Shown here: positions 1 to 64,000 of the stretch, piece by piece
Numbering within the stretch: the first letter of the stretch is position 1
How the letters are laid out: every line of letters starts with the position of its first letter
IMG/VR virus record: IMGVR_UViG_3300033148_005363
Span: 1 to 64,000 of that record
Reading direction: 5' to 3' (one strand)
Origin: a virus
DNA: 64,000 bases
Notes under the pieces: model-generated
What the model was told of the DNA's origin: nothing
The model's database searches: none
Seen by the model: the letters and a program-made list of their open reading frames with translations, nothing else
Position numbers and translations under genes: made by a program

Positions 1-10
1 CCCCCCCCTG

Positions 11-466
11 GTGCTCCCCCTGTCGATCATGCGGTTCATCGCCCTCGTGATCATGCTCCTCCAAGAGCTAATCGACAATCTCCACTCACTTGACCAGGCG
101 ATCACTGACGCAGAGTACGCTATCCAGAAGGGCCAGGAGCGCGAAGACGACGACCTGATCGCTATCGGGCAGTGCGCGCTCTCCAACGTCGAGGCAGAGA
201 TCGAACAGGCGATGAGTATCCTGACCATGCTGGGAGCGCCGATCCGGCTGATCAACGTGTTCCTCGCCCTCCTGGGGCAGCCCTGCTTCCGCTTCGACCC
301 GGATCCGAACCTCGACCTCAATGGCCTGATCATGTTCCTGCAAGCGATCCTCGACTTCCTCACCACCATCAACATCAATATCCCAGGTCTCCCGACCCCG
401 GACCTCTGCGACAAGTACTGGGAGTACGATCCGCTCACCAACAGTTTCAAGAAGGTCAGTTCCTAG
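11..466 (+). CDS. Hypothetical helical protein, probably 5'-truncated by the window edge; possibly virion-associated
   Basis: Only convincing + strand ORF; protein-like amphipathic sequence; converges on the minus-strand operon. Confidence 0.6.
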   Translation: MLPLSIMRFIALVIMLLQELIDNLHSLDQAITDAEYAIQKGQEREDDDLIAIGQCALSNVEAEIEQAMSILTMLGAPIRLINVFLALLGQPCFRFDPDPNLDLNGLIMFLQAILDFLTTININIPGLPTPDLCDKYWEYDPLTNSFKKVSS

Positions 467-475
467 CGACGACGA

Positions 476-1147
476 CTAGACATCCTGCGCCAACAGGACA
501 TCGCGCCGGTAGAAGCGTGGTTCATCTTTGGGGATCAGGGCGGTCTTGCTTGTCCGCTGCCGCCCGGGCCAATCGGTGAAGAATCGGACCTTGATCACCG
601 AGGGGGTGGCTCCGTAGACGACCCCGGGGACGGCTCGCCAGATCCGCGGAGCGCCCCGCTTCCCCCCGCGTACCCACACCTTGTCACCATCGGGGATCCC
701 GTACTCGACGACGTCCAGGGGGTACCAAAGCCGCTGTCGGCAGTCCTGGCAGAGATCCATGGTAACCGGGGCCCTCGGGTCCTTGTCCCGCTGGTAGAGG
801 TGGGCGTCGCATTCCACGCAGTGGCCGGGCAGGAATTTCCGCTTGACCTGGTCGGCGACCTTCCGCGCCGTGCGGATCTCGTCACCGGAGACGGGGGCCT
901 CGACGTCATGGAACTCGGCCAGTGCGACCTCCGCGGCCTTCGCACCAGCCCGCCGCCGATTGTAGTCCTGGACGGACAAGAAGTTCCGGCAGTTGACATC
1001 GTGGTGAATGCCGTCGGGATCCCAATACCCGGATCCCATGTAATACTCGTCGTAGCACGCCCGCCTGGTCATATGACGCCAGCGGGTATCGCCACCCGAG
1101 GCTTTCCAGCGCGCATCGGATCGGCAGTGTCGGCAGATGTCAGACAT
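476..1147 (-). CDS. Hypothetical Cys-rich (CxxC x3) protein, last gene of the cas-containing operon
   Basis: CRHC, CVEC, CQDC motifs; starts 3 nt after the csf3 stop with a GGAGG RBS. Confidence 0.6.
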   Translation of the reverse strand: MSDICRHCRSDARWKASGGDTRWRHMTRRACYDEYYMGSGYWDPDGIHHDVNCRNFLSVQDYNRRRAGAKAAEVALAEFHDVEAPVSGDEIRTARKVADQVKRKFLPGHCVECDAHLYQRDKDPRAPVTMDLCQDCRQRLWYPLDVVEYGIPDGDKVWVRGGKRGAPRIWRAVPGVVYGATPSVIKVRFFTDWPGRQRTSKTALIPKDEPRFYRRDVLLAQDV

Positions 1148-1150
1148 TCC

Positions 1151-1828
1151 TTACCTCCTCCAGGGCAAATAGTCCCCCGCCTCCACATAATCACCCACGT
1201 CGCACATAGGGCGCGTGTCCACGCTGTTCCAGTACGGCGGGCGGGTGCGGCAGATCCGCACGCCGTCCTCGACAGGCAGATACCGCATCGCTTGCCCGTC
1301 CCGCACCACAGACAGGTCTTTGTCCACCACCTCGACCGTGACACCCACGACGCGCCCCCGCCCGCGTGCCCGGTCCCTGCCCAGGTAGCGGATCGGCTTC
1401 TGGCGGAAGAGCTTGGCCACCTCCTTGCGAACGCCGTACACGTACCCGACCATGGACGTACAGAGCACCAGGGGTAGGCCGACATTCCATTCCTTGCCTG
1501 TGCCAATCTGTGTATTCCAGGTGCCCTTGGTCATGTGCAGCCGGTCTTGCTGCATCTTCCGCCGTCGGTAGTCCATGGATTCAGCGGTCTCCCCGTCCGG
1601 GGTCAACGCGCTTGTGCAGTAGCCCCATACGGAGCGGTCAAGCCTCCATCGCCAGCGTCCCAGGGGCATCCTGATATCGTCCGGCCTCTCGTCTCTGGCC
1701 GGTGGCGTGAGCCCCTGGTGCGGAGCCAGGATAGCGCCCAAGAGCGCGTCGAGGTGGATAGGCTCATGAGGATCCAGCACTACGCCGGAGCCATCGAGGG
1801 TGAATGTGATCTTCAGTGGTCTCAGCAT
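1151..1828 (-). CDS. csf3: Type IV CRISPR-associated Cas5-family protein Csf3
   Basis: PLKITF start, PIHLDALL, Gly-rich loop YLGRDRARGRGRV, C-terminal RPPYW; start set at ATG 1828 after GAGGAG. Confidence 0.85.
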   Translation of the reverse strand: MLRPLKITFTLDGSGVVLDPHEPIHLDALLGAILAPHQGLTPPARDERPDDIRMPLGRWRWRLDRSVWGYCTSALTPDGETAESMDYRRRKMQQDRLHMTKGTWNTQIGTGKEWNVGLPLVLCTSMVGYVYGVRKEVAKLFRQKPIRYLGRDRARGRGRVVGVTVEVVDKDLSVVRDGQAMRYLPVEDGVRICRTRPPYWNSVDTRPMCDVGDYVEAGDYLPWRR

Positions 1829-1839
1829 TGGGTTCTCCT

Positions 1840-2568
1840 CTACACCATTCCGAGGTGTCGCAGCTTGCGATACAGCGCAGGATAGTGTCTGCGCACGTAC
1901 TCTGCGGAGCCGCTTTCCTCGCGCGTGACATTCCATGCCCAGCCCACGCGGATCGCGTTGCGGTCTCGCCACTCGGTGCGCTGATAGGCGGGGTGGATCG
2001 GCAGGCCGTGCTCGTCCAGATAGGCAAACGAATCAGCTCCCAGCCAGCGCCGCATCGGATTGGCTACAGCGCACCCCCAGTAGGGACTGTCCCGGATCGG
2101 GCCTCGGCTCTGGATAAGGATCTTGCGCTGCGGGGCCTCGTCCATGCGCAGCCCGACGAAGTTGAGCACGATCCCGTTTTCGATCAGTGCTTTACGGATC
2201 GGCTCCACAAGCACGCATTCATGAGTGCGACGGGTATTTCTCCGGGCGGCATCATGCCCCTCTTTTTTCCAGTGCGCCATGACATCGCCGGGGGCAATCA
2301 CCAGCGGACGCCCCAGCAACTCAGCAGTGCGTCTGACGACCCCCTCGGTTTCCTCCATCTCCAGACCGGAGTTGTTCCACATGACGACCGGGTCGCAATG
2401 CTGGACCACGATATGCGCCATGGCTACGGAGTCCTTGCCCCCGGACACTGCCACCGTCGCGGGGCCTGGATACTGAACGAGTGCCTCCTTGACGATAGCA
2501 TGGGCATCCGCTATCACGCCCCGATAATGGCGCCCCTGTGTATGCCTGTAGAGCACGTCCTCAAGCAT
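1840..2568 (-). CDS. cysH: CysH/PAPS-reductase-like protein (type IV-B accessory)
   Basis: PP-loop AVSGGKDS, FVGLRMDEAPQR, NPMRRW, LPIHPAY; start overlaps the csf1 stop. Confidence 0.85.
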   Translation of the reverse strand: MLEDVLYRHTQGRHYRGVIADAHAIVKEALVQYPGPATVAVSGGKDSVAMAHIVVQHCDPVVMWNNSGLEMEETEGVVRRTAELLGRPLVIAPGDVMAHWKKEGHDAARRNTRRTHECVLVEPIRKALIENGIVLNFVGLRMDEAPQRKILIQSRGPIRDSPYWGCAVANPMRRWLGADSFAYLDEHGLPIHPAYQRTEWRDRNAIRVGWAWNVTREESGSAEYVRRHYPALYRKLRHLGMV

Positions 2569-3271
2569 CGGCTGCGCTCCCGGCCGCTGCGTTCTTCCGC
2601 TCCTCAATGCTGGGCAACAGATAGCACACGAAGCGATACAGCGGAGACCTCCACTTGTCCGCGCTCCACTTCTCGAAATCCAGCCAGGTGCTGATTCCGG
2701 AGCGCTTGATCGTGGCGACGTTCGGGTGTCGGGATTCCAGCGCTGGCCGCCCGATCCCGCTTTCCAGATACCCGCACAGCCGGGTGTACATCGCCCTCAC
2801 CGCTGCGCCGTCTGAGCAATCCACAAGCACGTCGTCGAATGCCCACAGGGCGCTGCGCGGGTACGCGTTGACGCGGGCTACCAGGATCCCGTGCTTCTTG
2901 TATGACGTGGTGCAGTAGGCTGCCCATCGCTCAGGGGGCGAATCGAAGAACCCCTCCGGCCCCTCAAGGACGGCCCGGCGCACGTCCGGACGGCGGAGTT
3001 TGACGAACTGCCGGCCGTCGCAGATCCACGAACTCATCCGCTGCCATTTCCACTTGAGCGCTTGGTATGTCTCTACTCCTACCAGATCGCTATTCGGCGC
3101 AGCGAAGATTCCCTGGGTCGTGAAGTTGCCCCCGATCGCGTCCTTGCGGCGGATGCATGGCCCCTCCCTACCGGTGACCGCGCACGTCCCATGCACGGGC
3201 TCCTGTGGCAGCGGTACCCGCTCGGTGAGGGGTAGCAGAGCAGACGCTACCAGTTCAGCCGGACTACTCAT
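2561..3271 (-). CDS. csf1: Type IV large subunit Csf1 (Cas8-like)
   Basis: N-terminal CAVTG, SSWIC, TTSYKKHG motifs; lies between csf2 and cysH. Confidence 0.7.
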   Translation of the reverse strand: MSSPAELVASALLPLTERVPLPQEPVHGTCAVTGREGPCIRRKDAIGGNFTTQGIFAAPNSDLVGVETYQALKWKWQRMSSWICDGRQFVKLRRPDVRRAVLEGPEGFFDSPPERWAAYCTTSYKKHGILVARVNAYPRSALWAFDDVLVDCSDGAAVRAMYTRLCGYLESGIGRPALESRHPNVATIKRSGISTWLDFEKWSADKWRSPLYRFVCYLLPSIEERKNAAAGSAADA

Positions 3272-4499
3272 CCGAACCAGCGGGAGCGATAGCCGAGATC
3301 TCCCGGAGGAAATCCAGGATCATGTCCTTGTTCTCGGCGAGGAAGGTCTCGTACGGCTCCGAGGACGGGAGGTTGTCGTACTCGATTTCCACGCTCCCGA
3401 GCCCGCGGCGTCCCTCGGCACCCAGCCGCCCCTGCTTGCGCATGAGTTCCAGGCCGACAGCAAGCGCGGACAGTTCGACCTCCGAGATATGACCCAGCAG
3501 ATCCACGCCGCCCTCCAGTTCTACGCCTGTTTTCAGACACTCGGTGGTGGCGATCATGCCGGAGTGCTTGTCGTACTCCTCGCGGTCCTCGCGACGGGTC
3601 AAGAACTCCCAGCAGAAGAGCTGCGAAACGTTCTGCTCACCCGTCCCCCACTGCTTGCACAGCGGACGCAGGTCGTTCACCTGGATCCTGCCAGCCAGGA
3701 TCTTGTTGCCGACTGAGCACCCGAGAAGGCTGATCGACGGGAGCGTGTCGCGGAAGCGATGCACGCCCCTGGCCTTGACGGCACCGGCGCTCCCGAGTAC
3801 GGCGGCGACGGCCTTGTGCGCCTTGCTGGTCTTCTCTTCCAGCGCGCCCCCTGAGTAGAGGACCTGGAAGAAGTAGGGCTCGATCGGTGGATTGCTGCGG
3901 CTGGGGACCAACCCCAGATTGTCTAGCAGGTGGTCAGCCAGCAGGTCCCGCATCCGGCCCCGGAACGCGTTGCCCGCGTAGTACGGCAACGACAGGACCT
4001 TGTCCGTATCCGTAAGCACGTCCAGGCGGCGGAACATCGTGGCATTCCCGGCTTTGATGTCCGCGCCGTGAGACAGCGGCGACAAGCACTGGACACGGAT
4101 CGGGATGTCGAATCCTCTCCGCTGGGGAGCTGCCCCGCTGGCCCCCTCGTCTGCCTCGATATCGATCGATTCCAGGCTGGACAACAGCATGGCCTCGTCC
4201 GTGACGGCCGAAAGCATCGCCGCTATACGGGAGTGCCCCGACAGCCAAGCCACCACGGCCGGCGCGTCGGGGTTCGCGCACTCGGTCAGAAACGCGGTGA
4301 CCGTGGTCTCCGCTATCTTGTCGGCCGCGAATTCCACGGACTCCACCAGATGTTCCATCATGGACACCAGGCTGGCCTCGGTGCACGCCTGCCGGATGCG
4401 GTCAGCGAAGAAATCCAGGAAGTTCCTGGAAACCTTCATCTGCGCGCCGTCGCGCACAGCGCTCATCATCCTGATTGTCGTTTCGAGTGTCTTGTTCAT
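3264..4499 (-). CDS. csf2: Type IV Cas7-family Csf2 with an N-terminal helical (Cas11-like) extension
   Basis: LSPLSHG, PYYAGNAFRGRMRD, LYSGGAL, PSISLLG, FLTRREDR, G-loop LGAEGRRGLG; about 120 extra N-terminal residues. Confidence 0.88.
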   Translation of the reverse strand: MNKTLETTIRMMSAVRDGAQMKVSRNFLDFFADRIRQACTEASLVSMMEHLVESVEFAADKIAETTVTAFLTECANPDAPAVVAWLSGHSRIAAMLSAVTDEAMLLSSLESIDIEADEGASGAAPQRRGFDIPIRVQCLSPLSHGADIKAGNATMFRRLDVLTDTDKVLSLPYYAGNAFRGRMRDLLADHLLDNLGLVPSRSNPPIEPYFFQVLYSGGALEEKTSKAHKAVAAVLGSAGAVKARGVHRFRDTLPSISLLGCSVGNKILAGRIQVNDLRPLCKQWGTGEQNVSQLFCWEFLTRREDREEYDKHSGMIATTECLKTGVELEGGVDLLGHISEVELSALAVGLELMRKQGRLGAEGRRGLGSVEIEYDNLPSSEPYETFLAENKDMILDFLREISAIAPAGSDE

Positions 4500-5065
4500 T
4501 GCTTTTCCCTCCATTTTCTCTGTTGGTACACCACTACATACACCCCGTGCCTGACCACCCTGAGCCGCTTCTGCTCAACGAATCTCAGGAGGATCGTCTC
4601 GACCTTGGCGACCGTCTCCGCCCCGATCTCGCTCTTGATATCGAATGCGTACCGATGTTGCTCATCCTCAAGCAGGTGCGGGATCAACGTCGCCGCCGTG
4701 AACGGCTCATCCGCCTTGGGCCGGAGCACGCGGAGAACCTCCTCAAGCGCCCGTTGCCGCAGCACGCGCTTTCGAAACGCTCGGTTTTCTTCGTTGTCCG
4801 TGAGTCCCCATTTGCCCATGAAGTACAGGAGGTTCTTCGGCGTCCAGTGCTTGCCCTTGATCGTCGTGATCCCCGCTCTGTTCAGGCGATCGGCGATTTG
4901 CTGCGTCGTGTTCCCCTTGTCTTGACCATCTCGGATCATGGTGCGGACCCGTCGCTCTTCGGGGTGAGGTTGCCGACGCAGATTTTCCCAGCGCTTATCC
5001 GTCCGGTAGATCTTGAGGGGCCTCTTCTTGTACTTGTTGGGGACGTGTCTGTAATACTGGACCAC
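4496..5065 (-). CDS. DNA-binding protein with serine-recombinase-type 'Recombinase' domain and probable C-terminal winged helix
   Basis: IADRLNRAGITTIKGKHWT motif; no catalytic resolvase domain; ATGA overlap with csf2. Confidence 0.6.
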   Translation of the reverse strand: MVQYYRHVPNKYKKRPLKIYRTDKRWENLRRQPHPEERRVRTMIRDGQDKGNTTQQIADRLNRAGITTIKGKHWTPKNLLYFMGKWGLTDNEENRAFRKRVLRQRALEEVLRVLRPKADEPFTAATLIPHLLEDEQHRYAFDIKSEIGAETVAKVETILLRFVEQKRLRVVRHGVYVVVYQQRKWREKQ

Positions 5066-5074
5066 GGCGGGTTG

Positions 5075-5572
5075 CTACTGCTGATCAGGTTCGTCGGTGG
5101 AGGTATCGCCCTTGTCGCCGGGCTCTGCGAAGAGATCCCCGGTCCGAAGTTCCCGGAAGTCGACGCTGACAACCAGCCCGTGATTCCGCAGGATCTCCCA
5201 CGTGGGGCCGCGGTGCGCTTCCTCGTACAGGCACACGCTCACCTCGAAGGTCATGAAGTAGTTGACGTCCGTCTCCCCGTCATCGTTCTCCACCGCGCCC
5301 GCTACCTCGATCTTCGGCTTGGCAAGGGGGCTCTCCAGATCGAAGGTCCACTCCTCATTCGCAGCCCCGATGGACAGCGCGTGGGTCGCCAGAGCCTTCG
5401 GACCCGTGACCGTCTTCCCGAACGCGCCCAGGGACGAGGGCTCCATACCCAGCTCCCGGAGCTCGTCCTCTGTAATATGGGTGCGAAGCCCGATGGTTAG
5501 CACCGCCTTGTCGTTGAGCCGCCCGACCTTGATTGCCTTGATCGAGCACTTTTTCGTTTCTCTGTGGAACAT
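5075..5572 (-). CDS. Hypothetical protein
   Basis: ORF with GGAGGAG RBS inside the operon. Confidence 0.6.
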   Translation of the reverse strand: MFHRETKKCSIKAIKVGRLNDKAVLTIGLRTHITEDELRELGMEPSSLGAFGKTVTGPKALATHALSIGAANEEWTFDLESPLAKPKIEVAGAVENDDGETDVNYFMTFEVSVCLYEEAHRGPTWEILRNHGLVVSVDFRELRTGDLFAEPGDKGDTSTDEPDQQ

Positions 5573-5587
5573 CGTTTCTCCTCCGCG

Positions 5588-5899
5588 TCAGTTTAGTAGA
5601 CGCGCAAATTCTATTATCACGTCGTAATCGTTCACCTGGTGCCCGTCTGGATGCCTCCATGACTGCATCCGCATCCTGCCGATCGCAAAAACTACACCGC
5701 CCTTTCGCCCCCGCTCGAACAGATTCTGACCCACGCCACCGTACGCGACGGTCCTGAACCAGCAAGGATCGTCGGTCCCTGTTTTCTTGACCGTGTAGTT
5801 AGTGGCCATGGTCACCGTGCAATACGGCGTGCCCTTCCCCGATGTCCGCATCTCGGGATCCTTGCCCATGCGTCCAAGTATGAAAACCATGTTGAACAT
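5588..5899 (-). CDS. ssb: Single-stranded DNA-binding protein (OB fold only)
   Basis: NMVFILGRMGKDPEMR, ATN, WFRTVAYG, GRM..SW motifs. Confidence 0.85.
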   Translation of the reverse strand: MFNMVFILGRMGKDPEMRTSGKGTPYCTVTMATNYTVKKTGTDDPCWFRTVAYGGVGQNLFERGRKGGVVFAIGRMRMQSWRHPDGHQVNDYDVIIEFARLLN

Positions 5900-5902
5900 C
5901 GA

Positions 5903-6469
5903 TCATCGTCTCCTGTAAGTCATCGGGCCAAACCGCTCTACCAGCTCGTGTCGGTCAGCGAGTCCGCGTAGAACGCTGTCCACCGTGCGGAGATCACGGG
6001 TGTCCATGATCCGCGCTACGTGCTCAACGGTCACGGTCTCCCCCGCCCTGAACATCTGGAGCCTGTCGCGAATCCGGTCGATCAGGTGGTCATCAATCTC
6101 CGCACTCGCCGCGTCATCCTCCGTCTTCGGAAGCAGGCGCTCAGTGATCCCGGCAATCACCCGCTCAATCATCTCCCCCCGTCCGTTCTTGATGGCTTCC
6201 AGCGCTACGAGGAACGCCCGAAGCGCCAGTTTGCCACCACGGACATGGGGGTCATTCCGCCGCCCCTGATCGCCCATAACGATACCCTTCTCGTACGTTT
6301 CCTGAAGGGTCTGCCGCAACTCCATTCCGACCGCTGGCTCGCACAGGGACGCGTAGACCCGGGCCGCGATCCAGCCAGCGAGATCACGAGACGGGATCAG
6401 CACCCAGGCGTCATTGGCCTGCCGCCCTGACTCCCTGTGGTAGACGTCAAATTTCCGTTCCATCCTCAT
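5903..6469 (-). CDS. Hypothetical protein with C-terminal winged-helix-like segment
   Basis: TVEHVARIM..VDSVLRGLADRHELVER pattern. Confidence 0.55.
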   Translation of the reverse strand: MRMERKFDVYHRESGRQANDAWVLIPSRDLAGWIAARVYASLCEPAVGMELRQTLQETYEKGIVMGDQGRRNDPHVRGGKLALRAFLVALEAIKNGRGEMIERVIAGITERLLPKTEDDAASAEIDDHLIDRIRDRLQMFRAGETVTVEHVARIMDTRDLRTVDSVLRGLADRHELVERFGPMTYRRR

Positions 6470-6830
6470 CGCCTTGCGCGCTGCCAGTCAGAAACGACAC
6501 CCCGTGGAACACCGGCCCGATCCGATTCCGCCATTCGAGCATCCGCTCAACGGGAAACTCAGCAAGGTCATCCTCCGAATCGGCGATCAGGATATGCAGG
6601 AGCTGCCAGGAATCGTCGACGTACTGCCCCACTCCGTCCCCGAACCGTTCAACCAGCGCCTTGCGGTATGCCTTCAGAGCGAGCCGCTCCGCCTCGTCGG
6701 GATACTCTGGATACCTCTGTAGTGCCGCGCCGAGGGCGACGTTCCAGGCTGGCCAGATCGCCTCCCCGTCGACGTGTGCCTCCAGCCGCTCCCGCACGGC
6801 GCTCAGGATCTTGTCCCCGACGATGTCCAT
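6447..6830 (-). CDS. Hypothetical protein
   Basis: Start MDIVGD overlaps the upstream stop (TGATG). Confidence 0.55.
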   Translation of the reverse strand: MDIVGDKILSAVRERLEAHVDGEAIWPAWNVALGAALQRYPEYPDEAERLALKAYRKALVERFGDGVGQYVDDSWQLLHILIADSEDDLAEFPVERMLEWRNRIGPVFHGVSFLTGSAQGDEDGTEI

Positions 6831-7147
6831 CAGGGGGCCTCGACCGCGTCCACCGGATCCGCCGCGTCCGCCGCTGGTTCCCCTGCCTCTTCCCCTGCCT
6901 CCTCGTCGGTCATGCCCGGTAGATCCAGGAGGATCTCCAACCCGAGGTACTGAAGAATCTCCGCGGAGAAGTGCTTCTTCAGCGCGATCATCAGGGTGAG
7001 CAACAACGCCAATTCCTTGGGCACCTCGTGAACCCCGCGGCACCACCTACTCACCGTGTTGTAACTCCGGTCGACGAACACAGCGAATTCCGCCATGGTC
7101 ACACCCAGTTCCTCCTGCATCAACGCTCTGAACTCTTTCCCTTTCAT
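6830..7147 (-). CDS. XRE/Cro-like helix-turn-helix regulator
   Basis: LGVTMAEFA..RSYNTVSRWCRG..VP; first gene after a promoter. Confidence 0.8.
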   Translation of the reverse strand: MKGKEFRALMQEELGVTMAEFAVFVDRSYNTVSRWCRGVHEVPKELALLLTLMIALKKHFSAEILQYLGLEILLDLPGMTDEEAGEEAGEPAADAADPVDAVEAP

Positions 7148-7209
7148 CTGCTACCTCTTGTGTGGGAATATGCAACGTCTCACGCTGACCTCCGGTCCAA
7201 CCTGTGGCT

Positions 7210-7238
7210 ACTCTACGATACGTCGAACGCGCTGTCAA
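7210..7238 (-). promoter_or_regulatory. Sigma70-type promoter for the HTH-ssb-cas operon
   Basis: TTGACA-N17-TAGAGT on the minus strand in an intergenic gap. Confidence 0.7.
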
Positions 7239-7299
7239 GCGCGTATTGGACGGATCGTCGTTTGTGGGCCGGGGACCGAGGAGGCAGGGGGGGGGCGGA

Positions 7300-7728
7300 C
7301 TAGCGGCGGGTGGTTGCCGGGGAGCGGCGGCGGCGGGGGGTCCGCTTGGCCGGGGCCTTCTTCGCGGGGGCCTCGGTGGCCGCGTCGACGGGGAAGGTGC
7401 CCGCGGGCTTCGTGGCTGCGCGGATCCTGATCAGGTCGTTCCCGCTCGCGCGGTCCACCCCGAAGGCCACGTTCAACTTGAGGAGGCTTCGGTTTTCCAT
7501 CTGCTTGTCCGCCCACTCCATCGCCCGCCGCAGAGCGTCGACGTTCCGGGTCGCCTTCACCGTGGTCTTGGCGATCACCTTCTGGACGCCAGCCCCGGTC
7601 TTCGCGTCCACCGCCGGTCGCCGGTTGATCAGGGGCTTCGGCCCCGTGTCGTCGACCACCTCCACAAGCTGCACGTGGGCCAGCCGAACCTCGAATTCTC
7701 TCTCAGTCGCCGTCTTCGTCGCCTTCAT
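7300..7728 (-). CDS. Basic protein with histone-H1-like C-terminal tail
   Basis: Ends APAKKAPAKRTPRRRRSPATTRR; GGAGG RBS before ATG 7728. Confidence 0.6.
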   Translation of the reverse strand: MKATKTATEREFEVRLAHVQLVEVVDDTGPKPLINRRPAVDAKTGAGVQKVIAKTTVKATRNVDALRRAMEWADKQMENRSLLKLNVAFGVDRASGNDLIRIRAATKPAGTFPVDAATEAPAKKAPAKRTPRRRRSPATTRR

Positions 7729-8050
7729 TGATGCCTCCCTGTTTCTCTCTGTAAAATTCGCACGTCTGCGGGGCTCGCACGATATTGCACCGCGTATCCT
7801 CTCGGTCCTGAAAGAACCTGGATCGGGCCTTGAACGCGCATCCCCCACCCTTCTCCAAAAACTGGCAAACCAGCGGTCGCCTGACGACCTTGATGACCTC
7901 GTTCAGCCGGTCCATCTGATGCAGTCCCAGGGTGATATTCTGCGACAGGTTCAGGCGGAGCGCAAGAACCCGCTTCCGCGTGACCTCGTCCAGGCGATCC
8001 GATCCCAGGATCTCCTCAATGATTTCCTCGTAAGTCATTGCCTCCGACAT
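7703..8050 (-). CDS. Hypothetical protein with four C-terminal Cys
   Basis: ORF with GAGGAGG RBS. Confidence 0.55.
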   Translation of the reverse strand: MSEAMTYEEIIEEILGSDRLDEVTRKRVLALRLNLSQNITLGLHQMDRLNEVIKVVRRPLVCQFLEKGGGCAFKARSRFFQDREDTRCNIVRAPQTCEFYREKQGGINEGDEDGD

Positions 8051-8063
8051 ATCTGATCCTCCT

Positions 8064-8507
8064 CTATCGATCCCATGGCCGTTGCCGAGCCAGCCGCTTC
8101 ATCTGCCGCATGTAGTAGCACCCGTCTACGCGACACCCCGAGTTGCCCTGATGGTACGCACAGGCCCAGGTGCGAACACAGCGCCCCCTCCAGTACGAGA
8201 TTGACGCCACGCCTGCCCACGCACCCACCCAGAGCCAAGACACCATCAGAACGCAAGCAGGGCGCCCGTATCTCCCCCCCGTAACCTGGTACACGCCGCA
8301 AATCCTCCACGGGTGGTCAGGGCTCCATGGCTGGGGACGGTGGGAGCTCGTGGGATTGCGCCTGTGCTTGCTCTCGATCCACGCCACGGCCAGCGCCTCG
8401 TTGGGGTCTACGTCGTAGGCAGCGGCGAACAGGCAGGTGTAGACCTCTAGGGCGTCGCCGTCCGGCACCCACGTCCAGAGGATCAACGCTGTCAGGATTG
8501 GGAACAC
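8064..8507 (-). CDS. Lytic transglycosylase (SLT-like) with hydrophobic N-terminus
   Basis: ALAVAWIES, GVYQV, AYHQG lysozyme-fold motifs. Confidence 0.7.
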   Translation of the reverse strand: MFPILTALILWTWVPDGDALEVYTCLFAAAYDVDPNEALAVAWIESKHRRNPTSSHRPQPWSPDHPWRICGVYQVTGGRYGRPACVLMVSWLWVGAWAGVASISYWRGRCVRTWACAYHQGNSGCRVDGCYYMRQMKRLARQRPWDR

Positions 8508-8513
8508 GGCGCG

Positions 8514-9326
8514 TTACTTCTGCTGGCTGGAGTTGCCGAGGTAGTACTCGAAGTGCATGTCATCCTTGCCCGCGCCGAACCCGCCCCGGAGGTTCAGGAT
8601 CTGGTTGCCCGTGAGCCCGCGCTTCCGATCCGCAGACGACACGCCCCAGCGCCCGCCCCAGTGGAAGCCCAGGGCCTCAGCGATGATACGGATCCGCGGG
8701 TTGATCAGCCCGCGCTTGCCCATGCGATTGTCCCCCGAGTCCACGTCAAAGGCAATGCCCCACGAATGGATCGACAGCCGCCGCTTCGGGTTGCGCCCGA
8801 TGTGCCGACAGGCATAGGTCCCGATGCCGCGCAGGTCGTCTGCAAGCCCCTCGTCCTCGACCACTTCGAGGAACCGGGCCAGGACGGGGACGATCTTCTC
8901 GTGGACCCACTTGTTCCCGACGATCGGGAGTTTGGCCTTGACGATCCGGTATTCCTTGCTCTTGTTCGTCGGCTTCACCCAGCCCTTCTCCCCCTTCTTC
9001 GGGGTAGCGTCGAAGGTGCCGAAGACCTCCCCTATCTCAGCATAGGTCCGGGGCAACGGGGGGAAGGTCCCATCAGCGCGCGCCGCCGCCGCCTCCCGTT
9101 CCAGCCCCGTCTTCAGCCGCACCAGGTTCTCCATGATCACCATCTCGGGATCGTAGAGCCGCGTCTCCCTGACCAGGTCCTCCCGGGTGAGGAGCAGCGC
9201 CCGCCGCGTCGCTGGCCCGAAGTCGTCGTCCACCTTGATCTCCGGGGCCAGTCCCAGGTTGTTCAGGCAGTGCTGTAACCGCCCCACCACTTCGTCTTTC
9301 TCTCCGTACTTCACGTGGCCTTTCAT
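8514..9326 (-). CDS. Endolysin: peptidoglycan-binding domain plus M15 metallopeptidase
   Basis: VGRLQ..L..VDDDFGPATRRA; SIHSWGIAFD and DDMHFE Zn motifs. Confidence 0.85.
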   Translation of the reverse strand: MKGHVKYGEKDEVVGRLQHCLNNLGLAPEIKVDDDFGPATRRALLLTREDLVRETRLYDPEMVIMENLVRLKTGLEREAAAARADGTFPPLPRTYAEIGEVFGTFDATPKKGEKGWVKPTNKSKEYRIVKAKLPIVGNKWVHEKIVPVLARFLEVVEDEGLADDLRGIGTYACRHIGRNPKRRLSIHSWGIAFDVDSGDNRMGKRGLINPRIRIIAEALGFHWGGRWGVSSADRKRGLTGNQILNLRGGFGAGKDDMHFEYYLGNSSQQK

Positions 9327-9901
9327 CTCGCCTTTCCTCCTCGTCTCAGTCGTTTCAACACATCATCGGGGACACCGGCCTTTACCAGCAGCCCCTCCAG
9401 ATTCACAAGCGTTATCCCGTCACACCCGAGGTAGACAGCCTCGGCCTCATCGTCGGTCAGGTCCAGGCCGAACTCCGCCGTCGCCGTCGCCTTCGCCAGC
9501 GCCTTGAGCGCCTTCCTCTTCATCCCGACCGTCTGCCGCCCGAGCTGGGGGACTCGCCACTGCGACGGGGCGCGGCGCACGATGCCCCACCCGCGCTCCG
9601 CGGCCAGGACTTCCCAGGTGGTGCGAGCCGCTACGACGGGGATCACCGCGCTGGCGTACTGGCCCACGAACTGCGTCTCTGCCACGAGGACCCGCTGGTG
9701 CTTCTCGGGATCCCAGGCTGGCCAATCCACCACCTTGAGCCACTTCCTACGCCAGAGGATCAGCCCCTCGTCGAGGAAGCGCACCACTGCCTCCCAGTCG
9801 GTGCGCCGGATCTTGCCGACCCAGAGGGGACGGCGTACGTCGCGATGGACGGAGATCCCGCTCGTTGTGGCTGGGTCAATGCCGAGTACCCATCGCTGCA
9901 T
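9323..9901 (-). CDS. RuvC-like Holliday junction resolvase
   Basis: VLGIDP..SG, VAE, PSQWR, DDEAEA acidic motifs. Confidence 0.75.
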   Translation of the reverse strand: MQRWVLGIDPATTSGISVHRDVRRPLWVGKIRRTDWEAVVRFLDEGLILWRRKWLKVVDWPAWDPEKHQRVLVAETQFVGQYASAVIPVVAARTTWEVLAAERGWGIVRRAPSQWRVPQLGRQTVGMKRKALKALAKATATAEFGLDLTDDEAEAVYLGCDGITLVNLEGLLVKAGVPDDVLKRLRRGGKAR

Positions 9902-9959
9902 CAGGATGCCCTCCAGTGGTCAAAGTTTATCAGGGGGGAACGGTACGGGCAAGGATCGG

Positions 9960-10271
9960 TCATTCGTCACCCCCGAAGAACACCTGCCGGGGATTCTTGC
10001 CCCTGATCCCCTTGATGTCCTCAACGATATCGAATGGCACCAACTCGGATTCAGGGAATTTCTCGCCTGCCTCCCGGACCGTCAGCGGCACCCTTTCGAG
10101 GTTCCACAGGTAGATAGTGTCGCCGTCCGCGCAGTGTGGAGTGTCCCAGTGTCCCTCGCTAAAGTTGTACCACTCGACGTAATCCCGCTTGTCGCCGGGG
10201 CGCCGGTTTAGGCGTCGCAGTCCGTAAACCCGCATGGTTGCTCGTCCGACATCTTGCAGTTTGTTTTTCAC
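9960..10271 (-). CDS. Hypothetical protein
   Basis: ORF overlapping the upstream stop. Confidence 0.45.
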   Translation of the reverse strand: MKNKLQDVGRATMRVYGLRRLNRRPGDKRDYVEWYNFSEGHWDTPHCADGDTIYLWNLERVPLTVREAGEKFPESELVPFDIVEDIKGIRGKNPRQVFFGGDE

Positions 10272-10477
10272 CCTTCTTCCCCCTCCAATCCCACAACCCA
10301 GGCGTCCACTATCTCGGCAGCTCCCCGGAGTTCTGACGCGTGGTGGTCGAGGTCGCGCTCCGGTGCCAGCCTCTCCGGGGTGCTCCGCCTCTTCGCTTTA
10401 GCCGCCTCATCCTGCATGGCTCCGGCCGCGCTGCGCATGTCGATTGCGAGGGTTATCAGTCGTCGTTCTAGGGTCAC
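10268..10477 (-). CDS. Hypothetical protein
   Basis: Short ORF with coupled start and stop overlaps. Confidence 0.45.
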   Translation of the reverse strand: MTLERRLITLAIDMRSAAGAMQDEAAKAKRRSTPERLAPERDLDHHASELRGAAEIVDAWVVGLEGEEG

Positions 10478-10815
10478 CCTTCACCTCCCGAGTCAGGGGC
10501 CTTGGCCTCGGCGCGGGCTTCGCCGATGTAGAAGCTCTCTGCTTTTGGCTTGCCGCAATCGTCGCAGTCAGTGGTCTCGTCTGCCCACTCGTCCAGGGCA
10601 AACTCCAGCGCCCGCCGAAGCACCGCAAGCTCGGCCCGCAGGGCTTCCGTGTCGGGGGCGGGGGCTGCATTGAATGCGTCCTCTATGGTCTGCTTGGACT
10701 CCTCAGTGGTTCCGATATGCCCGCCGACTGTAGTCCAGATCGCCCAGCAGCCACGCTTGCTGTCCCACAGTTGCTCTCGTAGTGGACCTCTCCACTCGTA
10801 CCGTTTGCTACTCAC
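10474..10815 (-). CDS. Hypothetical protein (start uncertain)
   Basis: GTG at 10815 after GGAGG; CDDC motif. Confidence 0.4.
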   Translation of the reverse strand: MSSKRYEWRGPLREQLWDSKRGCWAIWTTVGGHIGTTEESKQTIEDAFNAAPAPDTEALRAELAVLRRALEFALDEWADETTDCDDCGKPKAESFYIGEARAEAKAPDSGGEG

Positions 10816-11023
10816 TCTCCACCTCCACGTCTTCGTCAATCTCCACGCACATGCAGAATTCCACAAGCAGCCGCAACGCGGGGAGACAGAGGTCCGACCG
10901 GATGCGATCACCGATCTCCGTATCCTGCACGTTCTCCCACACGACGCTCAGCGCGTCGATGCGCTTATTTACGTCGCTTTTCAGACCGTCCCAATCGGGT
11001 CTATCGCTCAATTTCTTGCTCAC
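10808..11023 (-). CDS. Hypothetical protein
   Basis: Short acidic ORF with RBS. Confidence 0.45.
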   Translation of the reverse strand: MSKKLSDRPDWDGLKSDVNKRIDALSVVWENVQDTEIGDRIRSDLCLPALRLLVEFCMCVEIDEDVEVESE

Positions 11024-11063
11024 CCCTCACCTCCCAGCCCAGCCAGCGCGCGCCGGGGCAGTC

Positions 11064-12029
11064 TCACGACACGTCCGCAAACAGCGGGGCGTCGCCTTTG
11101 ATACGCTTCCTCGCGATCTCTGCATACTCCGGGTTCAACTCGATGCCGATGCAGTCCCGGCCCAGGCGATCCGCTACTAGGCCCGTGGTGCCAGCGCCGA
11201 AGAAGGGGTCAAGGACGGTCCCGTCTTCTGGGCAGCCAGCCTTGATGCACCGCTCCGGCAGCTCAGGCGGAAACGTGGCGAAGTGGGCCTCGCTGAACGG
11301 CTTGGTTCCGATGGTCCAGACGGAGCGGACATTGCGCACATCGACCAACCCGCTGACCGCAGCAGAAAACGACTCGTTCTGTTTGCATCCTGCAGCGTTC
11401 GCCTTGGCTTTCGGATTCACGCCGTTTCCGCGAGCGTGAGCAGTGCCAGCAACCGGCTCCTTCACCGCTTCCTGATCCCAGAAATACCGCCCCGACTTAG
11501 ACAGCAGAAACACATACTCGTGCGCCTTGGTGCAACGGTCCCGCACGCTCTCAGGCATCGGGTTAGGCTTGTGCCAGATGATGTCCTGTCGCAGGTACCA
11601 GCCGTCCGCTTGCAGGGCCAGGGCCACGCGGGCAGGGATCATGCACAGGTCTTTGGGCTTGAGCGATGCCAAGCGTCTGCCGGGATACTTCGGCTGGCCT
11701 TCCTTGATTCCGCCCTTGCCGTAGTCACCCCCCGCCCCGCCGCTCCCGTTGTACGAGTCCCCCAGATTCAGCCACAGCGTTCCATCGTCTCGTAGGACCC
11801 GCCGCACCTCACGGAAAACGGCGACCATCCGACAAACATAGCATTCCCCGCAGGTCTCCCCCGTTGCCCACCCCAGGCAATCCTGCACTGCCTCAAGCCC
11901 GATCTGTCCGTCTTCGCCGTAATCGCGAAGTCCAGCGTACGGAGGGCTCGTCACACAGCAGTGGACGGACTCGCCCGGGAGCTCGCGCAGACGCTCGATG
12001 CAGTCTCCGATGAGGATCCTGACCGTCAT
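11064..12029 (-). CDS. Beta-class amino-DNA methyltransferase (N4-C/N6-A)
   Basis: TSPPY catalytic motif, HFATFP, VLDPFFGAGTTG. Confidence 0.92.
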   Translation of the reverse strand: MTVRILIGDCIERLRELPGESVHCCVTSPPYAGLRDYGEDGQIGLEAVQDCLGWATGETCGECYVCRMVAVFREVRRVLRDDGTLWLNLGDSYNGSGGAGGDYGKGGIKEGQPKYPGRRLASLKPKDLCMIPARVALALQADGWYLRQDIIWHKPNPMPESVRDRCTKAHEYVFLLSKSGRYFWDQEAVKEPVAGTAHARGNGVNPKAKANAAGCKQNESFSAAVSGLVDVRNVRSVWTIGTKPFSEAHFATFPPELPERCIKAGCPEDGTVLDPFFGAGTTGLVADRLGRDCIGIELNPEYAEIARKRIKGDAPLFADVS

Positions 12030-14233
12030 TTCGCCGCCCCCGCCGCCTCACCAAACAGGTCCGTGGCCCGGGGCTTGCGCAGCCGCTCCATGAGGTGGGT
12101 GAACCGCTCCACAGGCCGGTTGTTCGACACCGCCCGGCCGCGGGCCTTGCCCATGCCCACCACGATCACCTTTCGCTCCCCGCGGGTAATCGCCGTGTAG
12201 AAGAGATTGCGGGCTAGCATAATGTAGTGTGACCAGTGTACTATCACAATTATTGCAGATAGCTGGCTTCCCTGATATTTATGAATTGTACACGCGTAGG
12301 CGAGTTGCAGGTTCCACGTCTGCGTCCGCGTGTATTCCACCGTCTGCCCGTCGATCCGCACGTAGAGCCGGAACGGCTTCGCGTCGAAGTTCACCACCGT
12401 CCCGATGTCGCCGTTGTACACCTCCAGTTCGTAGTCATTCCGCGTCTGCATGACCTTGTCGCCTACGCGCACCGAGCCCCCGTCCTGGAATCTCAGCGCC
12501 GCCTCGCCGTGCTTGTTCAAGCGCCCCTGCAACAGCCGATTGAGGCCCTCAGTACCGATCGGCCCTTTGCGCATGGGGGTCAGGATCTGGACGTCGCGCA
12601 CCGGATCAAAGCCCTCCTCGCGCAACCGCTGTAACGCTTCCAAGACCTGGACCTGCGCGCCTGTCGGATCCGGGTCAGCGTCGATCCACTCCATGTCCTG
12701 CGCCTGCCCCTCCTCAGCCTGCCACACAAGCTTCTCCTCGGCCTGCACGCGGTGGGCGTTCGCGATGATCATGCTCCCCTGCGCTTGCCGGTAGATCACG
12801 TCCAGGCGCGTCACGGGGACCACCTCCGACTGGATCACGTCGCGAAGCACCGCGCCCGGGCCAACGCTCGGGAGCTGGTCAACGTCGCCAACCAGGATCA
12901 GCCGGTGCTCGTCAGTCAGCGCGTCCACCAGCCGATAGGCCAGGTTGATATCCACCATCGAAACCTCGTCAATGATCACCGTCCCCGCAGGCAGCGGGTT
13001 CGCGGCGTTCATTCGCCAGCCCTCATCGGGGTGATACGCGAGGAGCCGATGGATCGTCCGCGCTTCCAGGCCCGTGGATTCCTCCATGCGCTTCGCGGCC
13101 CGGCCCGTGGGCGCGGCCAGGGCTACGGATTCCCTCCGTTGGCGTAGGAGGTAGAGCATTGCCTTGAGCACGGTCGTCTTGCCCGTCCCCGGCCCTCCGG
13201 TGACGATCGACACCCTCCGGCTCACGCTCGTCACCACCGCCTCCCACTGCCGATCCGAAAGGTCGTGCCCCATGTGCGCCTCCACCGCGTCCCGGTCCAC
13301 CAGGGTAATCTGGTCGTCCACCTTGGACATCGCAGCCAGGGTGGTTCCCACCTTGCTCTCAGCATTGTACAGGGGCATCAGATAGACGCGGCACTCGGGG
13401 TCCTCCAGTCTCCCGTCGGCGCAGACGCGCGCACCCCGCACGAGGGAGCGCAGCGCGTCGTCAACGTTCTCCGCCGGTACACCGAGGAGCCTGCACGCGT
13501 CCTGATGGAGCTTCCCGAGCGGCAGATAGCAGTGACCCCCGTTCTTCTGCGCCTCCTGCAACGCGAACTCGGTGCCCGCCTGGACCCGGAACGGGGAGGT
13601 CGTCGGGATCCCCATGCGCTTGGCTACCGCGTCCGCCTTCTTGAATCCGATGCCATCGACCCGCGTCAGCAGGTACGGATTTTCTTCCAGCATCCCCACC
13701 GTCTGGTCTCCGTACCTCTTGTACACGCGGGTGGCGTACGCAGCCGAGATCCCGATGCGGAAGAGGAACACCATCACGTCCTTCACCGCCTTCTGCTTGA
13801 CCCACGCCTCAGCGATCTTGCGGGCGCGCACGGGGCCGATCCCCTCGACGGTCCTCAGTCGTTCGGGATGGTGCTCAATGATATCCAGGGTCTCCAGACC
13901 GAATGCCTTGACCAGCCGCCGGGCCATGACGGGGCCGATGTCCTCAATCAGCCCCGAGGCCAGGTACTTGACGATCGCCTGGATACCCTGTGGCTCGGTG
14001 ACCGTGTAGTCCGTCACCTGGAGGTCTTGCCCGCCGTACCGATCGTTCTCCTTCCACGTCCCTTCTGCGACAATCTTCTCACCGGGGAGGACACCGGGCA
14101 TCTTGCCCACGATCTTCGCTTCCCGCCCGCTTCCGACATCCACCACTGCCACGGTGAAAAACGACTCATCGTCCCGGTAGATGAAGTGGGTGATAGTCCC
14201 CTCTACTTTCCCCTTGCCGTCTCGCTCAACCAT
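12026..14233 (-). CDS. recD2: RecD2-like SF1B helicase
   Basis: HhH N-terminal domain, GGPGTGKTT, APTGRAAKR, IIDEVSM, GDVDQLPSVG, AYACTIHKYQGSQ, YTAITR. Confidence 0.92.
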   Translation of the reverse strand: MVERDGKGKVEGTITHFIYRDDESFFTVAVVDVGSGREAKIVGKMPGVLPGEKIVAEGTWKENDRYGGQDLQVTDYTVTEPQGIQAIVKYLASGLIEDIGPVMARRLVKAFGLETLDIIEHHPERLRTVEGIGPVRARKIAEAWVKQKAVKDVMVFLFRIGISAAYATRVYKRYGDQTVGMLEENPYLLTRVDGIGFKKADAVAKRMGIPTTSPFRVQAGTEFALQEAQKNGGHCYLPLGKLHQDACRLLGVPAENVDDALRSLVRGARVCADGRLEDPECRVYLMPLYNAESKVGTTLAAMSKVDDQITLVDRDAVEAHMGHDLSDRQWEAVVTSVSRRVSIVTGGPGTGKTTVLKAMLYLLRQRRESVALAAPTGRAAKRMEESTGLEARTIHRLLAYHPDEGWRMNAANPLPAGTVIIDEVSMVDINLAYRLVDALTDEHRLILVGDVDQLPSVGPGAVLRDVIQSEVVPVTRLDVIYRQAQGSMIIANAHRVQAEEKLVWQAEEGQAQDMEWIDADPDPTGAQVQVLEALQRLREEGFDPVRDVQILTPMRKGPIGTEGLNRLLQGRLNKHGEAALRFQDGGSVRVGDKVMQTRNDYELEVYNGDIGTVVNFDAKPFRLYVRIDGQTVEYTRTQTWNLQLAYACTIHKYQGSQLSAIIVIVHWSHYIMLARNLFYTAITRGERKVIVVGMGKARGRAVSNNRPVERFTHLMERLRKPRATDLFGEAAGAAK

Positions 14234-14272
14234 TGTGTCCTCCTCGGTATATTGTCTCGTTCAACCCGTTGT

Positions 14273-14926
14273 TCACAGCAACACCCCCTGGGCAAGTCTC
14301 TTGACTGCGATTTCCGCGTATTTCTCTTCGATCTCAATCCCGATGGCCTTGCGTCCCAGGTTCTTCGCTGCAACGAGCGTGGTCCCGCTGCCCATGAAGG
14401 GGTCTAGGATTACACCTGCAGGGCACTTTGCTATCAGGGCGGAGAGGAGTTTGACGGGCTTTTCGTTTGGGTGAACCCTGCCATTGGCTGCCTGCGCCTG
14501 GGTGTTCGCGAAACGAAGCACATCGGAACCCCGGTGTCCACTGAACCCGGTTCCGATGACGTACACCTCTTGGTGTGCTGGCTTCCACGGGAGCGACAGA
14601 TCGCCCATACCAAGCGCGCCCAGCGTATCCCACACCAGGAGCATCCTTGTCTCGGTTGGTCTCTGAATCTTCCACGATCCGAAGACAAGCGCGGGGCGGG
14701 GGCTCCATGACGACAGTACACCATCACGGGCCGAAGTATCCTTGTCGCCCTTGATGCTGCGCGGCAACGTCCCGAAATGGCCGCTCTTGTAGGCGATGCC
14801 GTAAGGCGGGTCAGTAACCAGCACGTCGGCCTCGATCCCAGGCAATATCTCCCTGCAATCCCCGCAGTAGATCACAATCCCCTTCCCGTCGTCGTAGTAG
14901 GGTTTCATCTCAGTCCAACCCATCAA
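14273..14926 (-). CDS. Beta-class DNA methyltransferase
   Basis: TDPPYG, HPNEKP, ILDPFMGSGTT. Confidence 0.92.
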   Translation of the reverse strand: MMGWTEMKPYYDDGKGIVIYCGDCREILPGIEADVLVTDPPYGIAYKSGHFGTLPRSIKGDKDTSARDGVLSSWSPRPALVFGSWKIQRPTETRMLLVWDTLGALGMGDLSLPWKPAHQEVYVIGTGFSGHRGSDVLRFANTQAQAANGRVHPNEKPVKLLSALIAKCPAGVILDPFMGSGTTLVAAKNLGRKAIGIEIEEKYAEIAVKRLAQGVLL

Positions 14927-16757
14927 AGAAATCGCTCTTTTCCGGGGGTGTCTCCCCCGTCCCCGCCGCGCCCGGCAACAACTGCTGAGCGCCGCCCTTC
15001 CCCGCCTTCTTCCGCCGCTTCGCTTCCTTGGCCTTGGCCTTCAGTTCCTCGTCTGTCAGCGCCCTGTATGTCGTAGTCCGCTTGTCGAACTCCCAGAGGA
15101 CCCGCCCCTCCTGCCCTGCGTCGCTGCGGACCTTCCAGAACACACCAAGCACCGCTGTCCGAAGAACGTACGGCGGGACCTGCGCCGCCCTGGTATTGGC
15201 CACCGTGTCCGTCACCCTGCTACGCCAGATCGTGATCCCATTGTCGATCAGTTTCTCGATGTCCGAAGACCCCTTCAGATCGTTCATGGCCACGATCGGG
15301 TTGCTCTCCTTCAGCGCGTGCGGATGATGGATCAGCACGATATGCACCCCCGTCTTCCGCGTGATTTCCTTGATGTCCTGGCACACCCGCTCAATCTCAT
15401 GGCGCTCGTATTCCGGCCGCGCAACCTTCACGAACCAACTCAGATTATCGAGCACGATCATGTAGGGAGCGAATCGGTTGATCGCCAAATACACAAGGTC
15501 CTTCAGCACGTCCCACTCGATCCGCCCGTGGACATCGAAGAACTTCAGCGGCAAGCGCTCCAACTGCTCAACGCCCGCCGTCACATCGTCCTCTTCCCAC
15601 TCGTCCAGGCCCTTGCCCGATACCTCCATCACCATCTTGTCAATGATGCTCTCAGGGCCGTTCTCGAATGACCCGATCACCACCGGGAACCCGGCCCGCG
15701 CAAGGTTCAACGGAACGCTCTTCATCCAAGTAGTCTTCCCGCTGCCTGTCCCGCCCGTGACGATCGTGAACTCGTGCCGACGCCACCCACCGAAGAGCGC
15801 GTCCACGTTCTCCCACCCCGTCGCCACCCCGCGCCGCCCCTCCGGGCGCTTCAGGCGCTCAAGCATCCGATGCAGGTACTCCCCCGGGCTCGCTATCCTG
15901 TGATCCAGCAGCCCCCGAGCTGCCCGAATCGCCTCAGCCAGCCCAGCCTCGGAGATGCCCGCGGCCAGGGACACCAGCGGCGTAGTCTCCCACTCAACGA
16001 TCCGGCACCGATACGACCCCAGCCGCTCCGCCAACTCCCGAGCTCGCTCAAACTCAAATCCGAGGATCGAGATCACCTTGCAGGCCCCGAGGAGTTCCAT
16101 GTCCGCGGCCTTCGGATTGACTGCCGACAGCGTCACGCCCACGCCTACCCGCTGGATCTGGACAGCCAGGGCATCCAACTCCGTAGGCACCAGGACAACG
16201 TTCTCCGTATCCCCCCCGCCGGGGTTGTACACGTAGCCATCCTTCACTGCCTTCCCGCGCTTGCCGCCCCCCTCGACCGGCTGGAACCGGACGTTGATCA
16301 GCTCCTCTCCCAGCCGGATCGGAATGGCCACGCAGAGCTTATCCTTGTGCTCCATCGCCCCGAGCCCGTACCGCGTCCAGTCCTCCTCCGAAATCCCGTG
16401 CGACGTGAGGAAGATGCGGACCCTCTCAAATCGCTCCCCCGTCCGCAACGCTTGCTGGTAGTTCGCTAGGATCTGCGGGTTGGGCCGGTCGCTCTTCTTG
16501 GCCTCCCTGTGCCCGGGAACCAGCAGGGAGATGTCCCCCATGATATGCAGGAACTTCGCTATCGACCCCCGCTCCCCCTCCTCACCGTCGCCGCAGCCCG
16601 GGCACCGATAGGTCCAGGTCCCGAAGTCCACCTTGAGCCGTTTCCCCGACTGGCAAAGCGGGCAGGGGACGATCTCAACCGTCGTCGGGTCGTCGCCCGC
16701 GGCCTCGACCGTCCACCCCTTGCTCTTCGCGTACTTCAGGAATTTGGCCCTGTCCAC
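14910..16757 (-). CDS. T7 gp4/Twinkle-like primase-helicase
   Basis: CPLC..CPGC Zn domain, TOPRIM-like ELDALA, TGGTGSGKTT, SFE, VLDNL, HP, LKGSSDIEK. Confidence 0.85.
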   Translation of the reverse strand: MDRAKFLKYAKSKGWTVEAAGDDPTTVEIVPCPLCQSGKRLKVDFGTWTYRCPGCGDGEEGERGSIAKFLHIMGDISLLVPGHREAKKSDRPNPQILANYQQALRTGERFERVRIFLTSHGISEEDWTRYGLGAMEHKDKLCVAIPIRLGEELINVRFQPVEGGGKRGKAVKDGYVYNPGGGDTENVVLVPTELDALAVQIQRVGVGVTLSAVNPKAADMELLGACKVISILGFEFERARELAERLGSYRCRIVEWETTPLVSLAAGISEAGLAEAIRAARGLLDHRIASPGEYLHRMLERLKRPEGRRGVATGWENVDALFGGWRRHEFTIVTGGTGSGKTTWMKSVPLNLARAGFPVVIGSFENGPESIIDKMVMEVSGKGLDEWEEDDVTAGVEQLERLPLKFFDVHGRIEWDVLKDLVYLAINRFAPYMIVLDNLSWFVKVARPEYERHEIERVCQDIKEITRKTGVHIVLIHHPHALKESNPIVAMNDLKGSSDIEKLIDNGITIWRSRVTDTVANTRAAQVPPYVLRTAVLGVFWKVRSDAGQEGRVLWEFDKRTTTYRALTDEELKAKAKEAKRRKKAGKGGAQQLLPGAAGTGETPPEKSDFFDGLD

Positions 16758-16760
16758 AGA

Positions 16761-17633
16761 TCACTCCGTGTCCCGGAAGATGTCAGCCAGCATCGTGTCC
16801 CCGTCCTGGTGCGTCTGCTCTTCGGGGCCGTCGCTCACGTCTGCCAGCGTGCCGCGGTCCTTCTCCTTCTTCGCCTGATGGAACCGCTCAATGAAGGAGT
16901 CGACGCGCGAGGCATCGTGGAAGATGAAGACCAGATCGTTGTATTTCTTGTCCCGATCGTTCCGGCCCTGGTGCCACGCTGAATGCAGGTTCCCGACGAT
17001 CGCCTGCTTGATCTGGACCACCGAGTACCCGTCCCGGAGCTGCTTGCGGATCGCCTTCCGCCGGCCAGCCGAGAACACGTAAGTTTTCGGGCGATCAAAG
17101 ACCTGGCAGTAGAAGTCAAACACATCCTGCAGCGCCGCGTCCTCCACTGCCTTCGCCCGCGCCTTCGTCGCCGCCCCCTTCTTCGGCAGGGCCTTGCTTT
17201 CGCCAAGGAGGTCCTTGCCCTCCCCCTGCGTCTCAGGAGCCGGGACCGCAGCCACCGCCTTCGGTGCCCTGGATCGCCGCCGCGGCCGCGCGTCCTGGAT
17301 CTCTGCCGGCGGATCGGGATTCTTGGACAGCCCCGGCCTGTCAATGCTCTGCTCAATGTACCACTGCATGAAAACAGCGTACGTCTGCCCGTCCTGCTCA
17401 TAGGTCTTCACCTGGCCAGCGGCTACCAAGTTGGTCATCATCCCCTCGATTCCCCTCACCGAAACAGCAGGAAAACTCAGGCATGTCCCGATATACATCG
17501 GCGCCCACAGGAGCCGCCCGTCGTCGTCGGCGAAGCACTGCAAGAGCCAGTAGGCCCACTGTGTCGACACCGGCAACGCCCCGAAGAGGGGGTCCTGTTG
17601 CGCCTTGCTCGCCCATATCGTCCGCTTCCTCAC
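16761..17633 (-). CDS. Putative replication initiator / replisome organizer
   Basis: ADDDGR N-terminal motif and conserved-type C-terminus (WHQGRND..YNDLVFIF); directly upstream of the helicase; GTGA overlap. Confidence 0.6.
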   Translation of the reverse strand: MRKRTIWASKAQQDPLFGALPVSTQWAYWLLQCFADDDGRLLWAPMYIGTCLSFPAVSVRGIEGMMTNLVAAGQVKTYEQDGQTYAVFMQWYIEQSIDRPGLSKNPDPPAEIQDARPRRRSRAPKAVAAVPAPETQGEGKDLLGESKALPKKGAATKARAKAVEDAALQDVFDFYCQVFDRPKTYVFSAGRRKAIRKQLRDGYSVVQIKQAIVGNLHSAWHQGRNDRDKKYNDLVFIFHDASRVDSFIERFHQAKKEKDRGTLADVSDGPEEQTHQDGDTMLADIFRDTE

Positions 17634-20263
17634 GTCATCCTCCTTCCGATTGCTTCCGCTGTGGGTATGGATTCGATCGAGCCGTCCGCGTTGAACCACA
17701 GGATCCAGTCTGCCTGCTCCCATATCTCCCGCTGGTGTGACACCAGGACCATCTGCCGAATGCCTCCGATCCGCATCGCCGCCCGCTTCCGCTCGACGTA
17801 CTTCCCGGCATTCGCCTCACTGAGCGCGCCCGTAGGCTCATCGCCCCATAGGGTGAGGATCGGATCCGTCCGCCGCTCGTTGGCCACGATCGTCAGCGCC
17901 TCCCGTAGAGCGTCCCCGACGAACACCTCCTCACCGCCGCTCATATTCAGGAGGTCACCGCGGATCCCCAAGTCGCCGTCAAGGACATCGATGGAGAACA
18001 CGTCCTTGTATGGATCTGCCCCCGCCCTCGCGCTCTTCCGCAGTTTCGTGGTGACAATCTCCACCCGGAACCGTGCCCCCAGCGTCTCCTCAAGGAGCTG
18101 GTTCGCCACCGCTGCCACCCGCGGCCCCGCTGCGTCGATCTCCAGGATCTGGATCCCGTTCCTTCCCAGGGCCTGAGCGAGCGTTGCCCACACCCCGATC
18201 TCCATCTGCAACCGCTGGTTCCGTTCCTGAAGGACAACGCGTGTGGCCTGGAGATCCCCGTAGGTGCCGAGCACGGCGTCCTTGCGGTCGATCTGCGTCT
18301 GGTAGTCACGGGCCTCGTCGTCTGCCTTGTTGGCGCCTCGCGTGGCTTCATGGACCGCGTCTTCCGCTTGGGTCAGATCGGCCTCTACAACCGAGGCCTC
18401 TTCCGGCGTGTCGGCAAGGTCAGCTTCGAGTTTCTCGATTTCCTTCCGCAGCTCGGTAGATCGCGCCTTCTTCTCCTCGTGCCGCGCCCTGTTCGCGTCC
18501 AGCTCCTCGACGCCAGCGGACTGCGCCTGCGCTTCTTTGAGGTCAGCGGCAAGGCTCTGCCCGCGCTGAACAATGCTGGCCACCTTATCTTTCTGCGCGG
18601 GGATCGCATCGAGGGCCGCTGTCTGGCCCGCCTGCGCCGCCTTGCTCTCCTTTTCGGCTGCCTCCAACTCTGAGGCCTTCTCCGCCGCCGTGGCGATCTG
18701 TCGTTCGAGGTCCTCAACCGTCGTCTGGAGCTTGCGCCGGGCCTCAAGGGCTGCGCGTGCCTCCCGCTGCGTCTCTCCCGCCGTCCCGCGTGCGGTAGTC
18801 GCGTCACGCGCCAGCGCCTCGGTATCACCCAGCCCCTCCAGTTCCTGCTGAAGCTCCTCGACCCGCGCCTGCAAGCCCGGGATATCAGCCTGGCCCTTGG
18901 TGGCGTCGGTCAGGAACTGGCACCCGGCGTAGTCGTCGTCGCCGCCGCATGGTACGCCACCCAGGAGTTCAGCGGCCTTCTTCGCTGCTTGCAAACGCTC
19001 TTCCGCGCGCTCCAACCCCGTCGCCTTCTCCCTGGCTGCGGAGTGCGCATCGTTCGCCGCCCGCTCTTCCTCGCGCCGTGCGTCGAACGCTGCTTCCGCT
19101 TCGGTGACCGCCGCCTCCGCGTCCTCCATGGGGGCAAGGTCCGCGAACTCCTCGTCCAAGCGCTTGCGGGCATCGTCGCCCGCCTCGGTGTAACGCTCGA
19201 GTTCCATGACCCGCCGCCGGGCAGTTTCGTCTTTCTCCCGTGCCGCCTTGAGCCGCTCATCCAACCCGTCGCCGATCGCCTTCTCGCGCTGGTAGTCAGC
19301 CCGCAGATTCTCGACCTGTTCCTTGATTTCCACGGCGTCCTTGGCCGCGGCCCGCAGGATATCCTCGTCCTCCAGCGCCCGCCCGAGTTCGATCAGGTCG
19401 TGATCCACCGCCTCGAAATCCAGTTCCCTGCTGGCCAGACGTTCCCGCTTCTCGCGTACGGCCTTGCCCGCGGCCGCCGTAGCCGCCGTAGCCTCCCGCA
19501 GCCCGTCCCGTTCCTTCGTGGCCGCGTCGAGGGTGCTCCGCGCCTCCCGCAACCGGATCGTCGCCTCCTCAAGCCCGATGCGGAGACCGCTCAGTTCGTC
19601 GGTGAGTGACCCCGCCTCTTCCATGCGTCGCTCGTTGGCGTCCAGTGCCGCGGTGAATCGCTCTACCAAGGGGCTCAGGATGCCCGCCCCCTTCGTCGCC
19701 GTCTCTGCCAGGCCCTGCAAGTGCCCGATCCCCAGCATCTCCGTGAAGAGCGACGACCGATCCGTCTTGCTCAGGTTCTGGAATTGGCCAACGCCGCGCA
19801 GCATCCCCGGCTTCTGGACAGCGAACCAATTGGCGTAAAACATCGCCCGCGAAGCGATGTGCTCCTGTACCCACGCGTCATAGGGTGCGGTCTTGCCCCC
19901 TGTCGTCTCATCAATCAGGGTGCCGTTCACGTGGACGTAGCACTCCTGTTTGCCCTTGTTGGTGCCCTTGCCGGTTCCCTTGTCGCCACGGAGGGTGAGG
20001 CGCACGGTGTCACCGTTGCCCGCCTCGTATTCCATTTCAACCATTGAATCCCGGCTATTCGCCAGATCCAGGAAGCCCCCGGGTAACCGCGTGGGAAACT
20101 CCCGGAAGAGCACCGCGGGGGCAGAGGCTTCCAGGAAGGTGGTCTTGCCCGCACCGTTGGCCCCGACGAGGCAGACCAGCCCGTCCGGGATCGCGTCGAA
20201 GTCGATCTCTCGCTCACCGCGGAACCGACCGATATCCTTCAGGCGTACTCGTAGCAGCCTCAT
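17630..20263 (-). CDS. sbcC: SbcC/Rad50-like SMC ATPase
   Basis: GANGAGKTT, long coiled coil, MSGGE signature, DEP Walker B, SH. Confidence 0.9.
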   Translation of the reverse strand: MRLLRVRLKDIGRFRGEREIDFDAIPDGLVCLVGANGAGKTTFLEASAPAVLFREFPTRLPGGFLDLANSRDSMVEMEYEAGNGDTVRLTLRGDKGTGKGTNKGKQECYVHVNGTLIDETTGGKTAPYDAWVQEHIASRAMFYANWFAVQKPGMLRGVGQFQNLSKTDRSSLFTEMLGIGHLQGLAETATKGAGILSPLVERFTAALDANERRMEEAGSLTDELSGLRIGLEEATIRLREARSTLDAATKERDGLREATAATAAAGKAVREKRERLASRELDFEAVDHDLIELGRALEDEDILRAAAKDAVEIKEQVENLRADYQREKAIGDGLDERLKAAREKDETARRRVMELERYTEAGDDARKRLDEEFADLAPMEDAEAAVTEAEAAFDARREEERAANDAHSAAREKATGLERAEERLQAAKKAAELLGGVPCGGDDDYAGCQFLTDATKGQADIPGLQARVEELQQELEGLGDTEALARDATTARGTAGETQREARAALEARRKLQTTVEDLERQIATAAEKASELEAAEKESKAAQAGQTAALDAIPAQKDKVASIVQRGQSLAADLKEAQAQSAGVEELDANRARHEEKKARSTELRKEIEKLEADLADTPEEASVVEADLTQAEDAVHEATRGANKADDEARDYQTQIDRKDAVLGTYGDLQATRVVLQERNQRLQMEIGVWATLAQALGRNGIQILEIDAAGPRVAAVANQLLEETLGARFRVEIVTTKLRKSARAGADPYKDVFSIDVLDGDLGIRGDLLNMSGGEEVFVGDALREALTIVANERRTDPILTLWGDEPTGALSEANAGKYVERKRAAMRIGGIRQMVLVSHQREIWEQADWILWFNADGSIESIPTAEAIGRRMT

Positions 20264-21534
20264 ACCAGCCCCTCCCCGAGCGCATCGGCGCGCTCCGTCG
20301 CGTACGCCAGCACGTCCTCCGGCTCCCGCGTTTCCAACATGCTCAGGAGTTCAGCCAGCAACTCGCCAGCGTCCTCCTGCATGGTCTTGCCCTTCTCCTC
20401 GAGGAAGACATCCAGCTTCTCCCGCAAGGTCTGCACCTCCACAATCCGGGGAGCCCTGACCTTGACCGTGGCAACCGCCGTAGCCTCCAGCTTCACCGAG
20501 TGCGCGCCCATGCCCAGCACCCGATCCCGGACAGCGCGCCGGTCGAAGGCATCGGCCAACGCCTCGTCGTAGTAGACCCGGACACGGACATCCGCGTCGC
20601 TCACCACCGTTGCCACGTCATCCTCACCGATGTTCCCGGTGACCCACAACGCGTCGGCTGTGGCCTCATCGTCGGAGTAATACCCAGGGCCGGTCCCCGC
20701 GTCCTGGAACCAGAGGTCCACCGTCCGCAGAGCCCGGTATGGCGTCGGGATCGCCTCGGTCTTCTTCAGCGCCCCCGTCTTGTAGTCGATCTTGTGCAGG
20801 CAGATCACCCGCTGATCGATCGCCCCGTGCTTATGCTGCATCGGAGCCCCAGCGAAAACGAGCGTCGCACCTTCGGGATTGAGTATCTGGTGCTTGTGAA
20901 TATGACCCAGGCACCAGAGGGACGCCATGGGGGCCAGGTCTTCCGCTCCGAGCTCCACATCGTCGCCGATCAGAGGCTGCCCGTTGTCGATCGTGGTCCC
21001 GATAACGTTGCAATGAGCCAGGCCAACGCGGCACTTCCCGCGGCTCTCCATCTCCAGCCCCTGCAAGACCCCCCGCATGGCCTGCCGGATCGCCTCGTTG
21101 ATGTCCCCGCGCCCCCCCTCGACCTGATCGGCAAGGTACCCACGGTCTGGCCAGGGAATCGCTAGGATACTGACCTTGTCCTTGACACTTAGTGCCCCGT
21201 AGGACACCTCCACCACCTGGGCGCGTTCGACGTAGCGGATCCCGTACTTGCATTCGAGGTGGTCCAGAAACTCCCAATCCCGCGGGTAGTCGTGATTCCC
21301 GCGGACGATGACCACCGGGGCGATGTTGCCCATGGTCTGGAAATGCTGGCGCAGGATCGCCCGCTCCCGCGGAGTAGTTCGCCGGGGCTGGTCATTCGTG
21401 AGATCCCCCGCGCAGAGGACGAGGTCCACCTTCTCGGCAGCCGCCCGCTCTTCGATGAATGTCAGGACCCCCTCGGCACCTTCGAGGCGAGGCCCCTCGG
21501 TGACGTGGAGATCAGCGTAGTGCAGTATTTTCAT
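20260..21534 (-). CDS. sbcD: SbcD/Mre11-like nuclease
   Basis: ADLH, AGDL, GNHD, AH, LGHIH metallophosphoesterase motifs. Confidence 0.9.
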   Translation of the reverse strand: MKILHYADLHVTEGPRLEGAEGVLTFIEERAAAEKVDLVLCAGDLTNDQPRRTTPRERAILRQHFQTMGNIAPVVIVRGNHDYPRDWEFLDHLECKYGIRYVERAQVVEVSYGALSVKDKVSILAIPWPDRGYLADQVEGGRGDINEAIRQAMRGVLQGLEMESRGKCRVGLAHCNVIGTTIDNGQPLIGDDVELGAEDLAPMASLWCLGHIHKHQILNPEGATLVFAGAPMQHKHGAIDQRVICLHKIDYKTGALKKTEAIPTPYRALRTVDLWFQDAGTGPGYYSDDEATADALWVTGNIGEDDVATVVSDADVRVRVYYDEALADAFDRRAVRDRVLGMGAHSVKLEATAVATVKVRAPRIVEVQTLREKLDVFLEEKGKTMQEDAGELLAELLSMLETREPEDVLAYATERADALGEGLV

Positions 21535-21543
21535 GGTCGCCTC

Positions 21544-21663
21544 CTAACGCCTGACCATAACGCGTTCGATGTAAACGGGGATCACTCCCAACAGGAACCA
21601 CCCGGTGTACTCGTACACTGGCCCATTACGGATGTGCCTCTGCCACGTCTTTCTGAGAATCAT
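21544..21663 (-). CDS. Small 39-aa protein (MILRKTW...GWFLLGVIPVYI...), not in the ORF track
   Basis: Fills the intergenic gap exactly; purine-rich RBS; hydrophobic core. Confidence 0.55.
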   Translation of the reverse strand: MILRKTWQRHIRNGPVYEYTGWFLLGVIPVYIERVMVRR

Positions 21664-21665
21664 CC

Positions 21666-22880
21666 TCAGCCCTCCCCGCCGTGGTGCCGCTCAACGTCGA
21701 AGGCATCGTTCCCGGGGTCGCACGACGGGCAGAGCCGGATCCCGTGGTCCTTCGCCGTGGCCCGCGCCTGCCCCTGCGTCACCGTCGCCTTGCAGCCGCA
21801 CGCGCACTCGCAGTGGAGTTTCGGTTCCTCCCTGGAAGCGGGGGGCCGCGCTTTGCCTCCGGTAGCCGTCGAACGCTGGGGGACCTCCGGGAATTCCTCA
21901 TCGACCGGGGGAGGCTCAGGGCGTCCGTCACCGCTCCCCGCCTGAACGTCGATGGTCTTGCCCTTGCCGTCGCTATCGCTGGCCGGCGCGGTCAGGTCGT
22001 CATCCTCGTCAGCCGTGGCCTCCGCGTCAGGCATGGTCGCCAGCTCCTGTTCGAGCAGCGTGGCCGGATCGGAAGGCCCCGTCAGTCCCGGTCGCGTGGG
22101 GATCTCGCCAGCGCCCTGCTTCGGACCATAGAGCGCGTCCGTCATCCCGAGTTGCTGCGCCGCGATCATCCGGTTGATCTCGGGATCGTCCGGCGGGCTG
22201 AACACCATCTTCGCCACGAGGAACGGCTTCTCCAACTCCTCCCGCGAATAGGATGTCTTGACACCGAGAATGGCACGGATCACCCGCAGCATCGCCTTGG
22301 TTTCCGCGTGGGATTCGAGGTGCTCCCTCGTCTGCCAGATCCGATCCCATGCGTCGACCTTCTGCGGCTTCCGCCTCTCGTCTTGGGCCTTCCACTCCTC
22401 TGTCTTCTCCGCTGCCTTGTGCATGTTGTGTACCAGCGGGGAGTTGTCCCGGAGGTCCATCTCCTTTGTAGCTGGCATCTCAGCCATGGAGCCGTCAAAC
22501 CTCGTCATCCGTCCCACCACCCGGTACCGGCAGTAGTGGGGATCCCGGCAGTCGTCAAGGCGCCCGCTCTTCTCGGACACGATTGTAACCCCGGAGGCTG
22601 CCGCCAATTTCAGGAGCATCGGCTTGCTGAGCCCCAATTTTCCACCGCCGGGGATCTTGTAGACCCAGCCATCTTTCACGCCCAACGACGGCACGGATAC
22701 GGTGGTCACCGCGGGGGCAAACATCGGAGGGCATCGCTGCAACATCGCTGGGGTCACCAGGATATTGTGATTCGCCTCCATGCTCTTCCGCACCCGCGTC
22801 AACGCCTCGCGTACCGGGTCGGCGAGTACCAACTCCATCCCCTCCATCTCCCGCTCTGGCCCCTTGGTCTGATCGTTCAC
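21666..22880 (-). CDS. Putative single-strand annealing/recombination protein with C-terminal Zn finger
   Basis: Lies between Cas4-like and sbcD genes; HAETKAMLRVIR..YSREEL..PF; CECACGC..CPSC; function inferred from context. Confidence 0.5.
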   Translation of the reverse strand: MNDQTKGPEREMEGMELVLADPVREALTRVRKSMEANHNILVTPAMLQRCPPMFAPAVTTVSVPSLGVKDGWVYKIPGGGKLGLSKPMLLKLAAASGVTIVSEKSGRLDDCRDPHYCRYRVVGRMTRFDGSMAEMPATKEMDLRDNSPLVHNMHKAAEKTEEWKAQDERRKPQKVDAWDRIWQTREHLESHAETKAMLRVIRAILGVKTSYSREELEKPFLVAKMVFSPPDDPEINRMIAAQQLGMTDALYGPKQGAGEIPTRPGLTGPSDPATLLEQELATMPDAEATADEDDDLTAPASDSDGKGKTIDVQAGSGDGRPEPPPVDEEFPEVPQRSTATGGKARPPASREEPKLHCECACGCKATVTQGQARATAKDHGIRLCPSCDPGNDAFDVERHHGGEG

Positions 22881-23749
22881 TTGGATCCCTCCCGCTTGAT
22901 AAGTTTCGTGGCCGGCAGACGCTCCGTCACCTGCTCGTGCAAACGACAGACGCTCTGGAACTCGCACTTCCCGAGAAGGGTCATGCACTGGAATCCGCGG
23001 ATCTTCCGCTCGATCGCGTCCTCGTAGAACGCCGCAGCCTTGATCGCTTCCGAATGCTCTTCAGCCGTGACCGTCCGATCTGCCTCCGTCACGCCGCCGC
23101 CCATGGTCCGCAGGATCCCGATCCCGTGGATACTCCAGCACCCGAGGAAACCCGCAGTCAGGACCGGCCCGAAGCCCTCAATGAGGAGCGCCTCACTTCC
23201 CGTCCGGTTGATCGGGCCGATGATGTAGATGTCCTTCGTGTCGTCGGTGAAGGCTGCCACCCGCGCCTGGATCTTCTGCGTCCGTCCGCCCGCGCAGGCA
23301 AACTCCCAATCGCTCTTCCAGCCGAAGTGAACATCGCCGGGGTGACGACTGGCAATGGTGACCACCTGCTGAGCGAGGGTGTCCACCATGCCCGCAAGGC
23401 AATCGTATACCGCTTCCACGCTCTTCTCCACGCCCCGGCCCGAAAGGTTGCGGAGCGCGCGGCCCTTCTCTGCGATCATCACGTGCGCTCCGTGGCCAAG
23501 GTCACAGAAGTGCCCCCTGATCGTTTTGTCGCCGACGTGGCTGAGAAATTCCAAATCCTCGTCGGGGTCATCGAGGTCGCCGCCTTCGCGGTTTTCCTCG
23601 TACGCGTCCAGCATGGCCCACGTCGCCTGTTCGAAGACCCGGTTCATCCATGCCCCGACCGTCTCCTCCGCGCGCTGGTACTCGCTCATGAACGCCGCCG
23701 CACGCGGGCACTCCGCCGCCCGATCCAAGACTCCAAACGTCAACCTCAT
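22877..23749 (-). CDS. Cas4/RecB-like (PD-(D/E)XK fold) protein, catalytic motif apparently degenerate
   Basis: N-terminal ECPR and C-terminal C..CEFQSVC 1+3 Cys pattern. Confidence 0.55.
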   Translation of the reverse strand: MRLTFGVLDRAAECPRAAAFMSEYQRAEETVGAWMNRVFEQATWAMLDAYEENREGGDLDDPDEDLEFLSHVGDKTIRGHFCDLGHGAHVMIAEKGRALRNLSGRGVEKSVEAVYDCLAGMVDTLAQQVVTIASRHPGDVHFGWKSDWEFACAGGRTQKIQARVAAFTDDTKDIYIIGPINRTGSEALLIEGFGPVLTAGFLGCWSIHGIGILRTMGGGVTEADRTVTAEEHSEAIKAAAFYEDAIERKIRGFQCMTLLGKCEFQSVCRLHEQVTERLPATKLIKREGSK

Positions 23750-23891
23750 CGGTCCCTCCTCTTGACAGTTCTGTTGGTGATGCGATACAAGAAGTACATC
23801 GAAGACGATCCCCTGTCGTCTACGAAGCCCAAGCGCCTCGGGTGCCCTCCAGCCCCGGGGCGCTTACGCGTCTGGCCTCTTCACGGGGACC

Positions 23892-23921
23892 ACCGTAGAC
23901 CCAGCAGCGAACCCATGTCAA
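23892..23921 (-). promoter_or_regulatory. Sigma70-type promoter for the recombination/replication arm
   Basis: TTGACA-N18-TACGGT on the minus strand in the gap between lysis and replication modules. Confidence 0.6.
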
Positions 23922-23925
23922 GGGA

Positions 23926-23950
23926 AATTCGTCGATCCGTTCGTCGAATT
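23926..23950. promoter_or_regulatory. Putative operator TCGWCGA-N5-TCGWCGA
   Basis: AATTCGTCGA-TCCGT-TCGTCGAATT next to the -35 box; second copy at 63962-63982. Confidence 0.55.
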
Positions 23951-23963
23951 TTGAGGAGGGGGA

Positions 23964-24659
23964 TTACTTGGCGAGGTAGAAGATCAGGACGGACAGGCCA
24001 GCGCCGGCAGCGACGCCCACGCCCGTTTCCAGCCAGCCCCAGCGGAATCCCCCAACGAGCGGGGACGGCGGGGGCTCTATATCCAAGCACTCGTCCAGGT
24101 TCTTCCGGCAGGACTTCAGCCGCTCCTGGCCAGCGTAAATCTTCTCCACATCGCGCCGGTGGAATCCGAAGACCTCCGCGGGCGTCACCAGTTCCCCGGC
24201 CCGCAACAGGTACGGTGCAAAGTAGTCCGCGGGGGTGGGCACCTCGTCCAGAACCACCACCGGGTCCGCAGGAGCCTCCGTAACGGCCTCCGGGGTTGGC
24301 GGGTCCATCGGATCAGCCACGGCCGGAACGGACGACAGGACCACCGAAGCGGCAACCAAGGCACCCAAGATGAAGGCGATCGCACCAGCGGGGCCGTCCA
24401 GGTTGCCCTTCACCGCGTTCAGCAATTCCTCCGAACTCATCCGCCCGGCGGCCGCTTCTGCCTGCGCACCAGCCGCCTCGTGCTCCGCTGCCACACGCCC
24501 CTTCTCCGCTACGTTGACGCGGGCCGCTGCGCGTCGAGCACGGACCGTCATAACGATCACCAGCACCACCAAGCCCACAGCGAACAGGGACAACACCACG
24601 ATCGCCGCGATGGTCCCTGCGCTGCCAGCGGACGCGGCCAAGCTCACCAGATCACCCAT
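23964..24659 (-). CDS. Membrane protein of the lysis region (spanin-like?)
   Basis: Three hydrophobic segments with coiled stretches; follows holin-like genes. Confidence 0.5.
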   Translation of the reverse strand: MGDLVSLAASAGSAGTIAAIVVLSLFAVGLVVLVIVMTVRARRAAARVNVAEKGRVAAEHEAAGAQAEAAAGRMSSEELLNAVKGNLDGPAGAIAFILGALVAASVVLSSVPAVADPMDPPTPEAVTEAPADPVVVLDEVPTPADYFAPYLLRAGELVTPAEVFGFHRRDVEKIYAGQERLKSCRKNLDECLDIEPPPSPLVGGFRWGWLETGVGVAAGAGLSVLIFYLAK

Positions 24660-25575
24660 CGTCCGCGGCCTCGTCCTTCTTCGCGCTGGCCTTCGTGATC
24701 GCCGCGTAGACCACAGCGATCCCGCCGCCCCCAGCCAAGCCCTTCACCAGGGATCCCACCACGTCACCGCCCACGGCGATCGCTACCAGGATCCCCAGGA
24801 CCACAGCTAGGCCGATCGGGATCACGCGGTACCACCCCGGCGAAATCCATTTTCCAAGGCCGTCACGCACCGGGCGCAGACGGAACACAGCGAACAGCAC
24901 GAAGAAGGCCCCCAGCGTGATCGCCAGCGCGTCCTTGTCCTTGATCGCCTGCAACAGCGTCCCCGTCGCGCTCATGACCTCTTCCGCTGTAGCGTCTGAC
25001 TCGGGGTCCGGTATGGCGGGGGGGAGTTCGTCTTCGGGGGCCGCGTCTTCCAGGATCGTAATCGTCGCTGGCCCGCCTTCTGGCATCGGGAGCGGGGGCT
25101 CTGCTTCCGCTTCGACCGCGGGGACTGGCTCCCCGATTGGCAGGGCCTCCCTTACTTCGCCGTCCGGAGCCTCGTCTTCCAGCACCGCGGCCTCCATCGC
25201 CGCCGCCTCTTCCGCCCGCTCGCTGGCCTCCGCCGTGCTCAGGAGGAGCGCGCCCACGGGGACCTCCTCTTCCTCGTACGCCGCAGCCGTCTGAACGTCG
25301 TCACCGCGCACAGGCGGCACCACGTACGCGTACCACAGCACCAGCGCGGCCAGAATCGTCATCGTCATTCCGAATCGTCGCATGATCTCCCTCCGTTGTT
25401 CTCTACCTTTACCAACGGGCACCGACTTCGGCACCCATGCCTCGATCTCCATTGACTCCGCGCGCCCAAGCGCTTTCGTCAGCGCCTCCCACGTGGACCG
25501 CATCCGAAAATGCCGGGACTCCACCACGATCACCAAGGCCCCGAAGGCGATGCAGTACAGAATTGTCCAGAGCAT
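24652..25575 (-). CDS. Multi-pass membrane protein with an acidic linker (holin-like)
   Basis: Two N-terminal and about three C-terminal TM segments. Confidence 0.5.
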   Translation of the reverse strand: MLWTILYCIAFGALVIVVESRHFRMRSTWEALTKALGRAESMEIEAWVPKSVPVGKGREQRREIMRRFGMTMTILAALVLWYAYVVPPVRGDDVQTAAAYEEEEVPVGALLLSTAEASERAEEAAAMEAAVLEDEAPDGEVREALPIGEPVPAVEAEAEPPLPMPEGGPATITILEDAAPEDELPPAIPDPESDATAEEVMSATGTLLQAIKDKDALAITLGAFFVLFAVFRLRPVRDGLGKWISPGWYRVIPIGLAVVLGILVAIAVGGDVVGSLVKGLAGGGGIAVVYAAITKASAKKDEAADDG

Positions 25576-25802
25576 CAGGGATCCTCCTTCTCACCAGCGG
25601 CGATCCGCCGGATTCGTTCCAGCGCCACAGGGTCGTTCTTCGCGCATTTCAGCGCAGCCATGATTTCCACCACGGCCAAAGTGCGCTGGCTCACGTCGAT
25701 CAGTTGTTGAAGCAGGGGTTGCACTCGCCACAGAAGGTAGACCGCTACCGCTGCCGGAAACCCCACCGTTTGAAAGAATTGCCCGATCTCCTGAAGGTCC
25801 AC
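25575..25802 (-). CDS. YvrJ-like small holin
   Basis: VGFPAAVAVYLLWR motif; GTG start after GGGAG; follows the tail fibre. Confidence 0.65.
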   Translation of the reverse strand: MDLQEIGQFFQTVGFPAAVAVYLLWRVQPLLQQLIDVSQRTLAVVEIMAALKCAKNDPVALERIRRIAAGEKEDP

Positions 25803-25877
25803 GTCCGCTTCTCCCGCTGCTGCTGCTGCGCTGTTGTCCCGTCCGTGAATGCACAGGGCACCTTCCTTGGTCACCGA

Positions 25878-28295
25878 TTACTGATCCTGGAACACCACGA
25901 AGCTGAAATCCTCGTCAACGTACGAGATGTCCACAGCCCCGGCTGTGTCGTTGATCTTCCGCAGTTTCACCACGATCGGGTTCGTCAGAGGGTCAGTCAC
26001 GCAGGCCATGATCGCGTCCTTCTCCGTCCCGCGGTCGCTGCATGTCACCACCACGGCGCGTCCTGTCATCGCCGCGCCCGCGTCTATGTCCAGCACGATA
26101 GAGTAGGTCCCGACTGCCGTGTTTGTCACGCTCAACACGTTGAAGTGCCCGCCGGTAATTCCTCCGGCGGCAGCGCACTGAGCCCAGGCCGTGGCGATCC
26201 GGCGCTTGCTTACGTGGTTGCGTTGAGTTACATTGAGAGGCACTTCCAGATCCCGATCCAGTTGCACATAGTCGCAGGCCAGCCCAGTCCACGCCCCGGC
26301 CAACTTCGCCTGCCACTGCATCCCGCTCCACGATGCCACGTCGTCCTGCGTTCCCAGGGTGAATACATCCGCGTCCATGGTGGACTTCGCAGCAAACAGC
26401 CCTTTCTCCGCGTAGAAGGCATAACCAGCGTCCGTCCGCGTCTTGCCCCAGAACGGCACTGGATCGTTTGAGGTAGCCGCCGAATGGTCAACTTTGATTC
26501 CGGCCTTCGTAGAATCGCCAGCAGCGACGCGGCTGGTCAGCACGATCGAATCCTGTGCCGGATCCATCTCGCCAGACAGGAGTAGCCCGTTCCCGTTCTG
26601 CGCCAGCCGCACCAGAGCGGTAAACGTGTCCGCCGAATCGCTGGCGTACATGCTCAGGCCGTACGTGGTGGAATCGTCCACCTCGATAGCCAGACCGCCA
26701 ATCCCGGCTGTCCCGGCCCGGAGAGTTCCAAGGTTGCCAGTCCCGCCGACCACGTCGAAGAACTGTCCGCCGACCACGTTAGCGTAGATCCCCGTCCCGT
26801 CCTTCGGAAGCAGGTGCAGGGCCTCGTAGCCGTTCGCCCCAGCGTCGTTGTTCTCCAGCCACGCCCCATAGGACGCTGTAGCGTACTGAGCGCTTCTGGT
26901 GAGGGCATGGAACGCGTAACCCTTGTCCGGATCCTCCGCAAAGGGGGACTCGTCCGCAACTGACACGCCCCAACTGGAACTGGCCGAATCCGCCCCCCGG
27001 TTCACCACCTTCACGCCGAACGGATTATCAGCATTCAACCCACCGAAGAAGGCATTGACCGCCGTGCCCTTCGCTGTGGATGCCAGCAACGCCACGGACA
27101 GATCCGAAGGTGTGCCCACGTAGCAGGATAGCGCCGACGGGTCTCCGCCGTCGTCGAACAGATTGTAGACCAGTCCGGCATACGCGTCCGAGTTCCCCTG
27201 GACACTGAAAAAGCTACCGACGTTCGCCGCGTTGTCCGCCTGCGTCAGCAGCAGCCCGCCGTCCGCCGCCGGGGAGAACGCCAAGGTAGAGAACGTGCCA
27301 GCGCCAGCCCCGTCGTCGCCGCGCACGTACAACTGCCCAGCCGTCTTCCACAATTGGATATCGCCAGCCACCGGGGCCTGGTTCGTGCTGGGGTCCACCA
27401 TCAGGCCGGAGAACCGCACGTCCGTGTCCCACATCGCAGCCCCGGCCACCAAGCCGTCCACCACCCCGTCGATCTCGTCCAGCGCTCCCTGCACCTCCGT
27501 CGCCGCCAAGCCCGAAGCCGCGTTGTCGAAATCAATGTCGTCCGCGTCGTGGTGGTCCCCCGTGCCGTCGAGGTGCCCCGTCATCCAGTCATCGATCTCG
27601 GCAAGTGCGTCGCTCACGCTCGGCCCCGTCGCGTCGCTGAACCCCGTCGTCGGGAAGTTGGTGAAAACCCCGTTGTCCTTCAGGGTAATCGCGCTGTCGT
27701 ACCCCAGACGAAGGAGTTGTGTCCGATCGAATTCGATGTCGCCAGCCGCGATGGTCAGGTCGTTCCAATGCAGGAGAACATCGCACAGGACCACCCGATC
27801 CGTCGGCACGCTGGGTTTCACCGCAAAACCGATCAGTGCCTCAGCGCCCTGGTACACCTCGTACACGACCCCGGGGTCACGCTGGTAGTAGACCGTGTCC
27901 CCGTTGCCGTCCACGCGCGGATCCGAGAGGACCCAATCGAACGCCGCGCAAACAGCAATGTACTTTTCGTTTACGTTCAGGAGGACCGCCGTGGGAGTCC
28001 CCTGGTAGTCCTCCGAACAGTCAATGTTGATCACGAGAGACGGATCGTAGAGGAAGTTCCCGTCCACGTCCCACGCCCGCAGCGGACCCGGAACATCGAT
28101 GGTCATGTCCTCCGGCGCGTTGGGACCCGGAACCTCGGGGGCAGCAAGGGGAGGCTCGCCAAACCAATCGCCCAGCCAAACGCCCTTAGCCTGCGTCGCC
28201 CGCAAGGTCATCAGAGCGGTCTGAGCCGCCCCGAACGCCGCATCCATCTCACCCTCAGTGACCCGCTGCCGGTAGAACCAATCGTAAAGTCGCAT
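25878..28295 (-). CDS. Tail fibre / receptor-binding protein
   Basis: Last baseplate-module gene; LAATEVQGALDEI repeat; Gly/Ala-rich beta region; terminal AVGTYSI motif. Confidence 0.75.
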   Translation of the reverse strand: MRLYDWFYRQRVTEGEMDAAFGAAQTALMTLRATQAKGVWLGDWFGEPPLAAPEVPGPNAPEDMTIDVPGPLRAWDVDGNFLYDPSLVINIDCSEDYQGTPTAVLLNVNEKYIAVCAAFDWVLSDPRVDGNGDTVYYQRDPGVVYEVYQGAEALIGFAVKPSVPTDRVVLCDVLLHWNDLTIAAGDIEFDRTQLLRLGYDSAITLKDNGVFTNFPTTGFSDATGPSVSDALAEIDDWMTGHLDGTGDHHDADDIDFDNAASGLAATEVQGALDEIDGVVDGLVAGAAMWDTDVRFSGLMVDPSTNQAPVAGDIQLWKTAGQLYVRGDDGAGAGTFSTLAFSPAADGGLLLTQADNAANVGSFFSVQGNSDAYAGLVYNLFDDGGDPSALSCYVGTPSDLSVALLASTAKGTAVNAFFGGLNADNPFGVKVVNRGADSASSSWGVSVADESPFAEDPDKGYAFHALTRSAQYATASYGAWLENNDAGANGYEALHLLPKDGTGIYANVVGGQFFDVVGGTGNLGTLRAGTAGIGGLAIEVDDSTTYGLSMYASDSADTFTALVRLAQNGNGLLLSGEMDPAQDSIVLTSRVAAGDSTKAGIKVDHSAATSNDPVPFWGKTRTDAGYAFYAEKGLFAAKSTMDADVFTLGTQDDVASWSGMQWQAKLAGAWTGLACDYVQLDRDLEVPLNVTQRNHVSKRRIATAWAQCAAAGGITGGHFNVLSVTNTAVGTYSIVLDIDAGAAMTGRAVVVTCSDRGTEKDAIMACVTDPLTNPIVVKLRKINDTAGAVDISYVDEDFSFVVFQDQ

Positions 28296-28317
28296 GGCTA
28301 TCCTCCCCAGTCCGATC

Positions 28318-30141
28318 TTAGTGGAGATCGGTATTCACGTCCAGATCCGACATTCCGAGTTCCCAGTGATCCACGTCCTCCGGGACAGCGGGCTCAATGA
28401 AGTTCACGAAGTGCTCCTCCGCCCGCTTCATCCAATTCACTACCCATCGGACTTTCTTCTTCGTCTCCGCGTCCAGTACCACCGGCACCTCGAGGCCGAA
28501 GGAGAACTTCCCCTTCAGCCCGCTTGGTCCCAGAATCCACTCGTCTGTCCCCAACTCCGAACCGTCCCCCACCCCAGCGTCACCGCCCCAGGATCCGAGG
28601 GTCATTGTCGTCGTCAGTGACGGCACCACGGTTACCGGATCGAGGTCGAACAGGAACCGCACCGCCGCCTCGATCCCCGCAGCGACCCCCTTCATGGAGT
28701 AGAAATACCAGAGGTTCACGGCCAGGATCCGCTTCTTCGCCACGTCGAGGCCCAGCCAATGGAACGGATTTCCCATGTCAGCCAAGATCAGATCCAGCCA
28801 CTCCTCCGGCGCCGTATCGGGATCCTCAAGGACAGCAGGGTACGAATCGGCCAGCATCATCCCGATGTCAAACTGATCCTGAAGGACGCCGAAGATCCGC
28901 CGCAAGTCACCCGAGATGTCGTCACCGCGCCGGTCCTCTTCGTTCGCTGCCCGCAGGTACAGGTTGTAATGCGGTCGCCGACCCAGCACCGTGAACTGCA
29001 TCTGCCCCGCGTCGAGCCCCGAAAGCACCGCCTCGTCCGACACCAGAAGGTCCGGGATCGAAGCGGGGTCACCAGACAAAACGGTGTTCGGCACCGGATA
29101 CGCGAGGTCCACGATGTTCTCGCAATTGAGCACGTAGAGGCCGTCAGGTGAAAGGTACGCGTCAAGCGTGAGCAGGAAGCCCGTGGCGCTCGTCGCCAAC
29201 ACGCTCGCCACCGTCGGCTCATTGGCGGGGATATACCGATCGGTCTGGAGTTGCGGCACCCCCGTGATCACCCAGTTAGCAGGGTTCAGCGCGTCGGTTG
29301 CTCCCCCCGCGTCCTCAGCTAGCACCGCCTCAGACATCTCGACCCGGATCATCGTGAGCCCGTCGGACGCCACGGATGTCGGAACGGGCGCCGTTTCCTC
29401 CGCAGTGCTGAATCGCCACGTGTACGACGTGAGCGCGCCCACCACGGGGAGGATCTCCAGCACCACCTCCACGTCCTCATCGGGGTCGAACGCCACGACG
29501 CGCCGGAACGTGAACCGGACACCGCTCCCGGGCAGGGTATCCTCGTACCCCTCCCAGCCCGCTTCCCAGGCCAGCCCGTTGCGAACGATCACCCCGTTCA
29601 CCGTCACCACCGTGTCGGCAAGCGAGATCCCTGTGCTGTGGAATGCCTCAAAAGAAATCCAAGTCGCCTTGTCCGCGAATGGGGAATTCGACTCAGGGGT
29701 CTCGTTCAGGATCACAGGGGTCGCAGCCCCCGGGTTGGATTCGGTTACGCGCCCCAAGAAGAGAGACGGGAGGAAGTGGTCCTCAGCAGCGTCCAATTCC
29801 ACGCCCAAGAAGTTCGCAGTGTCACCCGCCCCGCCTGCCACGGGATCACCCGCCGCGCTCCAGATGGTACCGCTCGCCTCAGCCTGGTACCCCACCCCGT
29901 CAGCAAGCGCCCCGTCAAACGTGATCCTGAAGTGCTGCCCGTCCCCGAAGTCCGGGTCCTCACCCACTGCCAGGATAGTCAGCCCGGCAACAGGGAGCCC
30001 CGTCGCCAGCACCAAAACCCGCCAACTCGACACGGCCAACGCCGAATGATCCCCCTGTGTCTCCATCGCCTGATCGAATGCCACGAGCACCAAGTCGGTG
30101 GGCGTGCCGTGAACAGCCGATGTAAGTAGGGGGTTCGCCAT
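28318..30141 (-). CDS. Baseplate wedge protein (P2 gpI-like C-terminus) with Ig-like N-terminal domains
   Basis: DPDTAPEEWLDLILADMG..YSMKG..GIEAAVR. Confidence 0.7.
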   Translation of the reverse strand: MANPLLTSAVHGTPTDLVLVAFDQAMETQGDHSALAVSSWRVLVLATGLPVAGLTILAVGEDPDFGDGQHFRITFDGALADGVGYQAEASGTIWSAAGDPVAGGAGDTANFLGVELDAAEDHFLPSLFLGRVTESNPGAATPVILNETPESNSPFADKATWISFEAFHSTGISLADTVVTVNGVIVRNGLAWEAGWEGYEDTLPGSGVRFTFRRVVAFDPDEDVEVVLEILPVVGALTSYTWRFSTAEETAPVPTSVASDGLTMIRVEMSEAVLAEDAGGATDALNPANWVITGVPQLQTDRYIPANEPTVASVLATSATGFLLTLDAYLSPDGLYVLNCENIVDLAYPVPNTVLSGDPASIPDLLVSDEAVLSGLDAGQMQFTVLGRRPHYNLYLRAANEEDRRGDDISGDLRRIFGVLQDQFDIGMMLADSYPAVLEDPDTAPEEWLDLILADMGNPFHWLGLDVAKKRILAVNLWYFYSMKGVAAGIEAAVRFLFDLDPVTVVPSLTTTMTLGSWGGDAGVGDGSELGTDEWILGPSGLKGKFSFGLEVPVVLDAETKKKVRWVVNWMKRAEEHFVNFIEPAVPEDVDHWELGMSDLDVNTDLH

Positions 30142-30143
30142 GT

Positions 30144-30584
30144 CTAGCCCTCAAGTTGCAGGCGCATCGTCAGATCGTGATCGCCAGCCAAGTCCTCAAC
30201 GAAGATCCCGCGCCGGGTGTAGAACCCCTCGGTCCCCGCCGCCGGCCTATGCCGGTACCGCTCTTCCCCGTCAACCAACACCACCACCGACCAAAGAAGC
30301 CCGTCCGCGTTCGCCGGGACCTGCGTGAGGTGGTACCCGAAAGAAATGGTCTCCGCGTCGGTGAGGTCCACGGTCTGTTGCACCTGGACCAACTCCCCAG
30401 CCCGGGCGGCGATCTGATCCACCGCTACCCGCCGACTTCCCATGACCATCACAAACTCGGTCTCCGGTGAACTCTCGAATGCACCGTCAGGCCCCGTACC
30501 CGCCCGCGTAGGCCATCCCGACGCGGACGCACCCATGCGCCCATGCAAAAACCCTTTCGCGTGCAGAGTGCCGGGCTGGGACAC
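30144..30584 (-). CDS. Baseplate-region structural protein
   Basis: Position; beta-rich. Confidence 0.5.
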   Translation of the reverse strand: MSQPGTLHAKGFLHGRMGASASGWPTRAGTGPDGAFESSPETEFVMVMGSRRVAVDQIAARAGELVQVQQTVDLTDAETISFGYHLTQVPANADGLLWSVVVLVDGEERYRHRPAAGTEGFYTRRGIFVEDLAGDHDLTMRLQLEG

Positions 30585-30593
30585 GGAGGCCTC

Positions 30594-31286
30594 CTAGAGT
30601 TGACGCGCCAGGGTGAAGTGATCGACAGCGCCGCGCCTGGTCACGTCCGTCGCCGCGAAGCCGAACCCCGATCGGCCAGTGGTGTACGGCTGGCTCCCCG
30701 TGGCGATCCCGAGCTGGTCATCCGTGAAATCAGCCATGCCATCCACGGCTGCCCATACGGGCGCGGTGACAGGATTCGCACCGAGGTCGTTCCTCCAGAC
30801 CTTCAGCACCACGTCGTCGTTCGGCTGCCGGATCACGTCCAGTCGGAGGTGCGCCCATTCGTCGATGTCCACCGCGTCGTCGGACACGCGCAACACCTGC
30901 ACGTCCACGGGCTCAGGGACCCCCGTGATAATGGCCCCCTTCGCCAGCACGATCTTGCTCGGGTTGCTGTCGCTCAGCCCCAGCAGATACGCGTTGTCCG
31001 ACACGTCCGGCCCCTGCGCGCAAGCGATCAAAAACGTCGAGAACCCGATAGGCCCCCCCGACGTGATCCGTTGCACGGCCCCCGTGATCTTGCAGCCCTT
31101 CGCGTGGGGCACGAAGTTCACCAAATCAGTGAAGAGTGCCACCGCCCCGGAGACAATCTCCAGACTGTTGAAGCCGTAGCAGTAGCTCCCCCCCCCGTTG
31201 GGTGGCGTGATGCCCGCCGTTGCCCCGCGGTCCAGAACGGACTGATCGAGGCTGTTGGTGAAAAATGTCCAGTCCGCTGCGCCCAT
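30594..31286 (-). CDS. Baseplate-region structural protein (beta-sandwich-like)
   Basis: Position; GGAGG-type RBS context. Confidence 0.55.
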   Translation of the reverse strand: MGAADWTFFTNSLDQSVLDRGATAGITPPNGGGSYCYGFNSLEIVSGAVALFTDLVNFVPHAKGCKITGAVQRITSGGPIGFSTFLIACAQGPDVSDNAYLLGLSDSNPSKIVLAKGAIITGVPEPVDVQVLRVSDDAVDIDEWAHLRLDVIRQPNDDVVLKVWRNDLGANPVTAPVWAAVDGMADFTDDQLGIATGSQPYTTGRSGFGFAATDVTRRGAVDHFTLARQL

Positions 31287-31296
31287 GGCGTCCCCC

Positions 31297-31869
31297 TTAC
31301 ATCGTCGTCATTTGATCGTCCGGGTTGCCCCAGAACGTGTCGATACTGAAACTCTCCCAGAGCGAAGCGCCCTCGAAGATCGCCGCCGTCGCAGGCAGGA
31401 CGCTGCCGTCCGGGGTCCGCTCAAAGTCCTCAAACACCTGCGATCCACCGTTCACGTCGTCCACGTAGAGGGCTCCGGCGATGGCAAACACCGGCTCGTC
31501 GCGCTCAAAGTCGTCGACCGGCTGGGTCCCGCCGCCTACCTCGTCCACAAACTCCGCACCCACGATGTTCACCAGGTCATCAATGAACACCGATCCCGCC
31601 GGCCACTCAGCCTCGAAATCCTCGACCCGATCATCTGGATCGTCTGCCTCGTTCTGCGTGTACTCAGCGACGCCAGCCAGCATTGGATCGACCCAGTCCG
31701 GCACCGAGAATGTGTCGCTGCATGTGACTACCAGATCGCCAGCGCCCGGGGGATCCGTCTCCACGTACTCAGCGCTAACCTCACCCTTCGGAATCCCCGT
31801 AAGATCCCAGGACTCTGCGTCCCCGGGGCCGGGTCCACCGATTGACCAGTCGCCGTTTCCAACAGGCAT
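31297..31869 (-). CDS. Acidic baseplate-region protein with EDFE repeats
   Basis: VEDFE, VDDFE, FEDFE, WESF repeats; overlaps the gpJ stop. Confidence 0.55.
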   Translation of the reverse strand: MPVGNGDWSIGGPGPGDAESWDLTGIPKGEVSAEYVETDPPGAGDLVVTCSDTFSVPDWVDPMLAGVAEYTQNEADDPDDRVEDFEAEWPAGSVFIDDLVNIVGAEFVDEVGGGTQPVDDFERDEPVFAIAGALYVDDVNGGSQVFEDFERTPDGSVLPATAAIFEGASLWESFSIDTFWGNPDDQMTTM

Positions 31870-33386
31870 CAGAACTCCAATCCGGTGTCGCCGTTGATGA
31901 GGGTCAGCGTCCCGAGCTTCGGGAACTCCCGCAGAGCCAGGACCACGTCATCCACAGGAATGAAATCATCCTCTTCCACCTTCCGAACGCCCCCCGCCTG
32001 CTTCACGGTCACGAACAGATCGCCCCAAGTCATCATCGGCTCAGGCTCGCCATTCTCGTCGAACCGATAATACCCGAAGTCGACCCCGTCGTTAGCCGTA
32101 CCGTCCGCGTTGTTGGGCCGGAACTGCGCCTGCAACGCTGCCAGGATATTGGCACGCACCTGGGACTCCGTGTACCCCTGCTGTGGCCACACCCGGGCCG
32201 AGATATCAATGGTATTGAAGACCGCTGCCTGCACCTGGAAATCAAAGGTCGCGGGCCAGGGGTAGTTGTCCTCAAGGTAATCGTAGACCTGCTCAAGCAA
32301 TTCAGGAGGCGCGGTGTCCGCGGTCACCGAGTTCGGCATGACGTAGAGGATCCCCGAATTCTCGTCCACCGTAGGATCGATGTCAGCAACGGCCATGAAC
32401 ACGCGGCCCACGGAGGTCAGCCGCAAGGCATTCACCTCGTAGTCCTCGCGGCCCACGCACCTGGTCAGCGCCGTAGCGTAGAGCGGGATCAGGGCCTTGC
32501 CCATTTCCTTGCTCATCATGTTCCCGCCGCCGTCCGCGTCCGTGGTGTTGGTCACCGCCAAGAGCACCGGCGCTCCGTCCGCATCCGAAATCGGATCCAG
32601 CACCCGGGTCAGCATCCCGGCCGTGACCTGGTTGCCGTCACTGCCGCCCCCCGTCCTGTACGCCACGGCGATGTTGCTCACGGGAACGCTCCCCGTGATC
32701 CCGTTCCCGAATTGGAACCGGGCCTTCCCGTTCGCGTCCGTCTTCCGCGCGTAGTGGCGATCCGTGCTCGTCGACAAGGACAGCGCTGCGACCTTGACAT
32801 AAAGCCCGTCCCCCGCCTGCACCGTCTCTGAATCGTCCAGGTAGGGCGTAGAGGGCAACTCGATCTGTTGCCAGGCCCGCTCCGTCGATGTGAAGTTCGC
32901 CGCGTGCAAGGTGCTGTGCGATGCGTCCACCGCCACCGAGGCCACCCCCGCCGGGAGCACGGTGACCACCGAGGTCGAGAAAATCAGCGGATCGGCAAGG
33001 CCCTGGGTGCGGACTTGGGTACCAGCAGGAATCGGGATGTCCTTGTCGTGTGTCCCCCCGCCGCTGATCGTGAACAGCAGCGCCGTCTCCGCGGCGATGG
33101 CACCCGGCAGATCGAACCCGATCAGCCCCGCCTTCGCCACGATCGATCGCCGCAACCGCGCCGTCCCGTACTTGCTCTCCAGGCTCTCGTTGTCCACCCG
33201 GCACACCACGATCTCGCCTACATGAAACATCGTCTCCATCAGGAGGGTCTCAATACCAGGCACCATGACCAGGGACGGGAACGCCTGCTGAATGAGTTGC
33301 AGGACCCGGGCGCGCATGGAGTCGTAATCCATGGCCGTGAAATCAGGATGCGGGTCAGGGACATAGTAGGGGCTCGGCTGCGGCAT
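31869..33386 (-). CDS. Baseplate J/gp47-like protein
   Basis: DFTAMDYDS, FGNGITG..P, YRTGGG..GN, RCVGREDYE. Confidence 0.88.
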   Translation of the reverse strand: MPQPSPYYVPDPHPDFTAMDYDSMRARVLQLIQQAFPSLVMVPGIETLLMETMFHVGEIVVCRVDNESLESKYGTARLRRSIVAKAGLIGFDLPGAIAAETALLFTISGGGTHDKDIPIPAGTQVRTQGLADPLIFSTSVVTVLPAGVASVAVDASHSTLHAANFTSTERAWQQIELPSTPYLDDSETVQAGDGLYVKVAALSLSTSTDRHYARKTDANGKARFQFGNGITGSVPVSNIAVAYRTGGGSDGNQVTAGMLTRVLDPISDADGAPVLLAVTNTTDADGGGNMMSKEMGKALIPLYATALTRCVGREDYEVNALRLTSVGRVFMAVADIDPTVDENSGILYVMPNSVTADTAPPELLEQVYDYLEDNYPWPATFDFQVQAAVFNTIDISARVWPQQGYTESQVRANILAALQAQFRPNNADGTANDGVDFGYYRFDENGEPEPMMTWGDLFVTVKQAGGVRKVEEDDFIPVDDVVLALREFPKLGTLTLINGDTGLEF

Positions 33387-33387
33387 T

Positions 33388-33807
33388 CTACACCTCCACC
33401 TCAAACTCACCGGACATCGTCCGCTCGATCGGGGCACCCGTCATCGCCCGCGCAAGCGCCTGACCAATCGCCCACTTCACCGTGATGTAAAACGCCGCAC
33501 CGTCCACCCGGTACGAGGTCCGAACCCGGACGCCCGGGAGGTCGCGCTCAAAGGCGTCGAGGATAAAATGCTGCGCGAGCTCCGCAGTGGCGATCGAACG
33601 TCCCCGCCGATGCTTCAGGAGATGGACGGCTGTCCCCCGCCCTGGATCCCAGGGGGTTTCCCCGACGCTACGTGTTGTGGTGCATCTCGTCCCGGTCACG
33701 CGCTGAACGGCTTGCTGGATGATCACCGCGGGGGTCCGGGTCTGCGCGAACCCTTTCCCGCTCGCCACGAACGGCGTTCGCAGTGCTACGATATCGCCGG
33801 TCACCAT
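33388..33807 (-). CDS. gp25/GPW-like baseplate wedge protein
   Basis: GETPWDPGRGT motif; position before gpJ. Confidence 0.65.
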   Translation of the reverse strand: MVTGDIVALRTPFVASGKGFAQTRTPAVIIQQAVQRVTGTRCTTTRSVGETPWDPGRGTAVHLLKHRRGRSIATAELAQHFILDAFERDLPGVRVRTSYRVDGAAFYITVKWAIGQALARAMTGAPIERTMSGEFEVEV

Positions 33808-33862
33808 CCCGCCACCTCCACCGCAATGATCCTACATGAACACAGGCGCACCCTACAACCCC

Positions 33863-34399
33863 CTAGATCGGATCGATCCCCGTCGCTACCGGGCGTCCCC
33901 TAATGGTCACCAGGGGCGCGTCAATATCGATCTGGCCCACTGACTCCAACAGCAACTTTGTGATCCCCGACAACCGGACAGTCCCGGCCTTGCCGTCCAT
34001 GTCCAGAATCTCCGTCCCCCCCGTAGACCGCAGCGTCCACCGCGGGGACTCCTCGCGCTCGTCTATGATCATGACAAAGGGATCCCATTTGAAAACCTGT
34101 ACATCGGGGTACCCGTCCCGGGCCTCCTCGGGGAGATCATCCTCCCCGAACCCAGCGGGCATGTACCACGCATGTTCCGGGTTGTTGCCCGCGAACCACA
34201 CGGCAACCGCGTCCTCCTTCTTGAGGCTCCACACCTGCCCCCGCTTCTGGCCCCCGAGCCCGAGCGGACGCGCCCACCCCGTCGGCTCTGCGATCCCAGG
34301 GAGGTACACCTGGACCCGGCCCTGCTCATCGGGATCGTCCACGCTCCAGACTTCGCCTACGTGCATACCCGCCAGGTGCTTATTGAATCCGGCTGTCAT
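33863..34399 (-). CDS. Baseplate spike (gpV/Vgr OB-fold)
   Basis: DDPDEQGRVQV..P..WARP..VAVWF..N. Confidence 0.85.
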   Translation of the reverse strand: MTAGFNKHLAGMHVGEVWSVDDPDEQGRVQVYLPGIAEPTGWARPLGLGGQKRGQVWSLKKEDAVAVWFAGNNPEHAWYMPAGFGEDDLPEEARDGYPDVQVFKWDPFVMIIDEREESPRWTLRSTGGTEILDMDGKAGTVRLSGITKLLLESVGQIDIDAPLVTIRGRPVATGIDPI

Positions 34400-35871
34400 T
34401 TCTTGCCCTGGAATTCCAGCACTGTTTCGCCGCTCTCCAGATCCACCATCTCCACCACCTCCACCGCGGGGTCGCTCTGCGTGGACTCATCAAGGAGGTT
34501 GTACTTGGCCCCCTCTGGCGTCGCGGGCCCCATGGCCTCGTCGGGGGTGCTCGCCTCCTTGCCCTTGGTCTTGACCTTCGCGGGGCCAGCAGCTTTCTTC
34601 AGCCCGTCAGAATCCAGTTTCAGGATCGTCTTGTACCCGCCCCCCGCCTTCCGATCATGGACGCAGCTGGTAACGTAGTATTTCCCCTCGAACATCGGCG
34701 CCCCGGGGACCTTGAACCCGACCACCTGCCGGGCCTCGCGCTGCGGATCCCCGATGATCACCAGCGTCCCCTTCACGACGGCCTGCCTTGCCCGCTGGTA
34801 CGCCGCACGGGCAACCCTGCGTGCGTCTGCCCTCGTACCCATGGGAAGCGCTATCACGCGCTCGTGCGTGGCTCTGTCCACCTCCTCGGTGAGTTGGACG
34901 CTGGTCTTCAGCACGTCCTCAGTGAAGCCGCTCTCCATGTCCACCACTTCAATCGTCTCGGGCGCGATGGTGCTCCGCGGAGGGGCTGGCTGGTTCAGGG
35001 TCACGCCGTAGCTCTGATGGAGAACGTCGACCATCGCCGCGGGCATACCCTGCAGCGCCAGTTCGTTCTCCGTAGCGAACTCGTCCCCGTCCACGTCCCC
35101 CTCGTAGCCCACCGGGGAGTAGCCGCCCGTCGTCGGGAGGTCCGTGGTGTTCTCGTTGTCAGCCACCTCTTCGATCGTCTCCCGCGTGTTCGGATCATAG
35201 GTCCGCACCCGCACCCGCGCTGGCACGATCGCCACGTCGGTGTCCGGTGTGAACGAAAGCACCCGCGCGTTGCCCCCTCCCAGGTGGTACACGTACACGT
35301 CCGCTGGCTCCTGATCCGCGGGCCGCTGCTTCCAGTGCAGCCCGTCCGGATCAATCCAGAACTCGAACCCCTCCCGCCGTGCCAGCCACGTGAGAAACTG
35401 AGCGTCGGTCATCTGGCTTTGGATGATATGCGGGAAAACCTCGTCGGTCTCCTGGACGTACTGCATCGCCGGAGGGTATCCGAGATCCAGCGCTATCCCT
35501 TCCGCCACCTCGGACCGTCGCAGGCCCTCCCAGGTCCGCGTCCGCGTGTCCCCGTGGGCCAGGATCTTCTTGCCGAACAGTTCAAGGGTGAGTTTGCGAA
35601 ACCCCTTCACGTGCTTCAACTCGAAGTGCCACTCCCGGCTCAGGTTCCCGGGGTACCCCCAGCGACAACCCAGGATGGTACCTGGCACCAGCCACTTTGA
35701 AAGGGGCGGGGAGAAGCACTGAAGGCTCCCGTTGTCGACCTGGAAAGTTGCCTTGGCCACCTTCCGCTCGTCATCCTCCACCCGGAACGACAGGAGCCGG
35801 AGCGGGAAAGGCTCGAAGTCGCCCGACTTGCGGATCGCACGAATGAGCAGGATGGGAGCATCGGGGTCCAT
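34396..35871 (-). CDS. Baseplate hub / late control D-like protein
   Basis: QSQMTDAQFL..LARREGFEF, IGDP, GKYYVTSCVH..GYKT. Confidence 0.8.
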   Translation of the reverse strand: MDPDAPILLIRAIRKSGDFEPFPLRLLSFRVEDDERKVAKATFQVDNGSLQCFSPPLSKWLVPGTILGCRWGYPGNLSREWHFELKHVKGFRKLTLELFGKKILAHGDTRTRTWEGLRRSEVAEGIALDLGYPPAMQYVQETDEVFPHIIQSQMTDAQFLTWLARREGFEFWIDPDGLHWKQRPADQEPADVYVYHLGGGNARVLSFTPDTDVAIVPARVRVRTYDPNTRETIEEVADNENTTDLPTTGGYSPVGYEGDVDGDEFATENELALQGMPAAMVDVLHQSYGVTLNQPAPPRSTIAPETIEVVDMESGFTEDVLKTSVQLTEEVDRATHERVIALPMGTRADARRVARAAYQRARQAVVKGTLVIIGDPQREARQVVGFKVPGAPMFEGKYYVTSCVHDRKAGGGYKTILKLDSDGLKKAAGPAKVKTKGKEASTPDEAMGPATPEGAKYNLLDESTQSDPAVEVVEMVDLESGETVLEFQGKK

Positions 35872-36230
35872 CAGATCCCCGCGACACCGAGGCTCAGCCG
35901 CCAACGCATCAGATCAGGTACGATGTCCTCAGACGGCGCGTAGACCGTCCGGCTGCCGTCCATGAGCTCGGTAGGGTCCACCGCGGGCACGGGCTGAAAC
36001 TCCATCAGCAGCCAGACCAAGCACGTCCCCCCACGCGGGTAGTTGGGGAATGCACGCGCCGCCAGTTGGTACCAGGTCTCACCACCGCGGACGTCCAAAA
36101 CCCTGTTGCCTGACAGGTCCCGGAACCCCACTGGATCGGGGAGATCGAGGTAGAGGATGGTCCCCCGCTTCGGATCCTCGATATGCCGAGCCCGGTACCC
36201 GATAAATCTGCTCCATGCCCGGGGACCCAT
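35871..36230 (-). CDS. Tail X/LysM-like baseplate protein
   Basis: VRGGETWYQLAAR..W..EFQ..DP. Confidence 0.6.
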   Translation of the reverse strand: MGPRAWSRFIGYRARHIEDPKRGTILYLDLPDPVGFRDLSGNRVLDVRGGETWYQLAARAFPNYPRGGTCLVWLLMEFQPVPAVDPTELMDGSRTVYAPSEDIVPDLMRWRLSLGVAGI

Positions 36231-36835
36231 TAGAAAGCAATCTCCCCCGGCCACTGAAGGCCGGTCTCGCGCATCTCCTCAGAGGACACCCTGCTACCAC
36301 GAATGGGCGTAATGCTCATCGTCGCCTCCGACAGTATCGACCGCAGATCCGTGTTGCGGAACTGCCGGCGGGTCAGCGTCAGCTTCTCCACGCGGGCCAC
36401 CACGCTGATCTCGTTCGGCCAGATCACCAGAACCCGGGGGGGAGCGCTGGACGCCACGGTGCTCGCCATTTCCACCGGGTACATCAGGCTCATGAGGAAC
36501 CGCTGGATCTCCTGAATGTCCTGCAAGAACCCGCTGCCAGCTACGCCGTCCAGGGCCTTCCTGAAGATCATCAATTCCAGCGGGATAGCGGGGCTGTGGG
36601 TCCCGTCGTAGTGCATCGTATCGCTAGTGTCCCCCGCGGGCAGGAACTTCGTATACTTGGCAGTGAAGGTCGTGACGAGGTTCGTCGGGTTGTACGGGAC
36701 CTCGAACTCATCGCCGTTCGCCATGTCTGCCAGAATGAGCTTCGGCTTCACGCTCGCTGTGGCACCGAAGGACAGCCCCAACTGCTCACGGAGTTCTTGC
36801 TGGATCGCGGTTTCCTGTTCTTCGATGGTCGCCAT
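36230..36835 (-). CDS. Tail tube initiator (contractile-system tube-like protein)
   Basis: YNPT, PPRVLVIWP motifs; directly after the tape measure gene. Confidence 0.7.
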   Translation of the reverse strand: MATIEEQETAIQQELREQLGLSFGATASVKPKLILADMANGDEFEVPYNPTNLVTTFTAKYTKFLPAGDTSDTMHYDGTHSPAIPLELMIFRKALDGVAGSGFLQDIQEIQRFLMSLMYPVEMASTVASSAPPRVLVIWPNEISVVARVEKLTLTRRQFRNTDLRSILSEATMSITPIRGSRVSSEEMRETGLQWPGEIAF

Positions 36836-36837
36836 TA

Positions 36838-39579
36838 CTACCTCGACCAGTCTATGTCGAACAGGTCATACTCTTCCTGCTCAAGCTGGCGAATCCGCCG
36901 ATCTCTTCCCCTGCTCGCTACGATTTCAGCAATTTTGTCGTCACCGATCTGGATAATAATCCGCTCCTCAACTACCCCGCCCTCGGTGACCCCCGTTTCC
37001 ACGGCGGGGAATATGGGCGTCTCGGGAGTTGCGCGCCCTGTGTAGATCGGAACATCGTGGGCAGCGCTCACGCTCTCCTCGATATGGGGGGCGACCCAGT
37101 TCTCCGGTGTCCCGGACACGCCCATTCCAGATTTGTCCGACCCGGTGACCGTCTTTGCCCAACTCACCAATTCGTCAGGAAGGTATCTGGCAGGCAAAAA
37201 CAACACGATGTCAGCCAGGATAGACGATATCTGGTCAATGGCATCCTTGAGCGCATCGCCTATCGCTTTTCCGAGCCCGAGAACAGGCTGAACAACCCAT
37301 TCATCTATTGCGTCACTGAAATCCATAAACGCGGCAGGAAGCGTCTCATCGAAGAACGTGGCGATGCCTGGGAAGTCCTCCCATATGACGTCTTTGAGTT
37401 TGCCGAAATAGTTGATCGCCATCTGAATGAAATCAACCACGCCCTCAATGGCAACGCCAATGCCCTCGAATACAAGAGCGACCCCCTTGATCGCCAGGCC
37501 AAAGGCCCCGCCCAGGAACTCAGCGAAGTCACCGAAAAACGATCTCAGGTCCCCAGTGCCGCCCATCAGATCCGAGAAAATACCCCCCACCTTTTTCACC
37601 GCGCTCCAGATATGGTCGAACCCGCTCACGAGATTATCGATCGGGCTGCCGAGATTCTCGAAGACCGACGCCACGCCACCCGTGAAACGCTCTACGAGTC
37701 CCAGGGCAACCTCCACACCAGCGGCGATGAATTCGAAGACCTTCCCGATGGACAAAGCGACCGTGGTCCCGAAGGCCTTCCAGGTTGCGGAACTCTCACC
37801 AACGACGCTCTTGCCGCCCAAAAGAGCACCGAACAACCTCTCCACCGCGCTGAAGACCCCGCCCACCGCCTTGCCGACCGCGATGAGCGCGGGCTGCGCA
37901 GACTCCCAGGCCTGAGCGAACCCTTCCATTACCCCAGCCCACAACGCCTTGAAACGGTGCAACAGCATCCCCACGCCGATCACGAACTGCTTGATCCCCT
38001 GGTTCTCTGCCTTCCCGAACTCCTCGCGCACGGCCCCCGAGAACCCGCCCTGGGTGAAGATCTGCGTCAGCCCGTTCCAAGCAAGCCGGATCCTGTCCAC
38101 CCACCCGTCTACCCAGTCGGCGAACCCGCCCAGGTTCTCCATGTACGCCTGCCGGATCAGGAGCGCGGCACCCACCACCACCCCGATAGGAACGGACAAA
38201 GCGAGGAACGACCGGCCCACGGCAAGCGCCGCCACGCGGACCGCACCGAGCGCCCTGCCCAGCAGTGGAAGCGCACCGGCCAAGAGGGTGGCCGCGCCGC
38301 CCATCATCAGGATGACCCCCGCCAGACTGATGTACCGACCTATCGAGTCCCGCGTGTCCTGTGACAGCGCCTGCCACCGCACGATCAGGGTGTTCAGCAC
38401 GGCGATGATCTTCTCCACCGCCGGCCGGATCGCCGTGGCCATGTCCTTGCCCACCACGGTAATGAACGTCTGCACCGAACCCCGGGCCAGCGTCAACTGC
38501 CCCTGGAAGGTATCAAGCAACCGCTCCTTGAACTCCTTCGCCGTGCCCCCCGCCTTCCCCAGCTCGCCGCGCAGGTGCGCGATCGCGTCCGCGCCCTTCA
38601 GCGTTTGCTTCGTGCCATCGGGGAGGATTCGGGTAGCGGTCGCCTTCATCACCGCGTTGAAGGCCAGCAAACCACGGGCACCGAACGCCCTGGCGATCGT
38701 GGCGTTCCGTTCCTTCTCCGTCACGTCACCCATCGCCAGACCCATGTCCTGAATGACATTGATCATGGGACGAATCGCGCCCGTCTGCTTGTCGTAGATG
38801 TCCACCCCGAGTTTGGTGACAGCGGCCTGCGCGTTCTGGTCCGCGGCCAGCCGGCGCGTCGCCTCCCTGTACGCGGTGGCTGAACTGCTCGCTTCGATGT
38901 TCATATTCCTGAGCTGTCCCACCACGATCAGCGTGTCCTCAAGGCTCTGCCCGAATGTTGCCCCCGCCGCCGCTGCCTTCGCCAGCCCGATAGAAAAATC
39001 CTTCGCCTGGAAGTTCGTAAGTTGCGTCGTGCGCAGCAGTTTGTCCGTCACCGCCCCCGCATTCTCCGCCGCTATCCCGTACGCGTTGAGGGTACCGACC
39101 ACGGCCTCCGCGGACCCTGCGACCCCCAGTTGACCCAGGGACCCCGCCGCCAAGTCAAGCACGGGGATCAAGGTCGCCGTCGCCTGTTGCGCGGACTGCC
39201 CCGCCGTGGCCAAACTCGTCAGCCCCTCCACCGCTTCCTTCGGGCTGAACTGCGTGGCGATGCCCGCCTGGATCGCCGCGTTCTCCAGCCCCTTCAGTTC
39301 TGCGCTGGTTGCCCGCGTCACCGCCCCCACCGCGGCAAGGCCCTGCTCAAACTCACCCGCTGCCTTGGCGAGCTTGAACTGCCCTGCCAGGAGCAACCCC
39401 CCCGCGGCCAGGCCAGCGATGCCAGCCCCCATTGTTGCGATGTTGCGAGTGAATGAAGCGCGGGTCTTATCTACGTCCGTGCGGAGGCCCGTGAAGTCGT
39501 TGCGGAGGCCCCTGACCTTGCCTGACGCCAGATTCTTTGCAGTGAAGAGGAAGCCAAGCCCCATGTTGTTGAGCGCCAT
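36838..39579 (-). CDS. Tape measure protein (TP901 family)
   Basis: [25 protein letters not shown]; long Ala/Gly helical protein. Confidence 0.9.
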
Positions 39580-39589
39580 ACGACCCCCC

Positions 39590-39964
39590 TCATTTTCCCT
39601 CCAGCGCCTTCTTCTCCGCAGCCCTGCGATCCTGGATCATGTCCATGTAGGCACCCGCCTCATCCGAGGCCAAGCCCTTGACCCATTCCGGCGTAGCGCC
39701 CAAGCCCTGCCCGCCGTGCGACTGCCACAGGAGTCCAAAGAACGTCCGGCGAACCGCCTCGCCGGTAATCGGGAAGAGCTGCTCCGCGGGGTACGGAGTG
39801 CCTCCCTCCTCATCGTCTACTCCGCGTCCACCGGGTCCGGGAGAGCCGGAGGAGCCGCCTCCTCGACCACCGGAACTTCCTGGAGTTGGGCCTCGCCCTC
39901 CTCCACGTCGTCTTTCACCCTCCTCTTCCCAGAGCGCGGAGAGAAGAAAGTCCGATCGAAAGGG
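39590..39964 (-). CDS. Second tail assembly chaperone segment (gpGT-like), probably made by a -1 frameshift
   Basis: Open -1 frame reading ..[35 protein letters not shown] with no canonical start upstream of that block; slippery CCCTTTC at 39958-39964. Confidence 0.55.
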
Positions 39965-40695
39965 AGTTCACGCTCGATCATGGTATCGCACCGGCGACAC
40001 ACAACCTCGATCGTCGTCTCCACCCCGCAGTCGTGCTTCTCCATCTCGGCACGGAGCCAGTCAGCCTCGTCGCTGTCCAGTTCCTGGATCCAGTTGACAA
40101 CCTGCGAAGGCTTCAACCCCCCCACCTCGACGATCCGCATCATCAGGTTGAGGGTCGACTGCCGAGCAGAGAACCGCTCCTGCTTCTCAAGCATGTCCCG
40201 CTCGATCTGGCCAATCGGCAGGCTGTAGACGATCTTTGTGCCCTCCCCGGGGAGCTCGCACTCGAAGCGGTTTCCACCCGAGAACCGAGCCCTGTCCGCC
40301 GCCGCCAGCTTCTGCACCGGACGCTTCAGCAGATCCAGCGTCCAAGGCACCATGGCCTTACAAGTCGGGCTGGTGCATCGGACATCGAAGTCGTAGTCCT
40401 TACCGTAGGTGGCCACCCGAAGCATCATCAGCGCGTAGTACCGATCCCCTTGCAGTATCTTCGCCCAATCAACCTGGACGCCGCTCCCTGCCTCAAGGTG
40501 CCCGTAGGGACCGGGATCAACCACCTGGACGGTGCAGGCACGAAGGACATCGTCCAACGCCACACCCAGGCGATGCGCCTCAACATCGGCAAGGACATCC
40601 TCGTCACGGACCTTCATCTTGCGTACGACGATCACCAGCCCCGAAGGGCACTCGATTTTCCTGGTCTTGGGTCGGATGGTGGGTTGATGGCTCAT
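39817..40695 (-). CDS. Tail assembly chaperone (T4 gp26-like with CxxC motifs)
   Basis: [33 protein letters not shown]; between tube and tape measure. Confidence 0.75.
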
Positions 40696-40790
40696 GCTCT
40701 ACCTCTCACGCCGTGGTGTACTCTACCTGGAGCCTCCGCGCCCCATGCGCGAGGGTTCTTTACCTGGGTGGCCGGACGGCCACGGGGGGG

Positions 40791-41240
40791 CTACTCAGCC
40801 CAGTCGGGGTAGCGGAACTTGAGGGTCAGCGACTCCATGCGGACCTCGCCCGACTTGTTGTCCCATTTGCCCGAAGACCAGTCAGCGACCTGGCATTCCT
40901 TGAGGATGAACTCCTCCTCCCGCTCGTCGTCGTATCCGAGTTGCACGATCGTAGCGGTGAAGGTCTCAGTCGATCCCTTGTTGGACGAGGAATTGGCAGA
41001 CGCCTTGAAGAGGTTCCACATGTCCTTGTTCTCGGACGCGCCCTTGGAGAGGGTGATGTCCGCAAACTTGACATGCATCGGAATCTCTTCCGGGGTTATC
41101 GTTCCCCCCTCGAAGTACTCGGAGAAATCCTTGGTCCCCTTGATCTCTCCGCAATCGGTGAACTTCGCGGACTCAACCCCGTCGATCTCGACGAGGAACT
41201 TCATCTCCTGATAACGATTGCGCGGCTTTCCAGTCCCCAT
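40791..41240 (-). CDS. Tail tube protein (T4 gp19-like)
   Basis: FLVEIDG, YFEGG, DITLSKG, WDN. Confidence 0.88.
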   Translation of the reverse strand: MGTGKPRNRYQEMKFLVEIDGVESAKFTDCGEIKGTKDFSEYFEGGTITPEEIPMHVKFADITLSKGASENKDMWNLFKASANSSSNKGSTETFTATIVQLGYDDEREEEFILKECQVADWSSGKWDNKSGEVRMESLTLKFRYPDWAE

Positions 41241-41260
41241 GCGATTCTCCTCCGCGGGCC

Positions 41261-43522
41261 TTAGCCCACGAGCATCTGCTCGTATTCGTTGACGACCCAG
41301 TCGATAGCGCTGGCAGCGTTGAAGCCAACGCGGACCAGGAGCTTGCCTGCCTTCTTCACCGCCGCGGTGTTCAGCGCCGTGCCCACGTCCACGTAGAACG
41401 CATCCTCGGGGACCTCCGAATCGAAGGCGCCCAGCTTCATCTGCTCCAGCAGGTACTTGTCGACAGCGTTATGGGCGTCCGACCGAACCCGATCCGAAGG
41501 GCGCTCGTGCCGGAACACGTCCAGGCCCGCGTCGATGATCTTCTCCATCCGGGCCGTGCCGCGCCGCTGCGCGATGGTGGTCCAGTTGCCGTCACCCTTC
41601 AGGTTGCGATGACCGTCCATGAAGACCTGGCCACCCTCGGGCTGCCAGATCGGATTGATCCGACGCGGGTAGACGATATCCCGCTTCTTGACGTCGTTGC
41701 TCTCCGGGGTCTCGCGGCCAGCGATGATCTCCAGACCGGTGGCACCCTTCAGGTACCCGCGGGTCTCACCCGCCGGCTCGTCGTAGATCCCGCCCTCGCG
41801 GCCAGCATCCGTCCGCGCCATCATCCCAGCGACTGACGCTGCCGGATCCACGAGGATGTTCTCCGTGTCACCGAAGACCGCCTTGTCCGGGTTGCCGATC
41901 TTGATCCGGGGCCAGGCGATCGAACCCTCCTCACGGTAGTTCTCGATCCCAGCCGACACCACGTGCGACACCATGGCCGCTGCGGTCATGCCCGCGGGGG
42001 TCCCCAGCACGGGGAACACCTTCCAGTCACGGTCATCATGGCAGTAGTCCACCATGCCCTTCTGCATGGTCTCGGAGGTCTGGTTCGGGATCACGAGGAG
42101 GTCGAAGTCCGTCACCGTGCCGAGCGCGTAGAGCCCGACCTCCGACACAGCGGACCCGAGGAAATCGTTGTCCACGATCCCCGCTATCGCATCCGCTCCG
42201 CCCGTGAACGGCCCGAAAGTCCCGTTGGCAGGCCGGTCCAGGAGGGGGGTCCCCAGGCCAGCGACGAGATCCGTCGGCACCACCAGATCAGACCCAGTGG
42301 TCTCCTGCGTGATCTTCGTCACGACGTGGTCCGTGCTCGTAGTGTCCACGATGCAATTCGGGAACGTCTCCAGCACCACCCCGTCCACGAGGAACGAAAT
42401 GTTGAAGTACGCCGCCTCACCGCTGCTAGCGTCGGCGACTACCGTGGTCATGTCGTCCGAGTCGATCCCGAACCAGTTGGCCGTCAGGAGCACGGTGTCC
42501 GACTGCGCGACATCCGATCCCTCATGGAGAACGGTATCGAACCCGAAGCGATCCAGGGCCGTGCTTGTCGCGTCGAACTTGAAGGACGCTGCGGCGCCCG
42601 TGTCGATGGTCGAGATCCGGGCGGTGAGGTTCGCGTTCTGCGTCACCGTAACACCGACGGGGACGGCATCCTCGAAGGTTGCCTCAGCCAGCGCCTTGAA
42701 TTCCGCAAAGGTCACCGCGCTCAGGTCAGCCACGTTCCCCGTCCCGCTGCCATCGGCGCCCGTCAGGCCCAAGGTCGCTGCGGCGGTCCCGCCGGTCACA
42801 CGGAAGCGGGCGCCAGAGCCCTGCTGTCCCGTCTCGAAGGTCAGGTCAGGGCCAGCAACCCCCTCGTACGCGTAGGCATCCTGAAGCTGTGCCTGGACCG
42901 CGTCTGCAACATCCTGAGCACTCGCGTAAGCGATCATCCCGTCGCCGGGGATCGTGAGGATCTGGGTATGCGTGAGATCCGCGCCCACCACCACGATCAG
43001 GGTCGTATCCCCAGCGGGGGTCCACGGGTACGGGTTAGGGGCTGGGGCCGCCAACACAGAGGCGGACGTCCCGGCAAAGGTGAGGGTGTTGTCGGGATCC
43101 ACATTGACCGACCCAACCAGGGTCTCGCCGTTCTGGACCAGCCAGGGAGCGGCCACCGTGCCGTCGATGACGGCTGCGGACGGGGCCACCGCCTCGGTCT
43201 GGAGGGTGAGTTCCCCCTTCGCCGCGCTGTGGGTTCCCGCGTTGAGGTCGTCGTAGTGGACGGTCCGGAGGCAGTAAACCTTCGTCCCCTCATCCACCTC
43301 CTCGTAGAACTGCCAGGCAGCCAGGATCAGGCTGTAGTCCGCTCCGTACCCGCCGAACTTGGCGAGCACCTCTGCGAAACTGTAGCACGCGAAGGCCACC
43401 CCGATCGGACCGCGGCCGGCCAAACCCACCAGGGTCGTCACGCCGGTCTGGCCGCGGTTGCCCAGTTTCTTGGCCGCGGCCTTCTCAAACGAAATCACCT
43501 TACTCGCGAGAAGTTGATTCAT
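41261..43522 (-). CDS. Tail sheath protein with inserted domains
   Basis: GRGPIG, WPRI, VAGMMARTD..G..PAG, RINPI, AFYVD. Confidence 0.92.
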   Translation of the reverse strand: MNQLLASKVISFEKAAAKKLGNRGQTGVTTLVGLAGRGPIGVAFACYSFAEVLAKFGGYGADYSLILAAWQFYEEVDEGTKVYCLRTVHYDDLNAGTHSAAKGELTLQTEAVAPSAAVIDGTVAAPWLVQNGETLVGSVNVDPDNTLTFAGTSASVLAAPAPNPYPWTPAGDTTLIVVVGADLTHTQILTIPGDGMIAYASAQDVADAVQAQLQDAYAYEGVAGPDLTFETGQQGSGARFRVTGGTAAATLGLTGADGSGTGNVADLSAVTFAEFKALAEATFEDAVPVGVTVTQNANLTARISTIDTGAAASFKFDATSTALDRFGFDTVLHEGSDVAQSDTVLLTANWFGIDSDDMTTVVADASSGEAAYFNISFLVDGVVLETFPNCIVDTTSTDHVVTKITQETTGSDLVVPTDLVAGLGTPLLDRPANGTFGPFTGGADAIAGIVDNDFLGSAVSEVGLYALGTVTDFDLLVIPNQTSETMQKGMVDYCHDDRDWKVFPVLGTPAGMTAAAMVSHVVSAGIENYREEGSIAWPRIKIGNPDKAVFGDTENILVDPAASVAGMMARTDAGREGGIYDEPAGETRGYLKGATGLEIIAGRETPESNDVKKRDIVYPRRINPIWQPEGGQVFMDGHRNLKGDGNWTTIAQRRGTARMEKIIDAGLDVFRHERPSDRVRSDAHNAVDKYLLEQMKLGAFDSEVPEDAFYVDVGTALNTAAVKKAGKLLVRVGFNAASAIDWVVNEYEQMLVG

Positions 43523-43531
43523 GACTTCCTC

Positions 43532-43591
43532 CGTCAGATCTGACGCTGATACCGTATCACGCCAGATTCACAATCCACAAGACCCAATTTC
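43532..43591 (-). promoter_or_regulatory. Putative regulated late promoter upstream of the sheath gene
   Basis: Motif CAAGACCCAATTTC (shared with 55106-55119); palindromes CGTCAGATCTGACG and TGATAC-C-GTATCA. Confidence 0.5.
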
Positions 43592-43597
43592 CAGATC

Positions 43598-44608
43598 CTA
43601 ATCGTCGCTCAAAACCTGGGCATCCAACTCGGACACCTCGCCGTCCACTCCGCTACCGAGGATACCGCTGATCACCTGTGGCAGGAAGGACTCGATATCG
43701 ATCTCCTTCACCACCCACGTCTGCCGAAAATACTGGACGTTGCTGTTGCCCTTCGCCGCACCGAAAGCCATCTCCGTGTCAGGCAGGATCGGGTATATCT
43801 TGTCGCCGCGATCAGCATCGTCCGGGTCAGCCGCAACGGTCAGCGTCCGATTCATCTTGAAAAACCGCGTCACAGCGGAGGACAGATTCATCAGATGCTT
43901 GTCGTTGTTCACCACCCCGATCACTTGGAACCGAAGATCCACCGTCTCCGGGGTCTCGATCTCTACCGTCCCCAGCGCACTATCCAACGTCTCCGCGCCC
44001 CGCTCCAGTGTCATGCCCATCCGGTCGAACGGGATCCCCTGGATACTGAGGCTGATCGCCGGGAGCTCCGAGAGTTGCGTAACCGCCGATCCGTCCACCG
44101 TGTCGTCGTAGTCCGTGTGGACCGTGGTCACCACGTTCCGCATCACCTGCCTGCGCATCAACTGAATGAGTTGGCGAATCACCCGCATGGCCATGCTGTC
44201 GCGCTTCAGGTCCGGGTACTCGTAGGAGAAGGCCTCCTCAAGCGTGGCCTCCTCGTCGGGAATCGGGTCGCCATCTTCGTCGATGTTCCGAACGGTGATG
44301 TCCACCGCGCCCTTCACCGCCCCGGTTTTCCTGTCCGTCACGTACGTCGCTGGGGTCCCCCCTGGGACACGGCAGAAGAGGATGCGGTCCCCGGGATCAC
44401 CATCGGGATCATCGATCACCCCCGTGTGTTTCCAGTTGCATTCAACGCCGTCGAAGAGGACAGCCACGTGCTTCTTCAGGTCTCCAGCGGGGCCTGTCGC
44501 CGGTGGTGCGTGCGGAAAGGCGATGTTCGCCCCCCGGATCGTCACCAGGTAGTTCCCGTGGCTCAGGCCAACGACGGGGGTCACGGATGTAATCGTGGGC
44601 ACTGCCAT
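43598..44608 (-). CDS. Tail terminator/neck protein with N-terminal IPT/TIG domain
   Basis: PTITSVTP..G..VTIRGAN; position before the sheath. Confidence 0.65.
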   Translation of the reverse strand: MAVPTITSVTPVVGLSHGNYLVTIRGANIAFPHAPPATGPAGDLKKHVAVLFDGVECNWKHTGVIDDPDGDPGDRILFCRVPGGTPATYVTDRKTGAVKGAVDITVRNIDEDGDPIPDEEATLEEAFSYEYPDLKRDSMAMRVIRQLIQLMRRQVMRNVVTTVHTDYDDTVDGSAVTQLSELPAISLSIQGIPFDRMGMTLERGAETLDSALGTVEIETPETVDLRFQVIGVVNNDKHLMNLSSAVTRFFKMNRTLTVAADPDDADRGDKIYPILPDTEMAFGAAKGNSNVQYFRQTWVVKEIDIESFLPQVISGILGSGVDGEVSELDAQVLSDD

Positions 44609-45223
44609 CTATGGCCTCCCTGCCACGCCGTTCAGCAGGACAGCGACCCGAGCAGCATACCGGCGCTTGAGCCCGATACGCCACTTCTTGAACGCGGGCT
44701 CCATGAACGGATAGGGGGGGATGCTATAGGTCAGGACCGTAGTACTCGCCTTCAGCGGGGCCTTGATCGTGCCCTGAATGAACAACGCGAGGAAGAGCCG
44801 CCGCACCGCCGGGGTCACTGGCACCACCACCACCGGGACCCCGTACTCAAGGGCCTTGGCTACATTCACCAGCCCCTGCCCGTCCCTACCCACTGCCGAC
44901 CTCTTGACACCCACGAAATACGCAGCGCGGCCACCCATGTACATATGCGTAACGCTAACGTTGTTCCGCAGGTCCCCGTGCCGCATCAACGCCTTCGTCC
45001 CGCTGAACCCCTGCAACTTTCGGATACCCAACGTGATCGGAGACAGGGACGAGAACGCCCGCCCGCCCGGGGCTTGGTTCGTAATCCCCTGGACGATCTC
45101 GCGCCGGAGTGCGTGGGCCTCCAGCGCGGCCGCCCGCGTCTGCGCTCGCTCCATTTTCTCAGGGAGGGTACGCAGGATACGCCCGGTCTTCCGCCAGTCG
45201 CCTGTGAGTTGGATCTCTGACAT
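44609..45223 (-). CDS. Neck/virion morphogenesis protein
   Basis: KALMRHGDLRN, EYG, IPPYPFMEPA. Confidence 0.7.
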   Translation of the reverse strand: MSEIQLTGDWRKTGRILRTLPEKMERAQTRAAALEAHALRREIVQGITNQAPGGRAFSSLSPITLGIRKLQGFSGTKALMRHGDLRNNVSVTHMYMGGRAAYFVGVKRSAVGRDGQGLVNVAKALEYGVPVVVVPVTPAVRRLFLALFIQGTIKAPLKASTTVLTYSIPPYPFMEPAFKKWRIGLKRRYAARVAVLLNGVAGRP

Positions 45224-45705
45224 CAGACCCGTGCCCCCTGCTCCCGGACATCGAGGGCCACCTGCCAGAAATTCATGCCCCCCTCGAGCACCGCGGGCCG
45301 CACCTCAGTGACGTAGACCGGCACGCGGTCGAAGGACACCGCCGGGCGCTTGAATCGATCCAGCAACCTGCTCACCCTGTCATTGACCCGGATGCTGATC
45401 CCGCCCGTGCCATCGAGGAGGCCAGCCCGTTGCAGGTCGCGTTTGTGGGCAAAAAACTTCAGATTGGTGGACGGGACATTCCCCGTCGCCACCTGGGCCA
45501 AACCCTCGAAATCCTGCATGTCGATGGTCGCCTTCAGCAGGATCGCATCCGCCTCCGGACGCTTGAGGGTGCCGACCTTGTCGTCGTCATCGGCGACGAA
45601 GAGGGCCTCGCTCAGGTCGTCGTCGTAGATGTCCACGTCCTCGATCTCGGTGACGAGTTGCCGCAGCTCCACGTAGAACGGATGGATGGCTCGTCCCGAT
45701 GCCAT
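45223..45705 (-). CDS. Head closure/stopper-like protein
   Basis: Position in the neck module. Confidence 0.55.
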   Translation of the reverse strand: MASGRAIHPFYVELRQLVTEIEDVDIYDDDLSEALFVADDDDKVGTLKRPEADAILLKATIDMQDFEGLAQVATGNVPSTNLKFFAHKRDLQRAGLLDGTGGISIRVNDRVSRLLDRFKRPAVSFDRVPVYVTEVRPAVLEGGMNFWQVALDVREQGARV

Positions 45706-45707
45706 GA

Positions 45708-46730
45708 CTACACGACCACCACACGCGGGGGCCGGACGTACTCAAGAAGGAGGTCATCGATCTCCGCGTCCCCGGTAATGGCACCGGCGCGCCCCCGGAA
45801 AAACGCGGTGCCGTGGCTGCCCATGCGATCGCTCTGGACAAGGTGCCGCGTCGTCCGATCCTCAACGTCGTCGTAGAACTTCTGCGGCGAAGACTGCCGA
45901 ACCGCGAGCAATACCGCGGCCCGCCGCAACGGAAGCGGGAGGTGACCCGGCCCCGGCACTCCGACATCAGGATCCGTGTAGCCGAACACTCCGCTCAACC
46001 AGTAAAGGTACCCTGTCGACCACGTGCCGCCATGAATCAGAAGCCCGGGGAGTACCCGGTCGTCGCGCTGCCCAGCCCCCTGGGTTCGGAGATGACGATT
46101 CAGGACCTCGACCTCGTCCAGGTCGTAGTCATCGGAATCCCGGACTCCACTGGCGATCATCCCCTCCTGTACCGACTCCAGACCGATGATCGGGTCGGGC
46201 AGTACCAAAAGATCATTACCGGTGCCGCGCGCCTCCACCTCGGTCCCCACGGGGCCGAACCACTGCCGTCCAGTCACGCCCCGGATATGCTGCGCAACCC
46301 GCGAAAGGACGCCCTGCAGCCGCTCGTCCGAGATGTCATCGGAATCGAACCCCTCGGCCCTCACCTCGTACGGGAGGCAAAGCCAAGTAGTGGGGTCCTC
46401 CCAAAGCACGGAGGCCACCTCAAAGTCGCGCCGGACGCTGTACTGTGCCCCGCCATCCACCACGGTCCACTGCCAGCGGACCTGCCATCTCCCGGCAGTC
46501 GCGTCCTCAGCGATCTCCTCGTCCACGCAATACCGCCCGGTGGACACCTTCACGGCGTCCGTCCAGCCCGCGGTAATGTGCGCCGGGGCATCGCCAGCCA
46601 TGTCCCAGAGTTGATACTGAATTGAATAGGGGTCGATCAATCGACCGGTTTCTGGATCGATGACCCAAAGATCGAGGAGAAATTCGGCTGCCCCGGATCC
46701 GAGGCTACTTCCCTGCACCACCGTCAGCAT
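45708..46730 (-). CDS. Head-tail adaptor protein
   Basis: IRGVTGR, FGY..P.PLRRA, TGDAEIDDLLLEY. Confidence 0.65.
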   Translation of the reverse strand: MLTVVQGSSLGSGAAEFLLDLWVIDPETGRLIDPYSIQYQLWDMAGDAPAHITAGWTDAVKVSTGRYCVDEEIAEDATAGRWQVRWQWTVVDGGAQYSVRRDFEVASVLWEDPTTWLCLPYEVRAEGFDSDDISDERLQGVLSRVAQHIRGVTGRQWFGPVGTEVEARGTGNDLLVLPDPIIGLESVQEGMIASGVRDSDDYDLDEVEVLNRHLRTQGAGQRDDRVLPGLLIHGGTWSTGYLYWLSGVFGYTDPDVGVPGPGHLPLPLRRAAVLLAVRQSSPQKFYDDVEDRTTRHLVQSDRMGSHGTAFFRGRAGAITGDAEIDDLLLEYVRPPRVVVV

Positions 46731-47163
46731 CGGCCTTCCCCTCTGCCCCGCCTGCGTCAGCGCCGGGGGGCTTCTCCTCCGACTCCGCCGCCTGTTCGAT
46801 CATGGTCTGGAGTTGCTTCGCCGTCATCGCCGCCTCGCGAGCCTGGCCCGTCCTCTCGTCGGAGAGTTTCATCTGCGCGCCAGCCTCGGCAAACAGCTCC
46901 TGCCCGACACCGTCGACCAAGTCGAGACACATCTTCCGCAGAGCCGCCTGGGTGTCCCCATCCTTCTCGTTGAGCACCTTGTCCCAGGCAATCCGCAGTT
47001 CGTCCTGCGCCGCCTCGCCCTCCATCCGTGCCCGCATCTTCGCTGGCAACGCTTGCGAGAGTTTGGCCAGCACCGTGGACGCGCCCCTATGCTGCGTCGA
47101 CACCTGCATGTACTGCGCCGCAGCCGCTTTCTTGGTCTTCACGAATTCATCAGTCCCTTGCAC
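46705..47163 (-). CDS. Hypothetical coiled protein
   Basis: Overlapping ORF within the operon. Confidence 0.5.
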   Translation of the reverse strand: MQGTDEFVKTKKAAAAQYMQVSTQHRGASTVLAKLSQALPAKMRARMEGEAAQDELRIAWDKVLNEKDGDTQAALRKMCLDLVDGVGQELFAEAGAQMKLSDERTGQAREAAMTAKQLQTMIEQAAESEEKPPGADAGGAEGKADADGGAGK

Positions 47164-47407
47164 GATCTTTCTCCCCCGGACCCAGCGGCCGCGTCAACTT
47201 CTTCATCGCCCGCTGGCTCGAATCGAACCGCGCAGACTCCGAATTGGCAAACTCGATCCTGAGTCCTTCTGCTTTACCTTGGGGATCTGCGAATGCGAAG
47301 CGGTACCGGCGACGATCGAGCTTGACGGCGCTGAGCACCTCCAACCCCCGCATGTGCCAGAACGCAGCGATCGACAGATCCGGGGTCGTTGCGACCCTGT
47401 CACTCAC
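47150..47407 (-). CDS. Small DUF5659-like protein
   Basis: TPDLSIAAFW..G..FAF pattern. Confidence 0.55.
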   Translation of the reverse strand: MSDRVATTPDLSIAAFWHMRGLEVLSAVKLDRRRYRFAFADPQGKAEGLRIEFANSESARFDSSQRAMKKLTRPLGPGEKDRARD

Positions 47408-48060
47408 TTCGAACCGCCCTGGCCGCCCTTCTTCCGGGGCTGCCGCTTCTTGGGCGCCTTCTTCGCCGGGGCCTTCTTCTTCGCCGGGGCAGGCTTGGGC
47501 GCGGGCTTCGGACCGGACGAGAACGATGTCCTGAGAACAGGGACAGGATCGGAGGCAGACAGCGGATCGACCACGGGGGCCGCGTCCGCCTTCTCGCTCT
47601 CCGCACCGTCCGGCTCGTCCCCGCCGTCACCGTCCAGGCGCTCAGCCAGCCGCGCGTTCTGCCGGCGCTCCTCGCGCAATTCGGTGCCCTGCGCCTCGAC
47701 CTGAGCCCGCAGTTTCCGAAGTTCATCCATGACCACGGGATCGCCGCCCATCAGTTCTGACGGGTGCTGAATCTCCATATCGGTAGCGCCGACCACGGGA
47801 AACGCGTCCTCGTTCTTCCGCCGCTGCTCCACCTCCCACTGCCGCGCCTGGGATTCGGACATCACCAGGAACGCAAGCGGGCTGGACGGGTCTTCGGGGC
47901 TGGACCGAACCTTGCGCAGCTCAGCCGCCAACTCCGGGGCGACCGAACGCCAGTTCCCATCGTTGAGGAATATGGTCCCGCGGTAGTTGAGCCGCCGCAG
48001 CATGTGCCGAGTTGCCCGATTGTACGGGACCATCTTGACCAGGATTTTCTCGCTCATCAT
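47404..48060 (-). CDS. Hypothetical protein with Lys/Pro/Ala-rich tail
   Basis: PAPAKKKAPAKKAPKKRQPRKK. Confidence 0.6.
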   Translation of the reverse strand: MMSEKILVKMVPYNRATRHMLRRLNYRGTIFLNDGNWRSVAPELAAELRKVRSSPEDPSSPLAFLVMSESQARQWEVEQRRKNEDAFPVVGATDMEIQHPSELMGGDPVVMDELRKLRAQVEAQGTELREERRQNARLAERLDGDGGDEPDGAESEKADAAPVVDPLSASDPVPVLRTSFSSGPKPAPKPAPAKKKAPAKKAPKKRQPRKKGGQGGSK

Positions 48061-48083
48061 CGTCTCCTCTACCTGTGAGCGCG

Positions 48084-48101
48084 CCCCCGGTTGCCCGGGG
48101 G
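48084..48101 (-). terminator. GC hairpin with GNRA loop (terminator or mRNA stabiliser; no U-tract)
   Basis: CCCCCGG-GCAA-CCGGGGG on the minus strand after the capsid-adjacent gene. Confidence 0.4.
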
Positions 48102-48122
48102 AACGCTGGTTCGATCAGCCTA

Positions 48123-49793
48123 TCAGGCGCTGCCGATCTCGTGGTTGTGGTCCGCCTCACCGGTGATAACGTGCGTGTGCGCGCTCTCCGCGTCGGTGGT
48201 CGCAGGCAGGCCGTGCGTGTGCGTGGACTCCGCGTCGGCGGTGACGCCCGTAGCACCAGCCGCGATTGCATGGGTGTGCGTGGATTCGGCCGCGTTGGTG
48301 CCCGCAGCCACCATCCCGTACTGCGCCCGCTCGTCGTCGGTCGCGCTGTACTTGTCGCCAGCATCGCCAGCGCCGGTGAAGTCCGCGTTGAGGCGGTTGG
48401 TGTCCGCCACCGCACCGTCGTCGAAACTCACAGCGATCCCGCTGGGGGCGGCCTCATGAACAATCTTCACCAGCAGACCAGTGGTGGTCGGGATGTAGAT
48501 GTCCTTGCCGTCCCGGGTGTTGTTGCACCGGAACCGCTCACCGTCGGCCAGGTCCTTGTCGAAATTCACAGCGAAACCAGCAGGCACACCCTGATGATCG
48601 ACTTCGATCAGGCTGCCGTCAGCCAGCTCGTAGTCCATGGGGGTACCGGCAACAGCGTTGTTGGCGTTCATGACCCCGAACATGCCCATTACGCTCACAA
48701 CGTGCAACGCGTTGCCTGCCACCACACCGGCGTTGTCCTCCACTTTCGCGTTCGTGGTCGGCAGAGCCGTACCGGTGAACGCGTGGTTGTGGGCCGCGCC
48801 TGCGGCAGTCGCCGCGCCGTGATCGTGGTTCGGATCCGTCACCGCGTGGGTGTGCGCCGCACCAGCGTCGGACGGCCCCGTGATCGGGTGGCTGTGTGCT
48901 CCACCCGCCCCGGTTGCCGCGCCGTGATCATGCGCGCCTGCGTCCTTGGCCTGAGCCAGTGCCCACGCCGCGCCGGTATAGACGTAGATCCGATCCTCGT
49001 CCGCCACCCACACGGTCAGCCCCTCGGTGGAGACGACCTCGATCCAGGCCGAGCCGTCGTAGACGTAGCAATTGCCGTCCGTCCAGCCGTTCGCCGTCGC
49101 CGTAGCGATGTAGGCATCCCAGTCCGCGGGGCCGGCCGGAGTTGCCGCAGTGGGATCGAACCGATCCAGGACCCCTTCCAACGCCAGGATGGTCAGGGCC
49201 GCGTGCTGCGCCTCCGTCAGGTGGTAGTACTCACCAGCGGTACCGCCCTGGAGCGACGCCAGGATCCCATGCACCAGGCCCTTCTCCAAGTAGTCCCAGG
49301 CCGCACCGTCGAAGGTGTACCAGCGATCCTCGTCCTCCACCCGCATGGCCGCACCCTCGTCGGGGACAAACTCATCCCACGCGCCGGTGCTGTTGCAGGT
49401 GTAGATGTAGTTCTCGGTCCAGGTGTTGGCCGTCGCCGTCGCCAGGTACCGGTCTCCCTCGGTGGGAGTCACCGGCAGGTTGGGGGTCGGATCATACCGA
49501 TCCAGGACGCTTTCCTGGGGATCCTTGTCCCCCATCAGCCCGGATTCCAGACTGCCACGATCCACGCCCAGCACCACGAGCTGCGTGGCGCCCGTCGCCG
49601 TGACGAACGTCAGGTATGTGGTCTTCAGCGCGTTGAGGTACAGGGTTATGTCCCCCGTCACCGCATCGACGTCGACCGTCAGATTCTGCCGGGCGATGGA
49701 CGCTCGCAGGGCCGCCACAGCATCGGGCGCATGGCGCACCGACAGATGGGTCCCGGGGACGCCTCGCTCGGGAAGGTTGGTCAAGTTAGCCAT
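48123..49793 (-). CDS. Head decoration/fibre-like protein with duplicated DUF2793-like modules and HxH repeats
   Basis: Two VLDR(Y/F)DPT..ATATAN.WT..EDR....GAAW modules; many HTH/HDH/HNH tripeptides; directly after the capsid gene. Confidence 0.6.
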   Translation of the reverse strand: MANLTNLPERGVPGTHLSVRHAPDAVAALRASIARQNLTVDVDAVTGDITLYLNALKTTYLTFVTATGATQLVVLGVDRGSLESGLMGDKDPQESVLDRYDPTPNLPVTPTEGDRYLATATANTWTENYIYTCNSTGAWDEFVPDEGAAMRVEDEDRWYTFDGAAWDYLEKGLVHGILASLQGGTAGEYYHLTEAQHAALTILALEGVLDRFDPTAATPAGPADWDAYIATATANGWTDGNCYVYDGSAWIEVVSTEGLTVWVADEDRIYVYTGAAWALAQAKDAGAHDHGAATGAGGAHSHPITGPSDAGAAHTHAVTDPNHDHGAATAAGAAHNHAFTGTALPTTNAKVEDNAGVVAGNALHVVSVMGMFGVMNANNAVAGTPMDYELADGSLIEVDHQGVPAGFAVNFDKDLADGERFRCNNTRDGKDIYIPTTTGLLVKIVHEAAPSGIAVSFDDGAVADTNRLNADFTGAGDAGDKYSATDDERAQYGMVAAGTNAAESTHTHAIAAGATGVTADAESTHTHGLPATTDAESAHTHVITGEADHNHEIGSA

Positions 49794-49837
49794 TGGTCTC
49801 TCCTTCCTCCATGGGGATTTCTACGCAGCCCAAGGGC

Positions 49838-50773
49838 TTACGCGTAGGTGATCCCGGTCCCCTTCACGATCCCTTCCTCTTCGCCGAACGTGCAATCCGC
49901 ACGCACGGAGATCAGGATGTAGACCACGCCGTCCCGCTTGGACACCTCGTGCTCCACGTCGATCTTCCGCTGGAAGCCGACGATGAAGTTCTTGCCCGCA
50001 CCCATCAGCGCCGTGGAATCGGCGCCGGTGCCCTGGGTGTCAGGCATGACCGGCACGCCCACGACAGGCATACCCTGCCAGCGCGGGGTCATCCCCTCGA
50101 TCGCTGCCCGGTCACCCGCGGGGGTGCCGCGCTCACCGATCTGGTCCGCGTACTCGGACTCGGCATCGGAGCCCGTGTAGCAGGTCATCGTCTTCTTGCC
50201 GCGACGCTGGGCCTTGGGCATGGTTGCCCACATGGCCTTGAAGACATCCTTGGAAACGATGTCCCCGCCCGCGGCGTAGACATTCGAGGTCGCCTTCTTG
50301 ATCCAGCCGTTGAGGACGGCCAGGAAGGTGTCCACAGACGCGTCGTCCCCGTTGAGGAAGAGCTCGTCGAGGTCCAGCCCCGCGCGCTCCACCATCAGGG
50401 AGGTGATGAGGGCCTGGAACTTCTTGCCCTCGATGTTGTCCTCGAAGACCTCACGGGGGATGTCGCACTCCCCCTTCAGGAGCTTCGCGGTCAGGGTGTC
50501 CCGACCGAGATCCGGCTTGACCCGGCTGCCCGAACCCACGGCCGCCCCGGAGGTACCCGCAGCCAGCACGCGGGAGCTGGTGAAGCCCACGTTCTCGACC
50601 CGGCGCTCGTTGCTCTTCATCGTGAGCACTCGGGCCCGCGGGAGGATGGTTGACGAAGCGATCAGCTTCTTGAGGAATTGCTTGGCCTGCTCGGGGACCA
50701 ACACACCACCATCGGTGGTCAGGTCAGCGAGGGCCATGTCGGCTTTCTGAACCCAGGTGCGCGCGTCTTTCAT
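49838..50773 (-). CDS. Major capsid protein (HK97 fold)
   Basis: GGVLVPEQAKQF, EDNIEG, DLDELFLNGD, NGWIK. Confidence 0.9.
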   Translation of the reverse strand: MKDARTWVQKADMALADLTTDGGVLVPEQAKQFLKKLIASSTILPRARVLTMKSNERRVENVGFTSSRVLAAGTSGAAVGSGSRVKPDLGRDTLTAKLLKGECDIPREVFEDNIEGKKFQALITSLMVERAGLDLDELFLNGDDASVDTFLAVLNGWIKKATSNVYAAGGDIVSKDVFKAMWATMPKAQRRGKKTMTCYTGSDAESEYADQIGERGTPAGDRAAIEGMTPRWQGMPVVGVPVMPDTQGTGADSTALMGAGKNFIVGFQRKIDVEHEVSKRDGVVYILISVRADCTFGEEEGIVKGTGITYA

Positions 50774-50846
50774 CGGTCTCTCCTAGAGATTGAAGTTGTC
50801 ATCTGCGCCTACCCGATCCCCCCTGACTACATCAGCCCACCGAGGC

Positions 50847-51725
50847 TCAACTGCCCGAAGCAGCCCCACCCCCCTCTTCATCGCTGGCCAGATCAGCCGG
50901 CCAATCCGTATCCCCGTCTCCGTTTTCGTCCTTTCGGACATGGGAGGCATTGAATCCGTCATCTGGATCCAGCGCTCCCGGGCTGAAGACTCGCGCCTTC
51001 AGAGCACGCACCTGGCGATTTGCGTCTGCAACTTGACCCGCCAGTCGGTCGCTGCGGCCCTCCAGAGCCTTGCAGACTGTCTGGTAACCCTCGACGAGGC
51101 CCGTGGCCTTCGTGAGGTCGTCACGGAGATCGGCGCCCTGCACTGCCTTGCTCAACAGGCCTTGCAGAACCGCACGGAGTTCACTCATGTCCTTCTTCTC
51201 GTCGGTGCCCGCAGGGGCCGCTGCCTTGCCGTGGATCAGCCCGGGGTGCTCACCCTTGTGGATATCCAGCACGATCCCGAAGGCCTTCCCGATGGTGGCC
51301 AGGCTCTCGCTCACCTCAGTCGGGAACACCACGTCGTCGGGGAAAAGCCCCGCGTCCTTCTGGACCTTCCCGAGTGCGTCGTCGAACTTCACGAAGAACT
51401 CACCGATATGCTTCAGCATCATCTGCAAATTCTCGGCCACGACGGGATGGCACTTCATCGTCGAGAGGTCAGGGACCACCAGATCCGACAGCCCCCAGAG
51501 CGGCATGAGGGGCATCCGCTCCCAGCCGCCCTTCTCCACATCCACGCCCTTGGCCAGGGCGCTGGAATAGGCCACGCTCTTCTCGACCATGTCCACCACG
51601 TCATCGCCCGGGAGATCGGACTTGATGACCACGAACTTCTCGCCGTTCGCTGCCCGCCCAACGATGGAGACCTCTTCGATGTCCATGTCGGTCAGTCGCG
51701 TCCGTTTGACTACACTTCGCAGCAT
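50847..51725 (-). CDS. Scaffold-like protein with an N-terminal protease-derived EVS..AN segment
   Basis: RLTDMDIEEVSIVGRAANGEKF; coiled coil; C-terminal WPADL; upstream of the capsid gene. Confidence 0.6.
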   Translation of the reverse strand: MLRSVVKRTRLTDMDIEEVSIVGRAANGEKFVVIKSDLPGDDVVDMVEKSVAYSSALAKGVDVEKGGWERMPLMPLWGLSDLVVPDLSTMKCHPVVAENLQMMLKHIGEFFVKFDDALGKVQKDAGLFPDDVVFPTEVSESLATIGKAFGIVLDIHKGEHPGLIHGKAAAPAGTDEKKDMSELRAVLQGLLSKAVQGADLRDDLTKATGLVEGYQTVCKALEGRSDRLAGQVADANRQVRALKARVFSPGALDPDDGFNASHVRKDENGDGDTDWPADLASDEEGGGAASGS

Positions 51726-51729
51726 CGTC

Positions 51730-53910
51730 TCACCCCTCCGGCGTCCGGTTGGCCCGCCCACCGATTGAGAACCCTGTCAATTTACCGACCTGCACATCGG
51801 CCCACATCTTGTCGTCGAGGATCTTCCAGCCCTGGAGCCAGTCACCCTTCTTGATCGCCTCGGCCTTGCCGTCCGCTGTCTCTGACCCCGGGATCTCAAA
51901 GTCTGCCAGCGCCTGGAAATTCTCGATCAGGACGACGCGGTTCCCCGCCGCCTCGCGGTGCAGGAACCCTTCCTTGTGGCCCTTCTCCATCCAAGAGAAC
52001 ATCGCCTCTCGGACCGCTGCCTCGTCGTAGATATCGCCCTGCTTGTCCTCGACATTCGCCCGCAGAACGAAGCCCAGGACATACCGCTCCTCTTTGGATG
52101 GATCGGCCTTGAGGAGGGTGACGTCCCACGCCTTGGTGGTATCGCCCGGTGCATCCTTCCCCGTCATGGCCGCGCCGCACTTGGGGCACTTCGTTTCGTT
52201 GCATGGCGCGCCGCGATCATGGGGCGTTTCATGCCCGCACGCTGGGCATACACAGCGATCAGCGCCCCCGGTGCCTTCGGGAAGGCCGCCCTGACCCAGC
52301 CCCTTCTCCATCCGTCCCCGGAGGGCCTCGGGGAGCAGGAGATCCAGCGCGTCCTTCTCGTCGAAGGCGGGCTTGATCCCGAGCTTCAACTCTGCCTCGA
52401 CAATCCGGGTGTGTACGGTCTTGCGGTCGCCGTCGTTCGGGTACCCATCTGCGAACTGCTTGAACCGCACCCGCGCGTTGCGGGCTCGCTCCACCGTGTC
52501 GCAAGGGTACATAAGGTTCACGGGATCCCCGTAGTCCTCAAGGGTGGTCGACCACTTGGGCGGGAACGTCAGGCGTTCGCCCTGACCGTCGAGCGCGGTG
52601 ATCCCCCACTTCTTCGACCGGAGGGCCTGGGACTCCCGCTTCTCTTCGGTGGTCATCCCCGCCGCGGGCTCAAGAGCCACGGCCTTCTCAATGTGCTCAG
52701 CCAGGGACTTCACCGCCGCGGCGTCCATGCCCAGCAGTTCAGCCAGACCGACAATGCCCTTCTGGACCCCGGCGAGCTCTTCGTCCGGCACCTGCCCCTT
52801 CAGGACCTGATGCGCCGCCAACGCGGACTGCAAGATCACTTCCAGCGACACAGCGTCGTCGGACACCTCGGAGGGCTGGAGCCTGCCGATCCCCGTGTTC
52901 AGATCCTTCAGGACACGGAGGAGGTCGCCGACCATCGGGACCCCGGAGGCCAGCACTTCGGCCTGCGCCTCGGTGATCTGGACCCGCTGATCCTTCCGCA
53001 TCATGGACACGGTCTTCGCATCGAAGTTGGTGATAACCAGCATGGTCCCGGTCTTCGAGTGAGCGCCAGTCTTCGCCCACGGGACCGGCACCTTGTGGGA
53101 CTTCACGTTCAGCCCCTTCCAGATCCCGGGATCTCCCTTCTCTCCACACGTCACCAGCACGCGGCTCTTCAAGCCCTTGACCACGTCGGCGTGCTTCGCC
53201 TCATCCCATTTCTCCTCACCCACGAACTGCCGGAACCCGTGATAGGGAGGATCGTGGAACTGGAAGGTATCCGGCCCGTCGAACTCCTTGCAGACCTTCT
53301 CGAAATCCTCGTTGCGAATCACCACGCCAGCCAGGCGCTCCCGGGCCACTGCCATCCGCTTCACGGACATCGGAACACTGGTACGCGCAGATCCGATCCG
53401 CTCCATCGCAGGCGACGGGGTGCGACCGATCCCCATGAACGAGGCCAGTTTCAGAAGCAGGAACTTGTGGAACCGCGCTACGTCACCCTTCGGAGACGAG
53501 TCACGCAGCTTCTGGAAATCCGCTACGGTGTCCAACCACCACTGCATCCCCTCAAGTTTCTTGATCTGCGCATCGGTGACCTTCTGGACGAACCCGAACG
53601 CGAAGGCGATCTCCGCGTCCAGGTCGTTCAGGACTTCCTTCTCCGCCGGTTCCTTGGCGAAGAACATCGCCCCGCTGCCAGCGAAGGGCTCGACGTAGGT
53701 CTTGTGCTCGGGGAACATCTTCAGCAGTGGCTTAGCGATCGCGCTCTTGCCCGCGGGGGACTGCCACATCACGGCCATTTTCTGGACGTGTTCCAGCCCG
53801 AACATCTGAACCAGAGCGCGCTCGTCCTCAAGGAAATCCTTGCACAGGAATTCCACCAAGCCGCCGCTGCCAGTGTAGTCGAACTGTGGATCCATCGGAG
53901 GAGCCTCCAT
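51730..53910 (-). CDS. Fusion: Dam-like (D12) adenine methyltransferase + Zn ribbon + XkdF-like prohead protease
   Basis: YVEPFAGSG, LND, DPPY; CVCPACG..CPKCG; EERYVLG..DKQGD..H..LTGFSIGG. Confidence 0.8.
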   Translation of the reverse strand: MEAPPMDPQFDYTGSGGLVEFLCKDFLEDERALVQMFGLEHVQKMAVMWQSPAGKSAIAKPLLKMFPEHKTYVEPFAGSGAMFFAKEPAEKEVLNDLDAEIAFAFGFVQKVTDAQIKKLEGMQWWLDTVADFQKLRDSSPKGDVARFHKFLLLKLASFMGIGRTPSPAMERIGSARTSVPMSVKRMAVARERLAGVVIRNEDFEKVCKEFDGPDTFQFHDPPYHGFRQFVGEEKWDEAKHADVVKGLKSRVLVTCGEKGDPGIWKGLNVKSHKVPVPWAKTGAHSKTGTMLVITNFDAKTVSMMRKDQRVQITEAQAEVLASGVPMVGDLLRVLKDLNTGIGRLQPSEVSDDAVSLEVILQSALAAHQVLKGQVPDEELAGVQKGIVGLAELLGMDAAAVKSLAEHIEKAVALEPAAGMTTEEKRESQALRSKKWGITALDGQGERLTFPPKWSTTLEDYGDPVNLMYPCDTVERARNARVRFKQFADGYPNDGDRKTVHTRIVEAELKLGIKPAFDEKDALDLLLPEALRGRMEKGLGQGGLPEGTGGADRCVCPACGHETPHDRGAPCNETKCPKCGAAMTGKDAPGDTTKAWDVTLLKADPSKEERYVLGFVLRANVEDKQGDIYDEAAVREAMFSWMEKGHKEGFLHREAAGNRVVLIENFQALADFEIPGSETADGKAEAIKKGDWLQGWKILDDKMWADVQVGKLTGFSIGGRANRTPEG

Positions 53911-53956
53911 GCGGGCTAGAGCAATCGATCAACCAAGGAAGCCAGGGAGGAGGCCG

Positions 53957-54667
53957 CTAGTCGTCGTCGCCAGCCTCGGCCATGTCGTAGTCCCACGCCT
54001 CGTCGCCGCCGCCGCCGAAACCCTTGGTGATGGCCTCGAGGTCCTCGCCCGCCTTCTTCAGGCCCGCGTCGTCCTTGCCCTTGTCGGTGCCGTTGAGCTG
54101 ACCGAGCCGTTCCTGGAGCTTCGCCTTCTCGTCGTCGGTCAGGGTCTTGCCCTTGGCCTTGGCCTTCTCGAGGTCAGCCTGGAAGTCGGAGACGGCCTTC
54201 TCGAAGCCCTTCTTCTCGTCGCCGCCAGCGGCAGCGATCTTCGCGCCGCACTCAGGACAGGCACCGTTCTTGAGCATGTCGGTCGTGCCCTTCCAGCCGC
54301 AAGCCTTGCACGCCGCGTCTTCCTTGGCGAGCCCTGCCTGCATGGCCTTGAGGATCTTGGCCGCCTTCTCCAGGTTGTCGTTGCCCGCGCCGTCGCCGTC
54401 GGACTTCGCCACCTTGAAGGTGATCGAGTCCGTCTCTGCCTTGCCGTCCTCGATGGCCTTCAGGATCGCCTCGATCTTCGGGGCCATCTCCTTGGCGACC
54501 GTCTGGACCTTCGCAGCGTCGCCACCCGTGGCTGCCACCGCGGTGGTGACCTCTTCGATGGCCTTGCCCAGGGTCGTCTTGGTCTCGTCGCCCGCACCGC
54601 CGCCGCTGGCCGCCATGCCGAGCAGTTTCTTGAGCAGGTCCGCGCTCGTCTTCAGTTCGTCGCTCAT
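53957..54667 (-). CDS. Ala/Lys/Gly-rich head-module protein with Zn ribbon
   Basis: CKAC..CPEC; C-terminal WDYDMA; GGAGG RBS. Confidence 0.55.
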   Translation of the reverse strand: MSDELKTSADLLKKLLGMAASGGGAGDETKTTLGKAIEEVTTAVAATGGDAAKVQTVAKEMAPKIEAILKAIEDGKAETDSITFKVAKSDGDGAGNDNLEKAAKILKAMQAGLAKEDAACKACGWKGTTDMLKNGACPECGAKIAAAGGDEKKGFEKAVSDFQADLEKAKAKGKTLTDDEKAKLQERLGQLNGTDKGKDDAGLKKAGEDLEAITKGFGGGGDEAWDYDMAEAGDDD

Positions 54668-54689
54668 AGTTCCTCCACGGCTTCCAGCC

Positions 54690-55061
54690 TCACAAAGGTC
54701 TTCCGTCCGCGCCGACAACAACGTCGTGCCGCGGTCTCAAAACAACAGGAGCATACGCCTTACGACGCAGATCCGGTTCCCACTCGTTCCCATCGATCGA
54801 CAGCAACAGCCAATGCAACAGGTGGTCAGCGATTCGGTACGGACTCATTTTGCAGTCGAACCGAGCCACCTTCACCATCTCCTTGACTACCCCGAACCGA
54901 TGATTCAACTCCGCCCTGGTCATCGCCGCAGCCATCGGACGCTCAGCAAAACTGGTGAGGATCGCCTCCTCCACTGCGCGGTCAAGATACCTCTTGGCCT
55001 TCGCAGATTCAGCGACCTCGTCGTTGCCTATGAGCGTCAGTGAGGGGACGGTTCGTTGCAT
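54690..55061 (-). CDS. Hypothetical protein
   Basis: ORF after a putative promoter, GAGG RBS. Confidence 0.55.
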   Translation of the reverse strand: MQRTVPSLTLIGNDEVAESAKAKRYLDRAVEEAILTSFAERPMAAAMTRAELNHRFGVVKEMVKVARFDCKMSPYRIADHLLHWLLLSIDGNEWEPDLRRKAYAPVVLRPRHDVVVGADGRPL

Positions 55062-55078
55062 GCTTGACCTCGCTCCCT

Positions 55079-55119
55079 ATTCTCAGGAACGAAACGCTAC
55101 GTTGTCAAGACCCAATTTC
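55079..55119 (-). promoter_or_regulatory. Putative late promoter for the head operon
   Basis: GAAATTGGGTC-TTGACA-N18-GAGAAT on the minus strand; upstream motif shared with 43578-43591. Confidence 0.5.
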
Positions 55120-55144
55120 AGAAGTCGCGATACGATAAATATTA

Positions 55145-56536
55145 TCAGATCTCCGGCACCGTCGTCGTACGACAATATCCGTGGTACGGCGGGGGACCGA
55201 TGCCCTGTCCCTGCAGCGCCTTGTCGGAGAGCAAAAACTTGAACGCCCCGTCCTTTCCCCTGGTGGCGATGGGTGTCACCTTCCCGCTGGGTGGCTTGAG
55301 GAACATCTCCCCGCCGCTCAGCCTGATCCACGGTGCCGCCTGCTTGATCTCCCGGGGGTCGGACATACCAGCCCGGTCCCCGAAAGCCTTCATCGCCGTC
55401 CCGACCTCGAAGACCTTCCCGTGCAGCCCCACGCAGATAGGCGTCGTCGCCTCGTCCAGTACCGCCTCGATCCGGTACCGCTGGATCCCCGCCTCCGAGT
55501 ACCCGGCGATCTGCGCGTAGCTTCTGGCGTCCTGTACCCAAGCCTGCGCGCAGAGTTCCGCGTAGGCCCGATTCCGCCCGAAGGTTTCGTCCGACAGCCA
55601 CGTCCCCTCCAGTCGCCGCGCTATCTCCTTCGCGCCCAAACCGTCGGCAACCGCGGACTCCACCACCCGCATCCCATCGCGGGTCAACCGATCCCGCAGG
55701 TTCCCCCGCCTGTCGGTGAGGTAGTGCCCTGTCCGTCCCTTGATCCCGTCCACGATCCGCTGATCCATGTGGTTCAGCGAGGTCCGCAGCCGAATACTCA
55801 GCGCCGTCCCCACGCTCTTCGTGGTCCCGCTCACCACGGAGGTAGACGTAGTCGCCACCACGGCACCCACTGCCACCGCTGCCCGGCGATGCGTCGCCTG
55901 TACCCCCACCGCAGCCACAGCAGCGCTGATAACCTTCTCCCTGTCAGCAACGCTCAGCCCCGTCCAGTCGACGCCCTCAAGCCCCTTCAGCGACAGCCTA
56001 ATCGCTGCCCGCTCCTCGCGCTCCGGCAGATCGCCGATGTCCTTCGTCAGTTGCCGCACGATCTTCGCGAAGTCTCCCGTCTTGTTGGGATCCAGCGCCT
56101 TCTTCGCCTTCTCCACCTCCACCGGGACACCGAAGGCCCCCAGTATCTCGTCAGCGGCCGCGATGCCCGCCTCAATGAGGTCCGCCTCCCAGCACGGGAC
56201 CATTCGGCCCACCGTCTCGCCCACGGCCCCCAGCGAGCTGCTCGCCCGCACCCGCACCAAGTCAACAGGGTTCAGGGTCCTGCGCACGATGCGCTCCGCC
56301 GCCACCTTCGCCCCGCTCTGCACCACGTGAACGACCGGCCCCTCAAGGGCGTGCTCCACCAACACGAACCGCCGTCCCTGGGTGACGACCCGCTCCCCGC
56401 CCAAGAGGAGGATGCCCTCCCCCGCGGTGGCGAGTTTCCGCACCCCAGCCGCTCCCCAGATCCAATGCCCTGCGCCCTTCGTGATCATGGTCGTTCGATC
56501 CCGCGGCCGGACCTCAATGCTGATACCGTCGATCAC
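55145..56536 (-). CDS. MuF/SPP1 gp7-like head morphogenesis protein
   Basis: AVLDEATTPIC..LHG, PPYHGYCRT. Confidence 0.85.
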   Translation of the reverse strand: MIDGISIEVRPRDRTTMITKGAGHWIWGAAGVRKLATAGEGILLLGGERVVTQGRRFVLVEHALEGPVVHVVQSGAKVAAERIVRRTLNPVDLVRVRASSSLGAVGETVGRMVPCWEADLIEAGIAAADEILGAFGVPVEVEKAKKALDPNKTGDFAKIVRQLTKDIGDLPEREERAAIRLSLKGLEGVDWTGLSVADREKVISAAVAAVGVQATHRRAAVAVGAVVATTSTSVVSGTTKSVGTALSIRLRTSLNHMDQRIVDGIKGRTGHYLTDRRGNLRDRLTRDGMRVVESAVADGLGAKEIARRLEGTWLSDETFGRNRAYAELCAQAWVQDARSYAQIAGYSEAGIQRYRIEAVLDEATTPICVGLHGKVFEVGTAMKAFGDRAGMSDPREIKQAAPWIRLSGGEMFLKPPSGKVTPIATRGKDGAFKFLLSDKALQGQGIGPPPYHGYCRTTTVPEI

Positions 56537-58500
56537 CAGTCCCCTCCCCCGGCGACGGTCACGCCAACGTCTGCCCCGTCGTCGTCCTCCCAGTCAAGCC
56601 ACATCCCGTCCTCCTCCGAATACTCGGACATCATATCAGCGAGGAGGCCCTGGCTGTACACGTCGATCAGGCAAATCAGGCCCTCGACAAATGCGTCCAT
56701 CACGTCGTCGGTCACGTACAGCGGGAACTCCGTGAGCTCTGAAACCAGGTCCCCACGCTCCTGTGTCGCCTGGTCCCGCTCCGGATCCAGGTGGTCGGCG
56801 AAGATCACGTTCCCGGTCTCAATGTACGGCGACACCTCAAGCAACCGCGTCCCCTTGTCCGCGCTCGGCTTGAATCCGTACACGGGCAACATCGTCACCC
56901 GATCCAGTTCCTGAGCCAGGGCAGCCTGGTACCCGATGGTCTCGATGATAATCCGCCGCGCTCGCCACTTCAGCCAGTCAGCCACCACGCGCTTGAATTG
57001 CTGGAAGAAAGACAGTTTCGCGTGCCCAGCCGACAGCACGAACATCTTCTTCTCGCTGGGTGACCAGCCCTCCACGCACCACGCAAAGTAGTCGCTGCTC
57101 TTCTTCCCCGAAATCGCCAGGTCGTATGCAACGACCAAGTGCAGGTCATCGGGGAACTGCCTGAGCGGTCGGTACTTGATCCAGTGAGGCTGAATGACGA
57201 TCACGTCCCCGCTCAGCGCGATGTTCCTGAACCCGCGGTCGAACTCCACCTTCCCGATCTTCTTCCGCTGCCGGGACAGCGCAGCCCGCGGCCACATCGC
57301 CTCCCAGATCGGATCGAGGTTCTCGTTGATCGCGTACTCGCGAATAGCGTAGATCCTGTCCTTGTTCCGCAGGAGATCGTGGGTCAGGTCGTCTTTGTGC
57401 CACTTCGTCGCGATGTACCACGTCCGCCCCCCGGGGAGGAGGAGGTTAGAGAAATCGCCCTTGAACGACATCTTCACGTTCTCGCGCTGCTTCGGTTGCA
57501 GGATCGCGTTCCGCCGGTCCACCACGTCGTCGCAGATGTTCAGGTCAGACCGTCCGCCCGTCGCAGTCGACAGGATCCCCAGCGCGTGCACCGACGCATC
57601 GCGGGCCACGATGGTACGGCGCACGTACATCTTGTGCTTCGACCACTCGCCCTTTCCCGCCGGCAGCAAGTTCGGGAACACGAACTTCAGCCGCGGGTTT
57701 TCCTCAATATGCCTCTGGACCTCGTACAGACGCTCTTTCGCCTTGTCATCCGATTGGCAGACGATCTTGATACGCAGGTTCTGATTGTTGCCCAACTCCC
57801 AGAGCACCCGGCCCACGAGGATCGTCGTGTTGTGGGTGACGATCCCGCCGGTCACATGCGAGTGCAACCCCGGGACCTCGATCCCGAACGTCTGCCGCAG
57901 ACCAACAGGCGTCACGGACACCAGTTCATCCCACCCATGCCGCCCGTCGTCTTCCAGGACGCACACCGGATTCCCGGGGCAAAGTCTTCCAGCGTACACC
58001 CATTCGGCCCGCGTCCACACAGGGTGGTCCGTCGTCACCGTCAGCCGCCGGCCAGCGCCGGTCTCCAGTTCCACGCACTCCTGCACTCCCGAGTCGAATA
58101 CAGCGGAGCACGCCGCCGGCTTGAACTTCAACCCCCCATCGTCCCAGGCCAGCACCTCGTCCGGCTCCGTGATCTCCTCCACTGGCAAGCGGCGACCATC
58201 CGCCATCTGCACAGGCGTCCCGGCGACCATGCATTTTCCATGACCCCTTGGCGCTATGATTATGCAGTCCAGATGCTCACTCAGCAGGTCCAACCACTCC
58301 CGGTGGAACCACGCCAGCTTCAGCGGTTCACCGGTCTCGGTCTCGATCACGTATTCGATGAAAAGTTGAGGGTCCCGCCGCAATCGCCGCCTGAACAACT
58401 CGCGCCTGGCCAGGAACCGAAGGAACGCCAGCCGCACCATCTTCTGCCGGGGCGTCAGTGGCTCGTAGCGGGCCTCCGCAGTGGGGTCCGGGGTAGGCAC
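56533..58500 (-). CDS. terL: Terminase large subunit (intein-containing)
   Basis: APRGHGK|TT Walker A, TGGRSD..DD, TKWHKDDL, YDLA, DDVMDA. Confidence 0.92.
   Translation of the reverse strand: MPTPDPTAEARYEPLTPRQKMVRLAFLRFLARRELFRRRLRRDPQLFIEYVIETETGEPLKLAWFHREWLDLLSEHLDCIIIAPRGHGKCMVAGTPVQMADGRRLPVEEITEPDEVLAWDDGGLKFKPAACSAVFDSGVQECVELETGAGRRLTVTTDHPVWTRAEWVYAGRLCPGNPVCVLEDDGRHGWDELVSVTPVGLRQTFGIEVPGLHSHVTGGIVTHNTTILVGRVLWELGNNQNLRIKIVCQSDDKAKERLYEVQRHIEENPRLKFVFPNLLPAGKGEWSKHKMYVRRTIVARDASVHALGILSTATGGRSDLNICDDVVDRRNAILQPKQRENVKMSFKGDFSNLLLPGGRTWYIATKWHKDDLTHDLLRNKDRIYAIREYAINENLDPIWEAMWPRAALSRQRKKIGKVEFDRGFRNIALSGDVIVIQPHWIKYRPLRQFPDDLHLVVAYDLAISGKKSSDYFAWCVEGWSPSEKKMFVLSAGHAKLSFFQQFKRVVADWLKWRARRIIIETIGYQAALAQELDRVTMLPVYGFKPSADKGTRLLEVSPYIETGNVIFADHLDPERDQATQERGDLVSELTEFPLYVTDDVMDAFVEGLICLIDVYSQGLLADMMSEYSEEDGMWLDWEDDDGADVGVTVAGGGDW
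57829..58233 (-). mobile_element. 135-aa mini-intein in TerL Walker A
   Basis: Begins CMVAGT..MADG, block B TTDHPV, ends IVTHN followed by Thr; too short for a homing endonuclease. Confidence 0.9.
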
Positions 58501-58501
58501 A

Positions 58502-60439
58502 TCAGTCCTCGGCCCCGTCGTCGTCGTCGGGTGTGGCCACCATGCGCACCATCTCAGCCCACGGGATCTCTAGCCGAACGACATCCTCACCGCCCGCCGC
58601 GTTCCGAAGGGCCTCAGCGCCGTCCAGCCCGTCTGCCAGCGCATTCCGCAGTGCCACCACGCGGTTCACCGCCTCGTTCAGCCGCCCTGGATCGACTCCC
58701 CGCGTCGCCTGGGTGCCCTGGACGCCCGCGCCCTCAGCGGCCCCGTCGCCGTCCGGCGCAATGCCTGCCAACGTGAAGAGCATGGGCTGCTTCGTCCACG
58801 CCTTGTGGATCTCCGGCAACTCAGCATTCAGGATGTCCGCCGCCTGCTCCCGCACCTCCCCAGGTACCAGGCCACCGGCCTTCGCCAGGATGTCAACGAT
58901 CTTCGCCTGGGTCTCGGGGTCCCTGGTAATGGGTGACCTGCTCCGCGTCCGAACCAGCCGGTACCCGCGGTCACGGCAGAAGGTATCGAACTCATCGTCC
59001 CACGCCTCACGCAGCGGGCCAGCCACCATGTTCTCAAACATCGTCAAGGCGGACATCGCGGTCGCGCGATTGTAGTCCCCGCCCGCTGCCCGCAGGATGC
59101 GCGGCACCCGCATGGTCTCCGCCGCCTTGTCCCGGTTCTCCTGATCGTACTTGATGAACGCCGCCTCGTCCGGCTGGAACAACCGCTCCAGTACGATCTC
59201 CACCTTCCCCGTGCTCCCGGCGTTCACACCCCCCTTGCTCTTGGGCGGCAGGGCCTCGATGACCAGCATCTTATGCCGGCCCTTCCGGCCCTTGAGCCCC
59301 TTGAAGTGCTCGGCGATGACATCCGCCGCCCCGCTCTTCAGTTTCCCGCCGTTCACCAGCACCACATACGGCGGGATCCCCGACTCCGAGAAGTGCAGGA
59401 GGTTCGTGTCCTCCATCGCCGTGCTACCCATCACGGACCGCAGCCCGCCGAACCAGAGCGGGAACCCCCACACGCTCCGCGAATCCGGGATCACAAAGTG
59501 GTAGATCTCCGTTGCCTCATGATCCGTCTCCTCGTCCCTGCCCAACTCCCGAAGGTGCGACTCCCACGCCTCCCTGTCCTCGAAGTACTTCCCCGTCGCC
59601 CTCGACATGATCCGCGGGTCACCGTACTCCCTGAACCAGATCTCCCGACCGCTCTCCAGCACCTGCGCCCACCGACGGAACCGACGCCACACCCCACGCG
59701 TCTCGATCCGCAGGCCCACCCGGATCTTCTCCTGGACCTCCACCGCCTGCTCATCCTGCTTCGTGGGCCGCAAACGCAGCATCGATACCCACTGGAACCG
59801 CGCCGGCCCCCCCGCACCTTCCTCATCACCAGCGTCGCGCATGACCTCCACAGCCGCATTGCCCAGACCCACCCACTCGTCACGGATCCGGCTCCGCAGG
59901 TAAACGAGGGACCGCCCCTTGTCCACGCAGTTCCGCATCCACACCCGGCAGCTCGCTGTCTCAAACCGCAGGCGCGCCATGTAAGCGGTCTTCGCCGTCT
60001 CCAGGTCATCGCCCTCCGGGTACACCGGCGCATCCTTGAGCTCGCCCTGCTCGTACAGCCACACCCGATCCTCGAAAACGAGATCCGCCAGCTTCTCCTC
60101 GAAATCCTCGGCATCCGGCGACAGGACCGGCACCACCGCCGCACCGAACGCGTCCACCGTTGAGAAGTAGGCGGCCATGCACTGACGAAGCACATTCGAA
60201 TTCACGTACACGACCCACAGGCCGTCCATGGGCATCGGAGGCGCGACGAACCCACGCTCCGCCCACGTATCCTCCCCCAGGGCCTCGGCGCCCCACATCT
60301 GCGTGTCCTCCACGCCCACGCTCAGCGCCTTCATCACCTGCAACGGGGTGCCGCCATCCAGCCAGCTATCGCCGGTCTCAACGGTCTCAACGTCGCTCCC
60401 GCCCCGCATCGACTCCGCCTTCGACTTCCGCTCACTCAT
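58502..60439 (-). CDS. Portal protein (PBSX-like)
   Basis: LGNAAVEVMRD, FREYGDPR, WGFPLW, DYNRATA. Confidence 0.88.
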   Translation of the reverse strand: MSERKSKAESMRGGSDVETVETGDSWLDGGTPLQVMKALSVGVEDTQMWGAEALGEDTWAERGFVAPPMPMDGLWVVYVNSNVLRQCMAAYFSTVDAFGAAVVPVLSPDAEDFEEKLADLVFEDRVWLYEQGELKDAPVYPEGDDLETAKTAYMARLRFETASCRVWMRNCVDKGRSLVYLRSRIRDEWVGLGNAAVEVMRDAGDEEGAGGPARFQWVSMLRLRPTKQDEQAVEVQEKIRVGLRIETRGVWRRFRRWAQVLESGREIWFREYGDPRIMSRATGKYFEDREAWESHLRELGRDEETDHEATEIYHFVIPDSRSVWGFPLWFGGLRSVMGSTAMEDTNLLHFSESGIPPYVVLVNGGKLKSGAADVIAEHFKGLKGRKGRHKMLVIEALPPKSKGGVNAGSTGKVEIVLERLFQPDEAAFIKYDQENRDKAAETMRVPRILRAAGGDYNRATAMSALTMFENMVAGPLREAWDDEFDTFCRDRGYRLVRTRSRSPITRDPETQAKIVDILAKAGGLVPGEVREQAADILNAELPEIHKAWTKQPMLFTLAGIAPDGDGAAEGAGVQGTQATRGVDPGRLNEAVNRVVALRNALADGLDGAEALRNAAGGEDVVRLEIPWAEMVRMVATPDDDDGAED

Positions 60440-60557
60440 CGCAACCCCCGCGCTCAGCGTCCGCGCACCGTCCCGACAATACCAGGGCGCACCACCCCAA
60501 CACCGCCAGCACGCCGCCGCCCACCAAGACCATCGCTACTTCGATTGGAATGCTCAC
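60432..60557 (-). CDS. 41-aa single-TM peptide (MSIPIEVAMVLVGGGVLAVLGWCALVLSG...), not in the ORF track
   Basis: GTG after GAGG; stop overlaps the portal start. Confidence 0.45.
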   Translation of the reverse strand: MSIPIEVAMVLVGGGVLAVLGWCALVLSGRCADAERGGCDE

Positions 60558-60580
60558 CGCTCAACCTCGAGACCGACCAA

Positions 60581-60913
60581 CTACCGTGCCACCATCCACC
60601 CGTACAGCGTCACCGTACACGGGTTCGTCACCGGATCAGCCGGCACGCCGCCCGCATTCGTCACCACCCGGACGTGCGTACACACCAAAGGCCACCCGTT
60701 GCCGTCCGCCAGCAACGTCTCCCCCGCAGCAGTCACACCCGCAGCGAAGTCCACCCACGTCACGCCCTCGTCATAAGACACCTGCAAATCGATGTCCCAG
60801 TCCGCACCCGTCGGACGGGTCACCAACTGCTTCTCGCGCAGATGCTTCACGCTCTTGCTCGCACCCTCGGTACCAGCCACCACCGGAACGTCCAACACGT
60901 GGTCCCTCAACAT
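60581..60913 (-). CDS. Hypothetical beta-rich protein
   Basis: GGAGGT RBS; LQVSYDEGVTW motif. Confidence 0.6.
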   Translation of the reverse strand: MLRDHVLDVPVVAGTEGASKSVKHLREKQLVTRPTGADWDIDLQVSYDEGVTWVDFAAGVTAAGETLLADGNGWPLVCTHVRVVTNAGGVPADPVTNPCTVTLYGWMVAR

Positions 60914-61040
60914 TGCACACCTCCATCATTCATTCACTACCGCGCACTACACTACCACCGCCAGGGAGGCACGCGCAAGAGACGAGCGTGGAGAGGACGC
61001 GGAGGGACTGCGACGACGGACGATCATGCACGGGGAAAAG

Positions 61041-61114
61041 TCGGGGTGGCCGGATTCGAACCGACGACGTCCTGGCCCCGAACCAGGCGCGCTACCAGAC
61101 TGCGCTACACCCCG
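61041..61114 (-). tRNA. tRNA-Pro (CGG)
   Basis: Cloverleaf: CGGGGTG acceptor, CCTGG-TTCGGGG-CCAGG anticodon arm, GGTTCGAATCC; no encoded CCA. Confidence 0.93.
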
Positions 61115-61118
61115 AAAG

Positions 61119-61190
61119 CAAGCCGACCGGGAATCGAACCCAGGATCTGCGGTTTTGGAGACCGCTGTTCTACCACTGAACTATCGGCCC
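61119..61190 (-). tRNA. tRNA-Trp (CCA)
   Basis: GCGGT-CTCCAAA-ACCGC anticodon arm, GGTTCGATTCC; two G-U pairs in the acceptor stem. Confidence 0.9.
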
Positions 61191-61206
61191 AGACAAACAC
61201 ACCCAG

Positions 61207-61279
61207 AGCACCGGGAGGGGATCGAACCCACTGCCTGCTGATTACGAAACAGCCGCTCTGCCAAGTGAGCTACCGGTGC
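61207..61279 (-). tRNA. tRNA-Thr (CGT)
   Basis: GCACCGG/CCGGTGC acceptor, loop TTCGTAA, GGTTCGATCCC. Confidence 0.9.
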
Positions 61280-61401
61280 CTAATTTTCCGATTGAGTCGA
61301 AATCAGGTTGTCACAGAACAGACCGAACGCCAGGCCATGTGCCTGGCACCATCGGTGTCGTGTGACGGGGGGGAGTGTGGTTTGTGACCTTCATGGCCCG
61401 C

Positions 61402-61431
61402 AGTGTAGACCGGGGAGAGGGACGGTGTCAA
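61402..61431 (-). promoter_or_regulatory. Sigma70-type promoter upstream of the tRNA cluster
   Basis: TTGACA-N18-TACACT. Confidence 0.65.
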
Positions 61432-61525
61432 GGGGGAAAGGGGGGGTAGTGCCCCTCCAGACGTAGCGAAGCCCGGGACAAATCTTGGCAGATCCCCGGA
61501 CTCGCTAAAGGATTCTCACATGCGC

Positions 61526-61554
61526 AATCTAGCGTGGTCCGCGTGGTGTGTCAA
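61526..61554 (-). promoter_or_regulatory. Second sigma70-type promoter upstream of the tRNA cluster
   Basis: TTGACA-N17-TAGATT. Confidence 0.65.
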
Positions 61555-62006
61555 CCCTCAGTTGCGAGAGGACGCGGACGGGGTTCACGGACGGGAGGTC
61601 TACACGAAGAAAAGGGAGAGGCGCAGGAAAGAGGAAGGTCGGAGAGGAGAGGGGGCGCGGGACGAAGAGGGGGGCCGGAGGACGGGGAGAGGGACACAGA
61701 CGGCTGGGAGGGGCGCGCAGGAGGTGGGCGCAGACGGGGTGCGCGAGGTTTGCGATTTTTTCGGGAGGCTCGGAGGTGGGGGGGCTATGCCTGTCCGGCC
61801 CCCCATTTGCCCGGTTTTTTGACCCCCCGGCCCCCTCCCGGGCTGCCCCGATGTATCACTATTCGTACCCTTGAACCGGCCCCTCCCTGTCCCCATTGAG
61901 AGGGGTGGGGACACTTCAAAACGCTGAAGTCTGCGACGGAGCCAGCGCCGGGGACAGCGGGGGTACACTGGTTGACGCGGCGGGTAGGACCACCCCCCGG
62001 ACAAAT

Positions 62007-62837
62007 TCAAGCAGACCCCCCGGGTGCATCGTTAAGGACGCCCGCTGCGAGCCGGTCCAGGTCCAGGGGATCACCGCTGCCCACAGGGGCCGCCTGTGTC
62101 ACAGGGGCCGAACTGGGCTGCGACGGCAGGGGTTCCGAGGTAGAGGCAAGGAGGTCCGGCAGGTCCGGCATGGGGGGCGGCGCAACACCCTTCGGTGCAT
62201 CGTCGCCAGACGGAGGCACGTATCCCCCGCTGTCAGGGTCGGTCTCGGGGCGGTATCCGGGGGCGAAGTACGAGAACAGCTCAGCGGGGATCTCCCCCTC
62301 TGTGGCCAGGGCCTCAAGGTCCGCATCATCCAGGCCAGCGATCTGATCCTCGAGGGATCCACCGCCTGCCACCCCCGCGTCAATCGCCGACTGGAGTAGG
62401 GCGTGCTCCCGGGTCAGCACCCTGTCGAGCTCGTTGGAGATCCGCATGAGCTCCGCATTGGAGATGTCGGGATCCATCGCAGCATCCCGGAGCCTGCCCT
62501 TGATCTTGCGGACGAGGCCCAGGTTCTCTCCCAGGACCGTGGCAGGGTCATTGCTCTCCCGTCGCTGGGCTTCCTGGACCACCCGCGCAAAGCGGTCACG
62601 GATCGCCTCGAAGCCCCGCTCAGGCCATCCCTCGTCTACCGCCTTTTTCGCAGTACTATAAGCTATCCCAAGTGTCTCAGAAAGCCGAGAGATAGACGGA
62701 TTTCGGACGTAAGCTTTAAACATCCTCTCATAGAGTTCCCTTGTTATAGACTTCCCCTTTCGCGCGGGCGATCCTGGAAATCGAGCCTTCCTCCCCCTCG
62801 CGCGCTCCTGCGCTGTAGTCTTATCTTCAGGCTTCAT
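62007..62837 (-). CDS. Putative terminase small subunit (N-terminal HTH)
   Basis: SISRLSETLGIAYSTAKK..GW HTH; LDDADLEALA; first gene of the packaging module. Confidence 0.6.
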   Translation of the reverse strand: MKPEDKTTAQERARGRKARFPGSPARKGKSITRELYERMFKAYVRNPSISRLSETLGIAYSTAKKAVDEGWPERGFEAIRDRFARVVQEAQRRESNDPATVLGENLGLVRKIKGRLRDAAMDPDISNAELMRISNELDRVLTREHALLQSAIDAGVAGGGSLEDQIAGLDDADLEALATEGEIPAELFSYFAPGYRPETDPDSGGYVPPSGDDAPKGVAPPPMPDLPDLLASTSEPLPSQPSSAPVTQAAPVGSGDPLDLDRLAAGVLNDAPGGSA

Positions 62838-62883
62838 GGGTGTTGCCCTCCCCTTGTTCCGTGGTGTTCTTCCCGCGCGTTCC

Positions 62884-63047
62884 CGTCGCTCCGCTCCGCT
62901 CTACCCCTTGCTTCTTCGCTGTCCTCTCCGCGCGTTGCCCTCGCTCCGCTCTTCACGTTCCTCGCGCTGCCCTCCCCTTGCTCCTCGCTGCCCTTCGTTC
63001 TCCTTCCCATCGCTCCGCTCTTCAACCCTTTGCTCCTCGCTGTCCTC
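62884..63047. repeat. Degenerate pyrimidine-rich repeats
   Basis: CGCTCCGCTCT at 62892, 62942, 63011; TTGCT(T)C(C/T)TCGCTG variants near 62907, 62977, 63029. Confidence 0.55.
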
Positions 63048-63530
63048 CATCGGTTCCTCTTGCCGCTCCCTGTGTCCGTCTCCTCCGGGGTCCTACACCT
63101 CCGCAGTTGACCTGTCCCGCGCGTTCCTCCCCGTACCCCATGCAGTGGGACGGGGTTTCGCGTCCGGTTGATCGGAAGTCCGCAGTAGTCGTTCGTTCCC
63201 AGCGCCTTGCTTCCTTGCCGCCTGGCTCCCTTGCTTCTGGTTCGCGGGGCCTCACCCATCGCTTCGGTCCCCGGTCGTCTGTGGTCGCTTCGTTGCAGGT
63301 CGCTCACTGCTTAGCCTCTTGCCTTTGCTCTTCCCGTCGTAGTCCCTTCGTTCCGCTGTGCTCCACTTGGGCCGTCCTCCGTAAGTCTGTCCTTTAACCG
63401 CTACTTAGTCAAGCCGCGGGCGGGCGGGGCTGCGCGCGTGTTTTACGGCGCGTGCGTGGGCGCGTTGGCGCTCAGTAACGCGCGTGCGTGCGGGGGTGGA
63501 TTCGCGGTGCGTCATGGGTGCGTCATTTTG

Positions 63531-63807
63531 GGTGGGGTCCGCGCGGGATGGGTGGTCCACTATGTCTGTGTCCGCGCGGGATGCAGTGGGGTTTCGCGCG
63601 CTGGTTGGGAGGTGGGGTCCGCGCGGTTCTGTGTCTTGTGTTCTGTGTCCTGTAGCCGTTCACCTAGAATGTGTTCTGTGTGGGGTGGGGTTCTCCGGGG
63701 GTCCTCGCGTACGCGTATGGCGCGCGCCCTCGCGTGCACAGGCGCGTTTGTGTTTAAGTTTACTTAACCACAGGACACAGAAGTTAACTACAGGACTTAA
63801 CCACAAG
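63531..63807. repeat. Short direct and inverted repeats in the non-coding control region
   Basis: GTCCGCGCGG x3 (63537, 63570, 63617); TTAAC(C/T)ACA x3; TTCTGTGTCCTGT (63641) inverted at 63770-63782. Confidence 0.55.
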
Positions 63808-63961
63808 TTTAGAGTCTACGCGTCGGCGCGACGCGTGCAGGGCTGCGCGCGGAACATGCGCCGACGGATGCGCGGGGGCATGTCACGCGTACGCGAGGGC
63901 CGGGGCGTGGATTGGGAGGGGTAGACGTGGTGGGCGGTGGCTGAGCAGTGCGGGTGGGGAC

Positions 63962-63996
63962 TCGTCGAATGGCTCGACGAATAAAAGGGCTTGACA
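63962..63996 (+). promoter_or_regulatory. Operator-like dyad plus -35 box of a rightward promoter running out of the window
   Basis: TCGTCGA-ATGGC-TCGACGAAT-N8-TTGACA. Confidence 0.55.
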
Positions 63997-64000
63997 GGGG

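Follow-up and report, generated by a model that had tools for sequence, protein, structure and literature searches.

What does a CRISPR-Cas effector do on a phage when no array accompanies it, and what is the CysH-like gene embedded in its operon? Type IV-B, best known from actinobacterial plasmids, is to our knowledge the one widespread CRISPR-Cas subtype without a known function. The locus studied here lies in a 64,000-nucleotide window, the whole stretch of DNA that was analysed. The record to which it belongs is a complete genome of 86,604 bp (86.6 kb) with a 114-bp terminal repeat, and its tape measure, sheath-like, portal and primase/helicase genes agree with the phage carrier proposed in a first-pass annotation. 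In the literature the key to IV-B function has been placed in the CysH-like partner (PMC7038947, PMC8175902, PMC7937560; these papers, PMC13676074 and PMC11437467 are cited throughout from excerpts of their text).

Base-by-base reading of the junctions gave an 8-nt overlap between csf2 and csf1 (ATGAGTAG), an 8-nt overlap between csf1 and the cysH-like gene (ATGCTTGA), and an 11-nt gap with AGGAG inside it between the cysH-like gene and csf3. The four genes are translationally coupled, and the tight arrangement described in the first-pass annotation was thus confirmed (Table 1). The csf2 frame can also be read as 3264-4514; the ATG at 4499 was favoured by its GGAGG and by agreement with the MN... 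start of homologues. Additional open starts were found at TTG 2607 for the cysH-like gene and at GTG 1972 for csf3. The TTGACA-N17-TAGAGT promoter, also noticed earlier, occurred once in the window versus 0 of 100 shuffles and agreed with the consensus at 10 of 12 positions. An operator-like palindrome (7212-7226) overlaps this predicted promoter. It differs by one mismatch from TCGACGATACGTCGA, a sequence seen again at six places in the 65-86 kb region of the genome.

Table 1. Features of the cas module and its surroundings (positions in the window)
Feature	Position	Strand	Description
csf2 (fused)	3264-4499	minus	411 aa; ATG start with GGAGG 8 nt upstream
Cas11-like helical domain (predicted)	4125-4499	minus	Csf2 residues 1-125, seven helices
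Linker and Csf2 (type IV Cas7) RAMP core	3264-4124	minus	same 411-aa protein
csf1	2561-3271	minus	236 aa; small Cas8-like large subunit
cysH-like	1840-2568	minus	242 aa; ATG start; between csf1 and csf3
csf3	1151-1828	minus	225 aa; type IV Cas5; ATG start
Predicted sigma-70-like promoter	7210-7238	minus	TTGACA-N17-TAGAGT; heads the co-directional gene run ending in the cas module
189-aa gene	4496-5065	minus	upstream of csf2; ATGA overlap, translational coupling
223-aa cysteine-rich gene	476-1147	minus	starts 3 nt downstream of csf3

Profile searches matched all four families (PADLOC type IV Cas7, Cas8 and Cas5; Pfam PAPS_reduct). Residues 139-406 of Csf2 matched PADLOC typeIV_Cas7 at 1.3e-41, and the match to NCBIfam cas7_csf2 was 2.3e-8 (33.7 bits, below the curated cut-off of 130). 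Among PDB sequences, its family profile was nearer to the IV-C Cas7c chain 11fs_C (1.2e-11) than to the IV-B Csf2 chain 7jhy_e (1.5e-7). The AF2 model of the core had a pLDDT of 83.7, and with it Foldseek retrieved type IV-A and IV-B Cas7 chains with E values down to 3.5e-9. The core is therefore assigned as a type IV Cas7.

A linker of ~15-20 residues joins this core to the first ~125 residues of Csf2. Residues 24-64 matched PADLOC typeIV_Cas11 (0.0023), and the profile of the domain matched the Cas11c chain 11fs_N in the PDB (E 2.2e-4). Its AF2 model had a pLDDT of 93.1. Among 48,161 chains the top structural match was the IV-B Cas11 chain 7jhy_h, with an rmsd of 3.6 Å over 102 aligned residues and a Z of 7.5, a range in which, as the tool warns, helical bundles can match by chance; the next row had a Z of 5.0. 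Foldseek gave nothing significant for the domain, with 7jhy_g in 13th place (E 4.2). On a Natrinema plasmid, the 138-aa gene that immediately precedes csf2 gave a collinear hhalign match (P 0.0011), and the comparison with the gene in the Cas11 position of a Thermococcus plasmid was not significant (0.071). Four lines, each weak by itself, thus point to a Cas11-like domain in sequence and model, so that small subunit and backbone would be one protein and Cas11 would be present in the locus as the N terminus of Csf2, with no separate gene.

Csf1 matched PADLOC typeIV_Cas8 (Csf1_0_IV) at 4e-9 over residues 21-150; on this single match the large subunit is assigned as a small Csf1 rather than a Cas10-like HD protein. 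No match was found in Pfam, NCBIfam or PDB sequence searches. In 39 aligned homologues W82, H127, G128, N135 and R175 are invariant, Cys30 is near-invariant, and a TTSYKKHG motif is present. Csf3 matched PADLOC typeIV_Cas5 (Csf3_0_IV) at 8.2e-26, and NCBIfam cas5_csf3 at 3.7e-12 (46.3 bits, below the curated cut-off of 140). Against solved chains its profile reached 1e-16 with 7xfz_B over nearly the full length and 4.9e-15 with 8rc3_F, in agreement with a type IV Cas5.

The cysH-like protein, the only PAPS_reduct gene product of the phage genome, matched the Pfam family at 1.6e-15 (58 bits versus a cut-off of 22.5) and contains an SGGKDS motif. All NCBIfam reductase models were far below their cut-offs. 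Solved PAPS reductases were matched by its family profile (best value 6.5e-23) in alignments that end near profile position 205 of 246. An assimilatory PAPS/APS reductase (CysH proper) carries a catalytic cysteine in a C-terminal tail. This candidate was rejected: the protein ends in ...LRHLGMV, and in an alignment of 22 homologues no invariant or near-invariant column is a cysteine (for the position of the motif in true CysH, see PMC8175902). The protein belongs by sequence to the PP-loop ATP pyrophosphatase type and resembles CasCysH, as judged by features rather than by clade placement. CasCysH is described in excerpts of PMC8175902 as having the PP motif without the catalytic cysteine, with a proposed role in AMPylation.

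The first-pass annotation had reported that array, cas6, cas1, cas2 and dinG are lacking in 64 kb. This holds for the whole 86,604-bp record, in which no CRISPR-like repeat-spacer pattern was found and the Cas1, Cas2, Cas6_C, cas_cas6, Csy4, Cse3 and Helicase_C_2 models gave 0 matches each; a very divergent Cas6 could escape the four models used for it. PADLOC gave no Cas6 match among nine genes around the module. The locus contains no DinG/RecD helicase, and no helicase recurs beside related cassettes. The replication genes include a Dda/RecD-family helicase gene (12026-14233) at a distance of 7.5 kb.

IV-B is defined in excerpts of PMC7038947 and PMC8175902 by Csf1, Csf2, Csf3, Cas11 and an adjacent cysH-like gene, without array, Cas6 or helicase. 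The module shows this pattern, and we assign it with high confidence as a subtype IV-B type effector cassette on a tailed phage, with no array, adaptation genes, Cas6, helicase or nuclease. The earlier IV-B-like identification is supported, and its account of IV-B biology (mobile, usually array-less, with cysH) was accurate. The rarity it gave the locus was overstated: published loci already include IV-B with cysH from plasmids or predicted prophages and type IV from several lytic phages (10.1101/270033; PMC10848311). The roles it suggested, namely sequestering crRNAs, binding other RNAs and guiding CysH, are likewise published IV-B hypotheses in excerpts of PMC7038947, PMC8175902 and PMC7937560. 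The Cas11-Csf2 fusion, the virus-borne clade, the altered gene order and the varied slot are added here; the first reading did not mention the fusion or the rearrangement of the genes.

In PDB sequence searches, each half of the fusion matched type IV-C (11fs) best, the core Cas7c and the N-terminal domain Cas11c. The IV-C complex is described in excerpts of PMC13676074 as containing a Cas10-like HD large subunit, Cas11c, Cas7c and Cas5c, as chromosomal, and as acting by means of its HD nuclease. For Csf3, in contrast, the profile matched the IV-A protein (1e-16) far more strongly than Cas5c (0.038). IV-C was rejected, with no HD or Cas10 match in nine proteins scanned and a 236-aa Csf1 as large subunit.

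At least 120 fused homologues were found, and those listed were 392-552 aa long with query coverage of 92-99%. Among 1.84 billion proteins, 121 representatives carry the domain, 60 of them as full-length and 14 as truncated fusions. The Cas11::Csf2 fusion marks a clade mostly on viral contigs (40 IMG/VR loci versus 7 loci in species genomes). Of 36 distinct modules, 33 kept the order cas11::csf2-csf1-[enzyme]-csf3; L002, L014 and L032 did not. The slot between csf1 and csf3 held the short CysH-like protein alone in 19 modules, CysH-like together with IbrA-like and ParB-like proteins in 6, the IbrA-like and ParB-like pair without CysH-like in 3, and a B12-type radical SAM enzyme in 4; it was empty in the remaining 4 (32/36 occupied).

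The neighbours of related cassettes formed 219 clusters from 234 ORFs. The flanks are therefore not conserved, and the four genes travel as a cassette. The 189-aa gene upstream gave weak recombinase-type HTH matches only (Pfam Recombinase 8.2e-4, under the cut-off) and is not conserved beside related modules. The 223-aa gene is absent there and lies outside the conserved cassette; its single weak match was to a double zinc ribbon (0.024), with no PADLOC match. Its atlas look-alikes stayed below 0.9, and its structure model was poor.

Selection on the cassette is purifying, with dN/dS of 0.09-0.22 for L025/L026 and 0.06-0.15 for L017/L020. A non-functional cas remnant, or an ordinary phage sulfur-metabolism gene that happens to lie beside cas genes, is thus highly improbable. 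PAPS-reductase homologues are often carried by phages according to excerpts of PMC11437467, but the frames here are intact with dN/dS of 0.06-0.22, many columns are invariant across 20-39 homologues, genes overlap by 8 nt, and the slot is occupied in 32/36 modules. In the cysH-like family, moreover, no cysteine is conserved, and the part that aligns with PAPS reductases ends short of their C-terminal tail.

In the solved IV-B backbone, excerpts of PMC7937560 describe six Csf2 and five Cas11 subunits, each Cas11 on a Csf2-Csf2 interface, with heterogeneous RNA bound. By analogy, we consider it probable that the array-less phage IV-B clade with the fusion encodes an RNA-bound Csf filament carrying an exchangeable nucleotide-activating or modifying enzyme. 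The fusion protein would polymerise on RNA, with each Cas7 core gripping ~6 nt and each tethered Cas11 domain sitting on the neighbouring Cas7-Cas7 interface. Tethering would fix the ratio at 1:1 and make backbone and belly one gene product, and Csf3 and Csf1 would cap the filament. The slot enzyme would work with the Csf particle. Since relatives fill the slot with other enzymes or none, the particle appears to be the constant part and the enzyme its exchangeable output. In 4/36 modules there is no slot enzyme, and therefore the particle may act alone; IbrA/ParB-like pairs are common in phages, so some may occupy the slot by chance. The CysH-like protein keeps the ATP-binding motif and lacks the reductase cysteine, and hence its most likely activity is to adenylylate a substrate or to activate it in another way, the substrate being most plausibly the RNA or another nucleic acid bound by the filament.

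Tentatively, the cassette may be a modular RNA-scaffolded machine for nucleic-acid modification. The filament would hold or select RNA or a complementary target, and the slot would supply interchangeable chemistry from a PP-loop adenylyl-transferase, an IbrA/IbrB-like pair or a B12-dependent radical SAM enzyme. Its early use would disable RNA-guided or RNA-dependent defences of the host or mark the phage's own transcripts or DNA. Guided modification of this kind, if true, would add a new activity to those of Cas effectors. As an alternative output, the CysH-like enzyme could produce a nucleotide-derived second messenger upon binding of RNA or target, with no modification of nucleic acid. This was raised for CasCysH in excerpts of PMC8175902 and PMC13676074, and the PP-loop enzyme is intact. 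However, no gene of the cassette is a candidate sensor or effector, conservation is lacking among its neighbours, and replacement by radical SAM or IbrA/ParB-like proteins suggests no common messenger; we regard signalling as quite unlikely.

RNA binding by the solved IV-B complex was not sequence-specific, and a sponge therefore fits as well as a guide. As a sponge, the particle would capture host crRNAs or small RNAs and leave them unused, which would disarm RNA-guided defences, and the CysH-like protein would be an accessory or mark the captured RNA. The idea, already raised in excerpts of PMC7038947 and PMC7937560, agrees with a phage-borne module without array or Cas6, with the heterogeneous RNA of the published complex, and with the operator-like site that the predicted promoter has in common with other early-type promoters of the phage. 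Cas1 is encoded elsewhere in 3/5 cassette-carrying genomes, which means that at least some of the hosts have crRNAs. Nevertheless we find a sponge doubtful: it leaves unexplained why the slot enzyme is kept in 32/36 modules and why it is swapped, co-expressed type I-E crRNAs were not preferentially loaded in excerpts of PMC7937560, and so complex an anti-CRISPR was deemed unlikely in those of PMC7038947. If true, it would be an unusually elaborate counter-defence.

The same Cas1 genes would also fit a particle that loads mature crRNAs of the host and binds the DNA or RNA of competitors, repressing them as type IV-A does or modifying them through the slot enzyme. Csf1, Csf3 and a Cas11-lined backbone are the target-binding parts of other class 1 complexes in excerpts of PMC8175902. 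Such borrowing is unlikely, since the 86.6-kb genome contains neither Cas6 nor repeats and an exact-word scan of 49 sequences (48 related loci and the first 12.6 kb of the window; 629,570 bases) detected no repeat-spacer array. The cassettes occur in phages whose hosts span several phyla, which is hard to reconcile with recognition of one host repeat, and IV-B is negatively correlated with other CRISPR systems in excerpts of PMC7038947. For the filament with an exchangeable enzyme, we speculate that it is most likely used early in infection, in a conflict with the defences of the host or with other mobile elements. The Cas parts stay the same and the enzyme changes or drops out; this gives a handle for comparison and predicts a particle that serves as platform for an enzyme that delivers the output. 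The cassette is also a simple construct for expression, RNA pull-down and cryo-EM, as it has only four coupled genes and Cas11 and Cas7 share one polypeptide.

The cassette is a compact variant of the known IV-B system. It has in common with canonical IV-B (Mycobacterium sp. JS623, 7JHY; excerpts of PMC7937560, PMC7038947 and PMC8175902) the set of Csf1, Cas11, Csf2, Csf3 and a CysH-like enzyme with PP loop and without catalytic cysteine, the lack of array, Cas6, adaptation genes, helicase and nuclease, and residence on a mobile element. Both the Cas7 model and the N-terminal domain match 7JHY chains. In canonical IV-B, Cas11 is a separate gene, the order is csf1-cas11-csf2-csf3-cysH and the carrier is a plasmid; here Cas11 is fused to Csf2, the order is cas11::csf2-csf1-cysH-csf3 and the carrier is a complete tailed phage. 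The ecological picture shifts accordingly from actinobacterial plasmids to a clade mainly on viral contigs, with hosts of several phyla. Fuxivirus, a Bathyarchaeia virus (PMC10848311), likewise encodes a IV-B system with Csf1, Cas7 and Cas5, a CysH-like gene adjoining Cas5, and no adaptation module. It differs in being an archaeal virus, in having a mini-array of two repeats where none was found on the phage genome, and in its Cas11, which is treated as a separate protein in the trees of that paper.

With tblastn at 1e-5, no actinobacterial plasmid was matched, and the plasmid matches were three archaeal ones. The closest plasmid relatives of the Cas7 are those of Natrinema thermotolerans (CP031299.1) and Thermococcus nautili (NZ_OX281346.1), with 27-30% identity. 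Unlike the phage module, both operons begin with csf1 and have a separate 137-139-aa gene directly upstream of csf2. The fusion could have arisen from such an adjacency by loss of one stop codon. In the Natrinema operon, an IbrA-like DUF3440 protein and a ParB-like protein adjoin the cas genes.

The four genes of the module were found where the first-pass annotation had placed them (see the table), with the claimed tight coupling, two 8-nt overlaps and an 11-nt gap, read directly from the sequence. The gap holds AGGAG, and an ATGA overlap couples csf2 to a 189-aa gene upstream. PADLOC profiles supported the names given to the three Cas proteins: Csf2 matched typeIV_Cas7 (1.3e-41), Csf1 matched Csf1_0_IV (4e-9) and Csf3 matched Csf3_0_IV (8.2e-26). 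The NCBIfam csf2 and csf3 equivalogs also matched, with scores far under the cut-offs, and Csf2 and Csf3 are therefore divergent members. A Csf2 profile built from 20 homologues aligned with solved chains of Cas7c (1.2e-11) and IV-B Csf2 (1.5e-7), and the AF2 model of Csf2 (pLDDT 83.7) matched Cas7 chains of types IV-A and IV-B. The Csf3 profile matched solved Csf3 at 1e-16. For Csf1, no match was found in the PDB and PADLOC gave the sole hit; the protein is well conserved across 39 homologues. The enzyme named CysH-like proved to be a PP-loop protein of the PAPS_reduct family (1.6e-15). It keeps SGGKDS and has no conserved cysteine, and its alignments to true reductases end short of the reductase C-terminal tail. 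A PP-loop enzyme of this kind, lacking a conserved cysteine, fits the description of CasCysH in PMC8175902.

Positions of the module genes and of other features discussed in the text
Feature	Position	Strand	Basis
csf2	window 3264-4499	-	sequence
csf1	window 2561-3271	-	sequence
cysH-like	window 1840-2568	-	sequence
csf3	window 1151-1828	-	sequence
Promoter motif	window 7210-7238		
Palindrome-like copy in ssb-cas operon promoter	window 7212-7226		
TCGACGATACGTCGA-type site copies	genome 65487, 68401, 69008, 72686, 83836, 85481		
Tape measure, sheath-like, portal, primase/helicase, Dda/RecD-like helicase, SbcC-like protein	window	-	gene annotation
726-aa ORF	window 51730-53910	-	
ORF containing tRNA-like call	window 56533-58500		
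tRNA-like call	window 57824-57910	-	ARAGORN
tRNA cluster	window 61041-61279		
Imperfect 47-nt repeats	window 62850-63050		
Serine recombinase	genome 84237-84707	-	1.5e-35
31-nt repeat pair, Anaerolineales MAG contig	L043:11484-11565		
Natrinema thermotolerans plasmid operon	L050, CP031299.1, 56327-65187		
Thermococcus nautili plasmid "Cas6" gene	L051:4836-5579, NZ_OX281346.1		1.2e-19

The N-terminus of Csf2 is about 125 residues longer than in solved Csf2 chains. This stretch gave a weak PADLOC match to typeIV_Cas11 (0.0023), and a profile of 36 such domains matched the solved Cas11c of type IV-C across 79 positions (2.2e-4). On a Natrinema plasmid, csf2 is immediately preceded by a gene of 138 aa, with which the domain aligns collinearly (P 0.0011, probability 21%); hhalign to the Thermococcus gene was not significant (0.071). 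Folded alone, the domain gave a seven-helix model with a pLDDT of 93.1. Among 48,161 representative chains, its top structural match was the Cas11 chain of the solved type IV-B complex 7JHY, with 102 residues aligned at an rmsd of 3.6 Å and a Z of 7.5 compared with 5.0 for the second-ranked match, in a range (Z below about 13 for helical bundles) where a chance match is possible. Foldseek returned nothing for the domain at E <= 0.001, with 7jhy_g at rank 13 (E 4.2). On these profile and model comparisons, the N-terminal domain of Csf2 is very probably Cas11.

The fusion is kept throughout the family. All 120 of the listed homologues were 392-552 aa long, with query coverage of 92-99%. A search of 1.84 billion representative proteins gave 121 carriers of the domain, comprising 60 full-length and 14 truncated fusions, 21 fragments shorter than 100 aa, 25 proteins of 100-379 aa without the Cas7 core (either stand-alone or cut) and one unrelated protein of 4226 aa. 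When the search was restricted to proteins of 68-219 aa, only four had the domain. A Cas11-Csf2 fusion is not described in the accessible text of PMC8175902 or PMC10910872, and no description of the fusion or of the rearranged operon was found in the literature searched, whose supplementary tables may list such loci.

Related loci were collected with peptide-pattern scans, which are not exhaustive. Alignment of Csf2 identified 40 IMG/VR loci, in 37 of which the match extends past the Cas7 core. A scan of 185,579 species, one genome each, gave seven loci, two of which coincide with IMG/VR contigs. The labels of these seven MAGs or genomes are Anaerolineales, Desulfofustis, Pedobacter, Sulfuriferula, Pseudomonadales, Syntrophaceae and Moduliflexus. 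The tally of modules left out L040-L042, which match only in the Cas7 core and have no hit to the Cas11-domain profile at E <= 0.01, as well as L028 and L030, where the module is cut by the contig end, and L010 and L034, where no csf3 was found after csf1. Six near-identical pairs were merged (L004/5, L006/7, L015/16, L014/32, L024/46 and L027/45), and L025 and L026 were counted apart though they are 96-99% identical. In 33 of 36 distinct modules the order is cas11::csf2, csf1, slot, csf3, where the slot is the gene position between csf1 and csf3; L002 and L014 have the short CysH-like protein in a different gene order. The slot is filled by the short CysH-like protein alone in 19 modules, including that of the window, and by this protein together with a PAPS_reduct+DUF3440 (IbrA-like) and a ParB_N (IbrB-like) protein in six. 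The IbrA/ParB-like pair stands alone in three modules, a B12-binding-type radical SAM protein of 416-464 aa, tightly coupled on both sides, takes the slot in four, and the slot is empty in the last four, with a csf1-csf3 gap of 14-29 nt. In close pairs, where these exist, dN/dS is 0.06-0.22 and selection on the Cas genes is purifying; synonymous sites are nearly saturated in the second pair. No link of radical SAM proteins to type IV CRISPR or Csf1 was found in the literature searched, nor was a description of the virus-centred clade or of the radical SAM and empty-slot variants, though the locus tables of PMC7038947 may include such loci.

On the two viral contigs L010 and L034, cas11::csf2 and csf1 are followed by 3.6 kb and 1.3 kb, respectively, with no match to csf3 or cysH at 1e-4; these cassettes may lack Csf3 or have a divergent one. 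The operon of the Natrinema plasmid has the canonical order csf1-cas11-csf2-csf3, and here too DUF3440/IbrA-like and ParB-like genes stand next to the cas genes, on their csf3 side; nearly all of the region is annotated as hypothetical proteins. On the Thermococcus plasmid, a gene named "Cas6" lies in the Csf3 position and matches the Csf3 (Cas5) profile, and is probably mis-named.

In L008 the cassette has a gpA-type large terminase on one side and a lambda-type portal on the other, and the cassettes of L029 and L043 are flanked by the same two families. Otherwise the neighbours are not conserved: 234 ORFs fell into 219 clusters, the largest being an N6/N4 DNA methyltransferase found at six loci, and the genes that flank the module in the window do not recur near related modules. 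The module's four genes thus move together, as one cassette.

The absence of an array, cas6, cas1, cas2 and dinG, first claimed for 64 kb, extends to the whole genome. No repeat-spacer pattern was found in the 86.6 kb, nor any Cas1, Cas2, Cas6 of four kinds or DinG-type helicase domain, and Rfam over the window gave tRNAs only and no candidate guide RNA. The array and Cas6 elsewhere on the genome that would have refuted the first-pass reading were thus not found. The 223-aa downstream gene found no support as a Cas6 in disguise or as a Cas protein of another kind: PADLOC gave no match, and its Atlas look-alikes scored below 0.9 on a poor model. No arrays were found in the related loci by an exact-word scan, which would miss degenerate repeats. 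Its only two repeat-like hits were both rejected as arrays. The one in L023 is a perfect tandem repeat of 60 nt and has no spacers. The one in L043, about 190 nt downstream of csf3, is a pair of identical 31-nt repeats that lie 51 nt apart on either side of a partial copy, a layout unlike an array. Cas1 is encoded elsewhere in three of five cassette-carrying genomes, and crRNAs of the host are therefore available in some hosts. This availability leaves room for two readings, one in which the cassette would act as an RNA sponge and one in which it would work with borrowed guides.

In the solved IV-B backbone (PMC7937560), an RNA is wrapped by six Csf2 with five Cas11, one per Csf2-Csf2 interface. 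Setting the observed gene content, coupling and conservation against this backbone, we infer a mechanism in which the Cas11::Csf2 fusion would build backbone and belly together, fixing their ratio at 1:1, the particle would be capped by Csf3 and Csf1, and the slot enzyme would act together with it. A complex prediction for the CysH-like protein with Csf1 and Csf3, run without controls, scored 0.00 and weighs neither for nor against this. Since the PP motif is kept and the reductase cysteine is absent, the CysH-like protein would be expected to bind ATP and then to release AMP or pass it on, a role proposed in PMC8175902. The PP-loop, ParB/Srx-type and radical SAM families include nucleic-acid-modifying enzymes such as DndC, SspD, TtuA and DpdB. 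For the PP-loop family, PADLOC matches to SspD and BrxP and PDB matches to TtuA-type thiolases support this. Relatives swap or drop the slot enzyme, which argues, from gene content, for the Cas particle as constant platform and the enzyme as variable output.

That subtype IV-B has a cysH partner, lacks arrays and has no known function is well documented (PMC7038947, PMC8175902, PMC7937560, PMC12669027 and PMC13676074). As carriers of IV-B, 10.1101/270033 names 'plasmids or predicted prophages', PMC7038947 'sometimes prophages', and PMC10848311 'several lytic phages' and one archaeal virus. Thus, the finding as first written adds a new member to a known kind; the observation is confirmed, its interpretation is supported, and the cassette represents a variant form of a system already known. 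What it offers is a compact test system and comparative evidence for an exchangeable enzyme module, and the functions given for the cassette are proposals.

The promoter motif claimed for the operon occurs once, and in none of 100 shuffles. A simple scan found five terminator-like sites between promoter and module with 4.2 expected, which is no excess. No sequencing run, of RNA or otherwise, was listed for window 1151-4514. A palindrome-like 15-bp site (consensus TCGACGATACGTCGA, matched with at most 3 mismatches) has a copy inside the ssb-cas operon promoter, one mismatch from the recurring site, and six further copies occupy promoter-like positions within the final 21 kb of the genome (65-86 kb). 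The shared palindrome hints at one regulator and at co-regulation of the ssb-cas operon with the 65-86-kb genes.

The virus record is complete, with 86,604 bp and a 114-bp direct terminal repeat, and the window is its first 64 kb. The large genes of the window are all on the minus strand, and their annotation identifies the phage as tailed. No tyrosine integrase was found in the genome; the only recombinase found was a small resolvase-family serine recombinase beyond the window. The N-terminal part of the 726-aa ORF matches DNA methyltransferase families and residues 596-723 match head maturation protease families, and it may be a methyltransferase-protease fusion of the head module. Rfam found three tRNAs in the window. 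ARAGORN also called a tRNA-like gene whose anticodon has four bases; the Rfam gathering score does not confirm this call, which is probably false. Just past the tRNA cluster a 47-nt direct repeat occurs in three to four imperfect copies, which are 74% alike and spaced by 50-69 nt. Their shared words are 10-mers only, so they were rejected as CRISPR-like; they may instead serve as iterons or belong to a promoter. Searches of a phage collection, from which records of the genome itself were possibly excluded, gave no DNA or protein match to a close relative. A 74-aa protein fragment (P0122), recorded on an 86,903-bp contig, is 81% identical to the N-terminal domain of Csf2, which suggests that public data contain a close relative of nearly the same size.

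Follow-up and report, generated by a model that had tools for sequence, protein, structure and literature searches.

The locus studied here raises the question of whether a phage encodes Cas11, the small subunit of a class 1 CRISPR-Cas effector, and Csf2, its type IV Cas7 backbone subunit, as a single polypeptide, and whether such a polypeptide is natural or an artefact of the sequence record. Among the class 1 CRISPR-Cas subtypes, type IV-B is, to our knowledge, the one with the least understood function. A sequence-only reading of the window, by which we mean the whole 64,000-nucleotide stretch of IMG/VR record IMGVR_UViG_3300033148_005363 that was analysed, had put forward a Cas11-Cas7 fusion. 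We find a single open reading frame of 411 aa whose N-terminal domain matches type IV Cas11 and whose core matches Csf2, and we conclude that it is very probably a natural Cas11-Csf2/Cas7 fusion, formed from two adjacent genes, that defines a separate, array-less and type IV-B-like clade, mostly phage-borne. No published description of a type IV Cas11-Csf2 fusion was found in the text of the publications searched, among them PMC7038947, PMC8175902, PMC10541130 and 10.1101/270033. For reconstitution and structural studies the fused clade offers a building block that is simpler and self-contained, its hard-wired Cas11-Csf2 contact shows strong selection on that contact, and the many phage genomes that pair the same scaffold with different enzymes provide a handle on the scaffold's purpose.

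The fusion gene and its module

The longest open reading frame at the locus (3264..4514, minus strand) spans 416 aa and contains all the peptides quoted in the sequence-only reading. Translation almost certainly starts at the ATG at 4499, because homologues start with MNxTL at this position, a ribosome site, GGAGG(G), lies 7 nt 5′ of it, and the start codon shares an ATGA with the stop of the upstream gene. The range 4130-4499 therefore corresponds to residues 1-123 of a 411-aa protein. The features of the gene and its neighbours are as follows.

3264-4499, minus strand: Cas11-Csf2 fusion gene, a single ORF of 411 aa
4164..4499, minus strand: Cas11-like small-subunit domain, a seven-helix bundle (residues 1-112)
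4107..4163, minus strand: linker with the G122-x-A124 motif (residues 113-131)
3264..4106, minus strand: Csf2 (type IV Cas7) RAMP core and stop codon (residues 132-411)
4496..5065, minus strand: upstream gene for a 189-aa protein that weakly matches a recombinase-type HTH (Pfam Recombinase at E 8.2e-4, under the cut-off), translationally coupled to the fusion gene through the ATGA
2561..3271, minus strand: csf1-like gene (Cas8-like large subunit), 236 aa, PADLOC Csf1_0_IV E 4e-9, overlapping the csf2 stop by 8 nt
1840..2568, minus strand: cysH-like PP-loop enzyme, Pfam PAPS_reduct E 1.6e-15; ATG 2568 is the probable start, the longest ORF running from TTG 2607
1151..1831, minus strand: csf3-like gene (Cas5), PADLOC Csf3_0_IV E 8.2e-26 and TIGR03116 E 3.7e-12, below cut-off; start 1831 estimated from the beginning of the HMM match
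476..1147, minus strand: downstream 223-aa Cys-rich protein with no assigned family, sub-threshold DZR_2 match only

The RAMP core, which begins at about residue 132, is matched by PADLOC Csf2_0_IV over residues 139-406 of the 416-aa ORF (E 1.3e-41), and the family profile searched against the PDB matches Cas7c (E 1.3e-12) and 7JHY Csf2 (E 9.3e-9). Foldseek pairs the modelled core with 7xg2_E of type IV-A (E 2.4e-9) and 7jhy_a of type IV-B (E 2.7e-9). TIGR03115 scores 33.7 bits on the core, its cut-off being 130, and a single-sequence phmmer comparison with 7JHY Csf2 returns an E of 0.25. The model of the full-length fusion protein reaches a pLDDT of 90.5 and a pTM of 0.85.

The module holds the type IV-B parts Csf2, Csf1, Csf3 and a cysH-like gene, and the canonical order csf1-cas11-csf2-csf3 is not kept. 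That no separate small-subunit gene accompanies the fusion had been noted from the letters of the window, and this extends to the complete phage genome of 86,604 bp (86.6 kb): a six-frame search with the two PADLOC type IV Cas11 models yielded no stand-alone cas11, with Cas11_1_IV returning no match and Cas11_0_IV a single one, at 4314-4445 on the minus strand, inside the N-terminal domain (E 8.3e-5; among 14 control genomes, the same model also gives a match at E ≤ 1 in 7). In searches for a CRISPR array, TRF reported nothing array-like in the window and Rfam three tRNAs only; across the whole genome, no 18-mer recurs exactly at a spacing of 40-110 nt, and the repeats that TRF returned are short and coding. 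Scanned with Pfam, NCBIfam and PADLOC, the eight ORFs between 476 and 6469 matched no DinG or RecD helicase, no Cas6 and no adaptation gene. Neither the upstream 189-aa protein nor the downstream 223-aa protein had a tblastn match in 68 related loci, so neither is conserved with the module.

The N-terminal domain as a small subunit

About 120 helical residues had been proposed to precede the core. An AlphaFold2 model made for residues 1-130 from a 120-row alignment (mean pLDDT 92.0, pTM 0.82) agrees with this proposal, placing seven helices between residues 3 and 111. When the model was compared by VIA-align with 48,161 representative PDB chains, as a check against type IV-B Cas11 that the sequence-only reading had called for, the top match was precisely the type IV-B Cas11 of 7JHY (7jhy_h/g), with a Z of 8.1, an rmsd of 3.5 Å, 99 of 143 residues aligned and 15% sequence identity. 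The runner-up chain stands at Z 5.0, and a second structural comparison scored 7JHY Cas11 at 8.1 vs 2.2 for its runner-up. Foldseek returned no match at E ≤ 0.001, with 7jhy_g sixth (E 3.4) and highest in TM-score among the Foldseek matches listed (0.49/0.46); the type IV-specific Cas11 helix arrangement is thus matched by VIA-align, Foldseek alone not being significant. According to the published description (PMC7937560), 7JHY Cas11 has a small-subunit fold unlike those of types I and III, and the match of the N-terminal domain is therefore more specific.

Sequence comparisons point the same way. A profile of the 120 family members matches the type IV-C Cas11c (E 9.4e-4, with profile positions 21-98 aligning to chain residues 38-118), and PADLOC Cas11_0_IV matches residues 19-62 of the fusion at E 3.4e-4, covering 44 of its 114 profile positions. 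Aligned by hhalign with nine stand-alone Cas11 proteins, the domain gives a probability of 93.2% and an E of 2.9e-7 over 82 columns. The domain is kept in all 119 homologues listed, well beyond anything expected by chance, and residues R25, D33, R34, L44, E49, L51, W85 and R87 are each present in at least 90% of the 120 rows. These sequence tests are individually weak and mutually agreeing.

The same results may be read to mean that the N-terminal helical domain has no relation to Cas11 and is, for instance, a phage-specific regulatory or docking domain whose likeness to 7JHY is generic to small helical bundles. The lack of a significant Foldseek match fits this reading, as do the weak and partial direct HMM matches and the caution attached to VIA-align that a Z below about 13 may reflect a common arrangement of helical bundles, a range within which 8.1 falls. 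Yet a single chain stands out among 48,161, clear of the rest by three Z units, and it is the one expected to pair with Csf2; the independent sequence evidence agrees with Cas11; and in unfused loci a homologous stand-alone gene occupies the cas11 site, with a PADLOC Cas11 match at E 2.5e-19. We therefore consider an unrelated domain very improbable, and homology of the N-terminal domain to type IV Cas11 is supported both by structure and by profile. Standard Cas11 models barely detect the domain (E of about 1e-3 to 1e-4), and fused loci will therefore be annotated as incomplete or "cas11-less" type IV.

Conservation, linker and origin of the joined frame

A more mundane explanation would be an assembly or sequencing error, by which separate cas11 and csf2 genes were joined in the record through a lost stop codon or an indel. 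Broken copies do occur among the relatives: L058 shifts frame in a linker run of eight C, P0232 (148 aa) and P0259 (247 aa) pass into unrelated sequence once beyond the linker or shortly into the core, and P0121 (74 aa), a copy of P0002, diverges past residue 62. These breaks, however, do not share a site, and each occurs once amid intact copies. The joined frame is kept in all 119 homologues listed (392-552 aa, 45-87% identity, 92-99% query coverage), in 57 of 60 fused-clade loci from two collections, where one continuous match runs over both domains, and in 67 of the 68 best 50%-cluster representatives, in which the junction is spanned; the three remaining loci comprise two cuts at contig ends and one frameshift in a C8 run. 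The linker, moreover, is of fixed length and keeps its G-x-A motif. No stop codon was seen between the domains, and the open frame across the junction is kept in independent assemblies. Conservation effectively refutes the error explanation, to which we give hardly any credence.

By the homologues collected, the fused clade is large and widespread, mostly phage-borne. Its gene order, cas11-csf2 followed by csf1, usually an accessory enzyme, and csf3, is found in 57 of 60 loci; 59 of the 60 have a Csf1 relative downstream in the same orientation, and Csf3 relatives are syntenic in 54. Across these loci the accessory enzyme may be a CysH-like PP-loop enzyme, a radical SAM protein or a PAPS-reductase+DUF3440 protein accompanied by a ParB_N partner.

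The earlier description of the linker as acidic holds for the present copy, which carries the stretch IDIEADEG, and fails as a family trait; what is conserved family-wide is length (20-24 residues, median 21, n = 120 rows) and the G-x-A motif, with G122 in 93% and A124 in 82% of the 120 rows. The linker also bears on whether the fused gene might nonetheless give two products, through an internal start or proteolysis in the linker, in which case stoichiometry would not be fixed and the fusion would couple expression only. In favour of two products, both models, N-terminal and full-length, have their lowest confidence in the linker (pLDDT about 71-74). Against them, counting ATG starts, no linker column holds Met in more than 8% of the 120 rows, and 81 of the 120 have no Met between residues 108 and 136; an internal start would in any event yield Csf2 without Cas11, not a small subunit; and a fixed length with a conserved motif would suit a structural tether better than a cleavage site. 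Two products appear unlikely.

Whether homologues of the fusion are split elsewhere had been raised as a check, and unfused relatives do carry a separate cas11 directly upstream of csf2. In the unfused viral relatives the gene that adjoins csf2 on its upstream side is a homologous cas11 of 123-130 aa, and an HMM of the N-terminal domain picks exactly the ORF abutting csf2 upstream in seven of eight such loci (E 7e-7 to 4e-4). Two of these upstream ORFs were scanned, those of L066 and L072, and both are Cas11_0_IV (E 2.5e-19 and 1e-10, respectively). A tblastn search of plasmids gave three archaeal core-only matches, and that of the phage collection no match. The archaeal plasmids L011 (Natrinema) and L012 (Thermococcus) are unfused, and their two Cas11 proteins score 4 bits with the plain N-terminal HMM, ranking first and second of 11 ORFs, a result that is not significant alone.

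Split forms were also sought among short proteins. When residues 1-125 were compared with proteins of 30-225 aa, 28 candidates were scored and one match emerged, P0121; this search needs shared 5-residue words and is blind to the more remote stand-alone Cas11 proteins, which synteny brought to light afterwards. P0121 (74 aa) was rejected as a split gene, since it copies P0002 up to residue 62 and then departs from it. P0129 (301 aa, 55% identical) was likewise rejected as a core-only split form: its contig measures 1,566 bp, and a 417-aa protein shares its cluster.

In a tree of the Csf2 cores, fused and unfused sequences split on one branch with an SH-aLRT of 97. The tree comprises 41 of the 120 fused rows (that of the window and one row in three) together with 10 unfused rows, of which four have very long branches, and it is rooted arbitrarily; the input was trimmed, the L072 ORF entering without its first 45 residues and the L073 ORF with residues 186-475 only. 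Because cas11 lies directly upstream of csf2 in the unfused relatives, we infer that two adjacent genes were joined into the fusion, and the N-terminal position of Cas11 preserves the cas11-then-csf2 order of L066-L072, L011 and L012.

Stoichiometry and relation to known systems

We would expect the fusion protein to polymerise on RNA as Csf2 does in 7JHY; every protomer would then carry its own Cas11 domain, and the minor ("belly") filament would be built in cis, at 1:1 rather than n:(n-1). Assembly of both filaments would thereby be coupled, and no separate control of cas11 dosage would be needed. Such a tethered 1:1 stoichiometry would follow from the covalent link only if the protein stays unprocessed, and the change in stoichiometry vs known complexes, including the 6:5 of 7JHY, is small. 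A more far-reaching reading, which we regard as possible though rather doubtful, is that the fused clade constitutes a separate phage-borne type IV subtype, in which a self-assembling Cas11-Cas7 protomer would form an RNA-bound platform for interchangeable enzymes and serve guide-free modification or marking of nucleic acid during infection, in counter-defence or host takeover. As it stands, the fused module is a variant of the known type IV-B system.

The closest reference is the type IV-B system of Mycobacterium sp. JS623 (7JHY), for which PMC7937560 describes Csf1, Cas11, Csf2, Csf3 and a CysH-like enzyme, located on a mobile element, with CRISPR array, Cas6, adaptation genes and nuclease all absent. 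The phage module resembles it in its parts, in being carried on a mobile element, in the lack of an array and in the folds of Cas11 (Z 8.1) and Csf2 (Foldseek E 2.7e-9, TM 0.71 on the target); for Cas6 and adaptation genes the resemblance covers the eight ORFs between 476 and 6469. It differs in that Cas11 and Csf2 form one polypeptide, in that csf1 comes after csf2 instead of before cas11, and in that sequence similarity is remote; the expected phage ratio is n:n rather than 6:5. The latter figure is that of the single solved type IV-B complex, which holds six Csf2 to five Cas11, without Csf1 and Csf3, on random RNA (PMC7937560).

The nearest split relatives found are L066-L072 of uncultured phages, Natrinema L011 and Thermococcus L012, with Csf2 cores 26-30% identical. 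As in the phage, Cas11 (here a gene of 123-138 aa) abuts csf2 upstream; unlike in the phage, there are two genes, the order is csf1-cas11-csf2-csf3-cysH, and the cores fall on the opposite side of the tree branch. The best PDB profile matches for both halves of the fusion (Cas7c 1.3e-12, Cas11c 9.4e-4) are to type IV-C (PDB 11fs), in which Cas7-Cas11 pairs line the guide, as set out in PMC13676074. In the account given there, type IV-C differs from the phage module in having a Cas10-like HD large subunit, a crRNA and a chromosomal location, and in keeping Cas11 as a separate protein, with seven Cas7 to six Cas11 (PMC13676074).

Precedent for a covalent Cas11-Cas7 linkage in class 1 is provided by type III-E Cas7-11 (gRAMP) and by the fused subunits of type III-D/Dv (PMC11127173, 10.1101/2022.06.13.496011, PMC11026444). 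There, several Cas7 domains and one Cas11 make up a non-repeating polypeptide, whereas the phage protein joins one Cas11 to one Cas7 in a protomer that would be expected to repeat along the RNA.

The fusion gene and its genomic setting

The stretch at 4130-4499 that the sequence-only reading took for an apparent Cas11-Csf2 fusion lies within a minus-strand open reading frame (3264..4514). Homologues begin (MNxTL...) where the window has an ATG at 4499, with a GGAGGG 7 nt 5′ of this codon and an ATGA overlap between it and the stop codon of the preceding gene; on these grounds the gene was taken as 3264-4499, encoding a 411-aa protein of which the noted range forms residues 1-123. The virus record has a length of 86,604 bp, the window being its first 64 kb, and its completeness by CheckV is 100%. 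The phage genome (63.6% G+C) carries a 114-bp exact direct terminal repeat, one copy per end, and no CRISPR array was found in the complete genome. Elsewhere in the window, three tRNA genes stand side by side at 61041-61279(-) (Rfam RF00005, 55.8-66.7 bits). The fusion gene is the second in a tightly packed minus-strand gene run:

4496-5065 (-), 189-aa protein with a weak HTH match, first gene of the run, before the fusion gene
3264-4499 (-), fusion gene
(-), csf1-like gene (Csf1_0_IV, E 4e-9), third, after the fusion gene
(-), cysH-like gene (PAPS_reduct, E 1.6e-15), fourth
(-), csf3-like gene (Csf3_0_IV, E 8.2e-26), fifth
476-1147 (-), 223-aa Cys-rich protein, last of the listed run, after the csf3-like gene

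The flanking HTH and Cys-rich genes had tblastn matches in none of 68 related loci and are not conserved partners; they are translationally packed with the module and apparently specific to this phage lineage.

Identity of the two domains

The C-terminal part of the protein is a type IV Cas7. Among PADLOC models, Csf2_0_IV matched residues 139-406 of the 416-aa frame (E 1.3e-41), ahead of type IV-A Cas7 models (7.5e-34 and weaker), and a PDB search with a profile of 120 family members retrieved Cas7c of type IV-C (1.3e-12) and Csf2 of 7JHY (9.3e-9), the type IV-B effector of Mycobacterium sp. JS623. The full-length AlphaFold2 model (pLDDT 90.5, pTM 0.85) had as its best matches the type IV-A Csf2 7xg2_E (E 2.4e-9) and the type IV-B Csf2 7jhy_a (E 2.7e-9; TM 0.71 on target). 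The score against the curated NCBIfam model TIGR03115 (33.7 bits) is far below its cut-off of 130, so the family is a distant one.

Folded alone from an alignment of 120 rows, residues 1-130 gave a model of seven helices spanning residues 3-111 (pLDDT 92.0, pTM 0.82). Foldseek returned no significant match for this model, the top TM-score row being the type IV-B Cas11 7jhy_g (0.49/0.46; E 3.4; rank 6). VIA-align against 48,161 representative chains placed this Cas11 first, as chain 7jhy_h (Z 8.1, rmsd 3.5 Å, 99 residues aligned, 15% identity), followed by a chain at Z 5.0, with the type I-B CAST Cascade Cas11 at Z 4.7; when the 100 chains aligned by Foldseek were re-scored, type IV-B Cas11 reached 8.1 and the next 2.2. 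Since Z values below about 13 may be generic among helical bundles, the structural match alone was not relied on. In sequence comparisons, the family profile matched the 124-aa Cas11c of type IV-C (E 9.4e-4, profile positions 21-98), and Cas11_0_IV matched domain residues 19-62 (E 3.4e-4). With sequence and predicted structure in agreement, we identify the N-terminal part as Cas11, as the sequence-only reading had proposed. Its further claim, that there is no separate small-subunit gene, was borne out: when the whole phage genome was translated in six frames and searched, the N-domain was the sole match to Cas11_0_IV (E 8.3e-5), a model that also finds matches at E ≤ 1 in 7 of 14 control genomes, and a second type IV Cas11 model had no match in the phage genome.

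Conservation of the joined frame and its split relatives

A word-indexed search (8,000 candidates scored) yielded 219 proteins at E ≤ 0.001, and the 119 homologues listed, 392-552 aa long, share 45-87% identity with the window protein at 92-99% query coverage. When 1.84 billion cluster representatives were searched exhaustively, 548 proteins scored E ≤ 0.001, of which 229 reached ≤ 1e-10 and 72 reached ≤ 1e-30. Among the 68 rows of this search with E ≤ 2.1e-40, 62 are proteins of 389-482 aa matching in a single stretch that begins at query residue 36 or earlier, and five shorter pieces also span the junction. The one remaining row, P0129 (301 aa, core only), was rejected as a split form: its contig measures only 1,566 bp, and a 417-aa protein shares its 90% cluster. 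From about E 1e-24 towards weaker scores, rows are mostly 259-325 aa with the match confined to residues ~131-405; these are ordinary unfused Csf2.

The possibility that an error had joined two genes can be weighed against 60 loci of the fused family (50 viral and 10 from species genomes; L003 and L050 are the same contig, L005 and L045 probably so). The match runs continuously through both domains in 57; L053 and L064 are truncated at contig ends, and L058 changes frame in the linker. The linker is 20-24 residues long in all 120 rows, with G122 conserved in 93% and A124 in 82%. Met reaches at most 8% of these rows at any linker column, so a conserved internal start, considering ATG only, is unlikely. 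With the frame intact in these 57 loci and in all 119 listed homologues, the comparative sequence data indicate that the fusion is real and conserved, and not an assembly error.

Broken copies occur: the L058 frame change lies within an eight-C run (2900-2920) and reflects either pseudogenisation or a sequencing error in the homopolymer, while P0121, P0232 and P0259 have differing breakpoints followed by unrelated sequence, P0232 and P0259 resembling accidents similar to that of L058. Several proteins vary at the N-terminus. P0120 and P0022/P0096 (family alignment, columns 1-55) carry an extra extension ahead of the Cas11 domain, with two CxxC pairs in P0120. The divergent P0190 (456 aa, core 34% identical) has a ~145-residue N-terminal region outside the phmmer alignment with a motif resembling the family R..D.F..R, so the fused clade may extend past the 72 representatives at E ≤ 1e-30.

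Split homologues were also found. Scanning IMG/VR with the family alignment gave 58 loci, 50 of the fused family and eight others (L066-L073) whose match, 26-28% identical, is limited to residues ~130-403. The gene order in L066-L071 is csf1-like (203-207 aa), a 123-125-aa ORF, csf2 (272-298 aa), csf3-like and cysH-like; the csf2 start coincides with or adjoins the stop codon of the short ORF. An HMM of the fused N-domain selected precisely the short ORF upstream of csf2 in 7 of the 8 loci (E 7e-7 to 4e-4; no other of ~120 listed ORFs scored below 0.8), and the two short ORFs scanned with PADLOC, in L066 and L072, matched Cas11_0_IV (E 2.5e-19 and 1e-10). Aligned by hhalign with nine stand-alone Cas11 proteins (seven viral ORFs and the 138-aa Natrinema and 136-aa Thermococcus plasmid ORFs upstream of csf2), the N-domain gave 93.2% probability (E 2.9e-7, 82 columns), the near-invariant motif R25, D33/E, R34 falling within the aligned stretch. 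Because these relatives carry cas11 directly upstream of csf2, fusion of adjacent genes is the parsimonious reading of the origin. In a Csf2-core tree of 41 of the 120 fused rows and 10 unfused ones, a single branch (SH-aLRT 97) separates the two; a single origin is consistent with the data and not proven, given the small unfused sample, its four very long rows and the arbitrary root. In the high-G+C Csf2 of L073 (5422-7005) and P0216 (498 aa), the longest ORF has ~185 additional N-terminal residues, with no similarity by Cas11 models or the N-domain HMM (E 6.4); the extra residues may reflect an ORF called too long or an N-terminal addition of independent origin.

Locus plan, proposed assembly and comparison with known systems

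A Csf1-like match lies downstream of the fusion gene in 59 of 60 fused-clade loci. In 57 it is the immediately next match, which does not hold for the truncated L053 or for the rearranged L027 and L055; in L008 a PAPS-reductase ORF stands between the two genes. Csf3-like matches occur in 54 of the 60, and hosts in the ten genome records include Chloroflexota, Desulfobacterota, Bacteroidota and Proteobacteria. The accessory enzyme between the csf1-like and csf3-like genes (L001-L010, L016-L065) is interchangeable: 32 loci have a short CysH-like protein only, 15 a PAPS-reductase+DUF3440 protein, adjoined by a ParB_N protein in 13, eight a radical SAM protein, and five, some of them cut, yielded none (tblastn with Pfam-confirmed representatives, same strand, ≥ 50% coverage, E ≤ 1e-5). 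In the rearranged modules of L027 and L055 (7236-10209), Csf3-like matches occur twice and csf1 follows cysH; in L001 an additional, partial match resembling Csf2 (12719-13120) lies 1.5 kb downstream of the module.

According to PMC7937560, 7JHY has a backbone of six Csf2 on RNA and a belly of five Cas11, each placed at the interface of two Csf2 subunits and kept away from the RNA; for type IV-C, PMC13676074 gives a ratio of seven to six. If each Csf2 brings its own attached Cas11, polymerisation of the backbone would build the minor filament in cis at an n:n ratio, and a single extra Cas11 domain would be left over at one terminus, either free or contacting Csf1 or Csf3. A defined tether of this kind is compatible with the constant linker length and with the high pTM obtained for the monomer model; processing of the fusion protein is a possible alternative. 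The phage genome has no array, and the RNA of the complex, like that of other type IV-B systems, is unlikely to be a crRNA.

By content the module is type IV-B: it has Csf1, Csf2, Csf3, a Cas11 homologue and a CysH-like enzyme, and no array, but it differs from type IV-B in having neither a stand-alone cas11 nor the canonical gene order. For type IV, PMC7038947 and PMC8175902 mention loci that lack csf1 and a fusion of csf1 with csf3 (IV-E); a cas11-csf2 fusion in type IV is not mentioned in the paper text that could be searched. The Cas11-Csf2 fusion is a variant within type IV with no earlier description in the literature searched, and its interest would be greater if the fused clade were a distinct enzyme-carrying platform. 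Covalent Cas7-Cas11 linkage is known from types III-E and III-D, where, according to PMC11127173, it occurs in single large non-repeating polypeptides.
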